In this document: piece after piece, positions 1-64,000 of the stretch
How the letters are laid out: each line of letters starts with the position of its first letter
How positions within the stretch are numbered: the stretch's first letter is position 1
Assembly (NCBI GenBank): GCA_051117555.1
Contig: JBNPEG010000006.1
Location: 10,996 to 74,995, forward strand
Source: Elainellaceae cyanobacterium
GTDB taxonomy: Bacteria > Cyanobacteriota > Cyanobacteriia > CAZCXK01
Direction: 5' to 3'
Length of the DNA: 64,000 bases
Notes under the pieces: generated by a model
Databases searched by the model: none
What the model was told of the DNA's origin: nothing
The model's input: the letters and a program-made list of their open reading frames with translations, nothing else
Position numbers and translations under genes: made by a program

Positions 1-162
1 AGTTTTTGCTGACCCCTGATCCCCAAATCAAAAAAGTCATGTTAGTTTGTTACAGTTCTGAAACAAAATGCAAACTCGTAATGACTACACATTGATAGTC
101 AAGCGAAGCATTTTGAGTATCACGTCGAAATGTTTAGTTCTCGCTTAGTTTTTGAGTTTTAA

Positions 163-1374
163 TTGCTTTTCAGAAGGAACTTTATGAATCAAAAACTTTG
201 GAGTGGTCTCACAGCTGCCCTCATTGTTACGGCTCTAGGTGTATCTCCGTCGAGTCAAGCTGGTCAGTCCAGGATCACGGACGAAGAATCAGGAAACAAT
301 GTTCCTCCAGGAGAAGCCCTTCCTGAAGCGTCTACCTCGGATTCACAGTCTTTTGATGAACTGTCTAGCATTGATTCGCTGTTGAACGCGGCTCAGTCTC
401 CGATTGAGGTTGTTAAAGTCGGGGAATATCAGTCCCACGAGGACGTTGAAGTGGTGGATGAGGCGATCGCCACGATTTATTCCCACGAAATAGACGGTCA
501 ACAAGCGGCGACTCTCTATGTTCGGGATATTCCGGTTTTGACATTTTTGGGGTCGGACAACACAAACGCGTCTCGTCGTTCTGCTGACACTCGTGTTGCA
601 GCATCGGCCGGTAGTTCTCAGCCTCGATTTATAGAGGGCGAAGAGCCCAAGGTTGCCTCCACTCAGGGCGATTCGCACGGCAGGTCTGCGAGTCAACCAT
701 CGCATCCTGAGCAAGGGGATGCCGATGCCAGCCTCACGGACGCAGACTACAGCGCTGATCCGGTTTGGCGGGCAACCTCTATCGCTGCTCGACTTAATCA
801 GCTACACCGGGACAATGTGGATGCCGAATCTGTTGCGGTTCGTTGGGATGCTGACCGCGAGCGCTTTGTGATCAGCATTGATGACAATGAGCTGGTCGAG
901 ATTAATGCTCAGACAATCCTGCCAGATTCAACTAACGATTCCGCAGAAGACGCTCTGCAAGCTACGAACCGGCTTCGTCGACAGCTTGGCGATGCTGAGC
1001 CGTTGAGCCATATCGAGGGGGCTCCTACCCGACCTCAGCAGATTTCGTTGGGACCAATTCAGTTTAGTATTTCTGGAATGGCATCCTGGTATGGGCCGGG
1101 TTTCAATGGTCGCCGGAGTGCCAGTGGCGAGATTTTTAATCAAAATGCCCTGACCGCAGCCCATCGAAGCCTGCCATTTGGCACGATGGTCGAAGTCACG
1201 AACCGAAACAATGGCTTATCTGTGGTTGTCCGGATCAATGACCGAGGTCCCTTTGGCGGAGGCCGAGTGATCGACCTTTCGGCAGGAGCGGCTCGTGCGA
1301 TTGGCATGATTCAAACTGGAGTTGCCCCAGTCACGATTGATGTTCTCTCGGATACTGCATCCAACCGTAACTAA
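163..1374 (+). CDS. rlpA: RlpA-like protein (septal ring lytic transglycosylase family), secreted; C-terminal double-psi beta-barrel domain
   Basis: N-terminal signal peptide (LTAALIVTALGVSPSSQA) and a long low-complexity Ser/Asp-rich linker. C-terminal block SWYGPGFNGRRSASGEIFNQNALTAAHRSLPFGTMVEVTNRNNGLSVVVRINDRGPFGGGRVIDLSAGAARAIGM is a typical RlpA DPBB signature. Confidence 0.7.
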   Translation: MLFRRNFMNQKLWSGLTAALIVTALGVSPSSQAGQSRITDEESGNNVPPGEALPEASTSDSQSFDELSSIDSLLNAAQSPIEVVKVGEYQSHEDVEVVDEAIATIYSHEIDGQQAATLYVRDIPVLTFLGSDNTNASRRSADTRVAASAGSSQPRFIEGEEPKVASTQGDSHGRSASQPSHPEQGDADASLTDADYSADPVWRATSIAARLNQLHRDNVDAESVAVRWDADRERFVISIDDNELVEINAQTILPDSTNDSAEDALQATNRLRRQLGDAEPLSHIEGAPTRPQQISLGPIQFSISGMASWYGPGFNGRRSASGEIFNQNALTAAHRSLPFGTMVEVTNRNNGLSVVVRINDRGPFGGGRVIDLSAGAARAIGMIQTGVAPVTIDVLSDTASNRN

Positions 1375-1469
1375 ATTATGCTCGTGTTCTCATGGAAAAC
1401 CATATCGTTCACCTGAGAACGTTCGAGAATTCAGCATCATGACTCATTAAAAACTGTAAAAACTGTTGG

Positions 1470-1498
1470 GGGACTCGGCAACGTCGAGTCCTTTTTTT
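1470..1498 (+). terminator. rho-independent terminator downstream of the rlpA-like gene
   Basis: Hairpin gggactcg-gcaacgt-cgagtcc followed by TTTTTTT. Confidence 0.5.
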
Positions 1499-1669
1499 CG
1501 CTAAGACTTACCCCTCTGCCTTTCGCCTTCCACCGCTATATCTTTCTGCTGTGCTGCTCGTTTTATAAAGCATTTTCTAAGACATCGTCTACTTTGGTGA
1601 ATTAATGACCTAGTGAGTTGGAATGAGGGGTAGGGGGAGGCATCTCCCTCAGGAATTTTGTAGACTACT

Positions 1670-3316
1670 ATGCGGAGAGTTGAGTTAAATAGGTCACTGC
1701 TGGTGCGCCAATTTACCACAATTGCGGGATTATGTCGCTATCTGGAACTGCATCGGTTCCAGTCAGATGCGAATTTTGAACAGGGAGGTGATCGCCAGGA
1801 TGCCTCTCACCGTCAGCAAACAGTCGGCCTAGTGCCGACAATGGGCGCGCTGCACGCAGGGCATGTCAGCCTAATTCGACGGGCACGGTTAGAAAATCAT
1901 CTCGTGGTTGTGAGTATTTTTGTTAATCCTTTGCAGTTTGCCCCCAACGAAGATCTGCAGCGATATCCTCGAACTCCGGAGCACGATCATCAGCTATGTG
2001 CTAACGAGAAAGTCGATGTTATTTTTACGCCGACCCCGGCAGAGCTGTATGGCACCTCTGATATATCAAATCGCGATCGCCTCACCCAGGTTATCCCGCC
2101 TGCTGAGATGATGGCGGTTTTATGCGGCCGGAGTCGTCCCGGTCATTTTCAGGGCGTTGCAACGGTCGTCACTAAGTTGCTGTCAATCGTGCAGCCTGAT
2201 CGGGCTTATTTTGGTCAAAAGGATGCTCAACAGCTCGCGATTTTGCAACGACTTGTTCATGATTTGAATATTCCAGTCGAAATCGTGCCGTGCTCGATTA
2301 TTCGAAACGAGTCAGGACTGGCGTTGAGTTCTCGCAACGACTATCTTACTGCTGAAGAAAAAGAGCGCGCTGCGGTTATTCCCCGCAGCCTAAATCAGGC
2401 TAAACGCATATTTTCTCAGGGGGTTCGCGATCGCTCAGGTTTGCTCAATGGGGTGAAAATGGAACTTTCCTCAGAGCCTACCGTCCGGGTAGATTATGTG
2501 AATTTAGTTCACCCTCAAACACTGGCTCCATTGGAGCAAATTGATGAATCAGGGTTGCTGGCGATCGCTGTGTATCTAGGCTCTACTCGCTTAATTGATA
2601 ACATTGTGTTACGCAACCGCAGACCCGTCATCGCAATTGACGGCCCCGCAGGAGCAGGCAAATCGACCGTGGCTCGACTTGTCGCCCGCAAGCTCGATCT
2701 CCTCTATCTAGATTCTGGCGCGATGTATCGAGCCGTTACCTGGCTGGCGTTAAAGTCTGGGCTTGATTGCCATGACGAACCCGGCATCGCAGAATTAACG
2801 AGCCAATGCCACATCCAGATTGCTCAAGGAGAACCTGAGCCCGATAGTCCATTGCCGGGTCTGTGCCGGGTTTGGGTCAATGGGCACGATGTAACTCACG
2901 ATATTCGTAGTGCTGATGTCACAGCTTATGTGTCGGCGATCGCCGCTCAACCCGCTGTTCGGGAAGAACTCGTAAAACAGCAGCAATATTATGGCCGTGA
3001 GGGAGGAGTCGTTATGGACGGTCGTGATATTGGTACTCACGTCTTTCCTCATGCAGAATTAAAAATTTATCTCACTGCCTCGGTCCAGGAGAGAGCTCGC
3101 CGTCGTCAGCAAGACTTGAAAGATTTGGGCCAGCCAGATGAAAGTTTAGAAGACCTCGAACGCACAATCTACCAACGAGACTATCGAGACAGTACTCGGG
3201 CGATCGCCCCGCTTCGTAAAGCGCCTGATGCGGTCGAAATTGAAACCGATACGCTTTCAATTGATGAGGTGGTAGATACAATTATCGAGCTGTATGCGTC
3301 GCGCTGTCATCATTGA
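1670..3316 (+). CDS. panC: bifunctional pantoate--beta-alanine ligase (PanC) / cytidylate kinase (Cmk) fusion protein
   Basis: N-terminal half has the PanC motif VPTMGALHAGHVSLIRRAR and QKDAQQLAILQ. C-terminal half has the Cmk P-loop IAIDGPAGAGKSTVARLVARKLDLLYLDSGAMYRAVT. PanC-Cmk fusion is characteristic of cyanobacteria. True start may be downstream of 1670, because a ~55-aa leader before VPTMG is unusually long. Confidence 0.9.
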   Translation: MRRVELNRSLLVRQFTTIAGLCRYLELHRFQSDANFEQGGDRQDASHRQQTVGLVPTMGALHAGHVSLIRRARLENHLVVVSIFVNPLQFAPNEDLQRYPRTPEHDHQLCANEKVDVIFTPTPAELYGTSDISNRDRLTQVIPPAEMMAVLCGRSRPGHFQGVATVVTKLLSIVQPDRAYFGQKDAQQLAILQRLVHDLNIPVEIVPCSIIRNESGLALSSRNDYLTAEEKERAAVIPRSLNQAKRIFSQGVRDRSGLLNGVKMELSSEPTVRVDYVNLVHPQTLAPLEQIDESGLLAIAVYLGSTRLIDNIVLRNRRPVIAIDGPAGAGKSTVARLVARKLDLLYLDSGAMYRAVTWLALKSGLDCHDEPGIAELTSQCHIQIAQGEPEPDSPLPGLCRVWVNGHDVTHDIRSADVTAYVSAIAAQPAVREELVKQQQYYGREGGVVMDGRDIGTHVFPHAELKIYLTASVQERARRRQQDLKDLGQPDESLEDLERTIYQRDYRDSTRAIAPLRKAPDAVEIETDTLSIDEVVDTIIELYASRCHH

Positions 3317-4963
3317 TTACAAGTCATACAAACTCACAAATGAGGTGGGAACGTTACTCTTGAAGGAGTCAACTTTCTGGCCGATTTTATCTAGATGAGA
3401 TATGACAAATTCGGTCTCGTCTCGCAGCCGAGAATCGGAGACTAAAAACCAAACTCTAGGTTCGCCCTTGAATTGATTAATATCATTTCGATACCCAACT
3501 TTCTCATCTTGGGTTGATATTGTCTGGGTGAGATCATCGTCTAAATCGATGCCGATTTTATATTCATCCGGTGTGAAACCATACCGAGCGGCATAGTATC
3601 TAAACTGAAACTTTCCTTTTTGAAACACATAGATCTCATCACCAGGTTGATGATGATCTCGGACATAATCCATGACAGGTTTAATGTTTTCAAGCATGTA
3701 AGGCTTTACTAAAAATAAGCACCCTTCTACCACGGGAAAGCCTAGGATAAAGATTGCAATTAAACCACTTGCTAGCGCGCTTTTGACGCGGACGCTTTCT
3801 AGAATATTTGTCAATCCTTTGACGAGGAGAATGATAAAGAAAGGAGCCAAGAATAGTACTAATCGATTATCAAACGGGTATTGGTGAAGATATCCGGCTA
3901 GGAGCGTTAATAGGGCAGGAGTTATTAACGAAAAGAGATGAACTCGCTGATGTTTAAATAGCGAGATGCAGCCAATTAAGAACATCAAACCTGCGAGTTC
4001 ACTAATGACAGGCGGGAAGCCTAACGGTTTATAGAAGAAAAGGCGCGTTGCGTCAAAAAACCAGCCCCCATCCCACGGCGATTCAGGAAACTCATTTGAC
4101 CACGTAAAGGGTAGGAACTTGTTGCTGCGAATATCAGCCAACGAAATTAGGTAAAAAGCGATAAAGCTACTCAGCCAGATACCATAAATGCCTAGCCTCT
4201 GACCGATTTGATCTGGCGCAATTTGATCTGGTGAAATTTGATCTGGCGCAATTTGGCTCTCTTGACGGGTCGTTAGAGACCTTTTTAGATACCTTTGTAG
4301 ATCTGAGATTAGATAAACAAGCTCAACCCCGGCAAGAATAAACACCACAGGATGTGAAAACCAAATGGCGATCGCTCCCACTAGACCTGTCCATATAGTT
4401 CGAGCTGGGGTCAATGCCTGAGTGTGGCTATGGAGTAACACCCAAAACATGACTAACCCAATTGCTACATCACTCGCGTATTGTTTGGTTTCTGATGCGT
4501 AATAGACCAAATATTGGTTGCTTGAAAATAAAGCTAGAGCGAATAATGTTCCTCTTTTATTAAGATAAAATCTCGCTAGCCGATAAAAAATAAAAAGCGA
4601 AAAAATTGACACCAGCAGCGGAAATAATCTCAGTGCATACTCATTATTTCCAAACAGTTGAACAGCTAGTTTCTCAACCATCAGAAAACCAACAGGTGCT
4701 GCTTGGTCATAGTCAAGCGGCTGTAAGAAATCGAGATAGGAACTGTTCACAATATTGAGAGCAATTTTAGCCTCATCTGCCCAGAGTGAACGGTTATAGA
4801 GATACTGAACCAGCCGAATTAAAATCCCGAAGCCAATGATTATAATTACCCATTTTCTAAACGGGATTCTCAAACCTTTTTTAAGCATAAAACCTGCAAT
4901 TATATCGTTCCTAAATCGCTTGTGAATTGTGTGTGAGGGTGGGACGGTTGGCGATCGCCCCAC
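3317..4963 (-). CDS. polytopic membrane glycosyltransferase, family 39 / ArnT-PMT-like (undecaprenyl/dolichyl-phosphate sugar transferase family)
   Basis: Many predicted TM helices. First periplasmic loop has the SLWADEAKIALN (DE-x-x-A) motif typical of GT39/GT83 (ArnT/PMT). Overall topology resembles ArnT-like proteins. Real start may be the internal MLKKGL. Confidence 0.55.
   Translation of the reverse strand: MGRSPTVPPSHTIHKRFRNDIIAGFMLKKGLRIPFRKWVIIIIGFGILIRLVQYLYNRSLWADEAKIALNIVNSSYLDFLQPLDYDQAAPVGFLMVEKLAVQLFGNNEYALRLFPLLVSIFSLFIFYRLARFYLNKRGTLFALALFSSNQYLVYYASETKQYASDVAIGLVMFWVLLHSHTQALTPARTIWTGLVGAIAIWFSHPVVFILAGVELVYLISDLQRYLKRSLTTRQESQIAPDQISPDQIAPDQIGQRLGIYGIWLSSFIAFYLISLADIRSNKFLPFTWSNEFPESPWDGGWFFDATRLFFYKPLGFPPVISELAGLMFLIGCISLFKHQRVHLFSLITPALLTLLAGYLHQYPFDNRLVLFLAPFFIILLVKGLTNILESVRVKSALASGLIAIFILGFPVVEGCLFLVKPYMLENIKPVMDYVRDHHQPGDEIYVFQKGKFQFRYYAARYGFTPDEYKIGIDLDDDLTQTISTQDEKVGYRNDINQFKGEPRVWFLVSDSRLRDETEFVISHLDKIGQKVDSFKSNVPTSFVSLYDL
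4206..4256. repeat. in-frame 15-bp tandem repeat (x3.4) inside the GT39-like gene, encoding (PDQIA/S) repeats
   Basis: Read directly: atttgatctggcgca / atttgatctggtgaa / atttgatctggcgca / atttgg. Translated on the minus strand as QISPDQIAPDQIAPDQIG. Confidence 0.8.
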
Positions 4964-5001
4964 CCCTCACACCCCATCTGGGATTGCTATAGAACGTTAG
5001 T

Positions 5002-5922
5002 TTAAGGCGACGAGAAATAAATTATAGCGTCATAGGGATCAAGAAAAGATTTGAAATCCCAATGGAAATTATATGCAGTTGGCTTAATATCTTGGGTGTT
5101 AGGGATCACAGTCGTATCTTGACTGAATCCAGCTCGGTCCATCCCATACCTAAAGGAATTCGTTTGGGATGACGATAAAACCCGAACGTTTTTGGCTTTT
5201 TCTGAGGGAACAACCGACCGGATCAAATGTCGAAAAAAGGGACGCGAATACCCCAGATTGATATCATATGCAGCACAGTGTCCTGCTCCAAACAGGGCAA
5301 CGTAGCGAGTCCCAGCTTGAAAATAGGTTCGAATATTTTGGCTGATAAACCCGTCCCGGCTCAATCGTCGTCGCTCTGATCGAATTTGCTCTAGATTTCT
5401 CCAGGCCGACTGCTGGCGAGTCTCATCGACTCCGATGACTTGAAGCTGCGGATTTTTGGCCTGCGCTGCGCGAATGATGGCTGCGATATCGACCCCAAGC
5501 AATCCGACAGCTTCAACGCCCGCCTCGACCGCATTCATAATTTGCTCGACCTGAGTTGGATCTGCCTCCAGCATCAACACATCCATCTTCAAATCCGGAA
5601 TGATGCGACCTGCCAAAAACTGACGGTGTATCTCAGTATGAGCCTCTCCGATACAGAGAAAGTCGAGGTCAGACTGGTTGATCTGCTCAAGCCATTCTGA
5701 GAGAGAGATTTGATTGGCAAGCAGTTCGGCGCGGAAATCTTGCGAATCTGCAATCCAGAAGTCTGAATCAAGCGTCTCGGCAGGAGAATCACTAAATGAG
5801 TGTGGGTCAGGCTGCGGCGCAGGGGGTTGAGTGAGGGCAGGTTGTGCCGCGATCGCCATCCCCACTACAAGAGCCAAAACAATGGCTTTAATTCCAATCG
5901 ACATAGGTGTTGGCTCGCGCAA
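5002..5922 (-). CDS. secreted ChaN/TIKI-superfamily protein (haem-binding ChaN-like, DUF399-type)
   Basis: Signal peptide. GEAHTE and GAGHCA motifs spaced as in the ChaN / TraB-PrgY-Tiki fold. Family assignment by eye only. Confidence 0.4.
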   Translation of the reverse strand: MREPTPMSIGIKAIVLALVVGMAIAAQPALTQPPAPQPDPHSFSDSPAETLDSDFWIADSQDFRAELLANQISLSEWLEQINQSDLDFLCIGEAHTEIHRQFLAGRIIPDLKMDVLMLEADPTQVEQIMNAVEAGVEAVGLLGVDIAAIIRAAQAKNPQLQVIGVDETRQQSAWRNLEQIRSERRRLSRDGFISQNIRTYFQAGTRYVALFGAGHCAAYDINLGYSRPFFRHLIRSVVPSEKAKNVRVLSSSQTNSFRYGMDRAGFSQDTTVIPNTQDIKPTAYNFHWDFKSFLDPYDAIIYFSSP

Positions 5923-6108
5923 ATGCTAACAAAATTGTAGCGAGCCACCTGATTGAACGCCTAATGACAGGATGACGGGTCAGACGTTTGGCTGGGCAGG
6001 GTCTGATTGCTCGACGTTCGCTTGGTCAAGATGCGAGCAACATCGCCTGACTTGGAGACAGATTTGAAGTAAAGAAGCGATAAAGTGATAGCAAAAACAC
6101 TATAAAGA

Positions 6109-7686
6109 TTACAAAACCAAAGGTTCGAGGGCGCGATCGCTCCAGGTTTGGTGATATCGCTCTGAGATAAACGGACGCACAATCAACGTCGGCGGACATC
6201 CGGGTTTAACATCAATTCGCAAGAAGGAGTAGGGGCGCCGCCGTTCTAGTTTGTGACCGCTCAGCCCAATAAAGACCTGAGATTTGGCGACTAACCGGGC
6301 TTCGAGATCGGTCGAATGGTCGGAGGGAGGCATATCTTCATATAATTCAGGTCCTTCTGGGCGTTGACGGCGCAAACTCAACCCACTTCCCCCGCAAACA
6401 ATCCAATTGAGATGAGAGTCTGCATGCCCAGTGTCCATCGTGCGGAGATATTCAAAGCAGTGCGCATGACCGTTCAAAATCAAATCGACGAGCGATCGCC
6501 CTGACGCCTGTTCTCCTACTGCGTCTGCCACTCTGTCTAACACCCAACGGAGGTGATGACGCACCGCCAGCGTTTGCCCCTGATGCCATTTTGTGATTTC
6601 AGTGACGTAGGGAGGATGGTGAAAATAAATGATCCGCCCTCGAACCTCAGGATTGCGCCACGATTCAATCAGCCGTCGTTGGAGCCACACAAGCTGCTCG
6701 ATGTCGATATCCGTCGTTTCGGGAACTGCTAATTGCTTTTCGATATCGAGCTTCATTTCTTCGAGCTGCTCTAGCTTGGCGTGCAAGTCATCGATTCGCT
6801 CTGCCCCCTCCGGCAGGTTGAGATTGAGATGAGACGCTTCCTCTCGAATTTGCTGTTCTTGCTGCTGAAGCTCTTGATACTGAGCCGTCAGCAGTTGGCG
6901 ATCGCCCAGTTGCTCGTGGGGCAGCGATGATGGTGCATTCAACGTGCTAGAGTCGAGTGCAAAAAAATCGATGCCGCCATAGCGGAATGTGTAGTAGCGA
7001 TTGGGTAAGCGCGTAAATAGACCGGGTTGGTAGCGCAAACACCGCCCCGTATCACTGTGAGCGGTGTAGTGGCGATCGAGATGCTGGCTGAGCTGATTTG
7101 AACGCTGAAGCGGCCTGAGCGGGTCTAAAAACGCTCGAGTAAAGGCGTTTCCAGTTTGTGATCCTTGCCAGCCAATATCCATCCTCAGTTTTCGCCCCGT
7201 CAACCAATAGAATGACCGCATCCCTTGGAACGCTAGCCAGTAGAGAAATGGCACGTTGTAATAGTCATGGTTACCCAGCACAGGCAAAAACGGCCGCTGA
7301 AACACCATACGGTCGAATGGAATGCGATCAGGATGGCTGCCACCCACCAAAAATTCTCGATAGGGCTTGATGAAATTTTCGAGATACTGCTCCTGGGCGC
7401 CGACCTGGTAAATCACATCCCCCGTATGCAGCAAAAACCGACATGCGGAGTGATGAGGCAGCATTTGCTCAGCGATGCGTCGCTGAGGATGGTGATCAGA
7501 GTGAGGACCTGAACCGCTGTCTCCGATCACGAGAAATGAAAACTCTGAGTCGTCAGCTTGACCATCATCAATGGTAAGACGGGTTTGATCGATGCCTTGC
7601 TCGCGCAGAAGCGAATGCTGCCAAAGCAACCGCTCGTTCATTTTGCGAATTTTGCGGGCAATCGATGGATCTAGAACACTAGACAT
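6109..7686 (-). CDS. calcineurin-like metallophosphoesterase with a ~90-aa coiled-coil insertion
   Basis: Motifs VIGDSGSG (GDxG), HTGDVIYQVG (GDxxY), GNHDYY (GNHD/E) and GHAHCFEY (GHxH) appear in canonical order. A Q/E/L-rich heptad-like segment lies between the motif blocks. Confidence 0.75.
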   Translation of the reverse strand: MSSVLDPSIARKIRKMNERLLWQHSLLREQGIDQTRLTIDDGQADDSEFSFLVIGDSGSGPHSDHHPQRRIAEQMLPHHSACRFLLHTGDVIYQVGAQEQYLENFIKPYREFLVGGSHPDRIPFDRMVFQRPFLPVLGNHDYYNVPFLYWLAFQGMRSFYWLTGRKLRMDIGWQGSQTGNAFTRAFLDPLRPLQRSNQLSQHLDRHYTAHSDTGRCLRYQPGLFTRLPNRYYTFRYGGIDFFALDSSTLNAPSSLPHEQLGDRQLLTAQYQELQQQEQQIREEASHLNLNLPEGAERIDDLHAKLEQLEEMKLDIEKQLAVPETTDIDIEQLVWLQRRLIESWRNPEVRGRIIYFHHPPYVTEITKWHQGQTLAVRHHLRWVLDRVADAVGEQASGRSLVDLILNGHAHCFEYLRTMDTGHADSHLNWIVCGGSGLSLRRQRPEGPELYEDMPPSDHSTDLEARLVAKSQVFIGLSGHKLERRRPYSFLRIDVKPGCPPTLIVRPFISERYHQTWSDRALEPLVL

Positions 7687-8064
7687 GATTGGACGTGATG
7701 GTCATTGCCTATAGGGTACTCGGTCTGAGCTAAATGCTTGGGGAAAAAGCACTTAAAGCGGGAAAGTTCGGCGCAATCTCAGAATTAAACAGGGGGTGCG
7801 CTACCAAATTGCATCAGGATGAGAACAACTCCCCAGAAGAAGATTAATAGTGTGATCCAAGACATCATAATTCGTTCGAGTGATAAATAGCGTCAGTTGT
7901 GTAGTCTTTACATTTCTAAACTAAAAGAGTTTAATACCGTTGACCTAGTGAGGATAGCCGTAACACATCTGAAAGTTTGAGGCGATCGCCATTCTGAGTA
8001 AGCATCTACCCAAATCCTGTGATCTACGTAAGATCAAGAATTAGTGACTGCTTGAGGAAACTGA

Positions 8065-8997
8065 ATGGACATTAGCGCAGCCTTGCCGACATTTGTAATC
8101 ACCCTGAGAGAAGGGGTCGAAGCCGCTCTCGTCGTCGGTATTGTGATGGCATATCTGAAGAAAGTTAACCAGACTCGGCTCTATGCGTGGGTTTATTCGG
8201 GAATTGGAGCCGGAATTGGAGCCAGCGTTGTGGTCGGTGTGCTGCTCAGTGGCGTGCTGGTTGCATTGCAGACCAGTGAAAATGGCTATGCCCAAGTTTT
8301 GAAACCTGCCTTAGAAGGCGTGTTTGGCGTTGTGGCGATCGCCCTTCTAAGCTGGATGCTGATCTGGATGACTCAGCAGGCTAAGTCAATGAAAGGCGAA
8401 ATTGAAGACTCAATTACATCAGCCCTGCGCGACACAGGAGCAGGGTGGGGAGTCTTTGGGTTGATTGCGGTCGCAGTTTTACGCGAAGGGTTCGAAACGG
8501 TCGTATTTATCATTGCCAAATTTGAACAAGGAGGAATGGCAACTGCTGGGGCGATCGCGGGCTTGATGGGTGCCGTGGGCATTGGCATTTTGCTATTTAG
8601 ACTCGGCATTCGCATCAATCTTCGCCGATTCTTCCAAGTGATGGGGGTTCTGCTACTGCTGATTGTCTGTGGTTTGGTGGTCGGTGCCCTACGCCATTTT
8701 GATGGCGCAGTTAGCATGCTCGCTCAGCTTGATCCTCAATATTCATCGCTCTGCATATCGTCTGCCTCTTGCATCTTAGGCCCTCAGGTCTGGGATACCA
8801 GCGCCATTCTGCCCGACAAAAAATTCCCAGGCATCCTCCTCAAAGCTTTCTTCGGCTACACTGAACGGCTCTATCTGCTGCAAGCGGTGGGGTATGTCGC
8901 CTTTTTGCTGACCATTGGCAGCATCTATGTGCAAAGCGTCACCGGGCGCAACCTGTTCCAACTGGGTCAACGTCAGCCGTCTCAAGAGTCTCAGTGA
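8065..8997 (+). CDS. FTR1-family high-affinity iron permease
   Basis: Two RExxE motifs in TM helices (TLREGVEAALVVGI and VLREGFETVVFIIA). Seven predicted TM segments. Confidence 0.8.
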   Translation: MDISAALPTFVITLREGVEAALVVGIVMAYLKKVNQTRLYAWVYSGIGAGIGASVVVGVLLSGVLVALQTSENGYAQVLKPALEGVFGVVAIALLSWMLIWMTQQAKSMKGEIEDSITSALRDTGAGWGVFGLIAVAVLREGFETVVFIIAKFEQGGMATAGAIAGLMGAVGIGILLFRLGIRINLRRFFQVMGVLLLLIVCGLVVGALRHFDGAVSMLAQLDPQYSSLCISSASCILGPQVWDTSAILPDKKFPGILLKAFFGYTERLYLLQAVGYVAFLLTIGSIYVQSVTGRNLFQLGQRQPSQESQ

Positions 8998-9007
8998 ACA
9001 ACGACAT

Positions 9008-9892
9008 CTAACGCGGATATCGCTGCATCAGCTCTTGAACTTGTTCGGCATGGTAAGAACTTCGGGTCAGCGGCGATGCGACGACTTGCAAAAAGCCGAT
9101 CGATTCACCAAAGTCTTGCCATACAGCAAACTGCTCGGGAGTAATAAATCCCTGAACCGCGAGATGCTTTTGACTGGGTTGAAGATATTGCCCGATAGTT
9201 AAGATATCGCAGTCCACCGATCGCAAGTCTTGCATCACCTGGCGAATTTCTTCGTCTGTTTCACCCAAACCCACCATGATGCCTGATTTTGTGTAAACGC
9301 TGGGGGAGATTTGGCGACACACGCTTAAAAGTTCTAAGGTGCGGGCATAGTCGCCTTGAGGACGCACCCGTCGATAGAGTCGAGGCACGGTTTCGGTGTT
9401 GTGATTTAAGACCTCGGGCTGGGCGTTTAGGATGGTTTCTAAGGCAGTCCAGTTGCTGCACAAATCGGGGATCAAGACTTCGATGGTCGTCTCAGGAGAG
9501 CGATCGCGGATGGCTCGAATACAATCGACAAACTGTGAGGCACCGCCATCCGGCAGGTCATCTCGATTCACCGAGGTCACCACGACATGCTTAAGACGCA
9601 TCCGGCGAACTGCCTCTGCTAAGCGGTCAGGCTCAGTTGGATCGAGGGCTTTCGGCTTTTTCTCAAAATCAATATCACAGTAGGGACAGGCACGCGTACA
9701 TGCTGGCCCCATGATTAAAAAGGTCGCAGTGCCGTTTTTAAAGCATTCTCCAATGTTGGGACAGGAGGCTTCTTCACAGACGGTATTTAGACTCAAATCG
9801 CGTAGGACTTCCTTGACAGTCCCAACTCGCTCCCATTGGGGAGCCTTAACTCGCAACCAGTCTGGCTTTGTGATTTTGGCTGTCACACGCAC
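9008..9892 (-). CDS. lipA: lipoyl synthase
   Basis: [12 protein letters not shown] and [10 protein letters not shown] cysteine motifs (auxiliary and radical-SAM clusters). Length 294 aa. Confidence 0.92.
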
Positions 9893-9946
9893 GCCTCAAA
9901 TGAAACAAAGGTGAACTCAACAATTCTAGCAATCTGCAATCAATAT

Positions 9947-11614
9947 CTATTCCTGTGGGTCTAGTGTGCTGGCATGTTCAATTTTTACATCGTTGAAGAG
10001 CGGACGATTGAAGCGTCCAACCTTGAACCCCTCTATGTCTGATTGAGAGGCATAAATCCATGACCAACCTGGCGTATAAACCGGGATCATAATGGCGTTT
10101 TTGAGCAGATAGGCCTGTACATTTCGAACCGCAATCAGCCGTTCGTCCGGGTTCAGGGTGGTGCGGGTCTGTTCTAAAAGACCGTCTAGTTCGTCAGAGT
10201 GATAGCCTTCATACGCCCCTGACGAGTGCCATAGAGCATAGAGAATATCTGGGTCATACCATGCCCAGCCCATTAAATTAAACATGCCCTTGCCCGTGTC
10301 TCGCTGATTTTCTAGCTTGACTCGGCTGTTCATAGTGCTGATGTCCATTATTTCAACGTCAGCACTGATCCCGACGTCACTCATCTGAGTTTTTAAGGCA
10401 TTAACAATTTTTTCACGATTGTCTCCTAGCCAGGTTATGAGCGTAACCTCTAGTGGATTATCTGCGCTGTAACCGAGTTCGGCTAGATAAGCTTTTGCTG
10501 TTTCTGGATTGTAGTCATAATCCACCCCGTCGCAAAATTCTGGGTCGTTGCCAAACATGCCACCCGCGGCAGGACATCTTTCTCGGGTTGCCCATTCGCC
10601 CCAGGCAGAGGCGATCGCAGCATCGGGATCAATCGCATGGGCGATCGCCTGGCGAGCACGGATGTCGTTGAAAGGTGGGCGCGATATAGTGAATTGCAAG
10701 AAGATAGCTTGTCCGGTATTTTCTGCCAAAACGGTTTTGAGGTGAGCATCTTGAGCGATCGCCTCCATTTCATCCAGGGGAGGATCAGAAATCAGGTGCA
10801 CCTGATCATCTTGAAGTTTAGACAGGCGAGTATACGATTCGGAAATTTGGCGAATCACCAGCCGTTCTAGATAGGGTGCTCCAGGATTTGCAACCGGACG
10901 ACCATAATTCACATAGTCAGGATTTCGTTCTAAGACCATTTCATAGCCAGGAGTCCGGCTCAACAGTTGCCACGGGCCGGTGCCAATAGCGGCATGGGTG
11001 CCAAATTCGTCCCCTAGGTCAGCATTGCTGTCGCAGATCATGCTGGCAAACGGATCGGCCATGAACGGCAGAAATGCGGCGAAGGGGTCTGTAAACCTAA
11101 ATTTAACCGTGAGCGGATCAACGATTTCGACGCCCGAAACAGGCCCCCAGCTTGCTTGGGTGAGACTCGGTTGATCGATATTGAGGGCACGATCTGCCGT
11201 AAATTTCACATCCTCAGCATTAAAGGGGGTGCCATCCTGACACAGGATGCCCTCATGCAGGGCAAATGTAATCACCTTCCCGTCTGCACTGACCGTCCAT
11301 TCTTTCGCAAGATTCGAAACGAGATGCCCATTCTCATCAAAGGCGAGCAGGGTGTCATAAATCTGGTCAAGAACCTGCCATGAGAAAATAGTCGAACTGC
11401 GATGGGGATCAAGAGATTCTGCATCACCGCCCCGTGCCCACACAAACGTAGTTTGACGGCTAGGGGCTGACGCAGAAGGAGTCGGAGTCGGAGAGTCTGG
11501 AGTCGCCTGACTGCTGCAGGCTGTAACGATCGCACACGAAACCAGGAGAACTTGTCGGTAAATCTTAGAATAAATCGAGTGCATGGGGAGCGAGAGGCGT
11601 TGAGCGGTCTGCAT
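9947..11614 (-). CDS. ABC transporter substrate-binding lipoprotein, family 5 (peptide/nickel/oligosaccharide type)
   Basis: Lipoprotein signal with Cys (IVTACSS). Characteristic SBP_bac_5 N-terminal block WARGGDAESLDPH. Length ~555 aa. Confidence 0.8.
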   Translation of the reverse strand: MQTAQRLSLPMHSIYSKIYRQVLLVSCAIVTACSSQATPDSPTPTPSASAPSRQTTFVWARGGDAESLDPHRSSTIFSWQVLDQIYDTLLAFDENGHLVSNLAKEWTVSADGKVITFALHEGILCQDGTPFNAEDVKFTADRALNIDQPSLTQASWGPVSGVEIVDPLTVKFRFTDPFAAFLPFMADPFASMICDSNADLGDEFGTHAAIGTGPWQLLSRTPGYEMVLERNPDYVNYGRPVANPGAPYLERLVIRQISESYTRLSKLQDDQVHLISDPPLDEMEAIAQDAHLKTVLAENTGQAIFLQFTISRPPFNDIRARQAIAHAIDPDAAIASAWGEWATRERCPAAGGMFGNDPEFCDGVDYDYNPETAKAYLAELGYSADNPLEVTLITWLGDNREKIVNALKTQMSDVGISADVEIMDISTMNSRVKLENQRDTGKGMFNLMGWAWYDPDILYALWHSSGAYEGYHSDELDGLLEQTRTTLNPDERLIAVRNVQAYLLKNAIMIPVYTPGWSWIYASQSDIEGFKVGRFNRPLFNDVKIEHASTLDPQE

Positions 11615-11770
11615 AGGTGTCCTGATGGCGATAGAAAATCACAGAATCTATCTGCAACGATTTTTCGATTGTCTCGGAGGTAATTCCGGATAGTTTCTAT
11701 GGCGTAGGCCAGGGGTAGGGCAGTCATTTCGCCGTAGTCAGACAACGGTGTTCATGTCAATCTTGCGCCT

Positions 11771-13372
11771 ATGCCAGCTTTGCAGGACGATAACGAAACT
11801 CATCAATGCATAATGTGTATGGCAAAAACTCGTGGTGCGATCGCAGCAGGTCATCCGCAAACAGTCGAAGCTGGGCTTGAGATGTTTCGGCTTGGGGGGA
11901 ATGCGTTTGATGCCGCGATCGCCTCTGTTCTAGCATCGTTTATCACCGAACCTGCACTCACCTCACCCGCAGGTGGGGGTTTTTTGCTGGCGCATACGGC
12001 TCAAAATCAGCAGATTCTGTTTGATTTCTTTGCTCAAACTCCACGACAAAAACAACCTCTAGATCAGATTGATTTTTATCCGATTCAGGTCGATTTTGGG
12101 ACAGCCGTTCAGGAATTTCATGTCGGTTTGGGATCAATGGCAGTTCCAGGGGCGATCGCGGGTGTCTTTCACGTTCACCAAAGGCTAGGTCGCTTGCCCC
12201 TCCATGTCGTCGCTGAGCCTGCGATTCACTACGCAAAATATGGCATCGGTCTGAGCGAGCTCCAAGCCTATTGTTTCGATATTCTCTCTCCCATCTTGCT
12301 GGCGGACGATGCCATGAAAGCGGTGGTTGCGCCTCACGGAACGCTGCTGAAAGCAGGGGATCAGCTGCGTATGACTGATTTGGCAGACACTCTCACCTAT
12401 TTAATCAATCACGGAGCACGAGAATTTTATGAAGGTGATATTGCCCACCAACTTGTTCGAGACTGTCAGATTCGAGGGGGCTATCTAACGCTCGATGATT
12501 TGCGTCACTATCAAGTAATCGAGCGCACTCCGCTGACGACGCAGTATCGAGGCAAAACTCTGCTGACAAACCCACCTCCTAGCTCGGGAGGCGCACTCAT
12601 CGCATTTTCGTTGGCACTGCTGTCCATGATTGATGTGGGTCGGCTCGATTTTGGCTCGGCAGAGCACATAAGTATTCTCGCCCACGCCATGAGCCTAACG
12701 AATCAGGCCCGAACGGACGGCTATGATCAGCACTTATACGATCCCGATATTTTGCACACATTTTTATCAGCTGACCATCTCAGCTCCTATCGGCATTTGT
12801 TTTCTAGCGTCACCAACAAATGGGGAAGCACGACGCACATCAGCGTGCTCGATGAAGACGGAAATGCAGCTAGTGTCACGGCCTCCAATGGAGAGGGCGC
12901 ATCGTATGTAATTCCTGGAACAGGCATTATGATGAACAACATGCTGGGAGAGGCTGACTTACACCCAACCGGATTTCACCACTGGCGTGAAAATGTTCGA
13001 ATTTCGTCGATGATGGCTCCTACGATCGTGTTGGGCCATGATTATCCTGAGATTGTAACGGGTTCTGGCGGTTCTAACCGCATTCGCACGGCAATTTTAC
13101 AGATTATCTCGAACCTAATCGATTTCAAGATGCCTGTGAATGATGCCGTCAATCGGGGGCGGATTCACTGGGAAAATGGCGTTCTCAACCTTGAACCCGG
13201 CTTTGACGTAGATGTGGACGCAGCCATGCTGCCCGCTGATAGCGTGATTCTTCCATGGAGTCAGCACAATTTATTCTTCGGAGGCGTGCATACGGTCACG
13301 CAGCTTGCCCCTAGTCAGTTTGAGGGAGCAGGCGATCGCCGCCGTAGTGGAGCGTTCGCTCAATGTGATTAG
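11771..13372 (+). CDS. ggt: gamma-glutamyltransferase
   Basis: Ntn-hydrolase autoprocessing/nucleophile site GSTTHISVLDEDGNAASVTASNG. Conserved GGT small-subunit motifs. Length ~530 aa. Confidence 0.85.
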   Translation: MPALQDDNETHQCIMCMAKTRGAIAAGHPQTVEAGLEMFRLGGNAFDAAIASVLASFITEPALTSPAGGGFLLAHTAQNQQILFDFFAQTPRQKQPLDQIDFYPIQVDFGTAVQEFHVGLGSMAVPGAIAGVFHVHQRLGRLPLHVVAEPAIHYAKYGIGLSELQAYCFDILSPILLADDAMKAVVAPHGTLLKAGDQLRMTDLADTLTYLINHGAREFYEGDIAHQLVRDCQIRGGYLTLDDLRHYQVIERTPLTTQYRGKTLLTNPPPSSGGALIAFSLALLSMIDVGRLDFGSAEHISILAHAMSLTNQARTDGYDQHLYDPDILHTFLSADHLSSYRHLFSSVTNKWGSTTHISVLDEDGNAASVTASNGEGASYVIPGTGIMMNNMLGEADLHPTGFHHWRENVRISSMMAPTIVLGHDYPEIVTGSGGSNRIRTAILQIISNLIDFKMPVNDAVNRGRIHWENGVLNLEPGFDVDVDAAMLPADSVILPWSQHNLFFGGVHTVTQLAPSQFEGAGDRRRSGAFAQCD

Positions 13373-13441
13373 AATCCTATGCCAACGATGCGCCAAAGAA
13401 GCCAAATCCCTACATTGCTCTCATTTGGCACCATAAGCAGA

Positions 13442-14329
13442 TTACGGTAATGTTTGCTGAGGAATGCGACCCACTTCATCGGCAGGAGAGGATTGATCCC
13501 GAAATTGGCGAAATCCTTCGCTGGCAGGAGAGGATTGATCCCGAAATTGGCGAAATCCTTCGCTAAAGAAAATTAGCCAGATTAGCACACCCGCGATCGC
13601 CAACGCTGCAAATGCAGACAATCCGGTAAGCAACTGACCTATATCAATAGGATTAGAAACCATGGAGCGACTAGTCGGGCGACGACGAGGCACGGGAGGC
13701 GATCGCTTGGGGGGCGGGGGCGGCTTTACCCGTGTGGTTGTCGTCGGTGATTTGACGTTGGGCTTAGGGCTCGTAGTCACGGGGGCGGGGTGAAACGTTC
13801 CTGCTGCTTTCATTTGCTGGAGTTTTTGGCTGATGGCGACAGGGCGTTGCCCGGTACGACTCCAGTTCAATAAGGTTGATCCAGGAATTGCCGTCAGATT
13901 TGGGGTCTGAATATCGTAAATACGCTGGAGAATGGAGCGATCGCTTGCGACAAGCACAACTAAACTGGCAGGATGCTGCTGTGCCAACCCATAGGCACAG
14001 CGGGCAACGGCTAGCCCAACGCGGGTGCGTCGAGTTAGGCCATACCCCGTTGTAGACTTCAGCAACGGATGATGCCCAACCACCTCAGTAATTTTCCAAC
14101 CACTCGTTGCGTAGAATCGGTTGAATTCTCTCGCAGTGCGCTCCAAGTCGGGATCAGGCGATCGGTCATAGAGAAAGCGCATCTCTTCATAGATGACCTG
14201 AGGCAGATAACACACCCCTGCTCGCGAGAATCCCAGCCAGTCCCGCGTGGTCGTGGTGGATAGGGTACTGATATCCAAAACCAACAAAATAGGCGGAACG
14301 ACTGCCATATATTTAACCTCCGATGCCAA
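13442..14329 (-). CDS. membrane-anchored protein with N-terminal PIN-like domain, Pro/Thr-rich linker, single C-terminal TM helix and duplicated 14-aa C-terminal repeat
   Basis: N-terminus LLVLDISTL...YLPQVIYEEM...LVVLVASDRSILQRIY resembles the PIN fold acidic-residue pattern. Followed by PTTTTRVKPPPPPKRSPPVPRRRP, a hydrophobic helix LLTGLSAFAALAIAGVLIWLIFF, then SEGFRQFRDQSSPA x2. Start overlaps the stop of the upstream S2P gene. Confidence 0.4.
   Translation of the reverse strand: MASEVKYMAVVPPILLVLDISTLSTTTTRDWLGFSRAGVCYLPQVIYEEMRFLYDRSPDPDLERTAREFNRFYATSGWKITEVVGHHPLLKSTTGYGLTRRTRVGLAVARCAYGLAQQHPASLVVLVASDRSILQRIYDIQTPNLTAIPGSTLLNWSRTGQRPVAISQKLQQMKAAGTFHPAPVTTSPKPNVKSPTTTTRVKPPPPPKRSPPVPRRRPTSRSMVSNPIDIGQLLTGLSAFAALAIAGVLIWLIFFSEGFRQFRDQSSPASEGFRQFRDQSSPADEVGRIPQQTLP
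13481..13564. repeat. perfect 42-bp tandem duplication (x2) within the 3' end of the PIN-like gene
   Basis: ggcaggagaggattgatcccgaaattggcgaaatccttcgct occurs twice back-to-back with 100% identity. Confidence 0.85.
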
Positions 14330-15863
14330 GTCGACCTGCTAAGCCAGGGGTTAACGGAAGCAAAGTAGCTGCCATTAGAAACAATGCCAACAATCCTAAT
14401 GCGGCTCTCGCATCATCAGGTTCAGATAGCTCATTTAGACTCGGGCGTTCTAAATCTCGCTGGATGAACAAAATGACGATTGCCCAATAAAGAGCAAGCG
14501 GATTCGCTAAGGTAGCTATTCCTAAGACAATGAGAGTCGCAATGGTTGCGCGTCTAGCAACTTTGCGCCCATAAATAGATTGCACAATTCGCCCTCCATC
14601 AAGTTGACCAGCCGGCATGAGATTAATCGCAGTAATCACCAAGCCAAGCCAACCAATCATCGTAAAAGGGTGAATATCAACCAAGGGTTGCTGCATTGCA
14701 GACCCCAAAATGACTCGTGCCAAAGTTCCGACGAGAATTGACCCCTGGAAAAATTCAGTTGGAACCTGGAACAAACTACCCTGATGGGATAATACTAGAC
14801 CTATGACCAGCAATCCAAGAGATAATACACCGCCCGCTGCTGGTCCTGCAAAGGCAACGTCAAACAAAATGTTGCGATTCGGCAGAAGTGATTCAAACCG
14901 AGTCAACGCACCAAACGATCCGATCTGCAAGGTGGGAATAAAGAAGGGTGGACTTAGGGAAATATTGTGCCGTTTGGCTAATACTCGATGTCCAATTTCA
15001 TGAACGGCTAATACCAACACGATCAGGCTTGTCAGGGGCAGGATTTCTGCCCAGTGAGTGGTATCTCGAAAGACATCAAACCCTAATAGCAGCCCTGCGG
15101 TTTCTGCACATGTGGCAATTGTAGCGATCGCCAGTAATGCAGCCACAATGCCTTGTACGGTCGTCGTGGGTTTGGGGTCATTCGTGCTCGGCAAGGCAAT
15201 CATGGTTGGCCGCCCCTCAGAACCCTCGACCAAAAACAACCGATAGCGATCGCCCATCCGCTCTGCCAAACTTTTAGAAAGACGGTCATGAACCGGATCG
15301 GGGTCGCCCCGTAAATTCCCCTTGAAGATTGCCCCGTCTTGATAGGGAATCGTATCGGTTACAAAAAACGTATCAATGCCAAATATCCCTTGAATAGACT
15401 TCAAATCATCCTCGGGAATTGTCGGCTGAGCACCATTGGATTTCTCGGACGTTGTGACTTTTTCAGTAATCAGCTTCGCTTTCGGTGCATCGATATCGTC
15501 AGCCGAGGGCTGGGACTCCGGTGTAGAGGTTGCCCCATTCGGTGACGATGCATCGCCAGCTCCCTCTTGAATCGGATCGTTCGTGCTTAAGAATCGATTC
15601 GAACGATTTGAGCGATGCCCTTCCGCCCTGAGCCGATTGCCTAGGAAAATATAAACTCCCGTCGATATTACTAGAAGCACTAGAATACCAACCAAATTGA
15701 GATAAATTCCTGCAGCAAACAAGCCAAAGAAAATGAGCCAGGGTGCCATTAGCGCCACCGACTGAAGCCAAGATAATATGCCTACCTTGCCATACGGTTT
15801 AGCTCGATAGAAGCCCCAACCCAAAATTCCAATCGCGACCAGAAGAACTAAAGCAGTAATCAT
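14313..15863 (-). CDS. site-2 protease, EGY-type (M50 family intramembrane zinc metalloprotease)
   Basis: HExxH in a TM helix (LAVHEIGHRVLAKRHNI). GNLR motif (FKGNLRGDP) diagnostic of EGY1/EGY2-like S2Ps. Multiple TM segments. Confidence 0.8.
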   Translation of the reverse strand: MITALVLLVAIGILGWGFYRAKPYGKVGILSWLQSVALMAPWLIFFGLFAAGIYLNLVGILVLLVISTGVYIFLGNRLRAEGHRSNRSNRFLSTNDPIQEGAGDASSPNGATSTPESQPSADDIDAPKAKLITEKVTTSEKSNGAQPTIPEDDLKSIQGIFGIDTFFVTDTIPYQDGAIFKGNLRGDPDPVHDRLSKSLAERMGDRYRLFLVEGSEGRPTMIALPSTNDPKPTTTVQGIVAALLAIATIATCAETAGLLLGFDVFRDTTHWAEILPLTSLIVLVLAVHEIGHRVLAKRHNISLSPPFFIPTLQIGSFGALTRFESLLPNRNILFDVAFAGPAAGGVLSLGLLVIGLVLSHQGSLFQVPTEFFQGSILVGTLARVILGSAMQQPLVDIHPFTMIGWLGLVITAINLMPAGQLDGGRIVQSIYGRKVARRATIATLIVLGIATLANPLALYWAIVILFIQRDLERPSLNELSEPDDARAALGLLALFLMAATLLPLTPGLAGRLGIGG

Positions 15864-16162
15864 TGTTTAATCGAAGCGTATTGCCCGAGAGCTAACCCTT
15901 GTCCGCGTCTAATGACTGTAGTTTTCCTCAAAGAAATGTAAGCTTCAAGCCAACTATAATCTAGACCGATCTTGGCAGTGAACTCCGCTGAATTCTATCG
16001 TTAAACTCTACACGGTTAAATTACCCTGTGTTTACGCTATCAATCTGCTGTCGACAATTCAACGGATATTGATGAGTTCATTAGTTTACTCTAACTGAGA
16101 GTGATGATCTTAACTGCATTCATGATTTTTTAGGGATGATTTTTTGGGACTGATATAGATAT

Positions 16163-16420
16163 TGATATATAGCAATCACAGGATATGTAGCAATCACAGA
16201 TGCGTTGTGAGCGGTGGGGCGGTCGGCGTATGCGTCTAGCGCATGTGTGAGATCCCCCGCTGACGCTGCCCGAAAAAGGGGGCATTTACAGGTCGTTGAA
16301 GTCCCCCTTTTCAAGGGGGATTTAGGGGGATCTCTAGGGCGTTACGCTAAATACATACCGGTCGGCGACCGCCCCACCGCTCACACACAATTTACAAGCA
16401 ATTTAAGGATCGCTATATAG
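16163..16420. repeat. foldback / MITE-like dispersed palindromic element (copy A, full length)
   Basis: Long imperfect palindrome. Inner TIRs tgtgagcggtggggcggtc (16206-16224) and gaccgccccaccgctcaca (16367-16385). Outer ends atatagcaatc ... gatcgctatat. The interior is rich in ccccc/ggggg hairpins. Related copies at 60802-60875 and 42100-42270. Confidence 0.5.
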
Positions 16421-16555
16421 AGATTGTGCGATCGCATCAGATGGATCGTTCTGGTGTATAAAGAGAATCTATATGTTAAGCCGTCCAAAGTCATCAAGCG
16501 CTGACCTGTTTAACATCATCAAAGGACTTACATTAGAATCATCGAGGACTAGAGA

Positions 16556-17206
16556 ATGAAGCTGATTTTGATTGGACCCCCCGGCAGTGGGAAAGGAACT
16601 CAAGCGATGCGCCTCGAGCGGCAACGGGGAATCAAACAGCTTTCAACCGGTGACATGCTCCGAGCCGCTGTTGCGTCAGGCTCTGACTTAGGCCATCAGG
16701 TTAAAGAAATCATGGATGCAGGGAAACTGGTGCCTGATGGCATCATGGTTGCCATGATTGCAGAGCGAATTGAGCAGCCCGATTGTGATGATGGCTTCTT
16801 GTTAGATGGCTTTCCTCGCACGATCGCCCAAGCAGAAGCTCTCGATCAAATGCTTGCTGGCAAAGGCACTGAGCTTGATCAAGTGATCGAGATTCGAGTC
16901 AACCAGGACGCCCTGATTGAACGAGTCTCTGGACGATTTACCTGTGCCCACTGTGGAGAGGGATACCACGACACATTTAAACGTCCGCACGTTGAAGGCG
17001 TTTGTGATATTTGTGGTTCTACCAAATTTAAATGTCGAGCTGATGATAATCCAGAATCGATGAAGAATCGATTGGATGCATTTCATGCCCAAACAGAACC
17101 GCTATTGCCTTACTATGGCCGACAAGGGAAATTAGCCACGGTAGACGGTATGGAAAGTATTGATGAGGTAGCGAAAAAGATTGATAAGGTGCTCAATACA
17201 GTTTAA
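16556..17206 (+). CDS. adk: adenylate kinase (long form with zinc-binding lid)
   Basis: [18 protein letters not shown]-loop. Lid with CAHCGEGYH...CDICGS four-Cys motif. Confidence 0.95.
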
Positions 17207-17308
17207 GACCTGATGAGCACTCGGTCGGGAATAGAGGGAGTTTGTTAGACTAAGAAAACGCGAAAGTTTCCGGTTTATCTCATCTATTTTGCTGACTGAG
17301 GACGTAAC

Positions 17309-18781
17309 ATGTCGCCAAGTACGCTATTGCTCTCTAGAGAACTGCCCACGCTTCAGTATTCATCTACGCGCGATCGCTTCGACGAAAGTTGGGAAGCTCC
17401 GCTCTCTACTCTCCTAGGTCTTGGGCGCGCAGCGGGCGCTGACTTCATAGAATTCTTTCTAGAGCGCGTCAGCTACGTCAGCTGTCTCGCTGAAGATGAT
17501 GCGATTACGAGCATCTCTCCCCGACTATCTACAGGTGCCGGGGTAAGGGTCTTTCGCGGCAACGGAGATTGCTATGTCAGCACCAACGATCTATCCTTTG
17601 CAGGATTGAAAACTGCTTTAGAAAAAGGGCTTTCAATTTTGGGATTACACATGCCCGCGCCCTACGCTCATGTCCCTGAAATCAATCTTGAATTGCTGCG
17701 AGACTATGCATCCGCTCGTGGAAAGGAGAACTGGCTAGCGAATAGCAGCTCGATGCAAGATATGGGAGATGTGCTGTTGAGCGCAACCCACCAGCTCCAA
17801 CGAAAAGCGAATCATGTTCAGTCTCGCCGAGCTGTCTATTTTCGCGATTGGCAAGAGATATTAGTTGCGGCAAGCGATGGCACGTTTGCTCGTGACATCC
17901 GCTTAACCCAATCCGTCGGTTGCAATTTACTGTGCGCCGAAAATGACCATCGTTCGTCAATAAGCAAGCGAGTCGGAAGTACAGGTGATCCCAATTTCTT
18001 GCAGAATTGGAATTATGAATCTGTGGCTGACGAGGTTGCTGATTCTGCCGGCAAAATGCTCCATGCCGATTATGTTGAATCAGGCACCTATCCAATTATC
18101 ATGGCGAATGAATTTGGCGGAGTCATCTTTCACGAAGCCTGCGGTCATTTACTCGAAACGACTCAAATTGAACGAAAGACGACTCCCTTCGCCAAACGAA
18201 AAGGTGAAAAAATTGCCCACGAGAGCCTAACGGCTTGGGATGAAGGGCTCTCTCCACATGCCTTTGGCACGATCGACATGGACGATGAAGGCATGCCCGC
18301 CCAGCGCACTCTGCTCATCGAAAATGGAGTGTTAAAGAATTTCTTATCGGATCGAGCCGGATCGGTGCGCACGGGGCATCCTCGTACGGGCAGCGGACGT
18401 CGTCAAGGCTATACGTACGCAGCAGCAAGTCGGATGCGAAATACCTACATTGCACCAGGCGACCATTCGATCGATGACCTATTTGCGTCCGTTGACAAAG
18501 GAATTTATTGCAAGAAGATGGGCGGTGGCAGCGTCGGCCCCACAGGCGAATTTAACTTTGGTGTCGAGGAAGCTTACCTGATTGAGAATGGCAAGCTAAC
18601 GAAGCCGTTGAAGGGTGCAATCTTAATCGGGGAGGCCAAAGAAATCATGAACAAGATTTCGATGTGCTCTCAAGATTTGGGACTGGCTGCGGGGTTCTGT
18701 GGCTCTGTCAGCGGCAGCATTTACGTTACCGTTGGGCAGCCTCACTTAAAGGTAGATTCAATCACTGTGGGAGGGCGATAG
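17309..18781 (+). CDS. tldD: TldD-family metalloprotease
   Basis: HEACGHLLE motif. Length 490 aa. Immediately followed by a PmbA/TldE paralogue. Confidence 0.85.
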
Positions 18782-18787
18782 AAAACA

Positions 18788-20131
18788 ATGCCAACAACTG
18801 TTCAAGATATCTCATCGTATGCTGAAACCAATGCGCGTCAACTCGGCATTACGAAATATGACATCTATGGTTCATCCGTCGATGAAACCAATGTGCAAGT
18901 TGACCATGGTGAACCTAAACAAGTCAAAGCATCTCAGCGCTCCAGCGTCATTGTTCGTGTCTGGAATTCAGACAATACAATTGGGGTGACATCCACAACC
19001 GATGTCGATTCTCAAGGAATCGAACTAGCTTTGAAGACTGCGTACGATGCAAGCACGTTTGGGCCCAAAGAACATGTCCCTGACTTCAGCCCCGAAGCAA
19101 CGTTACCCAGTGCAGACCTTGGCGACCAAACGGCTCCTCAAGTTCTTGTTTCTCGATTGATTGAGACGTTGATTGCAGCAGAAAAGGCGCTTTTAGAGGC
19201 TCATCCTGCGATCGCGGGCGTGCCGTATAATGGTGTCTCTCAACGCGATATTAACAAGTTTTATCTCAATAGCGATGGGGCTTTACGTCAGGAGGCATGC
19301 TCATACGCCTCAATTTATCTCTATAGCAAAACTGAGCAAGACGGCAAAAAACCCCGCAGCGCAGGTGCCTACAAAGTGGCGCGTCATCTAGAAAAGCTCG
19401 ACATCGAAGGCTGCTTGCAAGAAGCTGCTGAAAAAACGATCAGCCATCTAAATTATCAAAAAATCAAGACTGGAAAGTATCGGGTTGTTTTTTCGCCTGA
19501 AGCATTTTTGAGTCTATTAGGAGCTTTCTCAAACCTATACAATGCCCAGAGCATCTTAGATAAACAAAGTTTATCGACTCCCGACTCATTGGGACAACAA
19601 ATCGCATCGCCCCTGCTATCGGTCAACGATGACGCGCTACACCCTGAAAATGTTGCCAAGGAAGCCTTTGACGGTGAAGGAACGCCAACTCGTCGAGTTC
19701 CTTTAATTACAGATGGTGTGCTCACGAGTCTGATCCATAGTGCAGGAACCGCAAAACGGCTTCATGCAAAGCCAACCGGAAATGCCAATATTGGGGCAAA
19801 AGTCACAGTCAGTTCCAATTTCTATCACGTTTTTGCAGGACAGCCTGCAAATCAACGCTACAGCTTAGACACGGCTGACAATGTAATTTTGATTGATGAT
19901 TTGAGTGCTCTTCATGCTGGGGTTAGTGCTCTGCAAGGTTCTTTCTCCCTACCCTTTGATGGTTGGTTGATTAACAAAGGTGAACGTATCAGCATCGATT
20001 CTGCTACGATTGCCGGAGATTTTCGTGACCTGCTGAAATCCATCATTTTCGTTGAGTCTGACCCTGAAATTATGCCGGGGGGGATCTGTCCTAGAATTTG
20101 GGTGGATAATCTGTCTGTGACTGGAGAATAA
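18788..20131 (+). CDS. pmbA: PmbA/TldE-family protein (TldD partner)
   Basis: Adjacent to tldD with a 6-bp gap. TldD/PmbA fold-like C-terminal region, with the degenerate metal-binding motif typical of TldE. Confidence 0.75.
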   Translation: MPTTVQDISSYAETNARQLGITKYDIYGSSVDETNVQVDHGEPKQVKASQRSSVIVRVWNSDNTIGVTSTTDVDSQGIELALKTAYDASTFGPKEHVPDFSPEATLPSADLGDQTAPQVLVSRLIETLIAAEKALLEAHPAIAGVPYNGVSQRDINKFYLNSDGALRQEACSYASIYLYSKTEQDGKKPRSAGAYKVARHLEKLDIEGCLQEAAEKTISHLNYQKIKTGKYRVVFSPEAFLSLLGAFSNLYNAQSILDKQSLSTPDSLGQQIASPLLSVNDDALHPENVAKEAFDGEGTPTRRVPLITDGVLTSLIHSAGTAKRLHAKPTGNANIGAKVTVSSNFYHVFAGQPANQRYSLDTADNVILIDDLSALHAGVSALQGSFSLPFDGWLINKGERISIDSATIAGDFRDLLKSIIFVESDPEIMPGGICPRIWVDNLSVTGE

Positions 20132-20175
20132 GTCGCATTCGGTATTGTCTGTGTCCCTAACCTAGCTCCTGAGGC

Positions 20176-20841
20176 ATGCAGCAATTTTTAGAATTTATGT
20201 TGGGCAGCATAGCTGCCCTATTTCCGGTTGTAGACCCGATCGGCGGCGTGCCCATCTTTTTAATTTTGACGTCCGGCGCATCTAAGCAGTTACGATGGCA
20301 GTTTGCTCGTAAAACTGCCATCTATGTGATTCTTGTTCTCATCTTTTTTGTGCTCGTAGGAGGAGGCTTCTTGCGGTTTTTCCGCATTTCATTAGAAGTC
20401 GTACGAATTGCCGGAGGGATTGTGGTATTTCATGCAGCATGGCAAACCATGAATGCCAAACCCAGACTAACTGCTTCTGAAAATCAAGAAGCTGCCCTGA
20501 AGGTTAATCATCATGAAGATATTTCCTTCCTACCCATGACGATTCCGATGCTGGCAGGTCCGGGATCCATTGCTGTAACATTAGGGCTTTCAGCTCAAGC
20601 TGGGCGAGAATTATCCATTGAAACTGCCCTAAACTTGATGGCTGCCTCCCTTGCGATTATTTTGATTGGAGCCATCATTTACATATCGCTGCGTTCGTCT
20701 ACGCTCTTGCTAAGAATGTTGGGCGAAACAGGCATTCATGCCATAAGCCGACTGTTAGGCCTATTTGTAATGGCAGTAGGAGTGCAACTTATTCTTAATG
20801 GGTTAGCGGATTGGCTCAGCAACTTGAGAGTTTTACAATGA
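20176..20841 (+). CDS. MarC-family (UPF0056) integral membrane protein
   Basis: N-terminus MQQFLEFMLGSIAALFPVVDPIGGVPIFLILTS and six predicted TM helices match the MarC family. Confidence 0.7.
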   Translation: MQQFLEFMLGSIAALFPVVDPIGGVPIFLILTSGASKQLRWQFARKTAIYVILVLIFFVLVGGGFLRFFRISLEVVRIAGGIVVFHAAWQTMNAKPRLTASENQEAALKVNHHEDISFLPMTIPMLAGPGSIAVTLGLSAQAGRELSIETALNLMAASLAIILIGAIIYISLRSSTLLLRMLGETGIHAISRLLGLFVMAVGVQLILNGLADWLSNLRVLQ

Positions 20842-21014
20842 TTTCAGACCTCTTAAGGGTATGGAACTTGAGGTCGTCATAACGTATTTTTGCACTCTGC
20901 CATCGTGTGTCTTTGCAACCGAGCATCAAGTTTTATGCTGGATCACCTGAAAATTCAGACGATGCATCGAGTCAATACGATATTTTTTTCCCAAGCCACA
21001 GTGAATTGTGAAAT

Positions 21015-21061
21015 CACGAAAAAAGCGCAGAGAGCTCGATATCTCGATACCACTCTGCGCT
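21015..21061 (-). terminator. rho-independent terminator of gltS
   Basis: Read on the minus strand just after the gltS stop. Hairpin agcgcagag-(loop with tcgatatctcgata)-ctctgcgct followed by TTTTTTCGTG. Confidence 0.6.
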
Positions 21062-21083
21062 AAATGAGCAAACGTTTAGATTA

Positions 21084-24000
21084 TTACTTAGCCGGAGTCA
21101 ATACGCGTTCTTCAGCCATTTCTGCATTGGCTTCGGGCATGTTTTCTTCTGAAGGGGGCACTACCTGCCAGAATTTTGGTAAGTAGTTAGACCAGTTATC
21201 TAAGATACGTTTCGCTTTTGGACTGCCGGTGCGATTAGCATGAGCCTCAATTAAACCCTTGATTTGCGTTTCTCCCGCAGGTGTTAGCACCCGTTGGATT
21301 TTGACAATTTCAGGATTGACCTTATCGGGGAAGGTATCATCTTCGTCGAGGAAATAGGCTAAACCGCCGGTCATACCAGCACCTACATTGCGCCCTACTT
21401 TACCCAAGACCACAACGACCCCACCTGTCATGTATTCACAACAGTGATCGCCTGACCCTTCGATGACCGCTTGCCCTTTTGAGTTACGCACTGCAAATCG
21501 CTCTCCTGCTTGCCCATTTGCGAAGAGAGTGCCGCCCGTAGCTCCATATAAACACGTGTTCCCAACAATGACATTTTCAGAGGGAAGATATGTCGCAGAT
21601 GGCAGGGGTTTAATGACAATCTCGCCACCATGCATGCCTTTGCCGACGTAGTCGTTTGCTTCTCCTGTGAGGTTGAGGATCATTCCGGGTAAATTGAAGG
21701 CACCGAAACTTTGTCCGACACTGCCTTCAAAATTAAGCACAATCTGCCCCTCAAAGCCTGTATTGCCATATTGCTTGGCGATCGCCCCTGCTAGCCGAGC
21801 TCCAATTGTTCGGTCTGTATTGACGACTACATACGATTTTTCGACCTCACTCTGCTGAGCAATTGCCGATTGAATGTCGGGATCGGTCAGCAACTGGTTA
21901 TCTAAAACAGGACCATTGCTATGAACCGGTTCGTGATCTAACCAAGTGCGATCGTGACGGGTATCCGGCAGATGAAGCAAACAGTCAAGATTAAGAGATG
22001 CCGTCTTTGAAAGCTTGGCGCCGTCTCTAGCCTTAAGCAAATCAGCACGACCAATAATCTCGTTGAGAGAGCGATATCCCAGCCGTGCCAGGAGCGATCG
22101 CACCTCTTCAGCGACAAAATAGAAGAAATTCACGACATGGTCTGGGGTTCCACTAAATCGCTTTCGTAACTTCTCTTGCTGAGTAGTAACCCCAACTGGA
22201 CAGTTATTGGTGTGGCAGATTCGAGCCATGATGCAGCCTTCGGCAATCATTGCAACTGAGCCAAACCCATATTCCTCAGCCCCCATCAAGGCTGCCATTA
22301 AGACATCCCAGCCGGTTTTGAGACCACCATCTGCCCGGAGAATGATGCGATCGCGGAGCTGATTTTCCATGAGGACTCGATGAACCTCGGTAACACCCAG
22401 TTCCCAGGGCACACCCGCATGCTTAATCGAACTCAGCGGTGATGCTCCCGTGCCGCCGTCGTGCCCAGACACCTGAATCACATCGGCATTTGCTTTAGCA
22501 ACGCCTGCTGCGATCGTACCAATTCCAATTTCTGCTACCAGCTTCACCGAAACTTTTGCATCGGGGTTAATCTGGTGGAGATCGAAAATGAGCTGAGCCA
22601 AATCTTCGATGGAGTAAATATCATGGTGAGGCGGCGGCGAGATCAGCGACACTCCAGACTTAGAGCGCCGCAACATGGCAATGTAAGGACTCACTTTGCG
22701 TCCTGGCAGTTGTCCGCCTTCTCCAGGCTTAGCACCTTGAGCAATTTTGATCTCAACTTGCCTTGCGTCCATTAAGTATTCGGGAGTGACTCCAAATCGT
22801 CCTGACGCTACCTGTTTGATGGCAGAGCTGGCGGTATCGCCGTTTCTAAGACCTTTCAGATGCGAAAACAGATTCGAGTGACCCTGTTCATCCACGTCAC
22901 TGAGAACCTTAAATCGCATGGGGTCTTCTCCTCCTTCTCCCGAATTAGACTTACCCCCAATGCGATTCATAGCAACTGCCAATGTCTCATGCGCTTCACG
23001 CGAGAGGGCACCCAATGACATTCCCCCGGTGCAGAACCGCGTGACAATCTCTTCAACGGGCTCAACCTCATCAATGGAAATCGATGGGCGATCGCTCTGA
23101 AAATCGAGTAAGTCTCGTAACGCAGCAGGCAAACGACCTTCTAGATGCTTCTGATAGACCTGGTAATGATCATAGTTTTGGTCAGCAACAGCCTTGTGCA
23201 GCGCTTTTGCCATCTCCGGGCTATTCATGTGATATTCACCGCCCGGTCGATATTGAATAAATCCAAAATTTTCTAGCTTTTTGGTTGAAAGCTCTGGGAA
23301 TGCTCTTTGATGGAAGGCCAAAACCTCTTGAGCAAGCTCGGTAATCGTTAAGCCACCCACACGGGATGTTGTGCCCGAAAATGCAATGTCTAACAGATCC
23401 GACCCAATGCCAATGGCCTCAAAAATTTGAGCCCCGTGATAGCTTGACAACAGAGAGATGCCCATCTTACTCAAGATTTTGAGTAGCCCTGCTTCCGTAG
23501 CGTGGCGATAATTCTCTTGAGCGTCTTCTATCGTCATAGACGGAATTCGCTCTTTTTGCATGAGTGTTTGAGTCTTTGAACTTGACCACCACTGGCGGAC
23601 CGTTTCCCATGCTAGGTATGGACAAACAGCGCTTGCTCCGTATCCAATCAAAGCAGCAAAATGATGCGTACTCCAACATTGAGCTGTGTCAATAACGATG
23701 GATGCTTTCATCCGCAACCCGTGTCGAATGAGATGATGATGAACCGCACCCACGGCAAGCATCGGAGGAATATAGCTATCATCTTCATTCAAGCCCTGCT
23801 CATGCCCTTGGAGCGAGAGGCGATCGCTCAAAATCAAAATCTTCTTGCCTGACCGAACCGCTGCCGCCGCCTTCTCACAAAGAACACCGACACTTTTCTG
23901 TAAGGTGTCTGGGCCTCCGGCAATCTGAAATTGAGTTGACAGCGCTTCAACTTCAAAGCCGGAATTTCGGATTCCTGCCAGCTCACCCTCATTTAACACA

Positions 24001-25760
24001 GGAGTCTCTAGCTTGAGCAGGCGAGAATATTCAGGGCGTTCATCCAGCAGATTACCGCGTTCGCCTAACTGCATCGAAAGAGACATGACCAGGCTTTCTC
24101 GAAGCGGGTCAATCGGGGGATTCGTTACTTGGGCAAATCGCTGTTTGAAATAGTCGTATAGAAGTCTTGGTTTGTCAGAGAGAATCGCGAGTGGAATGTC
24201 ATCTCCCATGCAGAAGGTCGGCTCCTTGCCTTGAGATGCCATCGCTTCGATGATCATGTCCACGTCTTCAGTGGTGTAGCCGAAAGCGGTTTGCTGACGC
24301 AATAAATCGTCAGCAGACATCTGAGTCGAGGAGGTGAAGGCTCGTGGCTCCAGATCAAAGCGGTTATCTCTTAGCCATTGCCCATAGGGCTGAGAGCTGG
24401 CAACTCGTTGCTTGATGTCCCAGTTTTTAAGAACCTCATGGGTTTCTAAATCAACGGCGATCGCCTGTCCAGGCCCCAACCGCCCCTTTTCTACGATGTC
24501 TTCTTCAGCCAACCCAATCACACCGGCCTCGGACGAAACAACCACATAGCCGTCCCGAGTCAATGCATATCGAGCTGGGCGCAGACCATTGCGATCCAGA
24601 AGTGCTCCCACTTTTCTGCCGTCGCTAAACACCAGAAGCGCCGGACCATCCCATGGTTCCTGAATCCCGCTGTAATATTCATAAAAATCAACAATCTCAG
24701 GATGGTCAACCAAATCGGGTTGATTTTGGTATGCCTCCGGCACCATCATGGTCAAAACATCGAGAGGGCTTCGTCCTGATTGCACCAATAGCTCAGCTAC
24801 ATTGTCTAACGTTGCCGAGTCGCTGTTTTCAGGATTGACGATTGGCTTTAATATCTCTAGGCGATCGCCCCAGACTGGATGATTCAGGTCTGCTTCTCGC
24901 GCCATCATCCAGTTAATATTTCCTAGCAGAGTGTTAATCTCTCCATTATGACCCAATAAGCGCATCGGTTGCGCGAGAGGCCAGCGTGGCATTGTATTGG
25001 TGCTAAAGCGGCGATGATAGACCGCAAAGGGGCTCTCATAGAGGGGATTGGTCAAATCGGGATAAAACTCACCTAATACCGATGACCGCGCCATTCCCTT
25101 GTAAATAATCGTGCGAGACGAGAATGAACAAATATAGAGATCTTCTAGTCCCTCAGCAACTTCATGCGACAAATCCGACGACAGTGTAGCCGCAACCGAA
25201 TGACCAATTTGGCGACGCAACAAATATAATTCTCGCTCTAGCTCTTCACCCTCAAACGCTGATTGCACAAACAACTGCTCAATTTGAGGTTGATGTTCTA
25301 GTGCTTGAACGCCCAATACATCTGGCTTCACCGGGACAGACCGCCATCCAAGCATCTTGAAGCTCGATTCTCTGATAACCCCTTCGATAATCTGCCGTGA
25401 TAGAGACGCAGCCGATTCATGTTGAGGTAAGAAAACCATGCCGACGCCCATCTTCGCAGGCGATGGAGAGTGTATTTCCTGGTCGTTCAGCCATTCTTGC
25501 AACAAAGCCCAAGGAATCGCCGTCATTAGACCTGCACCATCTCCAGAATCCTGGTCGGCGCTACACGCTCCTCTATGCTCCAGACACGTCAATGCAGAAA
25601 GAGCTTGAGTAACCAGGGTGTGACTAGCACGACCATACTGATCGGCTAAAAAGCCAACCCCACAGGCATCGCGTTCTTCAACTAGCCATCGTTGCCCTGC
25701 AAATCCTGCATTCAATCCCCGATTCTTAAACTTTTCCTGATTCACGTTCATATTGCCCAT
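21084..25760 (-). CDS. gltS: ferredoxin-dependent glutamate synthase (Fd-GOGAT)
   Basis: 1558 aa. N-terminal Ntn amidotransferase Cys ([19 protein letters not shown]). FMN/Fe-S central domain and C-terminal GXGXG beta-helix domain (GQSFGAF...[11 protein letters not shown]). Confidence 0.95.
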
Positions 25761-26599
25761 AAGACTATCTAGAATCGCCTATAACGCTGAAACTACTCCG
25801 ACAGTGATCTGATGATTGGTTTTGGTTAAAGAAGACATCGAACAAAAGCGCTATGCTCGTCAAAAAACTTAGGATTTTAAATCCTGCTCAAATCTGAGGC
25901 TCTAAAGGCTAGATTAAGCAGAAAATCTATACCGTTGAATTTCCCTTATAAGAGAGACTATTACACAGCGCCCTCAGGGACAATAGTAATCCTCTGATAA
26001 GCGCCTACTTCAGGTATCAAGGCTGTAATGTCAGCCCCTTTAAGGTTGAATGCCTCTTGCTGAGCACCTATGATCCAACGTCGCAGCCTATTTCTAAACC
26101 CGAGCCGCCTAATGATAAGCAAAAATGTCGCTTGAAAGTAAGCTACCGTTAAGGACCGACCCCAATCGACAAACTCACAATACGAGTGTAGAAATCTTAT
26201 AGAAAGTATTGTGATCTGACAATCCCTGAACCTTAATCAAGAAACTAGCCTCTCTGGACTGATGTTCTTGTTAGCTGGAATTCTTAACACTTAGACATTG
26301 ATATTAAACCAGCCTAAGCCCCTTCGTTACTCATTATGCTCTCTGAGTTAACAGCGAGATGTTGGCTCACTTTCTTCATTATGAAGTTAAACACTCGAAT
26401 TGATGGGTGACTTAACAAGAAAAATGGCCCCTCAGGTCATTGTTTCTTGATAATCTCCCGAACGTTGCAACAATCACGACTAAAACTGACTGTGTAGATC
26501 AATCACCCCCAAACTCCGCTAAAAAATCTTACCCGTCCGGACTCGTATTGACCATACTAGTAATACTCTTGGAGTTTCTCAATTGACTGGCTCAATTAA

Positions 26600-28534
26600 T
26601 TGGCTCAATTAACTGGGAGAATTAGGTTAGCTGTGGCTCAAATTCGAAAACAACGGTACTCTTCCAAGCGATTTCAATCGCAAAACCGCCCCAGAGGTCA
26701 AATTAGACGGGTTAAGCGATTCAGGTCAATTATTGCAGTTATCATCCTGTTGACCTCTACTCTATATCTAATTTCGAGCCGAGGAGATGCCGAATCGCTT
26801 GACCGCAAGATTTCTCCCATATTGAGTAGCGCATCCTGGATGTCTAATGGAGGGCATGCATCCTCCTTGATGCCGTTTACTCGCCAGGGTAATCAACTTT
26901 TTCTTAATGGTCGTGCATTACCTGCAACGTGGAGTCAGCGATCGCAACGCATTGGCATTTCAGATGCAAGCCTGATAGGTGTCTTGGGGGTCGAATGCCT
27001 GAATACAGCAGATTCTTCTAAACAGCCGATTCAATGGTTTTCTCAGTCAGATCGCGATGTACCCGTTCTCTCAACCTGGATGGATCAGCAATATCGCTAT
27101 CTAGATATCACGCCATTGGCTCAACAAAACGGTTGGACTGTTGACCCCACTGGCAATGTCCTTCAGATTACGACTCCTCCGTCGAGAGTGTTGGGGATTA
27201 GGCAAGGTCAGCAAGATTGGGGCGATCGCATTGTGGTTGAATTAGACCGTCCCACTCCCTGGCAAATCACCGAGCAAAATGAACAGGCAATCATTACGAT
27301 TGACGCATCGGTTGATCCATCGCTTTTGCGCAGTCTTGAGTCAAGAGCAGGGAGATTACTAAAGTCGATATCCGTTGAATCGAGAGGGAATCAAACTCTA
27401 GTTCAGCTTGATATCCCACCCAATTTGAGATCTCACGTTTGGACGCTGGCAAACCCCAATCGACTGGTCATGGATATTCGATCTGATCGCATCCCTGAGC
27501 GTGATATTCTTTGGTCGCCAGGAATCAGATGGAAGCAGCAAATGGTAAATGCTGGATCAAATTCACAGTATCCAGTGGTCTGGCTAGAAGTCGATCCCCG
27601 TCAGCCAGAACTCCTACTCAAACCGATTTGGAGTAATCCTTCCGCTGCAATAGGTATTGCGCCTCTTCTGACAACGGCTCAACGCTGGCAGGCGGTCGCT
27701 GCCGTTAATGGGGGGTTCTTCAACCGCAATAATCAGCTTCCCCTAGGAGCGATTCGTCAAGATAACCGATGGATTTCGGGCCCCATCTTAAATCGAGGGG
27801 CGATCGCCTGGGATGATGCGGGCAATATTGCTATAGGTCGGCTCAGTATTCAAGAAACGATTCAAACGTCTACCGGAGAGCAATTTCCCGTTCTCCATCT
27901 CAATAGCGGCTATGTGCAAGCAGGCATCGCTCGTTACACATCCGATTGGGGATCTACTTATACAACGCTGACTGATCACGAGATAGTCGTCACCGTCGAA
28001 AGTGAACGGGTTATTCGCCAGCAAGTCGGCTCTGTTGGAGGGCAGTTGACCGTTCCAATTCCGAGTAATGGATACCTATTAGCACTGCGATCTTACAGAA
28101 CAGCAGCAAACGCTATTCCTATCGGAACGTCGCTTCAGCGAGAGACTTACGTTCTTCCATCAGACTTCGAGCGCTATCCGCATGTTGTTGGGGCAGGGCC
28201 GCTGCTCATTAAAAATCGTCAAATTGTTCTTAATCCACGCTCTGAACAGTTTTCTGAAGCGTTTATTCGTCAAAGAGCCCCTCGAAGCGCCATTGGCATC
28301 ACGGATCGAAATACCTTGATTGTTGCAGCCGCTTATAATAGTCCGCACGGAACGGGACCTAGTTTGTCTGAAATGGCCCAAATTATGCAACGTCTCAGTG
28401 TTGTGGATGCACTCAATCTAGATGGAGGAAGTTCGACGACCCTTTATCTAGGAGGGCAAATTCTTAACCGTTCTCCGCAAACGGCAGCCCGCGTACACAA
28501 CGGAATCGGCATTTTCATGCAGCCAAGCTTTTAG
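26600..28534 (+). CDS. membrane-anchored phosphodiester glycosidase family protein (NAGPA-like domain)
   Basis: N-terminal TM anchor. Central AVNGGFFN and C-terminal LNLDGGSSTTLY motifs typical of the phosphodiester glycosidase (DUF2233/NAGPA) domain. Confidence 0.6.
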   Translation: MAQLTGRIRLAVAQIRKQRYSSKRFQSQNRPRGQIRRVKRFRSIIAVIILLTSTLYLISSRGDAESLDRKISPILSSASWMSNGGHASSLMPFTRQGNQLFLNGRALPATWSQRSQRIGISDASLIGVLGVECLNTADSSKQPIQWFSQSDRDVPVLSTWMDQQYRYLDITPLAQQNGWTVDPTGNVLQITTPPSRVLGIRQGQQDWGDRIVVELDRPTPWQITEQNEQAIITIDASVDPSLLRSLESRAGRLLKSISVESRGNQTLVQLDIPPNLRSHVWTLANPNRLVMDIRSDRIPERDILWSPGIRWKQQMVNAGSNSQYPVVWLEVDPRQPELLLKPIWSNPSAAIGIAPLLTTAQRWQAVAAVNGGFFNRNNQLPLGAIRQDNRWISGPILNRGAIAWDDAGNIAIGRLSIQETIQTSTGEQFPVLHLNSGYVQAGIARYTSDWGSTYTTLTDHEIVVTVESERVIRQQVGSVGGQLTVPIPSNGYLLALRSYRTAANAIPIGTSLQRETYVLPSDFERYPHVVGAGPLLIKNRQIVLNPRSEQFSEAFIRQRAPRSAIGITDRNTLIVAAAYNSPHGTGPSLSEMAQIMQRLSVVDALNLDGGSSTTLYLGGQILNRSPQTAARVHNGIGIFMQPSF

Positions 28535-28826
28535 AAACCATTAATTTCGAGAAGTCACGTACGCACTATTTCTCTATATAATCATGCGCGAGTGTAAACC
28601 GATTCACCATGTGCCTTGAAGCTTCCATAAAGCCCTGTTGGATTGAGTAAAGAATCAGCACAGATTCAATGAATCCCGAAGGATACGGGTGACATTCTCT
28701 AGGGGGAATCTGTTATGTTTGGCTTCAGTAATGAAACAATCATGCATCATTCCATTGCTTTAGTTACTTAATCCTAATCGCTCTCTTACGCTGCTTATAT
28801 GCAAGTCATCTTGAGCAAATTCCCCG

Positions 28827-29342
28827 ATGCTCTTGGAACTTAATTCGCAGGGTTCAATTCGTAAAGTTCTATCTCTACTTACCAAGTATTCGATTTATAG
28901 TTTTATCCAAGGAGAGAGTATTGTGGTTCAAACCAAAGAAGTTACACAATCGCCTGCATTGCCATTATCCGCTGGTGCTCCGAAAGGGGTTGCGGCTACA
29001 GAACTCCGCCCTTGGGGATCTTTTACAGTCCTTGAAGAAGGGCGCGGCTATAAAATAAAGCGTATTGAGGTCAAGCCAGGTCATCGCCTAAGCTTGCAAA
29101 TGCATCATCATCGTAGTGAGCACTGGATCGTTGTTTCCGGAACAGCGAAGGTTAACTGCGACGAGAAAGAAACCTTATTATTCAGTAATCAATCCACCTA
29201 CGTGCCCCCCTGTACTAGTCATCGACTGGAAAATCCTGGCGTGATCCCGCTCATTTTGATTGAAGTGCAAAATGGTGAATATCTTGGAGAAGATGACATT
29301 GTCCGATTCCAAGATGACTATGCTCGTGCGAATGGTAAATGA
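28827..29342 (+). CDS. cupin-domain protein, mannose-6-phosphate isomerase type II C-terminal-like
   Basis: RPWGSFTVLEEGRGYKIKRIEVKPGHRLSLQMHHHRSEHWIVVSGTAKV matches the cupin_2 core of ManC/PMI type II. Likely true start is GTG 28923, preceded by aaggagag at -7. Confidence 0.6.
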   Translation: MLLELNSQGSIRKVLSLLTKYSIYSFIQGESIVVQTKEVTQSPALPLSAGAPKGVAATELRPWGSFTVLEEGRGYKIKRIEVKPGHRLSLQMHHHRSEHWIVVSGTAKVNCDEKETLLFSNQSTYVPPCTSHRLENPGVIPLILIEVQNGEYLGEDDIVRFQDDYARANGK

Positions 29343-29404
29343 GGCTATCAAGCGGTCAATAGATTCAATAATAAGCAGATAAGTCAGGTTTATATTTTTT
29401 GCAG

Positions 29405-29436
29405 AAAGGAGTCTTTGGTGACTCCTTTTTTATTTT
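29405..29436 (+). terminator. rho-independent terminator after the cupin gene
   Basis: aaggagtc-tttggtg-gactcctt followed by TTTTTTATTTTT. Confidence 0.6.
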
Positions 29437-29657
29437 TCCGTTTGGTAGCGTACGTTCTCGCAATAGGACGTCAAACATGTGTAAAACTCCCAAGCGGCAG
29501 AGAGCTTAGTACCCCCATCTAAATCCATGAAGCGATATCGCTTTATCTATCTTTGTAAGATTTACCAGATCCCCAGCAGAATATGTTGTAGTTCGCAGTT
29601 GAGAACTTATACGATTGAGTCATGTCGTTAGCTACGTTATGTCTAGGCCAGTGAATA

Positions 29658-29990
29658 ATGATTCAGTTAAGTAAAGCCGCGATCGCCGAGGTCACGCGGC
29701 TAAAGCAAAAAACCGCAAATTCTAGTGCTCGATTTCGCTTATCAGTCCAGCCCGGAGGATGTGCCGATTTCCATTACGTACTCAAATTTTCCGATGAAGT
29801 CTTGGCGGGCGATCGCGAAATTAACTGTGAATCGATCCAAATCATAGTCGATACAGAAAGTTGGGATTACCTAAGGGGACTGACCCTAGACTATTCCGAG
29901 GATCTAATGGGCGGAGGATTTCGATTTTACAATCCCAATGCAAATCAGACCTGTGGATGTGGAAATTCTTTCTCTATAAACTTAATATAA
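29658..29990 (+). CDS. iscA: HesB/IscA-family A-type iron-sulfur cluster carrier
   Basis: 110 aa. Conserved Cys in the N-terminal half and C-terminal CGCGNSF motif. Confidence 0.85.
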   Translation: MIQLSKAAIAEVTRLKQKTANSSARFRLSVQPGGCADFHYVLKFSDEVLAGDREINCESIQIIVDTESWDYLRGLTLDYSEDLMGGGFRFYNPNANQTCGCGNSFSINLI

Positions 29991-30119
29991 GCTCAAGCCA
30001 TTAGCGATTCATCATAACTATGACTCCTCGATTGACAGTGGTTTTGTTTTACCGCTAAAATAATAGACTGTTGCAAATTTGGATCTGTATTTTAAGAGAG
30101 GCAAAATAAAGCCAGTCCC

Positions 30120-30494
30120 ATGCCCACAATTCAACAGTTGATTAGTAGCGAACGTCGCAAAACCAAGCAAAAGACTAAGTCTCCTGCATTAAAGAGTTGC
30201 CCTCAACGTCGAGGAGTATGTACGCGGGTCTATACTACAACTCCAAAGAAGCCGAATTCGGCCTTGCGCAAGGTGGCAAGGGTCAGATTAACGTCTGGCT
30301 TCGAGGTGACGGCCTATATTCCAGGAATCGGGCATAATTTGCAAGAGCACTCAGTTGTAATGATTCGAGGAGGTCGCGTTAAAGACTTGCCTGGAGTCCG
30401 TTACCACATTATTCGTGGAACGTTAGATACAGCGGGTGTTAAAGACCGTCGGCAGAGCCGTTCCAAATACGGAGCCAAGCGCCCTAAAGGATAG
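30120..30494 (+). CDS. rpsL: 30S ribosomal protein S12
   Basis: [14 protein letters not shown]...[59 protein letters not shown] is canonical S12. Confidence 0.97.
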
Positions 30495-30555
30495 ACGGTC
30501 TAAAGACGCTCTTTCTCATTTAGGTATAGGTCAAGCAGAGCTTACCTGCATTTAG

Positions 30556-30572
30556 GCATAGTTTTGCTATGC
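30556..30572 (+). promoter_or_regulatory. intercistronic stem-loop between rpsL and rpsG (candidate S7 feedback / processing site)
   Basis: Perfect hairpin gcatag-ttttg-ctatgc inside the 177-bp rpsL-rpsG spacer. Flanked by direct repeats catttaggtatag / catttaggcatag. Confidence 0.3.
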
Positions 30573-30671
30573 AGAGCGAGTATTTTTGACTCGTTTCAGT
30601 TACTTTAGAGATATCTGCGCTCTAGAACTTTATTTATAGATCTTTCGGAAAATTTTAGGAATTTTGAAGGT

Positions 30672-31142
30672 ATGTCTCGCCGTACATCTGCTCAAAAGCG
30701 TGCCACTCAATCAGATCCGGTATACAATAGCCGCCTCGTTAGTATGATGGTTTGTCGTATTATGAGGTCCGGGAAAAAGTCCCTCTCTTATCGGATCATT
30801 TACGATGCTTTCAAAGTGATAGAAGAGCGAACCAATTCAGATCCTTTGGAAGTTTTTGAGCAGGCTGTTAGAAATGCTACTCCCCTCGTTGAAGTCAAGG
30901 CGCGTCGAGTCGGAGGAGCAACATACCAAGTTCCAATGGAAGTTCGCTCAGAGCGTGGTATTGCGCTAGCATTGCGCTGGTTAATCCAGTTCTCTCGACA
31001 GCGTTCTGGACGTTCGATGGCCATGAAGTTAGCTAATGAGCTAATGGATGCCGCGAACGAAACAGGCAGCGCTATTCGAAAGAGAGAAGAAACTCATCGT
31101 ATGGCGGAAGCGAATAAAGCATTTGCCCATTATCGATATTGA
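30672..31142 (+). CDS. rpsG: 30S ribosomal protein S7
   Basis: Canonical S7 sequence ([10 protein letters not shown]...; 156 aa). Second gene of the str operon. Confidence 0.97.
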
Positions 31143-31243
31143 CGCTTGGAAAGGCTGCCTTGTTGAGATGCGAGAGTATAGAATCTTAACAGATGCGGTA
31201 AACGAGGATGGCGCCAGAGGTTAAGGAGGTAGCTGTGGCACGT

Positions 31244-33310
31244 AGTATTCCACTTGAGAAAATACGAAATATTGGGATCGCTGCCCATATCGATGCAGGC
31301 AAGACGACGACGACAGAGCGAATTTTGTTTTATTCTGGAGTCGTTCATAAGCTGGGCGAGGTGCATGAAGGGACAGCAGTTACCGATTGGATGGCGCAGG
31401 AGAGAGAGCGTGGAATTACGATTACTGCCGCCGCGATTAGCACAAATTGGAAAGATCATCGAATTAACATCATCGATACTCCTGGACACGTAGATTTCAC
31501 CATTGAGGTGGAGCGTTCCATGAGGGTACTAGACGGTGTCATTACTGTGTTGTGCTCTGTGGGCGGAGTCCAACCGCAGACTGAAACCGTTTGGCGTCAA
31601 GCTGACCGCTATAAAGTGCCTCGCATTGCGTTCGTTAACAAAATGGATCGCACAGGCGCTAACTTTTTCAGAGTTTATGATCAAGTTCGCGATCGCCTGC
31701 GAGCTAATGCCGTGCCGATTCAGCTTCCAATAGGCAGTGAAGATCAATTCAGCGGTGTTATAGACTTAGTGAGCATGAATGCTCGAATCTATAACGACGA
31801 TCTCGGCATGGATATGGTCGATACGGATATTCCCGATAGCGTTCGTGAATTAGCTGATGAGTATCGCTCAATTCTGATGGAAGCAGTTGCTGAAACCAGT
31901 GATAGGCTCACAGAAAAGTATTTAGAAGGTAAAGAATTTACCGAGGAAGAAATTCGATCAGCAGTTCGCAAGGCAACTATTGAAGGCAAAATGGTGCCGA
32001 TGCTCTGTGGTTCTGCCTTTAAGAATAAAGGCGTTCAGTTACTACTCGATACTGTCGTTGACTATCTGCCTGCACCTATTGAAGTTCCTCCCATCCAAGG
32101 AATGCTTTCCGATGGTTCAGTTGCAGTTCGCCATGCTTCTGATGAAGAGCCGCTTGCGGCGCTTGCATTCAAAATCATGGCGGATCAGTATGGTCGTTTG
32201 ACATTTCTTAGAGTTTACTCAGGAATTTTGGCAAAGGGTAGCTATGTTTACAACTCCAACAAAGACAAAAAAGAGAGGATTTCTAGGCTGATTGTTTTAA
32301 AGGCAGATGAGCGTACCGAGGTTGATGAGTTGCGTGCTGGTGATTTGGGTGCAGCGCTAGGCTTGAAGGACACGTTTACAGGGGATACTCTCTGTGATAG
32401 CGAATCGCCTGTAATTTTAGAGTCTCTATACATTCCAGAGCCTGTAATCTCTGTTGCAGTCGAGCCTAAAACGAAGCAAGATATGGAGAAGCTCTCTAAG
32501 GCTTTGCAATCTTTGTCTGATGAAGATCCAACATTTCGGGTGTCCATAGATCCTGAGACTAATCAGACGGTGATTGCCGGCATGGGTGAGCTTCATCTCG
32601 AAATTTTAGTAGACCGCATGCTGCGCGAGTTTAAAGTGGAAGCTAATATTGGTGCTCCACAGGTTGCTTATCGCGAGACAATTCGAAAACGGATAGCGAC
32701 TGAAGGGAAATTTATTAGACAAAGTGGTGGCAAGGGGCAATATGGTCACGTTGTCATTGAGGTGGAGCCTAGTGAACCCGGCAGTGGATTTGAATTTGTC
32801 TCTAAAATTGTTGGAGGGTCGATTCCAAAAGAATATATTTCACCTGCAGAGCAAGGAATGAAAGAAGCTTGCGAATCGGGGATTTTAGCGGGTTACCCGG
32901 TCATCGATCTAAAGGTAACTTTAATCGATGGTTCTTATCATGACGTTGACTCTTCGGAAATGGCTTTCAAGATTGCAGGATCTATGGCGATTAAGGATGC
33001 GGTGATTAAGGCTGCTCCCGTTTTGCTAGAGCCTATGATGAAAGTAGAGATAGAAGTCCCCGAAGATTTTCTGGGTGATGTGATAGGCGACCTAAATTCT
33101 CGTCGTGGTCAAATTGAGGGTATGGGATCAGATGAAGGCATTGCTAAAATCTCTTCCAAGGTGCCTTTGGCCGAAATGTTCGGATATGCTACTGATATCC
33201 GATCTAAAACGCAAGGTCGGGGCATATTCTCCATGGAGTTTAGCAACTATGATGAGGTGCCTCGCAATGTTGCTGAGGCAGTCATCGCTAAAAGTAAAGG
33301 GAACGCATAG
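31244..33310 (+). CDS. fusA: elongation factor G
   Basis: GTG start giving (M)[30 protein letters not shown], preceded by aaggagg at -8. The ORF-track ATG at 31208 adds 12 non-conserved residues. G1-G5 GTPase motifs and EF-G domains IV/V present. Confidence 0.97.
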
Positions 33311-33344
33311 TCAATAAAGAGTCAGAGAGAGGAAGACGTAACTC

Positions 33345-34574
33345 ATGGCACGCGCAAAGTTCGAACGGAATAAACCTCACGTAAATATCGGTACCATCGG
33401 TCACGTTGACCATGGCAAAACCACGCTCACAGCTGCAATTACCATGGCTTTAGCCGTTACCGGGGGCGGTAAGGCTCGGAAGTATGATGAAATCGATGCA
33501 GCTCCTGAGGAAAAAGCCCGGGGAATTACTATCAATACGGCTCACGTTGAGTATCAGACTGCAAATCGTCACTATGCTCACGTAGATTGCCCAGGTCACG
33601 CTGACTATGTGAAGAATATGATCACTGGTGCGGCTCAGATGGATGGAGCGATCTTAGTCGTATCTGCGGCAGATGGTCCTATGCCACAAACGCGGGAGCA
33701 TATTCTTCTTGCGAAGCAGGTCGGAGTTCCTAACATCGTGGCCTTCCTCAATAAGCAGGATCAAGTCGATGATGAAGAGCTTTTGGAGCTTGTCGAACTT
33801 GAGGTTAGAGAGCTCTTAAGTTCTTACGATTTTCCTGGTGACGATATTCCAATCGTTTCTGGCTCTGCTCTCCTAGCGCTAGAAGCATTAACTGAGAATC
33901 CGAGCCTTAACAAGGGAGATAACGAGTGGGTTGATAAAGTCCTCGCTCTGATGGATAGAGTTGATGAATATATTCCGACACCTGAGCGGGATATTGATAA
34001 GCCCTTCTTGATGGCTGTGGAAGACGTTTTCTCAATTACTGGTCGTGGAACAGTTGCGACTGGACGGATTGAAAGGGGCAAGGTTAAGGTCGGAGAAACT
34101 GTCGAGCTAGTAGGTTTGAAAGATACTCGCAGCACCACTGTAACTGGCGTTGAGATGTTTCAGAAAACTCTCGATGAGGGAATGGCTGGAGATAACGTCG
34201 GTGTGCTGTTGCGAGGTATCCAGAAAGAGGATATTGAGCGAGGCATGGTTTTAGCTAAGCCTGGTTCTATCACTCCCCATACTAAGTTTGAGTCTGAGGT
34301 TTACGTCCTTAAGAAAGAAGAAGGTGGACGTCATACTCCCTTCTTTCCTGGTTATCGTCCTCAATTTTATGTGCGGACTACCGACGTAACAGGAACAATC
34401 GATGCCTTTACAGCAGATGATGGTTCTGAAGCTGAAATGGTGATGCCTGGCGATCGCGTTAAGATGACTGTTGAATTGATTAACCCTATTGCAATTGAGC
34501 AAGGAATGCGGTTTGCAATTCGCGAGGGTGGTCGTACGGTTGGTGCTGGAGTCGTCTCCAAAATCCTTAAGTAG
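33345..34574 (+). CDS. tuf: elongation factor Tu
   Basis: [33 protein letters not shown]...; 409 aa; canonical EF-Tu. Confidence 0.98.
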
Positions 34575-34691
34575 AGATTATCCGAACTTTGTTTACAGGC
34601 TATCAGCTCCTTCTTATGAGAGGGCAGTTGATAGCCTTATATTCTCCGAACCTAGACAACAAAATTTGAAGTAACTAACTGGATAGGCAGT

Positions 34692-35012
34692 TTGATGGCA
34701 ACGATTCAGCAGCAGAAAATTCGAATCCGCTTGAAAGCATTTGATCGAAGTTTACTTGACACATCCTGTGAAAAGATTGTAGACACCGCTAATCGAACCA
34801 ACGCAACGGCAATTGGTCCAATTCCGCTTCCGACAAAGCGCAGAATTTATTGTGTATTGCGATCGCCTCATGTCGATAAAGACTCTCGTGAGCATTTCGA
34901 GACGAGGACTCATCGACGGATCATTGATATTTATCAACCTTCATCGAAAACAATTGATGCACTCATGAAGTTAGATCTTCCTGCAGGTGTAGATATCGAG
35001 GTTAAGCTCTAG
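34692..35012 (+). CDS. rpsJ: 30S ribosomal protein S10
   Basis: [22 protein letters not shown]...; 106 aa. Follows tuf as in the cyanobacterial str operon. Confidence 0.95.
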
Positions 35013-35351
35013 CATTCCGTACTGTACGGCATCATTTTATCTGGCTAGAGAACAATCTGAAGAGGGGGTGCTCCCTCATTCTTGCTGCTGCATTTGGCTT
35101 TCTTGAATCGCAGTTGCCAGGCTAGTTAACTAGTAGGTATCTGCGATTCACGGTTCTAACGCATATATCATTGCCCTTGACTATTGTCTTGTTAGGTCGG
35201 GTGTCGTATCTACACGTTTTGGATAGGATATCCACCTTAGATTCAAGGCGGTAGGAATGCATCAATGAATGATGTTGTTTCAGACTAAAGTCTGCTGCTG
35301 AAGCGTGCGTTCGACAGGTAATCTAGAGAAGAGAGCTGCAAAATCTTACGA

Positions 35352-35708
35352 TTGAGTCATAGGAAACTTGATATGGTACGTAGCGTTTCTCCGATTACAG
35401 ATGCACAGTTTGATTCAGAAGTCTTGGGATCAGACGAGCCCGTTGTTGTATATTTTTGGGCTCCGTGGTGCGGTCCATGTCGTCTGATGAGCCCCATTAT
35501 GGACTGGGTCGCAGAGACATACCCCCATGTAAAGGTTGTCAAAATGGAAGTCGATCCCAATCCTGATGCAGTTTCGAAATGCAATATCCAGGGAGTTCCA
35601 GCCTTGGCAATGTTTCGAGATGGACAATCCGTTCAGTCTGTTGAAGGTGCTGTCAGCAAATCCCAACTGACTAGTCTCTTAGAAATGCATTTATCTCCAG
35701 CGACCTAG
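35352..35708 (+). CDS. trxA: thioredoxin
   Basis: WAPWCGPCR active site. Length 118 aa. Confidence 0.9.
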   Translation: MSHRKLDMVRSVSPITDAQFDSEVLGSDEPVVVYFWAPWCGPCRLMSPIMDWVAETYPHVKVVKMEVDPNPDAVSKCNIQGVPALAMFRDGQSVQSVEGAVSKSQLTSLLEMHLSPAT

Positions 35709-35773
35709 GATAGTGAAAGATGTAGGTCTGAGTTATCAGACATCGGTGCAATTCGAACGGGATAGATAATATT

Positions 35774-36949
35774 ATGCGATTTGCAAATCGTACAGAATCT
35801 TTTAAAGCTAATGTTTTTGCGGACATGGATCACGCAAAAGCAAGGGCAAAATCGGCAGGGCGGCATTTAATTGATCTTTCGCTGGGATCATCAGATTTGC
35901 CTGCGGCGCCTCATGTGTTGGAAACTATCGCTCAGTCATTGCAGGATCGCAGCACTCACGGATATCTACTATTCCATGGGACTCGGTCTTTCCGGGATGC
36001 AGCTGCTCAATGGTATACGCAGCGTTTTGGCGTTTCGGTCGATCCAGACACTGAGGTGTTGGCACTCATTGGTTGTCAGGAAGGAACGGCTCATCTGCCG
36101 CTTGCTATCTTAAATCCTGGGGATTTTGCTTTATTACAAGACCCGGGATATCCGTCCCATGCAGGAGGAGTTTATCTTGCCAGCGGACAAGTCTACGCAA
36201 TGCCATCAGAGGAAAAAAACGGGTTTCTCCCGATTTTTGAAGATATTCCGCCCCCTGTGCTTGCTCAGGCTCGCATGATGGTCTTAAGCTATCCGCATAA
36301 TCCAACAACGGCGATCGCGCCACTGTCTTTTTTCCAAAAGGCGGTCAGCTTTTGTCAAGACCATGACCTAGCCTTAGTTCACGATTTTCCGTATGCTGAT
36401 GTAGTGTTTGACGGGACAATTGCTCCGTCCGTGTTGCAGGCGGATCGGAATAAGACCGTATCAATCGAATTTTTTACCATGTCAAAGTCATACAACATGG
36501 GGGGCTTTCGAGTAGGCTATGCCATTGGGAATGCAGAGCTTATTCAAGCATTGCGGCGTGTTAAGGCATTGATTGACTTTAACCAATATCGAGGCATTTT
36601 GAACGGGGCGATCGCCGCGTTGACAGGGCCTCAAGAGCCCGTTAGACAAACGATTGACACATTCCGCCAGCGCCGAGATGCATTTGTGCAAGCCCTTCAC
36701 CACATTGGATGGGACGTGCCGATTCCATCTGCGACTATGTATGTGTGGGCGAAATTACCGACCCCTTGGAGAAACGATTCCATGGGATTTTGTACTCAAT
36801 TAGTTGAGTCAACCGGAGTAGCCGCATCGCCAGGAGCCGGTTTCGGGAAATCGGGGGAGGGATATGTGCGATTCGCTCTCGTCCATGATCCGTCAACTCT
36901 TGAAACAGCTGTTAAGCGAATTGCCCAGTTTCTCTCTCAAGAAAGTTGA
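35774..36949 (+). CDS. PLP-dependent aminotransferase, class I/II fold (AAT/DapL-like)
   Basis: SKSYNMGGFRVGYAIGN lysine-PLP region. Length 391 aa. Confidence 0.75.
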   Translation: MRFANRTESFKANVFADMDHAKARAKSAGRHLIDLSLGSSDLPAAPHVLETIAQSLQDRSTHGYLLFHGTRSFRDAAAQWYTQRFGVSVDPDTEVLALIGCQEGTAHLPLAILNPGDFALLQDPGYPSHAGGVYLASGQVYAMPSEEKNGFLPIFEDIPPPVLAQARMMVLSYPHNPTTAIAPLSFFQKAVSFCQDHDLALVHDFPYADVVFDGTIAPSVLQADRNKTVSIEFFTMSKSYNMGGFRVGYAIGNAELIQALRRVKALIDFNQYRGILNGAIAALTGPQEPVRQTIDTFRQRRDAFVQALHHIGWDVPIPSATMYVWAKLPTPWRNDSMGFCTQLVESTGVAASPGAGFGKSGEGYVRFALVHDPSTLETAVKRIAQFLSQES

Positions 36950-37059
36950 GCTAAAGTTAAGCTGTTTTTTCTCATAGACAACTTTTTGCGTCGATTTTTC
37001 TCTGCATAGCGATTTGCGCGTCAACACCAGAAATAGGGGTAGGGTCACGCTGTGACCTT

Positions 37060-38769
37060 CTAAAAATTTTGAGCGTATTTTCTTTCGAAAAAAGTCTCAC
37101 TGACTCTACACCCCAATGCTGATATCAATAAGACAGGTGTGAGCCAGTTTCCGAACCGGATATAAGGTGTTTGAGTTTGGCGACGATAAATCGTATCGGA
37201 ATGGAATTCGTAGGTGTTGATGTCCGATCGCCATAGTGTTCGTCCATGGGCATCAACGAACGCGGAGTAGCCTGTATTAGTTGCTCGGGCTGCCCATCGA
37301 TCGGTTTCAATAGACCGCATAACATCTTGAGCGTGATGTTGAGAGGGCATCGCAGCACTGTAATGAGCATTATTCGATGCTGTGATGATAAATTCTCCCC
37401 CTGCTGCTGCTTGTTGGCGGAAATGATCTGGATAGGCAGATTCGTAGCAAATGGCTGCGATCGCTCGACCAAACGGAGTATCAACGTGCTGATCAAGCGC
37501 ACCGGGCACAAGATGGGCATCGAGCGGCGAAAGGCGATTGACTAACCTTCCAATCCATCGCTGCAACGGAATATACTCTCCAAGCGGTACCAGGCGGACT
37601 TTTCGATACTCATTGATGGTTTCCCCCTTTCCTGTAATCGTAAACAAGCTATTAGTGATTGAGTTGCCTTCCCTGCCAAATGCCCCAAGCCATACGGGGA
37701 CTTCTCGATCTAGAATGGCTCGAAAGAAGGATGATTGAGCGGGCGTTTGGTCAGTCCATATAGTGGGGAGAGCGGTTTCTGGAGTCAATACAGCATCCAC
37801 TCCTTGTTCAGCAAGTTGCAGATAGCCAGTGGTATATCCTTCAATTGCTCGTCTCCAGCCTTCGTCGTAAAGCTTAATAGTGTTGGGGATATTGCCCTGA
37901 ATCACTCCAACTTTTAATGCATCCTGGGGAGAGAGGGAAAGCGGTTGACTATATAGAACAAACCCTAACCCATGACATGCTGCAAATAGTAAGAGCGCGA
38001 TCGCCCAATAACGCTTGCCTCGTTGAGATTGGGGTGTCTTACGAAGGGGTGAGGTGCGAGTGAATCGGCTGCTGAGCCAGGCTTCAGCGAGAAGCCCATT
38101 GACCGCAACAAGCGCAGCGCTCACGGCTAGAGGACCAGACAGTCGCCCCACATGTAAGATAATTAGATTGGTTGGACTTTGGGTATATGCAAATGTTGAC
38201 CAATTCAGAGGACCCAATAGCCACAAGGCTTCTAAGCCACACCAAAGCGCCGCACCCACCAAGACTCGGCGTAGCGGAGATGAGGTCGGTTTGAGCAACC
38301 GCATTGATTTAAATCGAATAGTGCTGGCACATAGAAGCTGAAACAGACCTGCCCACAATCCGACTAAAATTGCTCCCCATGCGGTAATAAATATCCAGCA
38401 AAATAGGGCGATCGCCAAACTAGCAAGCCAGGGAACCCCCATCCATGTCATAGGATGAACCCCTGTAATCCAAAATATGGCAAGACCGTGATAGCCGGCC
38501 CCCCAGGCTAATCCTAAAAGTACGGGAAAAGAGGAGTAGAACCGTCGATCTGAGTATCGGGGATCACCTGCCTGCTGTGATTTAGAATACTTAGTTACGA
38601 GTACCCATAACGGCACTAGAGCAACCCAAGCAAGCATCCAAAGATTGGTTGGCGCCGGGGACAACCCGGCGCCCAAACCACCCAGTAGCGCAATCAAAAT
38701 CGACACCGGGCGATCGCCTAGGCGAAAGCGTTTCTGAATATGGAAAATCAAGGATTGAACCATTACCAC
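37060..38769 (-). CDS. lnt: apolipoprotein N-acyltransferase
   Basis: N-terminal polytopic membrane domain. C-terminal carbon-nitrogen hydrolase domain with catalytic Cys in ICYESAYPD. Confidence 0.8.
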   Translation of the reverse strand: MVMVQSLIFHIQKRFRLGDRPVSILIALLGGLGAGLSPAPTNLWMLAWVALVPLWVLVTKYSKSQQAGDPRYSDRRFYSSFPVLLGLAWGAGYHGLAIFWITGVHPMTWMGVPWLASLAIALFCWIFITAWGAILVGLWAGLFQLLCASTIRFKSMRLLKPTSSPLRRVLVGAALWCGLEALWLLGPLNWSTFAYTQSPTNLIILHVGRLSGPLAVSAALVAVNGLLAEAWLSSRFTRTSPLRKTPQSQRGKRYWAIALLLFAACHGLGFVLYSQPLSLSPQDALKVGVIQGNIPNTIKLYDEGWRRAIEGYTTGYLQLAEQGVDAVLTPETALPTIWTDQTPAQSSFFRAILDREVPVWLGAFGREGNSITNSLFTITGKGETINEYRKVRLVPLGEYIPLQRWIGRLVNRLSPLDAHLVPGALDQHVDTPFGRAIAAICYESAYPDHFRQQAAAGGEFIITASNNAHYSAAMPSQHHAQDVMRSIETDRWAARATNTGYSAFVDAHGRTLWRSDINTYEFHSDTIYRRQTQTPYIRFGNWLTPVLLISALGCRVSETFFERKYAQNF

Positions 38770-38787
38770 CCGATGCCCATACTTCTT

Positions 38788-38817
38788 TTAGATACCTTTA
38801 GATACCTTTAGATACCC
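38788..38817. repeat. 10-bp tandem repeat x3 (tttagatacc) in the lnt-gyrA spacer, abutting a gatacc/ggtatc hairpin
   Basis: Read directly: tttagatacctttagatacctttagataccccaggtatc. Confidence 0.7.
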
Positions 38818-38830
38818 CAGGTATCAACAC

Positions 38831-41467
38831 CTATTCTTCAATATGCTCTGGCGCTTCGCTAGCCTCACTCAACGCGTCTTCGTCAGACTCATCGGCTTCT
38901 TCGCCAGCTTCGGCAGTTCCTTCTGCTTCAGGTGGCACAAGTGCTACGGCAACAATGGCATCATCTTCATCTAATCGTTGGACATGAACCCCCGTTGCCA
39001 TGCGAGATTGGCACGAGATTGCATTGACCGATTGACGAATAATAATCCCTCGGCTGGTCACCAAAATCATTTCGTCATTCTCACCAACGATTTGCAGCGC
39101 GGCAAGCTGATCATTGGGCTTACGAAATTTAATCGCACGTAGTCCCATACCTGCTCGATTTTGCAACCGGAAATTAGCCACAGGGACCCGCTTCCCTAAT
39201 CCCGCTGTCGTGATCACCAGAACCCACGGGCCTTGACCTTGTTCCCGTGTCGGACACTCAGAGTCTGATTCGTCAGACTCATCATCTACGATGTCGTCAG
39301 GAGTATTAACCACCAAACTCTCAACCAATTGCCCAGGTAAAATATCCATGCTGATCAGCTCATCGCCGCTGCGAAGTGACATAGATTTTACCCCACGAGT
39401 TGGGCGACTCAATGGACGAAGCTGGTCATGATCGGCTCGAAAATGAATCGTCATTCCTTGGCGGGTGCCGATGATGATGCTGTCTTCTGCACGAGCGCGG
39501 CGCACCCATCGGAGCTGATCGCCTTCTTCCAAGGAAATTGCAATTAAGCCGTTTGCACGAATATTACTAAATGCTGAAAGCTCTGTTTTCTTGATATAAC
39601 CGCCCTGAGTCAGCATTACGAGATATTCGTCGTCCGTAAATTCGGTGACTGGCACAATCGACGTGATTTTCTCTTCCCTGGAGATAGGTAGCATTTGGAC
39701 AATTGGGATACCACGAGACGTTCGAGACCCGGTCGGTATTTGGTACGCCTTCACGCAATAGGCAACGCCGCGATCGCTAAAAAAGAGAACACTGTCATGG
39801 TCAAAGCAACTTAGGAAATGCTCGACCCCATCATCATCTTTCATTCGAGTGCCAGATTTGCCGCGCGTAGCTCGATTTTGAGCCTCAAACGTGCTAACCG
39901 GCATTCGTTTGATATAGCCCTGTTCTGTTAGAAGGATGATGGCTTGCTCGTTGGCAATCAAGTCTATATCTTCAAGCTCACCTTCGATATGCTCGATGAC
40001 AGTCATGCGAGGCGTCGCATGCTTCGTTCGAAGCTCAGTAATTTCTGTTTCGATAATTTCAAGGACTCGTTCTCGACGCGCCAGAATGTCTCTCAGATCA
40101 GCAATTCGAAATTGTAAATCCTCATGTTCTTGCTGAATTTTTTCAGCCTCAAGTGCAGTCAATCGACGAAGCTGCATTTGAAGGATGGCATCAGCTTGCG
40201 TTTCGGAGAGTTCGTAGGAATCAACGAGTTGCTGCCGAGCTGTGGGGGTATCGGCGGCTCGACGAATGAGCTCAATAATTGAGTCAAGATTTGCTAACGC
40301 AACCAGTAAGCCTTGCAGAAGATGATCTCGTTCTTCGGCTTTACGGAGTTGATATTGAGTCCGCCGGATGATCGTTTCAATTCGGAAGTCTAGAAAGACT
40401 TGAAGCAAATCCCGAATGCCCAGGATCTGAGGCTCTCCATTAACAAGAGACAACATATTAACCCCAAAGTTGCATTGGAGCGGAGTCTGCTTGTAGAGGT
40501 TGTTGAGCACCACACGCGGATAGGCATCACGCTTGAGCTCAATGACAATGCGCATTCCATGGCGATCGCTCTCATCTCGAATATCGGCAATGCCATCTAG
40601 ACGACGATCATTGACCATCTCAGCAATTTTCTCAATGAGAGCTGCCTTGTTGGTTTGATAGGGAAGTTCTGTGATGATAATGGCTTCACGACTCGGGCGC
40701 CCGCGCGACTCAACGGTTTCAATAGTGGCTACACCCCGCATGGTGATTGACCCACGCCCTGTTGCGTATGCATCTCGAATCCCGCTCGTCCCCAGAATTT
40801 GTCCCCCTGTGGGGAAATCAGGACCTGGAATATATTGCAACAACTCTCGCCCCGTCAATTCAGGGTTATGGATCAGCGCAACTAACCCATCAATCAGCTC
40901 GCCCAGATTATGAGGCGGAATATTCGTCGCCATTCCTACCGCAATGCCAGAAGACCCATTGAGTAAAAGTTGGGGTATGCGAGACGGGAGCACAATGGGT
41001 TCTTGTTGCGAACCATCAAAATTGTCCGCAAAATCAACTGTTTCTGCTTCTATGTCTTGAAGAAGCGCATCTGTAGTAAGAGATTGCAGGCGACACTCTG
41101 TGTATCGCATTGCTGCGGGTGGATCATTATCGACTGACCCAAAGTTGCCATGCCCATTGATAAGAGGAGCCCGCATTGAAAAGTTTTGCGCCATTCGCAC
41201 AAGGGCGTCATAAACCGCAGTGTCTCCGTGGGGATGATATTTACCCAGCACCTCCCCGACAACACGGGCGCATTTTCGAAATGGGCGATCTGCGCTCAAA
41301 CCCAATTCGTGCATAGCGTAAAGAATACGGCGATGAACAGGTTTTAGACCATCCCTGGCATCTGGTAATGCTCGACCTACGATGACGCTCATCGCATATT
41401 CGAGATAAGACCGAGACATCTCGTTACGCAGATCGGTCGGGATAATCCGCTCCTGAGGAGTGCTCAT
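38831..41467 (-). CDS. gyrA: DNA gyrase subunit A
   Basis: N-terminus [46 protein letters not shown] with active-site Tyr region. C-terminal beta-pinwheel repeats and acidic tail. Length 878 aa. Confidence 0.97.
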
Positions 41468-41838
41468 ACCTTAAAAGACTCCGAATAATCTCGCTTTCAA
41501 AAAATCAAGCCTGGAACAGCACAGCATGAATAAACTCTTAAAAACATCTGAAGCTGTTACACAAGCGCCTTGGATAAAGATTTAACTCTTGAATTTTAGC
41601 ATAATTTCCCGATGTTTTGCCTTGCTAAACTCTGTCTGTAGACCGCTTGAGTTTTCGAGAAAACAAATTGGATATTTGGTTTAAATTCGTTATCGAAAGC
41701 CGAGGATTTTGAATAATTTTTTTGGGTTGAGTTTGTAAACTCTAAAATCCTTAATTGGAAGATTGAGAAATGCATTTAAAGTGAACCAGGACAAAGCTTT
41801 TCTAAGTCAATACCCAAGGATTAACCAACCTTTAATAG

Positions 41839-41887
41839 ATATTGTGAACTCGTTCTAAAAGAATCTTTTAGAACGAGTTCACAATAT
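41839..41887. repeat. perfect 49-bp palindrome (23-bp arms, 3-nt spacer)
   Basis: atattgtgaactcgttctaaaag-aat-cttttagaacgagttcacaatat has exact inverted symmetry. Confidence 0.85.
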
Positions 41888-42099
41888 GCACTAAAAACAG
41901 AATTCAGATATGCATCAGCAATCTAATTGTGAGCGATAGGGCTACCAAATCATTCATGAAATGGAAGTGCGGGAAGCTTGCCTGCCTTAGCAAAGCCTTT
42001 CCGTCAGGAGGAGTAAAATACTAATGCTATGCATTGAAAAGCGTTGGCGTAGCCTTGCCACAGGCAAAACGCACTAGTACAAGACAGCGGAAGTTTCAT

Positions 42100-42270
42100 A
42101 ACCATAGTGTGAGCGTCTCGCTCACATCGCGGGCAAAATGCTCGCACTCTTATAGGGTTGGCTTATTTTTGCCAAACAGTACTAGAGATTTTCACACATC
42201 ATTGGGATTGCCACATTAAATTCGACAAGAATAGGCTTGCCGAAATTCACAAGCAATTTAGGACCGCTAT
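42100..42270. repeat. degenerate copy of the foldback/MITE-like family (copy B)
   Basis: Starts gtgtgagcgtctcgctcaca (hairpin). Ends attcacaagcaatttaggaccgctatat, matching the tail of copies A and C. Confidence 0.35.
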
Positions 42271-42779
42271 ATCTTAGCTAATTGACTCAAGAAAATTTAA
42301 CAGATGCAGTTTGAAGGAGTGCGTTCGGCATATGAGATAAAACATTTATATGAAGTAAAAAGTAAGAAAAATTAGAAATTAATAGGACGATCCCGAACTG
42401 TTCTAAAATAGGAGTGCAGACCTGGCCACGTTAGCAAAACCTTTCTGCTAAGAGAAATAAGACGCCAATACTATGCATCGCTTGAGCGATCGCACTAGAG
42501 ATTCAGACAATTCATTTGGGGTGGCTTCCTAATCCACTAAGCACCCATTTCTTCGTAGAAATAAGCTAAGAAACATGGATTAAATAGTCTGTTAAATTGT
42601 CATATTTTCAGGAGCACAGCATGACGTGCTCTTACCCAGGAAAATCTTATATTAATAAATTTTCATTCTCAAGTTCGTAAATCAGACACTTAAGCGGCGA
42701 TAAGTTTTGAGTGTATTAAAGATTTTTAGAGTGTCATTCTAGGCAAAATCAACCCACCCGAAAATTTTTCCTGCTCTAC

Positions 42780-43151
42780 TTAAGACTTTTGCCAAACGAC
42801 AAGCAATACACCACACACGATGAACCCTAATCCAACGAGCCGCATCGGTGGAATCGACTCTCGAAACACAAAATAACCGACGACAACAGAAAGGACGTAA
42901 CTCAAGGCGACAGATGGCCCAATGACGCTGAGTTTAACGCGCGTTAGCAGGAGAATATAGGTGATGGCACTTAATCCGTAAAACGCTAATCCTCCAAGCA
43001 ATTCGGGGGTGGTAATGATGCTCAACGCATGGTCAATCATGTTTTCGGGAGTCACCCTGCCAAGTTTTAAGGCTCCCAACTTCAAAAAAAACTGACCCGT
43101 AACTGCAATGAGCAGCGATATTACGAAGACGCCAAACTCGATGGGAGTCAC
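42780..43151 (-). CDS. small four-TM transporter, SMR/EamA-like (ArnE/ArnF-like fold)
   Basis: 123 aa with four hydrophobic helices. Overall pattern resembles the DMT-superfamily small subunit. Confidence 0.45.
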   Translation of the reverse strand: MTPIEFGVFVISLLIAVTGQFFLKLGALKLGRVTPENMIDHALSIITTPELLGGLAFYGLSAITYILLLTRVKLSVIGPSVALSYVLSVVVGYFVFRESIPPMRLVGLGFIVCGVLLVVWQKS

Positions 43152-53606: not shown

Positions 53607-54806
53607 ATGACCCCCGCGTCTTCTGACACCACTCATCTCAACCAATACCGTCAGCAATTTCCAGCATTAGCTAACAAATCATATTTTAATTACGGCGGGC
53701 AGGGGCCAATGCCTCAAGCGTCGCTAATTGCGATTCAAAGGGCCCAGGAATACATTCAACATGCAGGGCCATTTTGTGGAGAAGTCAACACATGGATTGC
53801 TAAAGAAGCCGATCAAACCCGTCAGGTGATTGCGCTTGAGCTTGGCGTCGCTCCAGAAACCATTACCCTGACTGAAAATGTGACGGTCGGTTGCAACATT
53901 GCGTTATGGGGAATTGAGTGGAGAGCAGGTGACCACATTTTGCTCTCAGACTGTGAGCATCCCGGCGTGATCGCAGCCGTCCAGGAAATTCAGCGCCGCT
54001 TCGGAGTTGAACTATCAACGTGCCCGCTGATGGCAACTCTCAACACAGGAAATCCGGTGGATGTAGTCGCTCAGCATCTACGCCCTACAACTCGATTGGT
54101 CGTGGTTAGCCATATTCTTTGGAACACAGGGCAGGTTTTGCCTCTACAACGCATTTTTGATGCATGTCGGGCGCATTCCACCCGCTCAAAGACGGTTCAT
54201 GTTCTTGTGGATGCTGCCCAATCGGTAGGGGTTTTGCCGCTCAATTTAACTGAAGTAGGAGCGGATTTCTACGCATTTACCGGACACAAGTGGCTGTGCG
54301 GTCCAGCAGGGATCGGAGGGCTGTATGTGCGTCCTGACGCACTTGATGAGTTGAATCCAACATTTATCGGTTGGCGGGGGGTTACCCGAAATGAAGCAGG
54401 CTTTCCAACGGGGTGGAAAGCAGATGGGCAGCAGTTTGAAATCGCAACCTCTGATTTCAGCTTGTATAGCGGATTACGGGCGGCGATCGCTACTCACTAT
54501 GACTGGGGATCTCGCACCGATAGGTATCAGAGGATTCGATCTTTGAGTGAATATCTCTGGACCGGGTTAAACCACATTCCAGGAATTTCGTGCTTGCGAA
54601 CAGCTCCACCTGAGGCCGGATTGGTGTCGTTTCAACTCGACGGAGGCAACAATTCTGCTCACCAGCAACTCGTTCAGTCGTTAGAAAGCCAGCATGTGAT
54701 GCTGCGTACAATTTTAGACCCTTTCTGTATCAGAGCCTGCGTTCACTATTTCACAACCGAATCTGAAATTGACCAACTATTAAGTGTCTTAAAACAAGTG
54801 TCTTAA
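53607..54806 (+). CDS. class V aminotransferase / cysteine desulfurase-like PLP enzyme
   Basis: FTGHKWLCGPAGIGGLYVR lysine-PLP region. Length 399 aa. Confidence 0.8.
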   Translation: MTPASSDTTHLNQYRQQFPALANKSYFNYGGQGPMPQASLIAIQRAQEYIQHAGPFCGEVNTWIAKEADQTRQVIALELGVAPETITLTENVTVGCNIALWGIEWRAGDHILLSDCEHPGVIAAVQEIQRRFGVELSTCPLMATLNTGNPVDVVAQHLRPTTRLVVVSHILWNTGQVLPLQRIFDACRAHSTRSKTVHVLVDAAQSVGVLPLNLTEVGADFYAFTGHKWLCGPAGIGGLYVRPDALDELNPTFIGWRGVTRNEAGFPTGWKADGQQFEIATSDFSLYSGLRAAIATHYDWGSRTDRYQRIRSLSEYLWTGLNHIPGISCLRTAPPEAGLVSFQLDGGNNSAHQQLVQSLESQHVMLRTILDPFCIRACVHYFTTESEIDQLLSVLKQVS

Positions 54807-54838
54807 AACAACTGCAAAACAGTTGATTGAAGAGATGA

Positions 54839-55729
54839 TTATTCATTCAGAAGCGTTGAACCGTCTTGAGTTAGCGCAGTTCTCGCTTTTTGAGCACGGG
54901 CTGAGGCTTCTGCCATCACTTCATCCATTTTTTCGAGTATTTCGCCCGGATAGTTCTCTAGAACTTTGGTCGATAGCGAGATGCGTCGCTTAATCTCATC
55001 AATGTCAATGATAACTGCTTTAATCGGTTGCCCTGACTGAAAGAGGGAATTTAAAGAGGCGACGTAATTCTTGCTGACTTGGTTGATGTGGAGTAGGCCG
55101 GTTGTGCCATCAAAATCAACAAAAACCCCAAATGGCTTGATACCCGAAACTTTGCCCTCAATTAGCTGACCTACTTCAAGCTGAGTGAGGCTTGCGGCTT
55201 GAGCTGCGAGCCGATGAGACAAGACCAGCTTGCGGCGATCGGGATCAACTTCTAGAAAACTAACGGTCAGCGCTTTGCCGACTAAAGATTCGAGATTGTC
55301 ACGTTCAATCAAGTGCGATCGCGGAATGAAGCCTCGCAATCCTTGCACATCAACGGTCACGCCCCCTTTATTAACGCCGCTAACCCGCGCCTGAATCGTC
55401 TCGTCGGCCTCTTGCATATCGATGAATTGCTTCCATATTTCTTGAAGCTCTAATTGCCGAACGGAGAGCGTAACTTGACCTTCTGCATTTTGTTCGCGAA
55501 TAATCAGAAAATCTCGCTCTTCATCAACGGGCAGCGCCTCAGACAAATCGGCGACCCGAGTGAGTGATGCTTCATCAATGGGTAAAAAGGCTGCAGACTT
55601 ACCACCGATGTCAATGTAAGCTCCGGTTGCATCGTGGCTAAAGACTTTTCCTCGAACAACCTGGCCTCTCTGAAAATTGAAATCATGCTGTTCGAGAGCT
55701 TTTGCGAAGTCGTCAGACGAAAAGGACAA
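54839..55729 (-). CDS. S1 RNA-binding-domain protein (ribosomal protein S1 paralogue, three S1 repeats)
   Basis: Repeating S1 motifs (GQVVRGKV..., GGVTVDVQGLRGFIPRSHL, GQLIEGKVSGIKPFGVFVDF). Length 296 aa. Confidence 0.8.
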   Translation of the reverse strand: MSFSSDDFAKALEQHDFNFQRGQVVRGKVFSHDATGAYIDIGGKSAAFLPIDEASLTRVADLSEALPVDEERDFLIIREQNAEGQVTLSVRQLELQEIWKQFIDMQEADETIQARVSGVNKGGVTVDVQGLRGFIPRSHLIERDNLESLVGKALTVSFLEVDPDRRKLVLSHRLAAQAASLTQLEVGQLIEGKVSGIKPFGVFVDFDGTTGLLHINQVSKNYVASLNSLFQSGQPIKAVIIDIDEIKRRISLSTKVLENYPGEILEKMDEVMAEASARAQKARTALTQDGSTLLNE

Positions 55730-56074
55730 ATTAGCCTCCTAGAGTATGCATAGCCACGGCTGAACCTTGGTCAACAAGGGTTTGGAGTTCTCCCAATATA
55801 ATCAATTCTGGGTAAATTCGACATCATGCCTCTATGAAGTCCTGATAAGAATATCAAGCAATTTATGGGGATTGAACATCCGCGACCGATTCAAACGCTT
55901 CCGTCAAGTCGGGGAGCGTATTCATTTGCAACCTGGTCGCCCCTTGCCGCCGCCGAGGGGATGCTCTACGTGCAGCATTTGTAGAGCATTTAAGGAAACG
56001 TGGTATTGAGAGATTGCGCTGCGTTTACCGACCTCACTCAACCCTATACCCATTTTATCGGAGTCAATTCTGAG

Positions 56075-56836
56075 TCAAGGAGTAGAAGTCGCTGATTTTA
56101 ATTCTCGACTCAATAGCTCTTGAACTTTGTCCCAGGCATCTCGGGACGCCTCGGGACTATAGCTGTCTCGTTGGTCGCAGAAAAATCCGTGCCCAGCATT
56201 CGGATATCGGAACACCTGGTAAGGAATTTGGTGTTTTTGGAGTTCGGCTTCAATGACATCAACCTGATCTTGAGGAATGCTCGTGTCATCCATCCCAAAG
56301 AAGGCATAGATTTTACCGCTGATTTGAGAGGTGCGCGTGACTGTTGGCTCACTATCGCCTGGACACCAGGTTGTGATACCTGCACCATAAAATGAGGCAG
56401 TTGCTTTAATATCGGGCAGGGTAGCCGCCAGATAGGCAACGTGCCCGCCGAAACAAAAGCCAATACATCCGATTGCGTCAGACGCTACGGAGTCTAAACT
56501 CTTAAGATGGTTAATGGCAGCTTGGATATCCCCGAGCAATTCGTCAGCATCCGTTCGAGCCTTGTAGTCTCGACCGATCTCGAGGTCTTCGGCAGTATAT
56601 CCGGTTTCAAATCCGGGTTCAAGACGCTGATATAACGCTGGGGCGATCGCCACATAGCCTGCCTTTGCAAATCGTTCGGTGATGTCTCGAATATGAGCAT
56701 TGACGCCGAAAATTTCTTGCAAGACCACGATTCCCGGAAATGGCCCCTCGGCTGTTGGTTCTGCTAGATAGGCATCAATGTCTAAGTCCTGATTCCGAAC
56801 TTGAAGTCGAGTCGTCCGAATTTCAAAGTCCGTCAT
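56075..56836 (-). CDS. dienelactone hydrolase-family alpha/beta hydrolase
   Basis: GFCFGGHVA nucleophile elbow. Asp/His triad residues in order. Length 253 aa. Confidence 0.85.
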   Translation of the reverse strand: MTDFEIRTTRLQVRNQDLDIDAYLAEPTAEGPFPGIVVLQEIFGVNAHIRDITERFAKAGYVAIAPALYQRLEPGFETGYTAEDLEIGRDYKARTDADELLGDIQAAINHLKSLDSVASDAIGCIGFCFGGHVAYLAATLPDIKATASFYGAGITTWCPGDSEPTVTRTSQISGKIYAFFGMDDTSIPQDQVDVIEAELQKHQIPYQVFRYPNAGHGFFCDQRDSYSPEASRDAWDKVQELLSRELKSATSTP

Positions 56837-57101
56837 AATTGTTATCTCGATTAGGAGGCAGTTCTATACGCTTTAAAGATAAGCCGTAAGGGGGTTCAAA
56901 TCCTGACTGGCTATCTCAATCAAGTCTGTAAGTTTGTGCATCCACAACCAACTCTACCTTTCTCCGTCAATTATCTGTAATTATTGAAACTATTGAGTCG
57001 ACCCTAAACCTATCCTTGAAGCCATTACTCATCATCATGCTTTAACGTAGGACACCAAAGATTTAACCGACTTATCTCCCCACGCCTTGGAGCCTTCGTA
57101 A

Positions 57102-58085
57102 ATGGTTCAATTTCATATTCAGCCCGATAGCGAAATTCCTGCATCAACCCAACTGTATAACCAAATTCGGTTTGCGATCGCCTCGCGCCAGTTTCCACCG
57201 GGTCATCGCTTGCCCAGCACGCGGCAGCTAGCGATGCAAACGGGGCTCCATCGCAACACCATCAGCAAAGTATACCGCCAGCTTGAAGAACTCGGAATTG
57301 TCGACGCTCAGGCGGGTTCAGGCATTTATGTGCGTTCCCAAGGAGATGAGGGAGGAGCTAAGGCGCGATCGCCCATTTTGTCTCAATATCCTGAAGCTCA
57401 TAAGCTGGTGCAAAAGAGCTTAGATGAATTGCTCAATCAGGGCTGTTCGCTAAGTCAAGCTAGGGAACTGTTTTTGGCCGAAATTGACTGGCGACTTCGG
57501 TGCAGTGCACGAGTGTTGGTGACTGCTCCTCAGCAGGACATTGGGGCTGGTGAGTTGATGGTGCAAGAATTGGAGCAAGCATTGCAAATTCCAGTCCAGC
57601 TTGTGCCGCTCGAGGAGCTGAGTGACGTTTTAGATCAGACCCGTTCCGGGACAGTCGTGACAACGCGCTACTTTATTGGACAAGCAGAGGCGATCGCAGC
57701 GCCCAAATCAGTGCGCGTGATTCCGGTTGATATCTACGACTACAGCCAAGAAATTCAGCTCATTACCAACTCCTCAAAAGGTAGTTCAATTGGGCTCGTC
57801 AGCCTTAGCCCAGGAATTTTAAGAGCCGCTGAAGTCATCGTCCACAGTCTCATGGGAGAGGAGCTTTTGGTGATGACGGCTCGGGCCGAAGATGCCTATA
57901 AGCTGAGTGCGATTGTGCGATCGGCTCAGACCATTATTTGCGATCGCGCCAGCTATGAACTTGTTAAAGCCGCAGTACAAGCCTCTAGAGATGATTTGAT
58001 TCGTCCACCTCAGATTATTTGCTGTGAAAACTATGTAGGGACCAAATCTATTAATCTCCTGAAACGGGAACTTGGTTTAGACTGA
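57102..58085 (+). CDS. GntR-family transcriptional regulator with large C-terminal domain (cyanobacterial PlmA-like subtype)
   Basis: N-terminal wHTH LPSTRQLAMQTGLHRNTISKVYRQLEELGIVDAQAGSGIYV. Length ~327 aa. The PlmA-like call is an inference. Confidence 0.7.
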   Translation: MVQFHIQPDSEIPASTQLYNQIRFAIASRQFPPGHRLPSTRQLAMQTGLHRNTISKVYRQLEELGIVDAQAGSGIYVRSQGDEGGAKARSPILSQYPEAHKLVQKSLDELLNQGCSLSQARELFLAEIDWRLRCSARVLVTAPQQDIGAGELMVQELEQALQIPVQLVPLEELSDVLDQTRSGTVVTTRYFIGQAEAIAAPKSVRVIPVDIYDYSQEIQLITNSSKGSSIGLVSLSPGILRAAEVIVHSLMGEELLVMTARAEDAYKLSAIVRSAQTIICDRASYELVKAAVQASRDDLIRPPQIICCENYVGTKSINLLKRELGLD

Positions 58086-58093
58086 GCGTCCCT

Positions 58094-58903
58094 TTAAGTT
58101 TCCGACTCGGATGGAGATGATCCATTTAGTATTGGCACTAAATATGCAACTAAAGCCCCTAGCAGGAACCCCGCAATGTTTCGGAATAGCGGTAGCCAAT
58201 CAGCGGTACGAGTCACCACTGGGCCAATTCCAAACGCAATGAAGAGAATGCTCCAGAGAGGTGAAAATATCAATACCCATTGCCAAGCAAATGTTTGATC
58301 GGGCTTACGAGGCTGACCGGCAAAGCCACACACCAAACCGCCCACAATGGAGGTGATTAGCGTCAGAATCCATTGCTCTCTGGGCAATCCTGGAACAACT
58401 TGACACCCCCCTTTACGCAAGCAAGCCTCTATTGACTCGATTGCGCTAATAATTGAACGATCTTCGCCATTGTCTCGCACAAAAAATTGATTGCCATACC
58501 GGGTCTGCAACTCAATCCAAAACGTACGCGGCAACAGCTCATAAAGGGCATCACCAACGCTGAAATTTAGCAAGTTTCCGCCACGAGGATCAGCAATCAG
58601 TAAGATGCTCCGATCATCGAGTCCCCAAAATTCTTTGACGGCTCGTCCTGGCGTTTGATCATATTGGGTCAAAACTCGAAGCTTCCAGCCCGTTTCAGTT
58701 TCAAAGCCCTTCAGTTGCTGATCAAGCTGCTCTTGCTGAACACTGGCCAGAGAATCCGCCAAATCAATGACATTGGTGGGAACACTTGGCAATAATTCAG
58801 GATTGTCGTAGGCGTGCGCAGGCAGGGCGATCGCCCACGTTAAAAATAAGACACATACAGCCGCAACGTTGATGAGAATCCGCGATATCAGACGATGTTT
58901 CAT
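58094..58903 (-). CDS. TPM-domain protein (TLP18.3/Psb32-like) with C-terminal TM segments
   Basis: Signal peptide. TPM-type core (NVIDLADSLASVQQEQLDQQLKGFETETGWKLRVLT...ILLIADPRGG). Hydrophobic C-terminus. Confidence 0.55.
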   Translation of the reverse strand: MKHRLISRILINVAAVCVLFLTWAIALPAHAYDNPELLPSVPTNVIDLADSLASVQQEQLDQQLKGFETETGWKLRVLTQYDQTPGRAVKEFWGLDDRSILLIADPRGGNLLNFSVGDALYELLPRTFWIELQTRYGNQFFVRDNGEDRSIISAIESIEACLRKGGCQVVPGLPREQWILTLITSIVGGLVCGFAGQPRKPDQTFAWQWVLIFSPLWSILFIAFGIGPVVTRTADWLPLFRNIAGFLLGALVAYLVPILNGSSPSESET

Positions 58904-58960
58904 GAACAGACCCGGTACTAAATTTTGACGCCTAATTTGAAAAACAACAGTTCAATATTT

Positions 58961-59066
58961 ATAGCCCTATGGGCTTAGATTCATAGCCCTACGGACTTAG
59001 ATTTACGCATAAACCCCGTGTTGCGGGGGTTTCTACATACGTTTGGGGAGTTCTACACATGTTTAA
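58961..59066. repeat. dispersed hairpin repeat, family 2 (copy ii), with first module duplicated
   Basis: atagccctatgggcttagat / atagccctacggacttagattt + aaaccccgtgttgcgggggttt + ctacatacgttt / ctacacatgtttaa. Confidence 0.5.
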
Positions 59067-59281
59067 CGTTCTAAGTCGAGATCGCAAAGCTGTAGTCTTA
59101 AAGTTTCTAACAATTCTTTACACTTGTTTACTTTAATCTAAGCTTTATCATATCAGGAGTTAATAAATGATTGTAGGTAATGTGCCTCAACTAACCTCAG
59201 ACGGGCACCGGCTGAAATAGAGTGATCCCCGCCTTGTATTAAAATAGCTGAGTCGGCTTGTCTTACTCGATCACGACGGTT

Positions 59282-59842
59282 TTACGATTTAGGTTTACGA
59301 CTCGTTGCTTTCGACGTCGAACTGTTGTCTACAGAAACGCCCTCGGATGCGACGTTGGGCTGATTACCATCCAGAGATGGATTAGAGGTACTCGGAGATG
59401 TTTGTGACGGGTGATTGATATTGAAGTCAGTTGCCTCAGAATTAGATTGAGCTGAGGGTTGGTCTTGAGGAGAATTTGACGATTGAAAAAATGCTTTCCA
59501 TGCGGCTCGAACTCCTGAAACAGCGCTTCGAGTGCCGACATGTGCATACTGGATTTGCTGCCTCGCGCCAGATAAACTTTGATTGACTTGCTGAACAATT
59601 TGTCCAGCATTTTGAACGCCATCATTGACATCGTCGGTTAAGTCCGTAATTTCCATTCCCGTCAGCCGAATTGCTTCTAAGGTTGGAGGCAATTCTCGGC
59701 TCAGGGTGTCGAATAACTTCTCGGCACTGCGAGCAGCTCTGGCAAGTTCCCAAACAGCGGGCAGCAGGGCAATTAGGATTGCTGTTAGACTAACTGCAAC
59801 CAATAGAATAGAGAGCCCTAACCAGAAGATTGGATCGATCAC
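59282..59842 (-). CDS. DUF948-like N-terminally membrane-anchored protein
   Basis: N-terminal TM helix followed by a helical domain (ELARAARSAEKLFDTLSRELPPTLEAIRLTGMEITDLTDDVNDGVQNAG) typical of DUF948/YtxG-like proteins. Ser/Thr/Pro-rich tail. Confidence 0.5.
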   Translation of the reverse strand: MIDPIFWLGLSILLVAVSLTAILIALLPAVWELARAARSAEKLFDTLSRELPPTLEAIRLTGMEITDLTDDVNDGVQNAGQIVQQVNQSLSGARQQIQYAHVGTRSAVSGVRAAWKAFFQSSNSPQDQPSAQSNSEATDFNINHPSQTSPSTSNPSLDGNQPNVASEGVSVDNSSTSKATSRKPKS

Positions 59843-59852
59843 AAGTTGTGAA

Positions 59853-60221
59853 TTACCTCAAACCAGAATCATTGACGGTTGAGCGGGACTCAGGCTCACG
59901 CTGAGCAGTATCAGTCTGGGATAAACGTTGCTGTTCCCGCTGACTTGCTTCCAAACCGACTGCGATCGCCTCTTTAAGTCGTCCTAGCGTGCCATCCCAA
60001 TTCCGTAGAGCCTTGGTAGAGAGTCGATCTGCTTGAAGCTGTACGCTCGATGATAAGTCTTCGGCAAGATCTGGCAACGCATCAGCAGATTTCTTCAAAA
60101 GCTGTCGAGTTTCCCGGCCCGTTTTAGGAGCTACCAGCAACCCCGCGATCGCACCCATTGCAGTTCCTAGCAGTAGCCCTCCAATAAAGGCTCCAGATGT
60201 TCCAGATTGATTATCTGACAT
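59853..60221 (-). CDS. YtxH-like glycine-zipper membrane protein
   Basis: GAFIGGLLLGTAMGAIAGLLVAPKTGRETR is the YtxH N-terminal signature. Separated by 10 bp from the downstream DUF948 gene. Confidence 0.55.
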   Translation of the reverse strand: MSDNQSGTSGAFIGGLLLGTAMGAIAGLLVAPKTGRETRQLLKKSADALPDLAEDLSSSVQLQADRLSTKALRNWDGTLGRLKEAIAVGLEASQREQQRLSQTDTAQREPESRSTVNDSGLR

Positions 60222-60399
60222 GGTTGTGTTTCCTCGCTGTTGGTCGCTGAACGCCTGTAGTTTAAACGATGATGCTTAAAAGCAGTCCTTTAATTAACGA
60301 CTCTCTAACTCGATGGCAAAAAACGAATTGCGCTAGAGTTTCTTTGATACTCGATATGCAACTATCTTAAATAGGATAACAACCCACCAGAAGCTCCTA

Positions 60400-60747
60400 T
60401 CAATGAAGATGATGAGTTTGATGAACTGATTGGGTCGAACGTTTCCGCGACACTCGCCGTCGCTGCTGCCAAACAATTTGACCGAAACTCAGCAATGTCA
60501 GAGCTTGTTGGGCGCCGCGAAGTTGCGGTTCAAGCTGACGATATTTTTGGCGGAGCTGATAAATTCCGATTTCACCACGTCGAATGGCCTCAGGAGCACC
60601 ATGTAGCACCTGATGGGTGCTGTGCTCGGTAGTATCGAGTGCATGTCTCACTTCGACCAGTAGGCGTCGTAGTTTCCGGACATGCCATGCGACAACAAAA
60701 CAAAATCCCGCGATTAAGATATTAACGACAACAACCAGGAGTACCAT
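60400..60747 (-). CDS. small N-terminally membrane-anchored hypothetical protein
   Basis: Single N-terminal TM helix and a basic helical tail. Same orientation as the two downstream small-membrane-protein genes. Confidence 0.4.
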   Translation of the reverse strand: MVLLVVVVNILIAGFCFVVAWHVRKLRRLLVEVRHALDTTEHSTHQVLHGAPEAIRRGEIGIYQLRQKYRQLEPQLRGAQQALTLLSFGQIVWQQRRRVSRKRSTQSVHQTHHLH

Positions 60748-60801
60748 AGTTCAAATTTTCCTCTCATCGTTCTTGAGAATGATATAGCAATCCCAGATGG
60801 G

Positions 60802-60875
60802 GTGTGAGCGGTGGGGCCGGCAACGTCCGCCCCACCGCTCACACACAATTCACAAGCGATTTAGGATCGCTATAT
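60802..60875. repeat. foldback/MITE-like family, short copy C
   Basis: gtgtgagcggtgggg-ccggcaacgtccg-ccccaccgctcacac followed by aattcacaagcgatttaggatcgctatat, and preceded by gatatagcaatc. Lies in the divergent promoter region between 60747 and 60992. Confidence 0.5.
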
Positions 60876-60991
60876 TAACGCCTGGAGTGCGCGTTTGAAA
60901 TATCCTTAATTTGATTAAGGATGTCAGGAAATTAGGTGTCTGCAAACCTCCTGAACGTAGAATGGCTGTTGTTTTCTAAGAAGGCAAGTTT

Positions 60992-63172
60992 ATGGTTCAA
61001 TCTGCATCTCTTAGAGAGCTACATGTGAATCCAGCCACCGGTAGCGATCGCGCCCCAGGTAGTCAGATAAATCCGCTGAGAACCATTACGGCTGCGCTCA
61101 GACAAGCCCGCGCTGGCACGACAGTTCGCCTATACCCGGGAGTCTATTCGACGAATACAGGCGAGCAGTTTCCGCTCATAATTCCTGAGGGAGTCGTAAT
61201 TATGGGCAATGAGGAGACAAAAGGTAGCGGAATTGCCATTGAGGGCAGCGGTACTTTTAACAGTCCTACGTTTGCTCGTCAAAATGTCACATTTTTGCCA
61301 TCTAATCAGTCGGAATTACGGGGCGTTACGGTGACGAATTCGGCTGAGCGAGGCACAGGAGTCTGGATTGAGTCAACAAATCCGGCGATCGCCCACAATA
61401 CATTGATTCACTGCAAGCGCGAAGGAATTTTTGTAACGGGTGCCGCCCGTCCGCTGATTCAATCGAACGTCATCCTAAGCAATGCGGCCAGCGGGATTTT
61501 TTTTGCTCGATTTGCTAAAGGGGAAGTGCAAGGCAATACCTGTCGCCAAACAGGCTACGGCATCGCCATTAGTGACAATGCTGCTCCTCTCCTATTTGAG
61601 AATCAAATTCTGGATAACCGGGCTGGCATCGTCATTTCTCGCGCTGCCCGTCCGGTGCTTCGAAATAATCGGATTGAAAACAATGCGGGTGATGGGTTAG
61701 TCGTTCTCAACCAGGCTGCTGTTGATTTTGGGCATCCCCAAGATCCAGGCGGAAATGTGCTCAGTCGAAATGCTCAGCGCGATGTGCGAGTGGCATCATC
61801 AACATCGTTAATATCGGTTGGGAATCAGCTCAATCCGGTTAGGGTTGAGGGGGCGATCGCGTGGGTTACGAGCCAGCTTCCGACGCGTTTGCCGATCATT
61901 CCACCCTCGATTCCGACTCCTAGCCCTGCACCTGCACCTAGCCCTGCTCCGCCTACTCCTACTCCTACACCTAGCACATCGCCAAGCCGCGTTCGGTTTC
62001 AGGATATTGACGGATACTGGGCACAATCATTTATTGAGCGATTAGCAGAACAAGACATTATCAGCGGGTTCCCGGATCGCACGTTTCGACCTGAAGCCCA
62101 GCTAACCCGTGCTCAATATGCTGCGCTGATTTCCAACGCGTTCAATTTACCTTTGAAACGCGAATCGCGTCGCTTTTCAGATGTGGCATCAAATTTCTGG
62201 GCCGCAGGCGCAATTAGCCGCGCTGAGCGAATGGGCTTTATAGCAGGGTTTCCAGACGGCACGTTTCGCCCTCATGAAAACTTGACCCGCGTCCAGGCAA
62301 TTATATCGCTGGTTAATGGGCTGTCGTTATCAGGCGGGACTCGCTCGCTGCTGACCATGTATCGCGATCGCGCCCAGATTCCAAACTATGCCATCATGGC
62401 GATCGCCCGCGCTACGCACCAGCGATTGGTCGTCAATCATCCCAATCCTGATTATTTAGAACCGATGGTTCCGATCACCAGAGCCGAAGTTTCGGCGATT
62501 TTATATCAATCCTTGGTAGCAGTCGGGCAGGTGTCTGCGATTTCTTCGCCATTCATTGTCATCCCTGTCATCCCTCAAAATTCGGCAGTCTCTTTTTCTG
62601 ATTTACGCGAACACTGGGCAGATGAATTTATTCGCGGATTGGCTTCACAGGGGATGTTAGGAGGCTTTGATGATGGGACTTTCAGACCTGATGCTGCAAT
62701 GAGCCGAGCCCAGTATGCCGTTCTTCTTGCAAACGCATTTAATCCACCTCCAACTCGGGCTCCAATTCGCTTCATTGACGTTCCAGATAGCGACTGGGCA
62801 GCGCCCGCCATTCAGCACGTCTATCGGGGAGGGCTGCTTTCAGGTTTTGGGGACGGGACATTTCAACCCCGGCAAGATATTGCACGCCTGCATGTCCTTC
62901 TGTCGCTAGTAAACGCGCTGAGGTTGCCGGACTCTGACTTGACCGTGTTAACCCGGTTTGCCGATCATGAGGCGATCCCGCACTATGCCAGAGGGGCGAT
63001 CGCCAGTGCAACCCAGCACAATTTGGTTGTCAATTACCCGGATGTGAATCGGCTCAATCCTAATCGAGGTTCGACCCGCGCAGAGGTTTGTTCACTGGTA
63101 TACCAAGCTCTCGCGGCATCAGATCGAGTGCGATCGCTGGATTCTCCCTATATCGTAAGAGTTGTATCGTAA
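60992..63172 (+). CDS. S-layer-homology (SLH) domain protein with N-terminal right-handed parallel beta-helix (DUF1565-like) domain and six SLH repeats
   Basis: N-terminal NPATGSDRAPGSQINPLRTITAAL...VRLYPGVY (DUF1565/pectate-lyase-like). Pro/Thr/Ser linker PTPSPAPAPSPAPPTPTPTPS. Two consecutive triplets of SLH motifs (FQDIDGYWAQSFIERL...; FSDLREHWADEFIRGL...). Confidence 0.8.
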   Translation: MVQSASLRELHVNPATGSDRAPGSQINPLRTITAALRQARAGTTVRLYPGVYSTNTGEQFPLIIPEGVVIMGNEETKGSGIAIEGSGTFNSPTFARQNVTFLPSNQSELRGVTVTNSAERGTGVWIESTNPAIAHNTLIHCKREGIFVTGAARPLIQSNVILSNAASGIFFARFAKGEVQGNTCRQTGYGIAISDNAAPLLFENQILDNRAGIVISRAARPVLRNNRIENNAGDGLVVLNQAAVDFGHPQDPGGNVLSRNAQRDVRVASSTSLISVGNQLNPVRVEGAIAWVTSQLPTRLPIIPPSIPTPSPAPAPSPAPPTPTPTPSTSPSRVRFQDIDGYWAQSFIERLAEQDIISGFPDRTFRPEAQLTRAQYAALISNAFNLPLKRESRRFSDVASNFWAAGAISRAERMGFIAGFPDGTFRPHENLTRVQAIISLVNGLSLSGGTRSLLTMYRDRAQIPNYAIMAIARATHQRLVVNHPNPDYLEPMVPITRAEVSAILYQSLVAVGQVSAISSPFIVIPVIPQNSAVSFSDLREHWADEFIRGLASQGMLGGFDDGTFRPDAAMSRAQYAVLLANAFNPPPTRAPIRFIDVPDSDWAAPAIQHVYRGGLLSGFGDGTFQPRQDIARLHVLLSLVNALRLPDSDLTVLTRFADHEAIPHYARGAIASATQHNLVVNYPDVNRLNPNRGSTRAEVCSLVYQALAASDRVRSLDSPYIVRVVS

Positions 63173-63378
63173 GAACCGATATTGCCAGGTCGACCTGACA
63201 GTCAAATTGGGGCACGATGCTGCTAATGTATGGCACGTTGTTATCGCCCAAACCACCTACACAGTATGTGCGACATCTGGGGGATCATCAAAAGTCTATG
63301 GGGTGACATACCTGTATAGTGGTAAAAATGAGGCTAAGCAATGGCTGAGCCAACAATAGCAAAGACAAGGGAGCGTTT

Positions 63379-63714
63379 ATGGCTGAAATCCAGTTCTCCA
63401 AAGGAGTTACAGAAGAAATTGTTCCTGATATTCGCTTAACCCGTTCTAAAGATGGCACCAACGGAACAGCAACTTTCTACTTTCAGAATCCTAAAGCATT
63501 GAGCGGTGAAAGTATGGAAGAAATTACAGGTATGTATCTAATTGACGAGGAAGGCGAACTCACGACCCGAGAGGTGAAGGCTAAATTCGTCAATGGTAAA
63601 CCTGAAGCGCTCGAAGCATTTTATGCAATGAAAAGCGTCGAAGAATGGGATCGCTTTATGCGATTCATGGAACGATATGCAGACGAGCATGGACTCGGTT
63701 TCACAAAAACTTAA
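63379..63714 (+). CDS. psb28: photosystem II assembly factor Psb28
   Basis: [38 protein letters not shown]. Length 111 aa. Canonical Psb28. Confidence 0.92.
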
Positions 63715-63905
63715 GATTGAATTTTTAGAAACATCGCGAATTCAGAAATCGATAATCAGAAAGGGCACAGCTCGATGTTGCACTTAAGGGGGATACCCTT
63801 ACGTCATACAACATGGCCTATGCCCTTTTTAGGTTAAATCGAAGAACTCAGAGCCAATGGTTAACGGATGGGGCAGAACACCGGCGAGCCGTCAATCCAA
63901 CCTGA

Positions 63906-64000
63906 CTATTCTTGTGGAATCAGCCGCGTAAATTCTCCATCAGAGCGATTGGCGATGATTCCTTGCCGTAAAACCGTGAGTGCTTCTTGGTAGTAGGGAT
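63906..64000 (-). CDS. 3' end of a gene running off the window (partial, C-terminus ...PYYQEALTVLRQGIIANRSDGEFTRLIPQE*)
   Basis: Open minus-strand frame continuing to the window edge. Stop codon TAG at 63906-63908. No family assignable from 31 residues. Confidence 0.3.
   Translation of the reverse strand, partial: PYYQEALTVLRQGIIANRSDGEFTRLIPQE

Follow-up and report, generated by a model that had tools for sequence, protein, structure and literature searches.

A gene for an EGY-type site-2 protease (S2P) and a gene for a tail-anchored PIN-like protein (PIN-TM) lie side by side in the window, the whole 64,000-nucleotide stretch of DNA analyzed here, and the two remain paired across related genomes. 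We tentatively read them as a coupled module of an S2P and a tethered PIN-like protein, in which PIN-TM is most likely a dedicated client of the protease and its domain serves a binding or regulatory role rather than that of a classical endonuclease. More broadly, PIN-TM is a strong candidate for a client (substrate) or partner of the S2P. The features of both genes are listed in Table 1.

Table 1. Features of the S2P and PIN-TM genes (positions within the window)
Feature	Positions	Strand	Evidence or remark
PIN-TM gene, tail-anchored PIN-like protein	13442..14308	(-)	288 aa from ATG, stop codon in range
PIN_4-like domain, predicted cytoplasmic (aa 1-170)	13799..14308	(-)	D12, E41/E42, D123 present; motif-III Asp absent (T95/G98)
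Disordered basic Ser/Thr/Pro-rich linker (aa 171-222)	13643..13798	(-)	net charge +9; pLDDT ~42-58
Single transmembrane helix (aa 223-248, IGQLLTGLSAFAALAIAGVLIWLIFF)	13565..13642	(-)	hydropathy 2.54; helix 223-248 in model
Short tail, predicted extracytoplasmic (aa 249-288)	13445..13564	(-)	degenerate copy of family tail motif
Perfect 42-nt tandem duplication, 2.0 copies	13481..13564		TRF: period 42, 100% matches, score 168
Coupling junction	14306..14321	(-)	GGAGG, TAA, 4-nt spacer, ATG
GGAGG Shine-Dalgarno (SD) within final S2P codons GGA GGT	14317..14321	(-)	sequence
S2P stop TAA	14313..14315	(-)	sequence
PIN-TM start ATG	14306..14308	(-)	inspected homologues start at equivalent of MAVVPP
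S2P gene, EGY-type site-2 protease	14313..15863	(-)	516 aa, stop codon in range; ORF list
S2P N-terminal extension, ~3 hydrophobic helices (aa 1-73)	15645..15863	(-)	hydropathy, AF2 model
S2P low-complexity, predicted-disordered segment (aa 89-147)	15423..15599	(-)	pLDDT <50; unconserved in alignment
S2P small alpha/beta domain with GNLR (~aa 150-226)	15186..15416	(-)	motif, AF2 model
GNLR, EGY signature motif of S2P (aa 182)	15309..15320	(-)	read from sequence
S2P M50 membrane core	14316..15161	(-)	motifs; Pfam M50 match spans aa 280-450
S2P zinc site HEIGH (HExxH, aa 288)	14988..15002	(-)	motif, checked against DNA
S2P NLMPAGQLDG (NxxPxxxxDG, second metal-ligand motif, aa 414)	14595..14624	(-)	motif, checked against DNA

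The S2P of the window is EGY-type by its M50 profile, HExxH, NxxPxxxxDG, and GNLR/EGY3_M, and protease activity is predicted from these features. It matches Pfam Peptidase_M50 (PF02163) with E=5e-20 and 72 bits (cut-off 27.2). A database protein identical to it (P0275, an Elainellaceae MAG entry labelled “site-2 protease family protein”) carries precomputed PF27677 EGY3_M and PF02163 domains. The preliminary description, which had called the gene an EGY-type S2P on the strength of HExxH and GNLR, is borne out by both motifs and both domain assignments. GNLR has been described as a motif exclusive to EGY proteins, and in Setaria EGY1 the GNLR, HExxH, and NxxPxxxxDG motifs lie at 169/311/442 (PMC6131628). 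The window S2P has them at 182/288/414, a similar spacing. EGY1/EGY2 and Synechocystis Slr0643 and Sll0862 share the M50 core and all three motifs, a likeness at the level of the EGY type; unlike the window S2P, these plant and Synechocystis enzymes have no reported PIN-TM partner. Hydropathy of the N-terminal extension peaks at aa 1-19, 27-51, and 48-66, and the AF2 model places helices at 2-50 and 57-92, followed by the strands and helices of the alpha/beta domain at 151-225 (pLDDT ~70-84). The model is poor overall (mean pLDDT 64, C-terminal 100 aa <50), and a Foldseek search with it gave no match at E<=0.001. NCBIfam held no meaningful match for either S2P or PIN-TM.

The N-terminal ~170 aa of PIN-TM are modelled at pLDDT >90 and have the PIN alpha/beta/alpha fold, with the PIN nucleases SMG6/EST1A and Rrp44 as best structural matches; the PIN-like domain first proposed for this protein is thus upheld at the level of fold. 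PIN_4 is the sole Pfam family matched, weakly, by 26/32 family members (best E 4e-9), and the window domain falls short of its cut-off (E=0.15, 12.8 bits against 21.9). The full-length window protein has no Pfam match, and PDB sequence searches with a clade profile, a family-wide profile, and a P0234-group sequence returned nothing relevant. Homologues, which several sources label “PIN domain-containing protein,” number 196 in a word search, and a search of 1.84 billion representatives gave 128 clusters. They share a family-specific set of conserved residues: W24, P36, E42, E56, R64, W71, H80, S/T92, R96, N137, W149, and P156.

Behind the domain, the C-terminal portion of PIN-TM is built as the preliminary description had it: a Pro-rich spacer (also rich in Ser, Thr, and Arg), exactly one transmembrane (TM) helix by hydropathy and model, and a short duplicated tail. 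The positive-inside rule orients this single-pass protein N-in, and the resulting architecture, with its short external tail, is like that of type-II S2P substrates, as had also been suggested. With few exceptions, full-length family members have a single C-terminal TM, preceded by a linker of 16-157 aa with a net positive charge in 98% of 266 members. The PIN-TM helix contains many Gly, Ser, and Ala residues and has a semi-conserved LAL..L..AG pattern, although ordinary TM helices look alike in this respect. The family tail, counted from the end of a 19-residue hydrophobic core, has a median of 28 aa and the consensus W(91%)RxxQP(87%)xSFxQFWQxxxLP(90%)xLP directly after the TM. In the window the tail is 40 aa long with a net charge of 0, or 26 aa without the 42-nt repeat, which doubles the juxtamembrane segment SEGFRQFRDQSSPA; the closest homologues, P0001 (87% identical) and P0025, carry the segment only once.

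The preliminary description had the two genes translationally coupled through a 17-nt overlap. That overlap is an artefact of a TTG start at 14329 in the mechanical ORF call, which we rejected because the inspected homologues begin at the ATG equivalent to MAVVPP; starting there leaves a 4-nt spacer. Translational coupling therefore holds as stop-start proximity and fails as overlap. The intergenic gap in relatives has a median of 3 nt and is <=10 nt in 43/64 loci. The S2P C terminus reads GIGG in 51/62 partners, and its terminal Gly-Gly codons build the GGAGG of the SD. Rfam and promoter/terminator scans of 13000..16700 produced chance-level matches only.

To assess how widely the pair is kept, we surveyed 64 assessable species-level genome loci and scored 62 partner S2Ps for motifs. 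An S2P orthologue lies directly upstream of PIN-TM on the same strand in all 64 loci, and the pair recurs in four more distant loci (L. boryana, P0248, Phormidium, and Aphanothece). The adenylate kinase and GGT genes that flank the pair in the window are mostly missing elsewhere among the 64, so the pair persists while its flanks change. The association put forward from one genome is thus not unique to it, and the module is conserved in cyanobacteria that are mostly filamentous and form no heterocysts. When we looked for a third gene kept with the pair, only DUF3110 and MurQ turned up upstream, in 22-25/64 loci, and none downstream, and neither protein matched the PADLOC models of anti-phage defence.

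The two genes also occur apart. Five distant PIN-TM family members that we examined have no adjacent S2P, and a Coleofasciculus S2P orthologue has no PIN-TM partner downstream; both observations count against a client reading. In lineages where no S2P adjoins it, the PIN-TM homologue overlaps a GAF-HD-GYP signalling gene, and the L. boryana homologue is located near genes for an RR-GAF-PP2C protein and an RsbW-like kinase, neighbors that fit a signalling role and speak for a domain that is not a nuclease. The unknown genes upstream of S2P-less homologues show no mutual relationship.

In the reading that we favor, the S2P and PIN-TM proteins would act together. The PIN_4-like domain and basic linker would face the cytoplasm, one helix would span the membrane, and the conserved short tail would lie outside. 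The S2P would cut within the small-residue-rich helix and let the PIN-like domain leave the membrane, where the detached domain may become exposed to degradation. Site-1 trimming would be needless because the tail is already short. The domain itself may bind RNA, protein, or a small ligand and have a regulatory role. This scheme resembles RseA-RseP and RsiW-RasP, in which a single-pass, N-in protein joins an effector-binding domain in the cytoplasm to a small-residue-rich TM that the S2P cleaves, a cleavage that for PIN-TM is predicted. In RseA and RsiW, however, the external domain is sizeable and has to undergo site-1 trimming first, and their genes accompany that of the sigma factor, not that of the protease, whereas PIN-TM has a tail of ~25-40 aa, a gene coupled to that of the S2P, and a cytoplasmic PIN fold. 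Known S2P substrates are usually encoded away from their protease, and in the one classical precedent for an operon, spoIVFA-spoIVFB, the gene beside that of the protease encodes a regulator.

The operon precedent also lends itself to the alternative that survives best, although we consider it somewhat unlikely: that PIN-TM goes uncleaved and serves the S2P as a stoichiometric partner, whether regulator, gate, adaptor, or scaffold, as in SpoIVFA/BofA-SpoIVFB or plant EGY3. Coupling across a gap of 1-4 nt suits equimolar partners of a complex. In Bacillus subtilis the S2P is likewise co-encoded with a single-pass membrane protein, SpoIVFA, which forms a complex with it; SpoIVFA, a regulator/scaffold, differs from PIN-TM in its large extracytoplasmic domain and its lack of a PIN fold, and the gene order is the reverse. 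No homology to SpoIVFA/BofA turned up in the general searches. The best-conserved part of the C-terminal half of PIN-TM is the extracytoplasmic tail motif and not the TM, which suggests a docking element. Among the 62 partner S2Ps, seven no longer have HExxH, which has given way to at least five independent variants, while both ORFs stay intact and adjacent; the partnership is therefore not always reliant on proteolysis. The same losses are a point against the client reading, as they better fit a non-proteolytic complex. Against an uncleaved partner, all catalytic motifs are intact in 55/62 S2Ps, including that of the window, and a single-pass N-in helix with a short tail is just the kind of substrate that S2Ps cut.

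The seven S2Ps without HExxH resemble the plant pseudoprotease EGY3, for which a non-proteolytic role has been proposed: they have lost zinc-binding His and keep GNLR, a motif present in 62/62 PIN-adjacent orthologues, and six of them also keep NxxPxxxxDG. EGY3 has been described as restricted to plants (PMC9355673). The cyanobacterial losses differ in being scattered and independent within an otherwise active orthologue group, in which the window S2P is intact. This scattered loss of the zinc site, seen at the level of sequence motifs, suggests that cyanobacteria, too, gave rise to EGY3-like pseudoproteases.

We regard as quite unlikely the proposal with which the preliminary description had ended, a stress-triggered RNase-release module in which PIN-TM is an S2P substrate and the released PIN domain an active ribonuclease. 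The fold and its nuclease matches, the substrate-like topology, and the strict S2P linkage all speak for it, and the acidic quartet that had been expected is present in part. Motif I D12 and motif II E42 occur in 67/67 S2P-linked members (position 12 is D/E in 95/101 and E42 present in 84/101 family representatives), and motif IV D123, of the T-x-D type, is found in the window and in 58/65 linked loci. Within the clade of the window, D12, E41, E42, and D123 do not vary, so some residual catalysis may persist, and the equally invariant D52, D54, and E56 might compensate for what is missing. The quartet is nonetheless incomplete, as the motif-III Asp is absent: neither position 95 nor position 98 is acidic in any of the 67 linked members. 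We located motif III by alignment to the distant P0234 subgroup, which retains D-R-Q-I-L-A-C at this place, and by comparison with the SMG6/VapC motifs; the missing Asp is presumably the equivalent of SMG6 D1353 and VapC D98, at the N terminus of the helix before strand 4. SMG6 and VapC cannot do without this Asp, and SMG5, which has lost it, is inactive. Position 123, moreover, is D/E in just ~50/101 representatives; the Phormidium and Aphanothece proteins linked to an S2P have Ser there, and P0248 and five other linked loci have Ser/Asn. Other points against RNase release are the sub-threshold PIN_4 score and the lack of any antitoxin-like or RNA-related neighbor gene. Together with the HExxH losses among partner S2Ps, these residue counts tell against the release of an RNase. 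With its catalytic site incomplete, the PIN-like domain is probably not an ordinary RNase and most likely a binding/regulatory module rather than a classical Mg-dependent endonuclease.

Among PIN_4-type proteins, PIN-TM lacks part of the acid set, as do the inactive, protein-binding pseudo-PINs SMG5 and Nmd4, with SMG6 as the active counterpart. It differs from all three in being bacterial, tethered by a C-terminal helix, and endowed with its own set of conserved residues. We also considered and rejected a VapBC-type toxin-antitoxin system. VapBC combines a small upstream antitoxin with a free cytoplasmic PIN toxin, whereas here a 516-aa protease lies upstream, no small antitoxin gene is present, and the PIN protein is membrane-anchored and lacks the motif-III Asp.

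A wider version of the release idea, in which a PIN-like domain set free by the EGY-type S2P cuts or binds specific RNAs, or in which a degenerate PIN pocket senses a nucleotide ligand, strikes us as similarly improbable. If true, it would tie membrane or envelope stress directly to post-transcriptional control and provide the first nuclease or RNA effector controlled by RIP; its nucleotide-sensing variant would connect the module with the GAF-HD-GYP genes found in place of the S2P in other lineages. Least credible is mere co-transcription of functionally unrelated genes, for example a membrane-anchored RNA-binding or decay factor beside a housekeeping S2P, for although some PIN-TM family members have no adjacent S2P and S2P orthologues (>3360 matches) are far commoner than the PIN-TM clusters, unrelated genes seldom stay adjacent, as these do in all assessable loci from several cyanobacterial orders, while their flanks turn over, and conserved S2P codons contain the SD.

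The searchable literature yielded no description of an S2P-PIN pair, in line with the novelty claimed at the outset. To our knowledge, the substrates of plant EGY proteases are poorly defined. Those of cyanobacterial S2Ps in vivo have been described as unknown (PMC4284730). A gene that keeps its place beside an EGY-type S2P in many genomes is a concrete candidate for a client or regulator. PIN-TM is small and single-pass, which makes it easy to tag, and at least one of its hosts, Leptolyngbya boryana, is genetically tractable. Should cleavage occur, the cytoplasmic part of this RIP substrate would be PIN-like and not an anti-sigma or transcription-factor domain.

The preliminary description had paired an EGY-type S2P with a membrane-tethered PIN-like protein, here PIN-TM, and the protease half of that assignment is borne out. 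The S2P matches Pfam Peptidase_M50 (E=5e-20) and carries GNLR at aa 182, the EGY protease signature (PMC6131628), together with the zinc-site motif HEIGH at aa 288 and the second metal-ligand motif NLMPAGQLDG at aa 414, all three verified on the DNA. A database protein from an Elainellaceae cyanobacterium MAG (P0275) is 100% identical to it and has EGY3_M (PF27677) and M50 as its precomputed domains. The EGY-type label is therefore right, and within the EGY group the protein is unexceptional. Hydropathy and an AF2 model of moderate quality suggest a layout that runs from about three N-terminal helices through an acidic, disordered stretch (aa 89-147) and a small alpha/beta domain with GNLR to the M50 core; the Arg-rich loops point to a cytoplasmic location of the GNLR domain.

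Features of the S2P and PIN-TM region in the window
Feature	Position	Strand	Remarks
Gamma-glutamyltranspeptidase (GGT)	11771..13372	+	Pfam; convergent with the PIN-TM gene
PIN-TM protein	13442..14308	-	288 aa
Perfect 42-nt tandem repeat	13481..13564		Duplicates the PIN-TM segment directly after the helix
EGY-type S2P ORF	14313..15863	-	516 aa; same strand as the PIN-TM ORF
Adenylate kinase	16556..17206	+	Pfam; divergent from S2P
Two further ORFs	17309..20131	+	Resemble a putative TldD/PmbA pair by eye only

The PIN fold of the downstream protein is likewise confirmed. An AF2 model built on a 26-sequence alignment places residues 1-170 at pLDDT >90, followed by a disordered linker (aa 171-222), a helix (aa 223-248), and a short helix (aa 250-256). 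The window's domain falls below threshold against Pfam PIN_4 (E=0.15), which 26 of 32 diverse family members match weakly (best E 4e-9), and PIN-TM is a divergent PIN_4-like protein already labeled “PIN domain-containing protein” or “FCF1” by annotation pipelines. Searched with a profile, 1.84 billion representatives gave only 128 clusters of this family, and its full-length members almost always carry one TM helix, at the C terminus. The linker is unconserved, ranging from 16 to 157 aa across the family, and is net positive in 98% of 266 members (+9 in the window); the tail is short (median 28 aa in the same 266), with a net charge of 0 in the window. This charge pattern and the short tail indicate an N-in, tail-anchored topology.

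The strongest C-terminal conservation of the family sits after the helix, W(91%)-R-x-x-Q-P(87%)-x-S-F-x-Q-F-W-Q-x-x-x-L-P(90%)-x-L-P, and such conservation suggests that the external juxtamembrane motif may be a docking or sensing site. The motif is degenerate in the window clade (W..F..F..P). The tail duplication noted in the preliminary description is real and covers exactly this motif. It is not present in the closest homologs, including the single-copy P0001 (87% identical), and is evidently recent. The best database match to PIN-TM is only 87% identical, compared with 100% for S2P, which would fit a duplication specific to this assembly or strain.

Translational coupling of the two genes had been proposed from a 17-nt overlap, which proved to be an artifact of a TTG start at 14329 in the ORF list. 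We rejected that start because the inspected homologs begin at the equivalent of MAVVPP, matching an ATG at 14306..14308. The sequence across the junction is GGA GGT TAA atat ATG, so that the last two S2P Gly codons form a GGAGG Shine-Dalgarno sequence eight bases 5' of the ATG. In 64 related loci, stop and start are separated by a median of 3 nt (10 nt or less in 43), and the GGAGG-in-Gly-Gly arrangement recurs, the S2P C terminus being GIGG in 51 of 62. Coupling is thus supported, by proximity rather than overlap.

The pair is also co-conserved, and the possibility that this neighborhood is unique to one genome is refuted. Scanning one genome per species for the protein's pattern yielded 65 loci coding for a PIN-TM relative, and tblastn with the window S2P placed an ortholog directly upstream, in the same orientation, in 64; the remaining locus is cut off at a contig edge. 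More distant genomes keep the pair as well: Leptolyngbya boryana, a Phormidium chromosome, an Aphanothece MAG, and the locus of the distant member P0248. As exceptions, one Coleofasciculus S2P ortholog has no PIN-TM partner downstream, and S2P is not adjacent in five of the remoter family members that were examined. In two of these five, the end of the PIN-TM gene runs 1 or 4 nt into the start of a gene with GAF and HD-GYP (HD_5) domains (L068:4001-6453 and L069:4001-6345), which suggests an alternative signaling partner in S2P-less lineages.

Clustering of all flanking ORFs revealed no universal third gene beside the pair. The window flanks are variable: adenylate kinase recurs in fewer than half of the loci, GGT solely in the closest relative; neither these nor the TldD/PmbA-like ORFs are conserved beside the pair elsewhere. 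In 22 to 25 of the 64 loci, and in Phormidium, S2P is preceded in the same orientation by genes for DUF3110 and for a MurQ-like SIS-domain protein (L033:2861-3460, L049:3288-4358, and L076:2079-3434). The order DUF3110-MurQ-S2P-PIN-TM is a synteny block of older date, now partly eroded and missing from the window. In L. boryana (L067:4771-7751) the pair is followed downstream by a partner-switching signaling neighborhood, made up of an unknown gene of 259 aa, a phosphatase of the response-regulator-GAF-SpoIIE (PP2C) type, and an RsbW-like HATPase_c_2 kinase.

A functional partnership is highly probable, and slightly more so when the three readings that imply one are taken together. Our leading reading, at somewhat less than an even chance, is that PIN-TM would be a dedicated S2P client, cut within its helix so that a regulatory PIN-like domain is released or destroyed. 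A smaller but appreciable chance is that PIN-TM would stay uncleaved as a regulator or scaffold of S2P, in the manner of SpoIVFA or EGY3. HExxH is kept in 55 of 62 full-length PIN-adjacent S2P orthologs; the other seven (L005, L014, L017, L047, L048, L050, and L054) have NEIGR, YELGR, YEIAR, TEIAH, REVGH, or HDIGH at this site. Their ORFs are intact, GNLR is kept in all seven and NxxPxxxxDG in six, and their PIN-TM partners are intact and unremarkable; the set includes the cultured strains FACHB-471, FACHB-502, and Leptolyngbya sp. AN02str. In about one-tenth of pairs, S2P thus looks catalytically dead, and since the pair persists there, the association is not only about cleavage. EGY3 has been described as plant-only (PMC9355673); judged by their motifs, these cyanobacterial S2Ps look like EGY3-like pseudoproteases.

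The preliminary description raised the release of an active RNase from the membrane as a candidate function, which we now consider improbable. PIN nucleases rely on a conserved set of acidic residues, which we mapped using what we take to be the motif positions of SMG6 and VapC. Motifs I (LVLD12), II (YE41E42M), and IV (VASD123R, likened to the T-x-D of SMG6/Fcf1) are present in the window, but the motif III acid is absent. Its site, where the helix preceding strand 4 begins, is T95/G98 in the window, and neither position is acidic in any of 67 verified S2P-linked proteins, a set that retains D12 and E42 in 67/67 and D123 in 58/65. Position 123 is itself variable: in a less biased set of 101 family representatives it is D/E in about 50 and N/S/T/Q in about 39, and it is Ser in the S2P-linked Phormidium and Aphanothece proteins. 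Across the family, conservation is highest at W24, P36, E42, E56, R64, W71, H80, S/T92, R96, N137, W149, and P156. On this sequence evidence, the domain looks like one whose conserved job, with whatever ligand it may have, does without a full metal site, as in the eukaryotic pseudo-PINs SMG5 and Nmd4, both among the structural matches. Since D12, E41, E42, D123, D52, D54, and E56 are invariant in the window clade, a noncanonical activity may remain. That two unrelated genes, kept side by side at these loci, are merely co-transcribed is the least likely of the readings.

A distant subgroup typified by P0234 (L066, L071, and L072; P0234, P0237, P0240, P0242, and P0243) combines PIN and TM with a further domain of about 120 aa at the C terminus, conserved and external (…LSRLKHKYAIEVLATSGQLAEA…). 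It retains D-R-Q-I-L-A-C at the motif III site, with the Asp kept in four of five examined members and Ser in P0243. P0234, the member with genomic context, has no adjacent S2P.

In anatomy the module is close to anti-sigma RIP pairs, and in gene linkage to the spoIVF operon, yet it is a case of neither; assignment to a VapBC module was rejected. Neither protein matched catalogued defense-system components in the PADLOC models. The searchable library held no paper linking a PIN domain to S2P or any intramembrane protease, in agreement with the earlier view that the pairing is undescribed. The RNase reading is the more exciting one, but the evidence weakens it. Cyanobacterial S2P substrates have been described as unknown (PMC4284730), and the S2P-PIN-TM pair offers a concrete, testable candidate client or partner of an EGY-type S2P.

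Follow-up and report, generated by a model that had tools for sequence, protein, structure and literature searches.

A long foldback palindrome in an Elainellaceae cyanobacterium is very probably a composite copy of a TA-inserting MITE family

What is the long imperfect palindrome that repeat analysis places at positions 16164-16421 of the 64,000-nucleotide stretch of Elainellaceae DNA analysed here (the window), and is its layered architecture intrinsic to it? The original prediction described a palindrome of about 250 bp with inner arms and outer ends, and both were confirmed as arms of 23 nt and 12 nt, respectively. We consider it highly probable that the feature is a copy of a non-autonomous DNA transposon (a MITE, here called family A) that is specific to a narrow Elainellaceae lineage. 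The copy owes its length to a 130-nt element seated in its hairpin loop with a 9-bp duplication, and to a tandemly duplicated left terminus.

The canonical unit of family A is 88 nt long (TAGCAATCC…GGATCGCTA). It has terminal inverted repeats of 9 nt (left TAGCAATCC, right GGATCGCTA), a GC-rich hairpin of 19-21 bp at its centre and a tail of 30 nt that is asymmetric; with the flanking TA included on both sides, the consensus reads TATAGCAATCCCAGATGGGTTGTGAGCGGTGGGGCGGGCGnCGCCCGCCCCACCGCTCACACACAATTCACAAGCGATTTAGGATCGCTATA. The window holds three full copies and one fragment:

4903-4989, minus strand: family-A copy with TA at 4990-4991 and 4901-4902 (arm, tail and profile matches).
16170-16415, plus strand: composite long family-A copy, TAGCAATCAC…GGATCGCTA (sequence, repeats and profile matches).
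42243-42271, plus strand: solo family-A tail, a remnant (model positions 65-92; tail pattern and profile).
60785-60872, plus strand: canonical 88-nt family-A copy (profile match over model positions 1-92, 93 bits).

The canonical copy, with its TA target-site duplication at 60783-60784 and 60873-60874, had been taken for a short hairpin-only version at 60802-60875; it is in fact a complete element with TA on each side. The earlier count of three copies in the window was right in that the family is multicopy there, and missed the copy at 4903-4989 on the minus strand. The tail match at 4900-4929 (minus strand) belongs to the latter copy, whose stem carries a compensatory C>G / G>C change and whose tail ends in TATAAT just upstream of the ATG of the next gene at about 4888. 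What had been read as a degenerate version at 42100-42270 does contain a family-A tail, the remainder being something else: a mosaic spanning 42067-42272 joins the solo tail to an inverted head remnant and to a different repeat (42067-42186).

These matches stand well above expectation. The 15-nt arm core TGTGAGCGGTGGGGC has four exact matches in the window, arranged as two inverted pairs, one per element, and eight matches at up to three mismatches against 1.05 expected, a number reached by none of 100 shuffles. The degenerate 30-nt tail pattern, also at up to three mismatches, matches three times (4900, 42243 and 60846) against 0 expected. A tail motif had been described as common to the long copy and the loci at 42243 and 60846. 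It is found directly at the latter two; the long copy has one extra base in its tail, so that an ungapped 30-nt search misses it, and is recognized through the 19-nt core AATTYACAAGCRATTTARG at about 16389.

The genomic setting is that of an ordinary chromosome, as Pfam scans of the 46 window ORFs revealed adk, gyrA, rpsL-rpsG-fusA-tuf-rpsJ, glutamate synthase and psb28 among others. We note in passing a tRNA gene at 51595-51668 (minus strand), just downstream of a 558-aa ORF (51719-53395, minus strand) with an RNase_H_2 domain (PF13482), and, at 1670-3316, an ORF in which pantoate-beta-alanine ligase and cytidylate kinase are fused (panC-cmk), a fusion common in cyanobacteria.

Beyond the window, an nhmmer profile of the family gave 82 non-overlapping matches in the related loci and the window together, of which 48 are full-length with usable flanks and form the basis of the flank statistics given below. 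Counted at 20 bits or more over about 470 kb (the window and three related genomes), the family comprises approximately 56 full and 23 partial copies. Mean pairwise identity among copies is 0.87, and different genomes carry identical copies. The further copies to be looked for if the palindrome belonged to a repeat family are thus present, by the dozen, in related Elainellaceae genomes. Most were retrieved via the tail pattern and the very high conservation of the tail in the alignment is therefore partly an artefact; copies found by the profile alone differ from the tail at one to four positions.

The distribution of the family is narrow. In a scan for the 19-nt tail core that sampled one genome per species, nearly all of the cyanobacterial matches listed fall in two Elainellaceae MAGs, JBNPEB01 and DBGGTD01, with one diverged copy, among the matches listed, in a third (JBARXP01). 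Matches to the core in Bacteroidota, Bacillota and other phyla show no family resemblance past the 19-mer and were not recovered by the profile, the sole exception outside the family being locus L056, a marginal tail-only profile match of 15 bits. No copy was present in 437 kb from more distant cyanobacteria whose M50 peptidase orthologue is 57-68% identical, and neither a plasmid collection nor viral contigs gave a match; in the loci searched, family A was seen only in Elainellaceae. Those more distant cyanobacteria, at 57-68% identity, were all that a metagenome scan with the M50 peptidase neighbouring the long copy returned, and they were unusable for empty-site comparison. The closest relationships are much tighter, the window being about 89-91% identical in DNA to JBNPEB01 along a syntenic stretch, and a neighbouring protein being 100% identical to an NCBI entry of an Elainellaceae MAG (locus tag ACFE0J_01400).

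Four orthologous sites were informative as to whether these sequences move:

Canonical window copy: filled site GAGAATGA-TA-(TAGCAATCC…GGATCGCTA)-TA-TTAACG; empty site in L165, GAGAATGA-TA-TTAACG; exact 2-bp TA duplication around 88 nt.
Copy in L040: filled in L040, empty in L017; compatible with a TA duplication.
Long copy at 16170-16415: filled in the window, empty in L162 and L163; filled minus empty equals the element plus 4.
Copy in L014: filled in L014 (at a contig end), empty in the window at about 26460-26480; presence or absence only.

A search for target-site duplications at the element ends, put forward with the original prediction as a check, thus gave a clear answer, exact for L165 against the window and fitting for L017 against L040. 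The long copy is absent from the M50-peptidase/adk intergenic region of L162 and L163 (adk 92-93% identical), the empty site in L162 reading CAGA-TATA-GAGATCG. On each side of the long copy the window has two TA units, the inner ones at 16168-16169 and 16416-16417, and the (TA)n region at this site varies between relatives; the four additional nucleotides represent either a TA duplication plus a one-unit (TA)n difference or a duplication of TATA. A 4-bp TATA duplication was rejected as a general rule in that most copies are without the third TA unit in their flanks. Two further pairs of sites, L019 with L024 and window 20.8-21.0 kb with L014, could not be read because of divergence or rearrangement.

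The flanks of the 48 full copies define the target further. The base before TA is A or C in 41 of them (p ~6e-7) and the base after it T or G in 42 (p ~1e-7), preferences which together describe the palindromic target (A/C)TA(T/G). Family A inserts at the TA within this sequence and duplicates it, an outcome formally the same as non-duplicating insertion beside TA if the element ended in an extra TA. Every testable site differs between genomes that are about 90% identical, which indicates activity of the family after the divergence of these lineages.

One asymmetry between the inverted repeats deserves mention. At columns 7 and 88 of alignment A5 (window 60789 and 60868) the repeats carry a conserved A/G difference: the left repeat has A in 100% of copies at column 7, and the right repeat has C in 89% at column 88, its complement G being the equivalent repeat position. 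A GATC site is confined to the right repeat as a result of this conserved mismatch; to link it with methylation control of transposition is speculative.

How, then, did the copy at 16170-16415 come to span nearly 250 nt? Its parts are as follows:

16164-16199, plus strand: left junction and terminus duplicated in tandem, 18 nt (GATATATAGCAATCACAG / GATATGTAGCAATCACAG; direct repeat D1, 94% identity).
16206-16228, plus strand: left arm of the family-A central hairpin (inverted repeat I1).
16229-16358, no strand assigned: element of another family, 130 nt long and nested in the first (direct repeat D6; inverted repeats I3, I4 and I6).
16363-16385, plus strand: right arm of the family-A central hairpin (inverted repeat I1).

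Profile matches to the long copy cover model positions 3-48 and 35-92. The hairpin arms, of 23 nt each, are 96% complementary and 134 nt apart with the nested element between them, along with several smaller inverted repeats, and the 12-nt outer arms (TATATAGCAATC / GATCGCTATATA) lie at 16166-16177 and 16408-16419. The nested element has imperfect terminal inverted repeats of its own (TATGyrTyTAGCG…GAGATCCCCC), CCCCC/GGGGG hairpins in its interior and a 9-bp direct repeat, CGGTCGGCG, that brackets it at 16220-16228 and 16359-16367. Removing the insert and one copy of this repeat restores the uninterrupted centre GGGGCGGTCGGCGACCGCCCC, as found in L010, and the long copy derives from the family-A subfamily with this centre. 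The long copy is thus one MITE inside another: the nested inverted repeats previously described are there, and they reflect a second element inserted in the hairpin loop as opposed to an intrinsic two-layer design. As single-stranded DNA the long copy folds at -65.9 kcal/mol (z = -9.0 against shuffles), and the canonical short copy at -30.2 kcal/mol (z = -8.1). The long copy contains no ORFs other than mechanical ones, 51-68 aa in length; the two listed at 16120-16314 (minus strand) and 16214-16420 (plus strand), of 64 and 68 aa, are among these, and the earlier judgement that they are spurious holds.

Sequences related to the nested element occur in L057, L050, L053 and L078. At L057 2824-2968, a truncated family-A copy has a nested element of this kind, inverted, within its hairpin loop, which could reflect an independent loop insertion or an inversion by recombination between the hairpin arms. 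Tandem duplications of 11-18 nt, comprising a family-A terminus and its flank, were likewise seen in at least six copies (window 16164-16199, L014 at about 60-100 and the right flanks of L019, L034, L045 and L047); they may be footprints of slippage or aborted transposition.

Other repeats share the neighbourhood of family A. The repeat at 42067-42186 has CTAGTAC…GTACTAG ends and a small hairpin, TGTGAGCG-tct-CGCTCACA, which shares the base of the family-A stem; it recurs in L010 1865-1942 (93.6%), L078 and L036. In L036, a repeat of this type is fused directly to a family-A-like tail, suggestive of modular exchange between repeat families. A second MITE family (B), a sister family with the layout of family A, is represented in the window at 49360-49449, with TA at 49358-49359 and 49450-49451. 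Its inverted repeats begin TAGACCTACGG…, its hairpin at the centre reads GTGTGGTGAGCCCCCG…CGGGGGCTCACCACAC, and TA flanks it at either end; about 30 matches were obtained in Elainellaceae loci; a clean TA duplication is seen between L040 (filled) and L017 (empty, GAGGC-TA-TGTTTTC). In the same pair of loci, compared over L017 4080-4340 and L040 3820-4060, L017 has a family-A copy with a degenerate head where L040 has only TAGCGATCCTAAGG, perhaps the footprint of a deletion that took place between end sequences in direct repeat. About 30 nt from this site, L040 alone has a family-B copy.

The central hairpin is where family A departs somewhat from expectation. In an alignment of 47 copies (45 distinct), 12 of the 19 pairs of the central helix have changed on both sides and 93.8% of cells are paired; the outer helix is paired at 94.4% over the 45 distinct copies. 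Over the whole structure, 13 pairs have changed on both sides against 5.1 ± 1.6 in shuffles, none of 500 shuffles reached the observed values, and slid controls fell to 31-46% paired. Cells overcount events here, since a G-C to A-T double change at one pair, found in 11 copies, marks a subfamily that has spread; 12 different pairs are nevertheless involved. RNA made from one strand would tolerate only G·U mismatches, whereas the stem contains G·T and A·C mismatches in equal measure (27 and 29), and a strand-specific RNA structure was rejected on this ground. With no strand favoured, the constraint or process would act at the DNA level, which points to a DNA palindrome and not an RNA gene. Complementarity might be kept by selection for transposition or stability, or by one-step quasipalindrome correction; such correction by template switching during replication is a known mutational mechanism. 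At gathering threshold, Rfam 15 gave no family at the element (only a tRNA elsewhere in the window passed), and lenient Rfam searches returned nothing or generic hairpin matches far below threshold. An intrinsic (Rho-independent) terminator was also discarded as a candidate: the hairpin runs into ACACAATTCAC on one strand and into AACCCATCTGG on the opposite one, neither being a T-tract, and a terminator scan found none at the central hairpin.

Could the family nonetheless be kept for what it does to neighbouring genes, as a mobile promoter, transcript-stabilising hairpin or small-RNA gene selected by the host at particular genes? The tail offers a starting point for this idea:

60849-60876, plus strand: putative sigma-70-like site in the tail of the canonical copy (consensus scan 10/12; a pattern match), TTCACA, 16 nt, TATATT, the last two bases coming from the flank.

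By this pattern (TTCACA, 16 nt, TATA plus two flanking bases) some copies may supply an outward promoter, as Correia elements of Neisseria do in practice (PMC10969869). A complete TAnnnT -10 box is present in only 13 of the 48 copies. Full copies were found between divergent genes (14), between tandem genes with the tail towards the downstream gene (13) or in the opposite orientation (6), and between convergent genes (6); divergent contexts outnumber convergent ones and 27 of 39 tails point at the start of a gene, as a regulatory role would have it, but none of the orientation or context contrasts is significant (p = 0.12-0.17; tandem 13 versus 6, p = 0.17). All tested sites are, moreover, polymorphic between close relatives, the hairpin has neither a T-tract nor a preferred strand, and Rfam is silent. 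We therefore regard a host regulatory cassette as very improbable, and the structured regulatory repeat that the original prediction had kept as an alternative finds no support as the primary nature of sequences that lie in all orientations to genes. Its other proposal, a non-autonomous mobile element of a MITE-like foldback family, is the one that dozens of copies, the TA duplication and the empty sites of L162 and L163 bear out.

A non-autonomous mobile element need not, in principle, move by a double-stranded route. A single-strand, hairpin-dependent element of the IS200/IS605 (PATE) or REP/REPIN-RAYT kind would be inserted beside TA without duplication by a Y1/HUH transposase that recognizes its folded central hairpin, and several properties of family A would suit it: the hairpin, 12 of whose 19 pairs have compensatory changes, is strongly maintained, REPIN stems show compensatory substitutions, the constant TA at both ends also fits insertion 3' of TA by an element ending in TA, and neither the inverted-repeat search nor the IS630 motif search disclosed a DDE partner. 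The termini of family A are true inverted repeats, however, the palindromic flank preference is that expected for symmetric recognition of a double-stranded target, the empty sites fit the element plus TA, and the 46 window ORFs include no Y1 or RAYT gene; mobilization of this kind is improbable in our estimation. That the palindromes are chance occurrences or artefacts of assembly is a possibility with next to no weight. It is true that the related genomes were assembled from metagenomes and that L014 and L032 have copies at the ends of contigs, but motif counts are far above those of shuffles, dozens of copies have unique flanks in independent assemblies, and the insertion junctions are precise.

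Family A is best placed among the bacterial MITEs. Its members are small and non-coding, with terminal inverted repeats, a target-site duplication and many dispersed copies with unrelated flanks, and, as in MITEs derived from IS630 / Tc1-mariner elements, insertion is at TA with a 2-bp TA duplication in a symmetric NTAN context. The TA duplication and the symmetric, palindromic target alone point to an IS630/Tc1-mariner-type transposase, which would be supplied in trans. Searches for its source covered several kinds of signature. Pfam scans of the 46 window ORFs revealed no transposase; the window and 410 kb of related loci contained no autonomous IS with matching inverted repeats; inverted-repeat searches upstream of solo tails, and the ORFs neighbouring them, gave host genes only; and self-BLAST for inverted repeats 0.6-3.5 kb apart returned only pairs of MITEs. 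An apparent 1.36-kb repeat pair in L007 was set aside on finding that it encloses an ORF read by eye as a class I aldolase. An approximate IS630 motif pattern had no match in 1.07 Mb, and none came from the plasmid collection.

A bolder reading, which we think unlikely, is that the hairpin is selected as functionally required and is no mutational by-product of a palindrome, families A and B being mobilized via a folded intermediate or acting at the level of RNA or DNA structure, and that the tail is a portable cassette of a -35 and a partial -10 box. Were this true, the cassette would rewire genes downstream of (A/C)TA(T/G) sites and family A would be a cyanobacterial counterpart of the Correia promoter elements. 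Returning to family A as a MITE, several practical consequences follow from its description. The palindromes of about 90 nt in these genomes should be masked as repeats, and the two ORFs within the long copy disregarded as spurious. Copies of the family break metagenome assemblies, as seen from those at the contig ends of L014 and L032. A recently active family provides strain-level markers and introduces variation into promoter regions, here in a cyanobacterial family that has been little studied, and the compensatory evolution of the hairpin, together with the recurrent nested and terminal rearrangements, makes a natural data set on the maintenance of palindromic repeats.

A literature search found no paper linking Elainellaceae with transposable elements, and family A appears to be undescribed while belonging to a well-known kind, the TA-ended bacterial MITEs such as RUP and Correia. 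It poses no challenge to the current understanding of MITEs; all that is mildly unusual is that compensatory changes clearly maintain the central hairpin and that no transposase was found. REPINs (paired REP sequences mobilized by RAYT) resemble family A in being hairpin-forming repeats of about 100 nt, but are without the transposon-type terminal inverted repeats and target duplication that family A has. Bacterial MITEs are generally shorter than 200 bp and mostly have terminal inverted repeats, with 5'-TA-3' at their termini and target duplications (PMC2229807). RUP of Streptococcus pneumoniae (107 bp, 108 copies, insertion at TA, attributed to IS630-Spn1) is like family A a non-coding MITE of about 100 nt with 9-bp inverted repeats, its hundred or so copies being intergenic (PMC2229807). 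An IS630-family transposase is believed to move RUP in trans (PMC2229807), and the partner IS of RUP is known from matching inverted repeats, whereas the partner of family A was not found; the two share no sequence relationship, their hosts belong to different phyla, and family A has a long, perfect GC-rich central hairpin.

The Correia elements of Neisseria (also NEMIS or CREE) are, like family A, foldback sequences, of about 105-155 bp, that end in TA TAG… and duplicate TA, with 107 bp at the filled site against a mobile unit of 105 bp (PMC2229807). They occur in a long and a short form, distinguished by an internal segment, carry promoters at their ends and have no known cognate transposase (PMC2229807, PMC10969869). 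Their inverted repeats, of about 24-26 bp, are longer than the 9 nt of family A, and their long form contains a family-specific internal module where that of family A results from a foreign nested insertion. The promoters, IHF site and RNase III processing of Correia elements are established by experiment. Cyanobacteria are themselves rich in MITEs (Nezha, MaeMITEs) and in IS630-family elements (PMC3184786, PMC2779907). Nezha of Anabaena and Nostoc, with an ISNpu3-like partner, and MaeMITEa-h of Microcystis are abundant, small, intergenic inverted-repeat elements (PMC3184786, PMC2779907), which by their descriptions are set apart from family A in size (130-435 bp against 88 nt) and host (Nostocales or Microcystis against Elainellaceae). 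As is the case here for family A, the recent mobility of Nezha was deduced from the comparison of filled and empty sites (PMC3184786).

Follow-up and report, generated by a model that had tools for sequence, protein, structure and literature searches.

The long AT-rich region upstream of gyrA in this 64-kb stretch of Elainellaceae DNA (the window, at its full length) probably consists of a gyrA control region followed by a nearly neutral, fast-evolving spacer, in which a local duplication, a palindrome and small mobile repeats have accumulated. Its working part would be made up of the Shine-Dalgarno sequence and ~120-nt leader of gyrA, a likely extended -10 promoter, and as much as ~340 nt of the DNA upstream. 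The remaining ~900 bp would be nearly neutral DNA, enlarged and reshuffled, with neither a gene nor a detectable structured RNA. The region and the two genes bounding it are:

38831-41467, minus strand: gyrA coding sequence, 878 aa, with the Pfam domains DNA_topoisoIV and DNA_gyraseA_C; its start codon adjoins the spacer
41468-42779: spacer of 1312 bp, bounded by the start codon of gyrA at 41467 on the minus strand and, at 42780, by the stop codon of the neighbouring ORF
42780-43151, minus strand: intact gene for a small membrane protein of the EamA/DMT family, 123 aa, co-oriented with gyrA

Since gyrA lies on the minus strand, the spacer is upstream (5') of it, and not downstream as the earlier note had placed it. 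The neighbouring gene, which had been taken for a divergent downstream gene, is co-oriented with gyrA, and the truly divergent pair is formed by this EamA-family gene and a deacetylase-like gene (43413-44360). The gyrA product is 97% identical to the GyrA of an Elainellaceae MAG (L001). The EamA-family ORF belongs to a family that is widespread in cyanobacteria, with 780 homologues, nearly all of 122-123 aa; it has a weak Pfam EamA/TMEM234 match, and its product is identical to NCBI MGJ3249762.1, also from an Elainellaceae MAG. The window contains 82 HIP1 octamers (GCGATCGC) and the host is an uncultured, filamentous cyanobacterium; the sole HIP1 site within the spacer (42486-42493) falls inside a repeat unit described below, unit B.

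The spacer is indeed an unusually long gene-free region, the longest ORF-free gap in the window. Its reported richness in AT holds against the coding sequence (GC 0.377 versus 0.489, with 0.477 for the whole window), but not against the adjoining gaps, which are equally AT-rich (43152-43412, GC 0.368; 44361-45291, GC 0.359), so that it has the base composition usual in the non-coding DNA of this stretch. The second of these gaps is itself a long ORF-free spacer of 931 bp, between the deacetylase-like gene and an NYN-domain gene. Its counterpart is also long in two more distant relatives (755 bp in L082 and 775 bp in L084), and it carries an AA/TT/AT signal of period 11 (z 4.5 versus shuffles).

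The close comparators were three (L081, L086 and L001), two of which are short Logan contigs ending inside the spacer. The relatives used are:

L081: Logan contig, 99.4% identical to the window, stopping at window position 42069
L086: Logan contig of 1037 bp, with 98% aa identity in EamA and a four-fold-site identity of 0.88
L001: Elainellaceae MAG JBNPEB01, four-fold-site identity to the window 0.65-0.75, gyrA gene mean 0.70
L082/L083 and L084/L085: more distant, sharing the gene order, with spacers of 739 and 880 bp

The search for further relatives by exact-protein look-up (EamA and deacetylase-like proteins) found none, and a metagenome scan with a promoter 23-mer gave only one unrelated contig. 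In many other cyanobacteria, belonging to several orders (e.g. loci L010, L048, L029 and L064), a deacetylase-like gene and gyrA are divergent, adjacent and 200-500 bp apart. Only in the Elainellaceae-like clade do a small EamA gene and a spacer of 0.74-1.3 kb (GC 0.35-0.38) intervene between them. The direct adjacency found elsewhere makes the EamA gene together with the long spacer a feature of the clade.

The identity profile against L001, computed per 40 nt, is as follows (the last line adds L086):

41453-41611: 97-100% (155/160)
41612-41809, minus strand: 72-85%, moderately conserved gyrA upstream region
41810-42210: random level or gaps
42289-42368: 60-72%
42370-42682: about 40%, random level or indels
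42723-42779: 75-90%
42621-42779, minus strand: 3' flank of the EamA-family gene, 83% against L086, its first ~60 nt 75-90% against L001

The ~150-340 nt directly upstream of gyrA appear to be the sole conserved, plausibly regulatory part of the spacer. The suggestion of a regulatory landing pad for a divergent downstream gene was founded on a mistaken orientation. The segment next to the gene is:

41468-41611, minus strand: near-invariant gyrA leader and putative core promoter, 144 nt, conserved with L001

Its Shine-Dalgarno sequence, GGAG at 41479-41482 in a U-rich context, is common to cyanobacterial gyrA genes. A putative extended -10, TGCTAAAAT at 41593-41601, was assigned by eye and was not listed by the consensus promoter scan. 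Transcription of gyrA may start near 41585, which would leave a leader of ~118 nt. The leader RNA has no excess fold stability (z +0.49).

Gyrase genes of cyanobacteria are subject to a supercoiling-dependent homeostatic control, as described in Synechocystis (PMC9825172), and a constrained gyrA promoter and leader are therefore expected. As with the supercoiling-sensitive gyrase promoters (PMC9825172), the conserved segment found here lies directly 5' of gyrA, has an extended -10-like element and stands in an AT-rich context. Unlike them, it has a leader restricted to the window, L001 and L081.

A second explanation can be given for the near-identity of the leader. In gyrA codons 1-60 (41288-41467), the four-fold identity with L001 reaches 0.86 and that of third positions 0.90, against a gene mean of 0.70, which points to constraints on the 5' coding sequence, or else to a recombination tract that runs on from the leader. 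Moreover, the near-invariant leader is common to the window, L001 and the near-identical strain L081 alone; it is absent in L082 and L084, whose gyrA leaders share with the window solely the U-rich Shine-Dalgarno motif. The high identity running into the first 60 codons, together with this absence, makes a recombination tract an alternative to selection, and the near-identity could thus reflect such a tract and not purifying selection. The gradual decay of identity going upstream fits selection better.

A bolder proposal gives the region a regulatory role of its own. The segment 41468-41611, maybe with the next, moderately conserved 200 nt, would act in cis as a leader or promoter module, specific to the lineage, that senses supercoiling or another signal and so sets gyrase levels, or else the repeat units described below would encode an unstructured sRNA acting on gyrA. 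We regard this as improbable; if true, either alternative would mean that a core topology gene has a new regulatory element in this uncultured family of cyanobacteria.

Two side observations concern the leader sequence. An exact 12-nt repeat, TCATGCTGTGCT (gyrA sense), occurs in the leader at 41518-41529 and again at 42613-42624, where it adjoins the boundary of a 220-nt segment absent from L086; with a chance expectation of ~0.05, it may be a coincidence. The 23-mer covering the putative gyrA -10 (GAAATTATGCTAAAATTCAAGAG) has one exact match in the JGI metagenome collection (L087, 6076-6098), on an unrelated contig ~19 nt upstream of a tRNA gene, a chance match in a promoter-like context.

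The middle of the spacer is occupied by two repeat units, an insertion into one of them and a block shared between lineages:

41935-42077, minus strand: unit A, gyrA-proximal part, alignable with unit B and the one unit present in L086
42078-42185, no strand: insertion in unit A, a hairpin-rich dispersed repeat of ~100-108 nt with CTAG on both flanks
42186-42215, minus strand: unit A, distal part, in which ACTAGAGATTTTCACACATCATTGGG matches unit B at 42494-42519 and also L086
42264-42399, no strand: block C, the sole middle segment alignable in three lineages, at 72-73% identity
42385-42530, minus strand: unit B, paralogue of unit A by its alignment to it

The two ~100-bp units that had been noticed on first reading are truly related. 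Their direct-repeat local score, the best in the spacer, is 29 and exceeds that of all 200 dinucleotide shuffles (mean 13.3, sd 1.45, max 18), with 71% identity across 142 aligned nt. The limit drawn for unit A near 42090 was wrong, and the AGACA said to be shared by both units lies, in unit A, inside the insertion. Their 41 mismatches (25 transitions and 16 transversions) include all 12 types and are accompanied by several indels; such a spectrum, of all types and mostly transitions, is as expected for neutral decay. A TR/VR pair of a DGR was ruled out, as the mismatches are of all 12 types and not adenine-specific, indels are present and both copies are non-coding. There are no tandem repeats in the spacer.

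An nhmmer profile of the units found no copy outside this locus, either in the rest of the window or among 86 related loci, and their confinement indicates a local duplication and not a dispersed family. L086 lacks 42400-42620, hence unit B, and keeps a single unit; the unit is also retained in L081, and L001 is devoid of both. The tail of unit B retained by L086 resembles that of unit A. These arrangements suggest an old duplication followed by a deletion in L086, a polarity that we infer from the sequences. Block C and unit A taken together are 72% identical to L086, below the neutral value of 0.88 at four-fold sites, which indicates that the middle of the spacer evolves at or above the synonymous rate and by structural replacement. 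The identity of block C is likewise at or below this neutral yardstick.

Could a lineage-specific sRNA be encoded by either unit, by both or by block C, as a trans-acting regulator or as part of a very long gyrA 5' UTR? The window, L081 and L086 have all kept the unit, block C can be aligned across three lineages, and a terminator-like hairpin is found on the minus strand at 42221-42244. Moreover, unit B and the L086 unit share two small hairpins, equivalent in position, one of which keeps the loop GAAAGGYTTTG on differing stems (TTAGCA/TGCTAA versus GTCGG/CCGAC), a pattern for which three sequences are too few to judge. However, reading of the sequence shows the stem of this same loop to be disrupted in unit A, the terminator-like hairpin is not conserved in L086 or L001, and L001 does without both units. 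The units fold no better than their shuffles (z +0.5 and -0.6), and the block C consensus folds at only -4.6 and -3.5 kcal/mol on the two strands, with no net covariation. Consensus promoter and terminator scans detected nothing conserved and no convincing promoter before either unit. No known RNA family is present in the spacer: the Rfam gathering scan returned only a distant tRNA, the Rfam E-value scan gave just sub-threshold and spurious eukaryotic miRNA matches on the palindrome, and ARAGORN detected no tRNA or tmRNA in the region. The sRNA or ncRNA locus listed as a candidate in the earlier note is thus left without computational support, and given also a divergence at or above the synonymous rate, we hold an sRNA to be rather unlikely.

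The control region with nearly neutral spacer DNA, which we prefer, is also in keeping with the small repeats. Unit A is interrupted at 42077/42078 and resumes at 42186, with an extra 108 nt between CGCACTAG and AGATT compared with unit B and the L086 unit, both of which lack the insertion. In L001, a non-homologous site (12264-12364) has a copy of the core of the insertion (42086-42186), with 84% identity. There, the L001 copy sits between sequences syntenic to window positions 35078 and 35018, and the window has no copy; its orthologous site carries 34 unrelated nt (GAGGGAGCACCCCCTCTTCAGATTGTTCTCTAGC) and is not a clean empty site. The insertion folds as three separate internal hairpins (z -3.8). 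No terminal inverted repeats were found on 42078-42185, the ends sharing just TAC...GTA (3 nt). CTAG flanks the window copy on both sides, as judged against the uninterrupted unit B and L086 unit, and the L001 copy on one side. From these properties, 42078-42185 appears to behave as a small dispersed repeat, MITE-like, with the difference that bacterial MITEs would be expected to carry a terminal inverted repeat longer than 3 nt and a clean target-site duplication. As a side observation, the presence of GAGGGAGCACCCCCTCTTCAGATTGTTCTCTAGC in the window, in the interval 35018-35078 compared with L001 12264-12385, suggests further small-element turnover between the thioredoxin and S10 genes.

A second repeat family is represented in the spacer by a fragment:

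42244-42272, plus strand: truncated right arm of a foldback MITE, with 2 mismatches in 28 to the family consensus and 0 matches expected by chance

This is the degenerate foldback-repeat copy that had been reported here, and the window contains others of the family, at 60782-60874, 4868-4991 (reverse complement) and 16389-16418. Full copies are those at 60782-60874 and 4868-4991 in the window, L001 5497-5589 and L082 5493-5589. The family is ~95 nt long and folds with a z of -7.8, and its full copies have the terminal inverted repeats TATAGC...GCTATA and an inner GC-rich stem of 16-17 bp; the L082 copy has 27-nt arms that are 81% complementary. An old fragment at the end of block C is found in both the window and L001, with a full copy in L001 90 nt further on. 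Another copy, L086 1-21, upstream of the EamA gene, coincides with the end of that short-read contig. The copies occupy differing sites in L001, L082 and L086: the family is multi-copy, dispersed, and present or absent between relatives.

Both families resemble the bacterial MITEs and small dispersed intergenic repeats reviewed in PMC3184786 and PMC10969869, being short, non-coding, hairpin-forming, intergenic and nested in other repeats, and found at different sites in close relatives while decaying in place. The foldback family moreover shows clear terminal inverted repeats. A transposase cognate to the repeats found here was not noticed in the 64-kb window. Comparison of the spacer with plasmid and phage collections (blastn) gave no match, and a search of viral contigs for the repeats with three patterns gave 0 matches. 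The two families are MITE-like small repeats. The idea of a decayed mobile element is thus supported for the truncated foldback MITE and the ~100-nt dispersed element, but not for units A and B, which were found only at this locus.

The most conspicuous structure of the spacer had also been seen correctly:

41839-41887, no strand: perfect 49-bp palindrome, two 24-nt arms with one central base

Its DNA fold reaches -23.2 kcal/mol (z -11.8). In L081, the 99.4% identical strain, it is imperfect, with a 7-nt deletion and a complemented centre; it is absent from L001, where only the gyrA-proximal arm has a homologue. These differences are consistent with a palindrome that formed recently by inverted duplication and has been unstable since. 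In a loose terminator scan it passes on the minus strand, with 20 pairs, of which 7 are GC, and a tail TATCTATTAA. Like an intrinsic terminator, it would give an RNA stem, here of 24 bp, between two co-oriented genes; unlike a typical one, its stem is far longer and more AT-rich, its U-tract is poor and it is not kept among relatives.

The length of the spacer calls for a separate discussion. A long AT-rich spacer (0.74-1.3 kb) is found in five out of five versions of this gene order despite the turnover of its sequence, and since every member of the clade has it, spacer length could be selected. The spacer might then have been selected as a transcriptional or topological insulator, protecting a supercoiling-sensitive gyrA promoter from the EamA and deacetylase genes. 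Its length and hairpins (the palindrome and the MITE stems) would stop read-through and buffer transcription-induced supercoiling, the sequence itself being irrelevant. The supercoiling regulation of cyanobacterial gyrase genes (PMC9825172), the passage of the palindrome through the terminator-like scan in the gyrA/EamA sense, and the occurrence of hairpin-forming elements in the spacer of the window, L001 and L082 all go in this direction. However, the terminator tail is weak (TATCTATTAA), the palindrome varies between strains and is missing from L001, and L084 has no inverted repeat of at least 16 nt. There is no helically phased A-tract or curved-DNA signal in the spacer at a periodicity of 10-11 bp (z at most 2.1), and other long AT-rich gaps nearby have no such rationale. 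Selection for insulation is in our opinion unlikely. In the explanation that we favor, a control region next to nearly neutral DNA, a possible side effect of the palindrome and the other hairpins would be to stop transcription running on from the gene upstream.

By its size, the unexplained DNA (~0.9 kb) could have accommodated a small gene or a minimal insertion sequence, and the MITE fragments imply that a transposase was once active in the lineage. Nevertheless, it is very improbable that the spacer is what remains of a decayed protein-coding gene or IS. A six-frame Pfam search of the spacer at E up to 1 gave no match, and tblastn of all its 42 stop-to-stop segments matched nothing beyond the orthologous spacers and the copy of the repeat. 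In L082 and L084, gene callers left the spacer empty. The EamA gene is full length, so that the spacer is not its lost C-terminus. These results give no sign of the conserved but frameshifted protein gene that the earlier note had named as a reason to abandon its account. They also agree with its statement that no ORF of 60 aa or more is plausible: a 61-aa ORF spans the inserted element, and in L001 a 59-aa ORF (41596-41775) has lost both the ATG and the reading frame. Also rejected was a frame of 23 codons in block C, which is open in L086 with differences at 9 of the 23 residues and is interrupted by a stop in L001. As for an origin of replication, no match to the DnaA box TTWTCCACA (at most 1 mismatch) was found in 41468-42779, and the window total is below the shuffle mean; with no DnaA-box cluster in the spacer, oriC was ruled out.

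Finally, the window derives from a MAG, and part of the arrangement (42070-42620) might be an artefact of assembling the metagenome at repeats. L081, an independent contig, reaches only to 42069, and L086 runs from a foldback MITE to the palindrome; together, these ends show that the spacer breaks short-read assemblies. But 41468-42069 is reproduced in L081 with 99.4% identity, the L086 sequence runs collinear with block C and unit A except for two clean indels, and units A and B, at just 71% identity, are too divergent to have been collapsed or mis-joined. We thus give very little credit to an artefact.

The history that we propose for the nearly neutral part includes events of four kinds. 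An old local duplication would have produced units A and B. A ~100-nt hairpin-rich dispersed repeat would have inserted into unit A, and foldback MITEs would have inserted and then decayed. An inverted duplication of one arm would have produced the long palindrome.

In conclusion, the conspicuous AT-rich 'gene desert' would be an ordinary feature, the upstream region of gyrA plus repeat debris, in a locus whose gene orientation is now corrected, and this has little import beyond annotation. The analysis documents two uncharacterised small repeat families of the Elainellaceae, one a foldback MITE of ~95 nt, the other an element of ~100 nt with three hairpins. Both break short-read assemblies and vary between close strains, which makes them useful for MAG curation and strain typing. 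The near-invariant gyrA leader is a reasonable target for studies of gyrase homeostasis in this clade.
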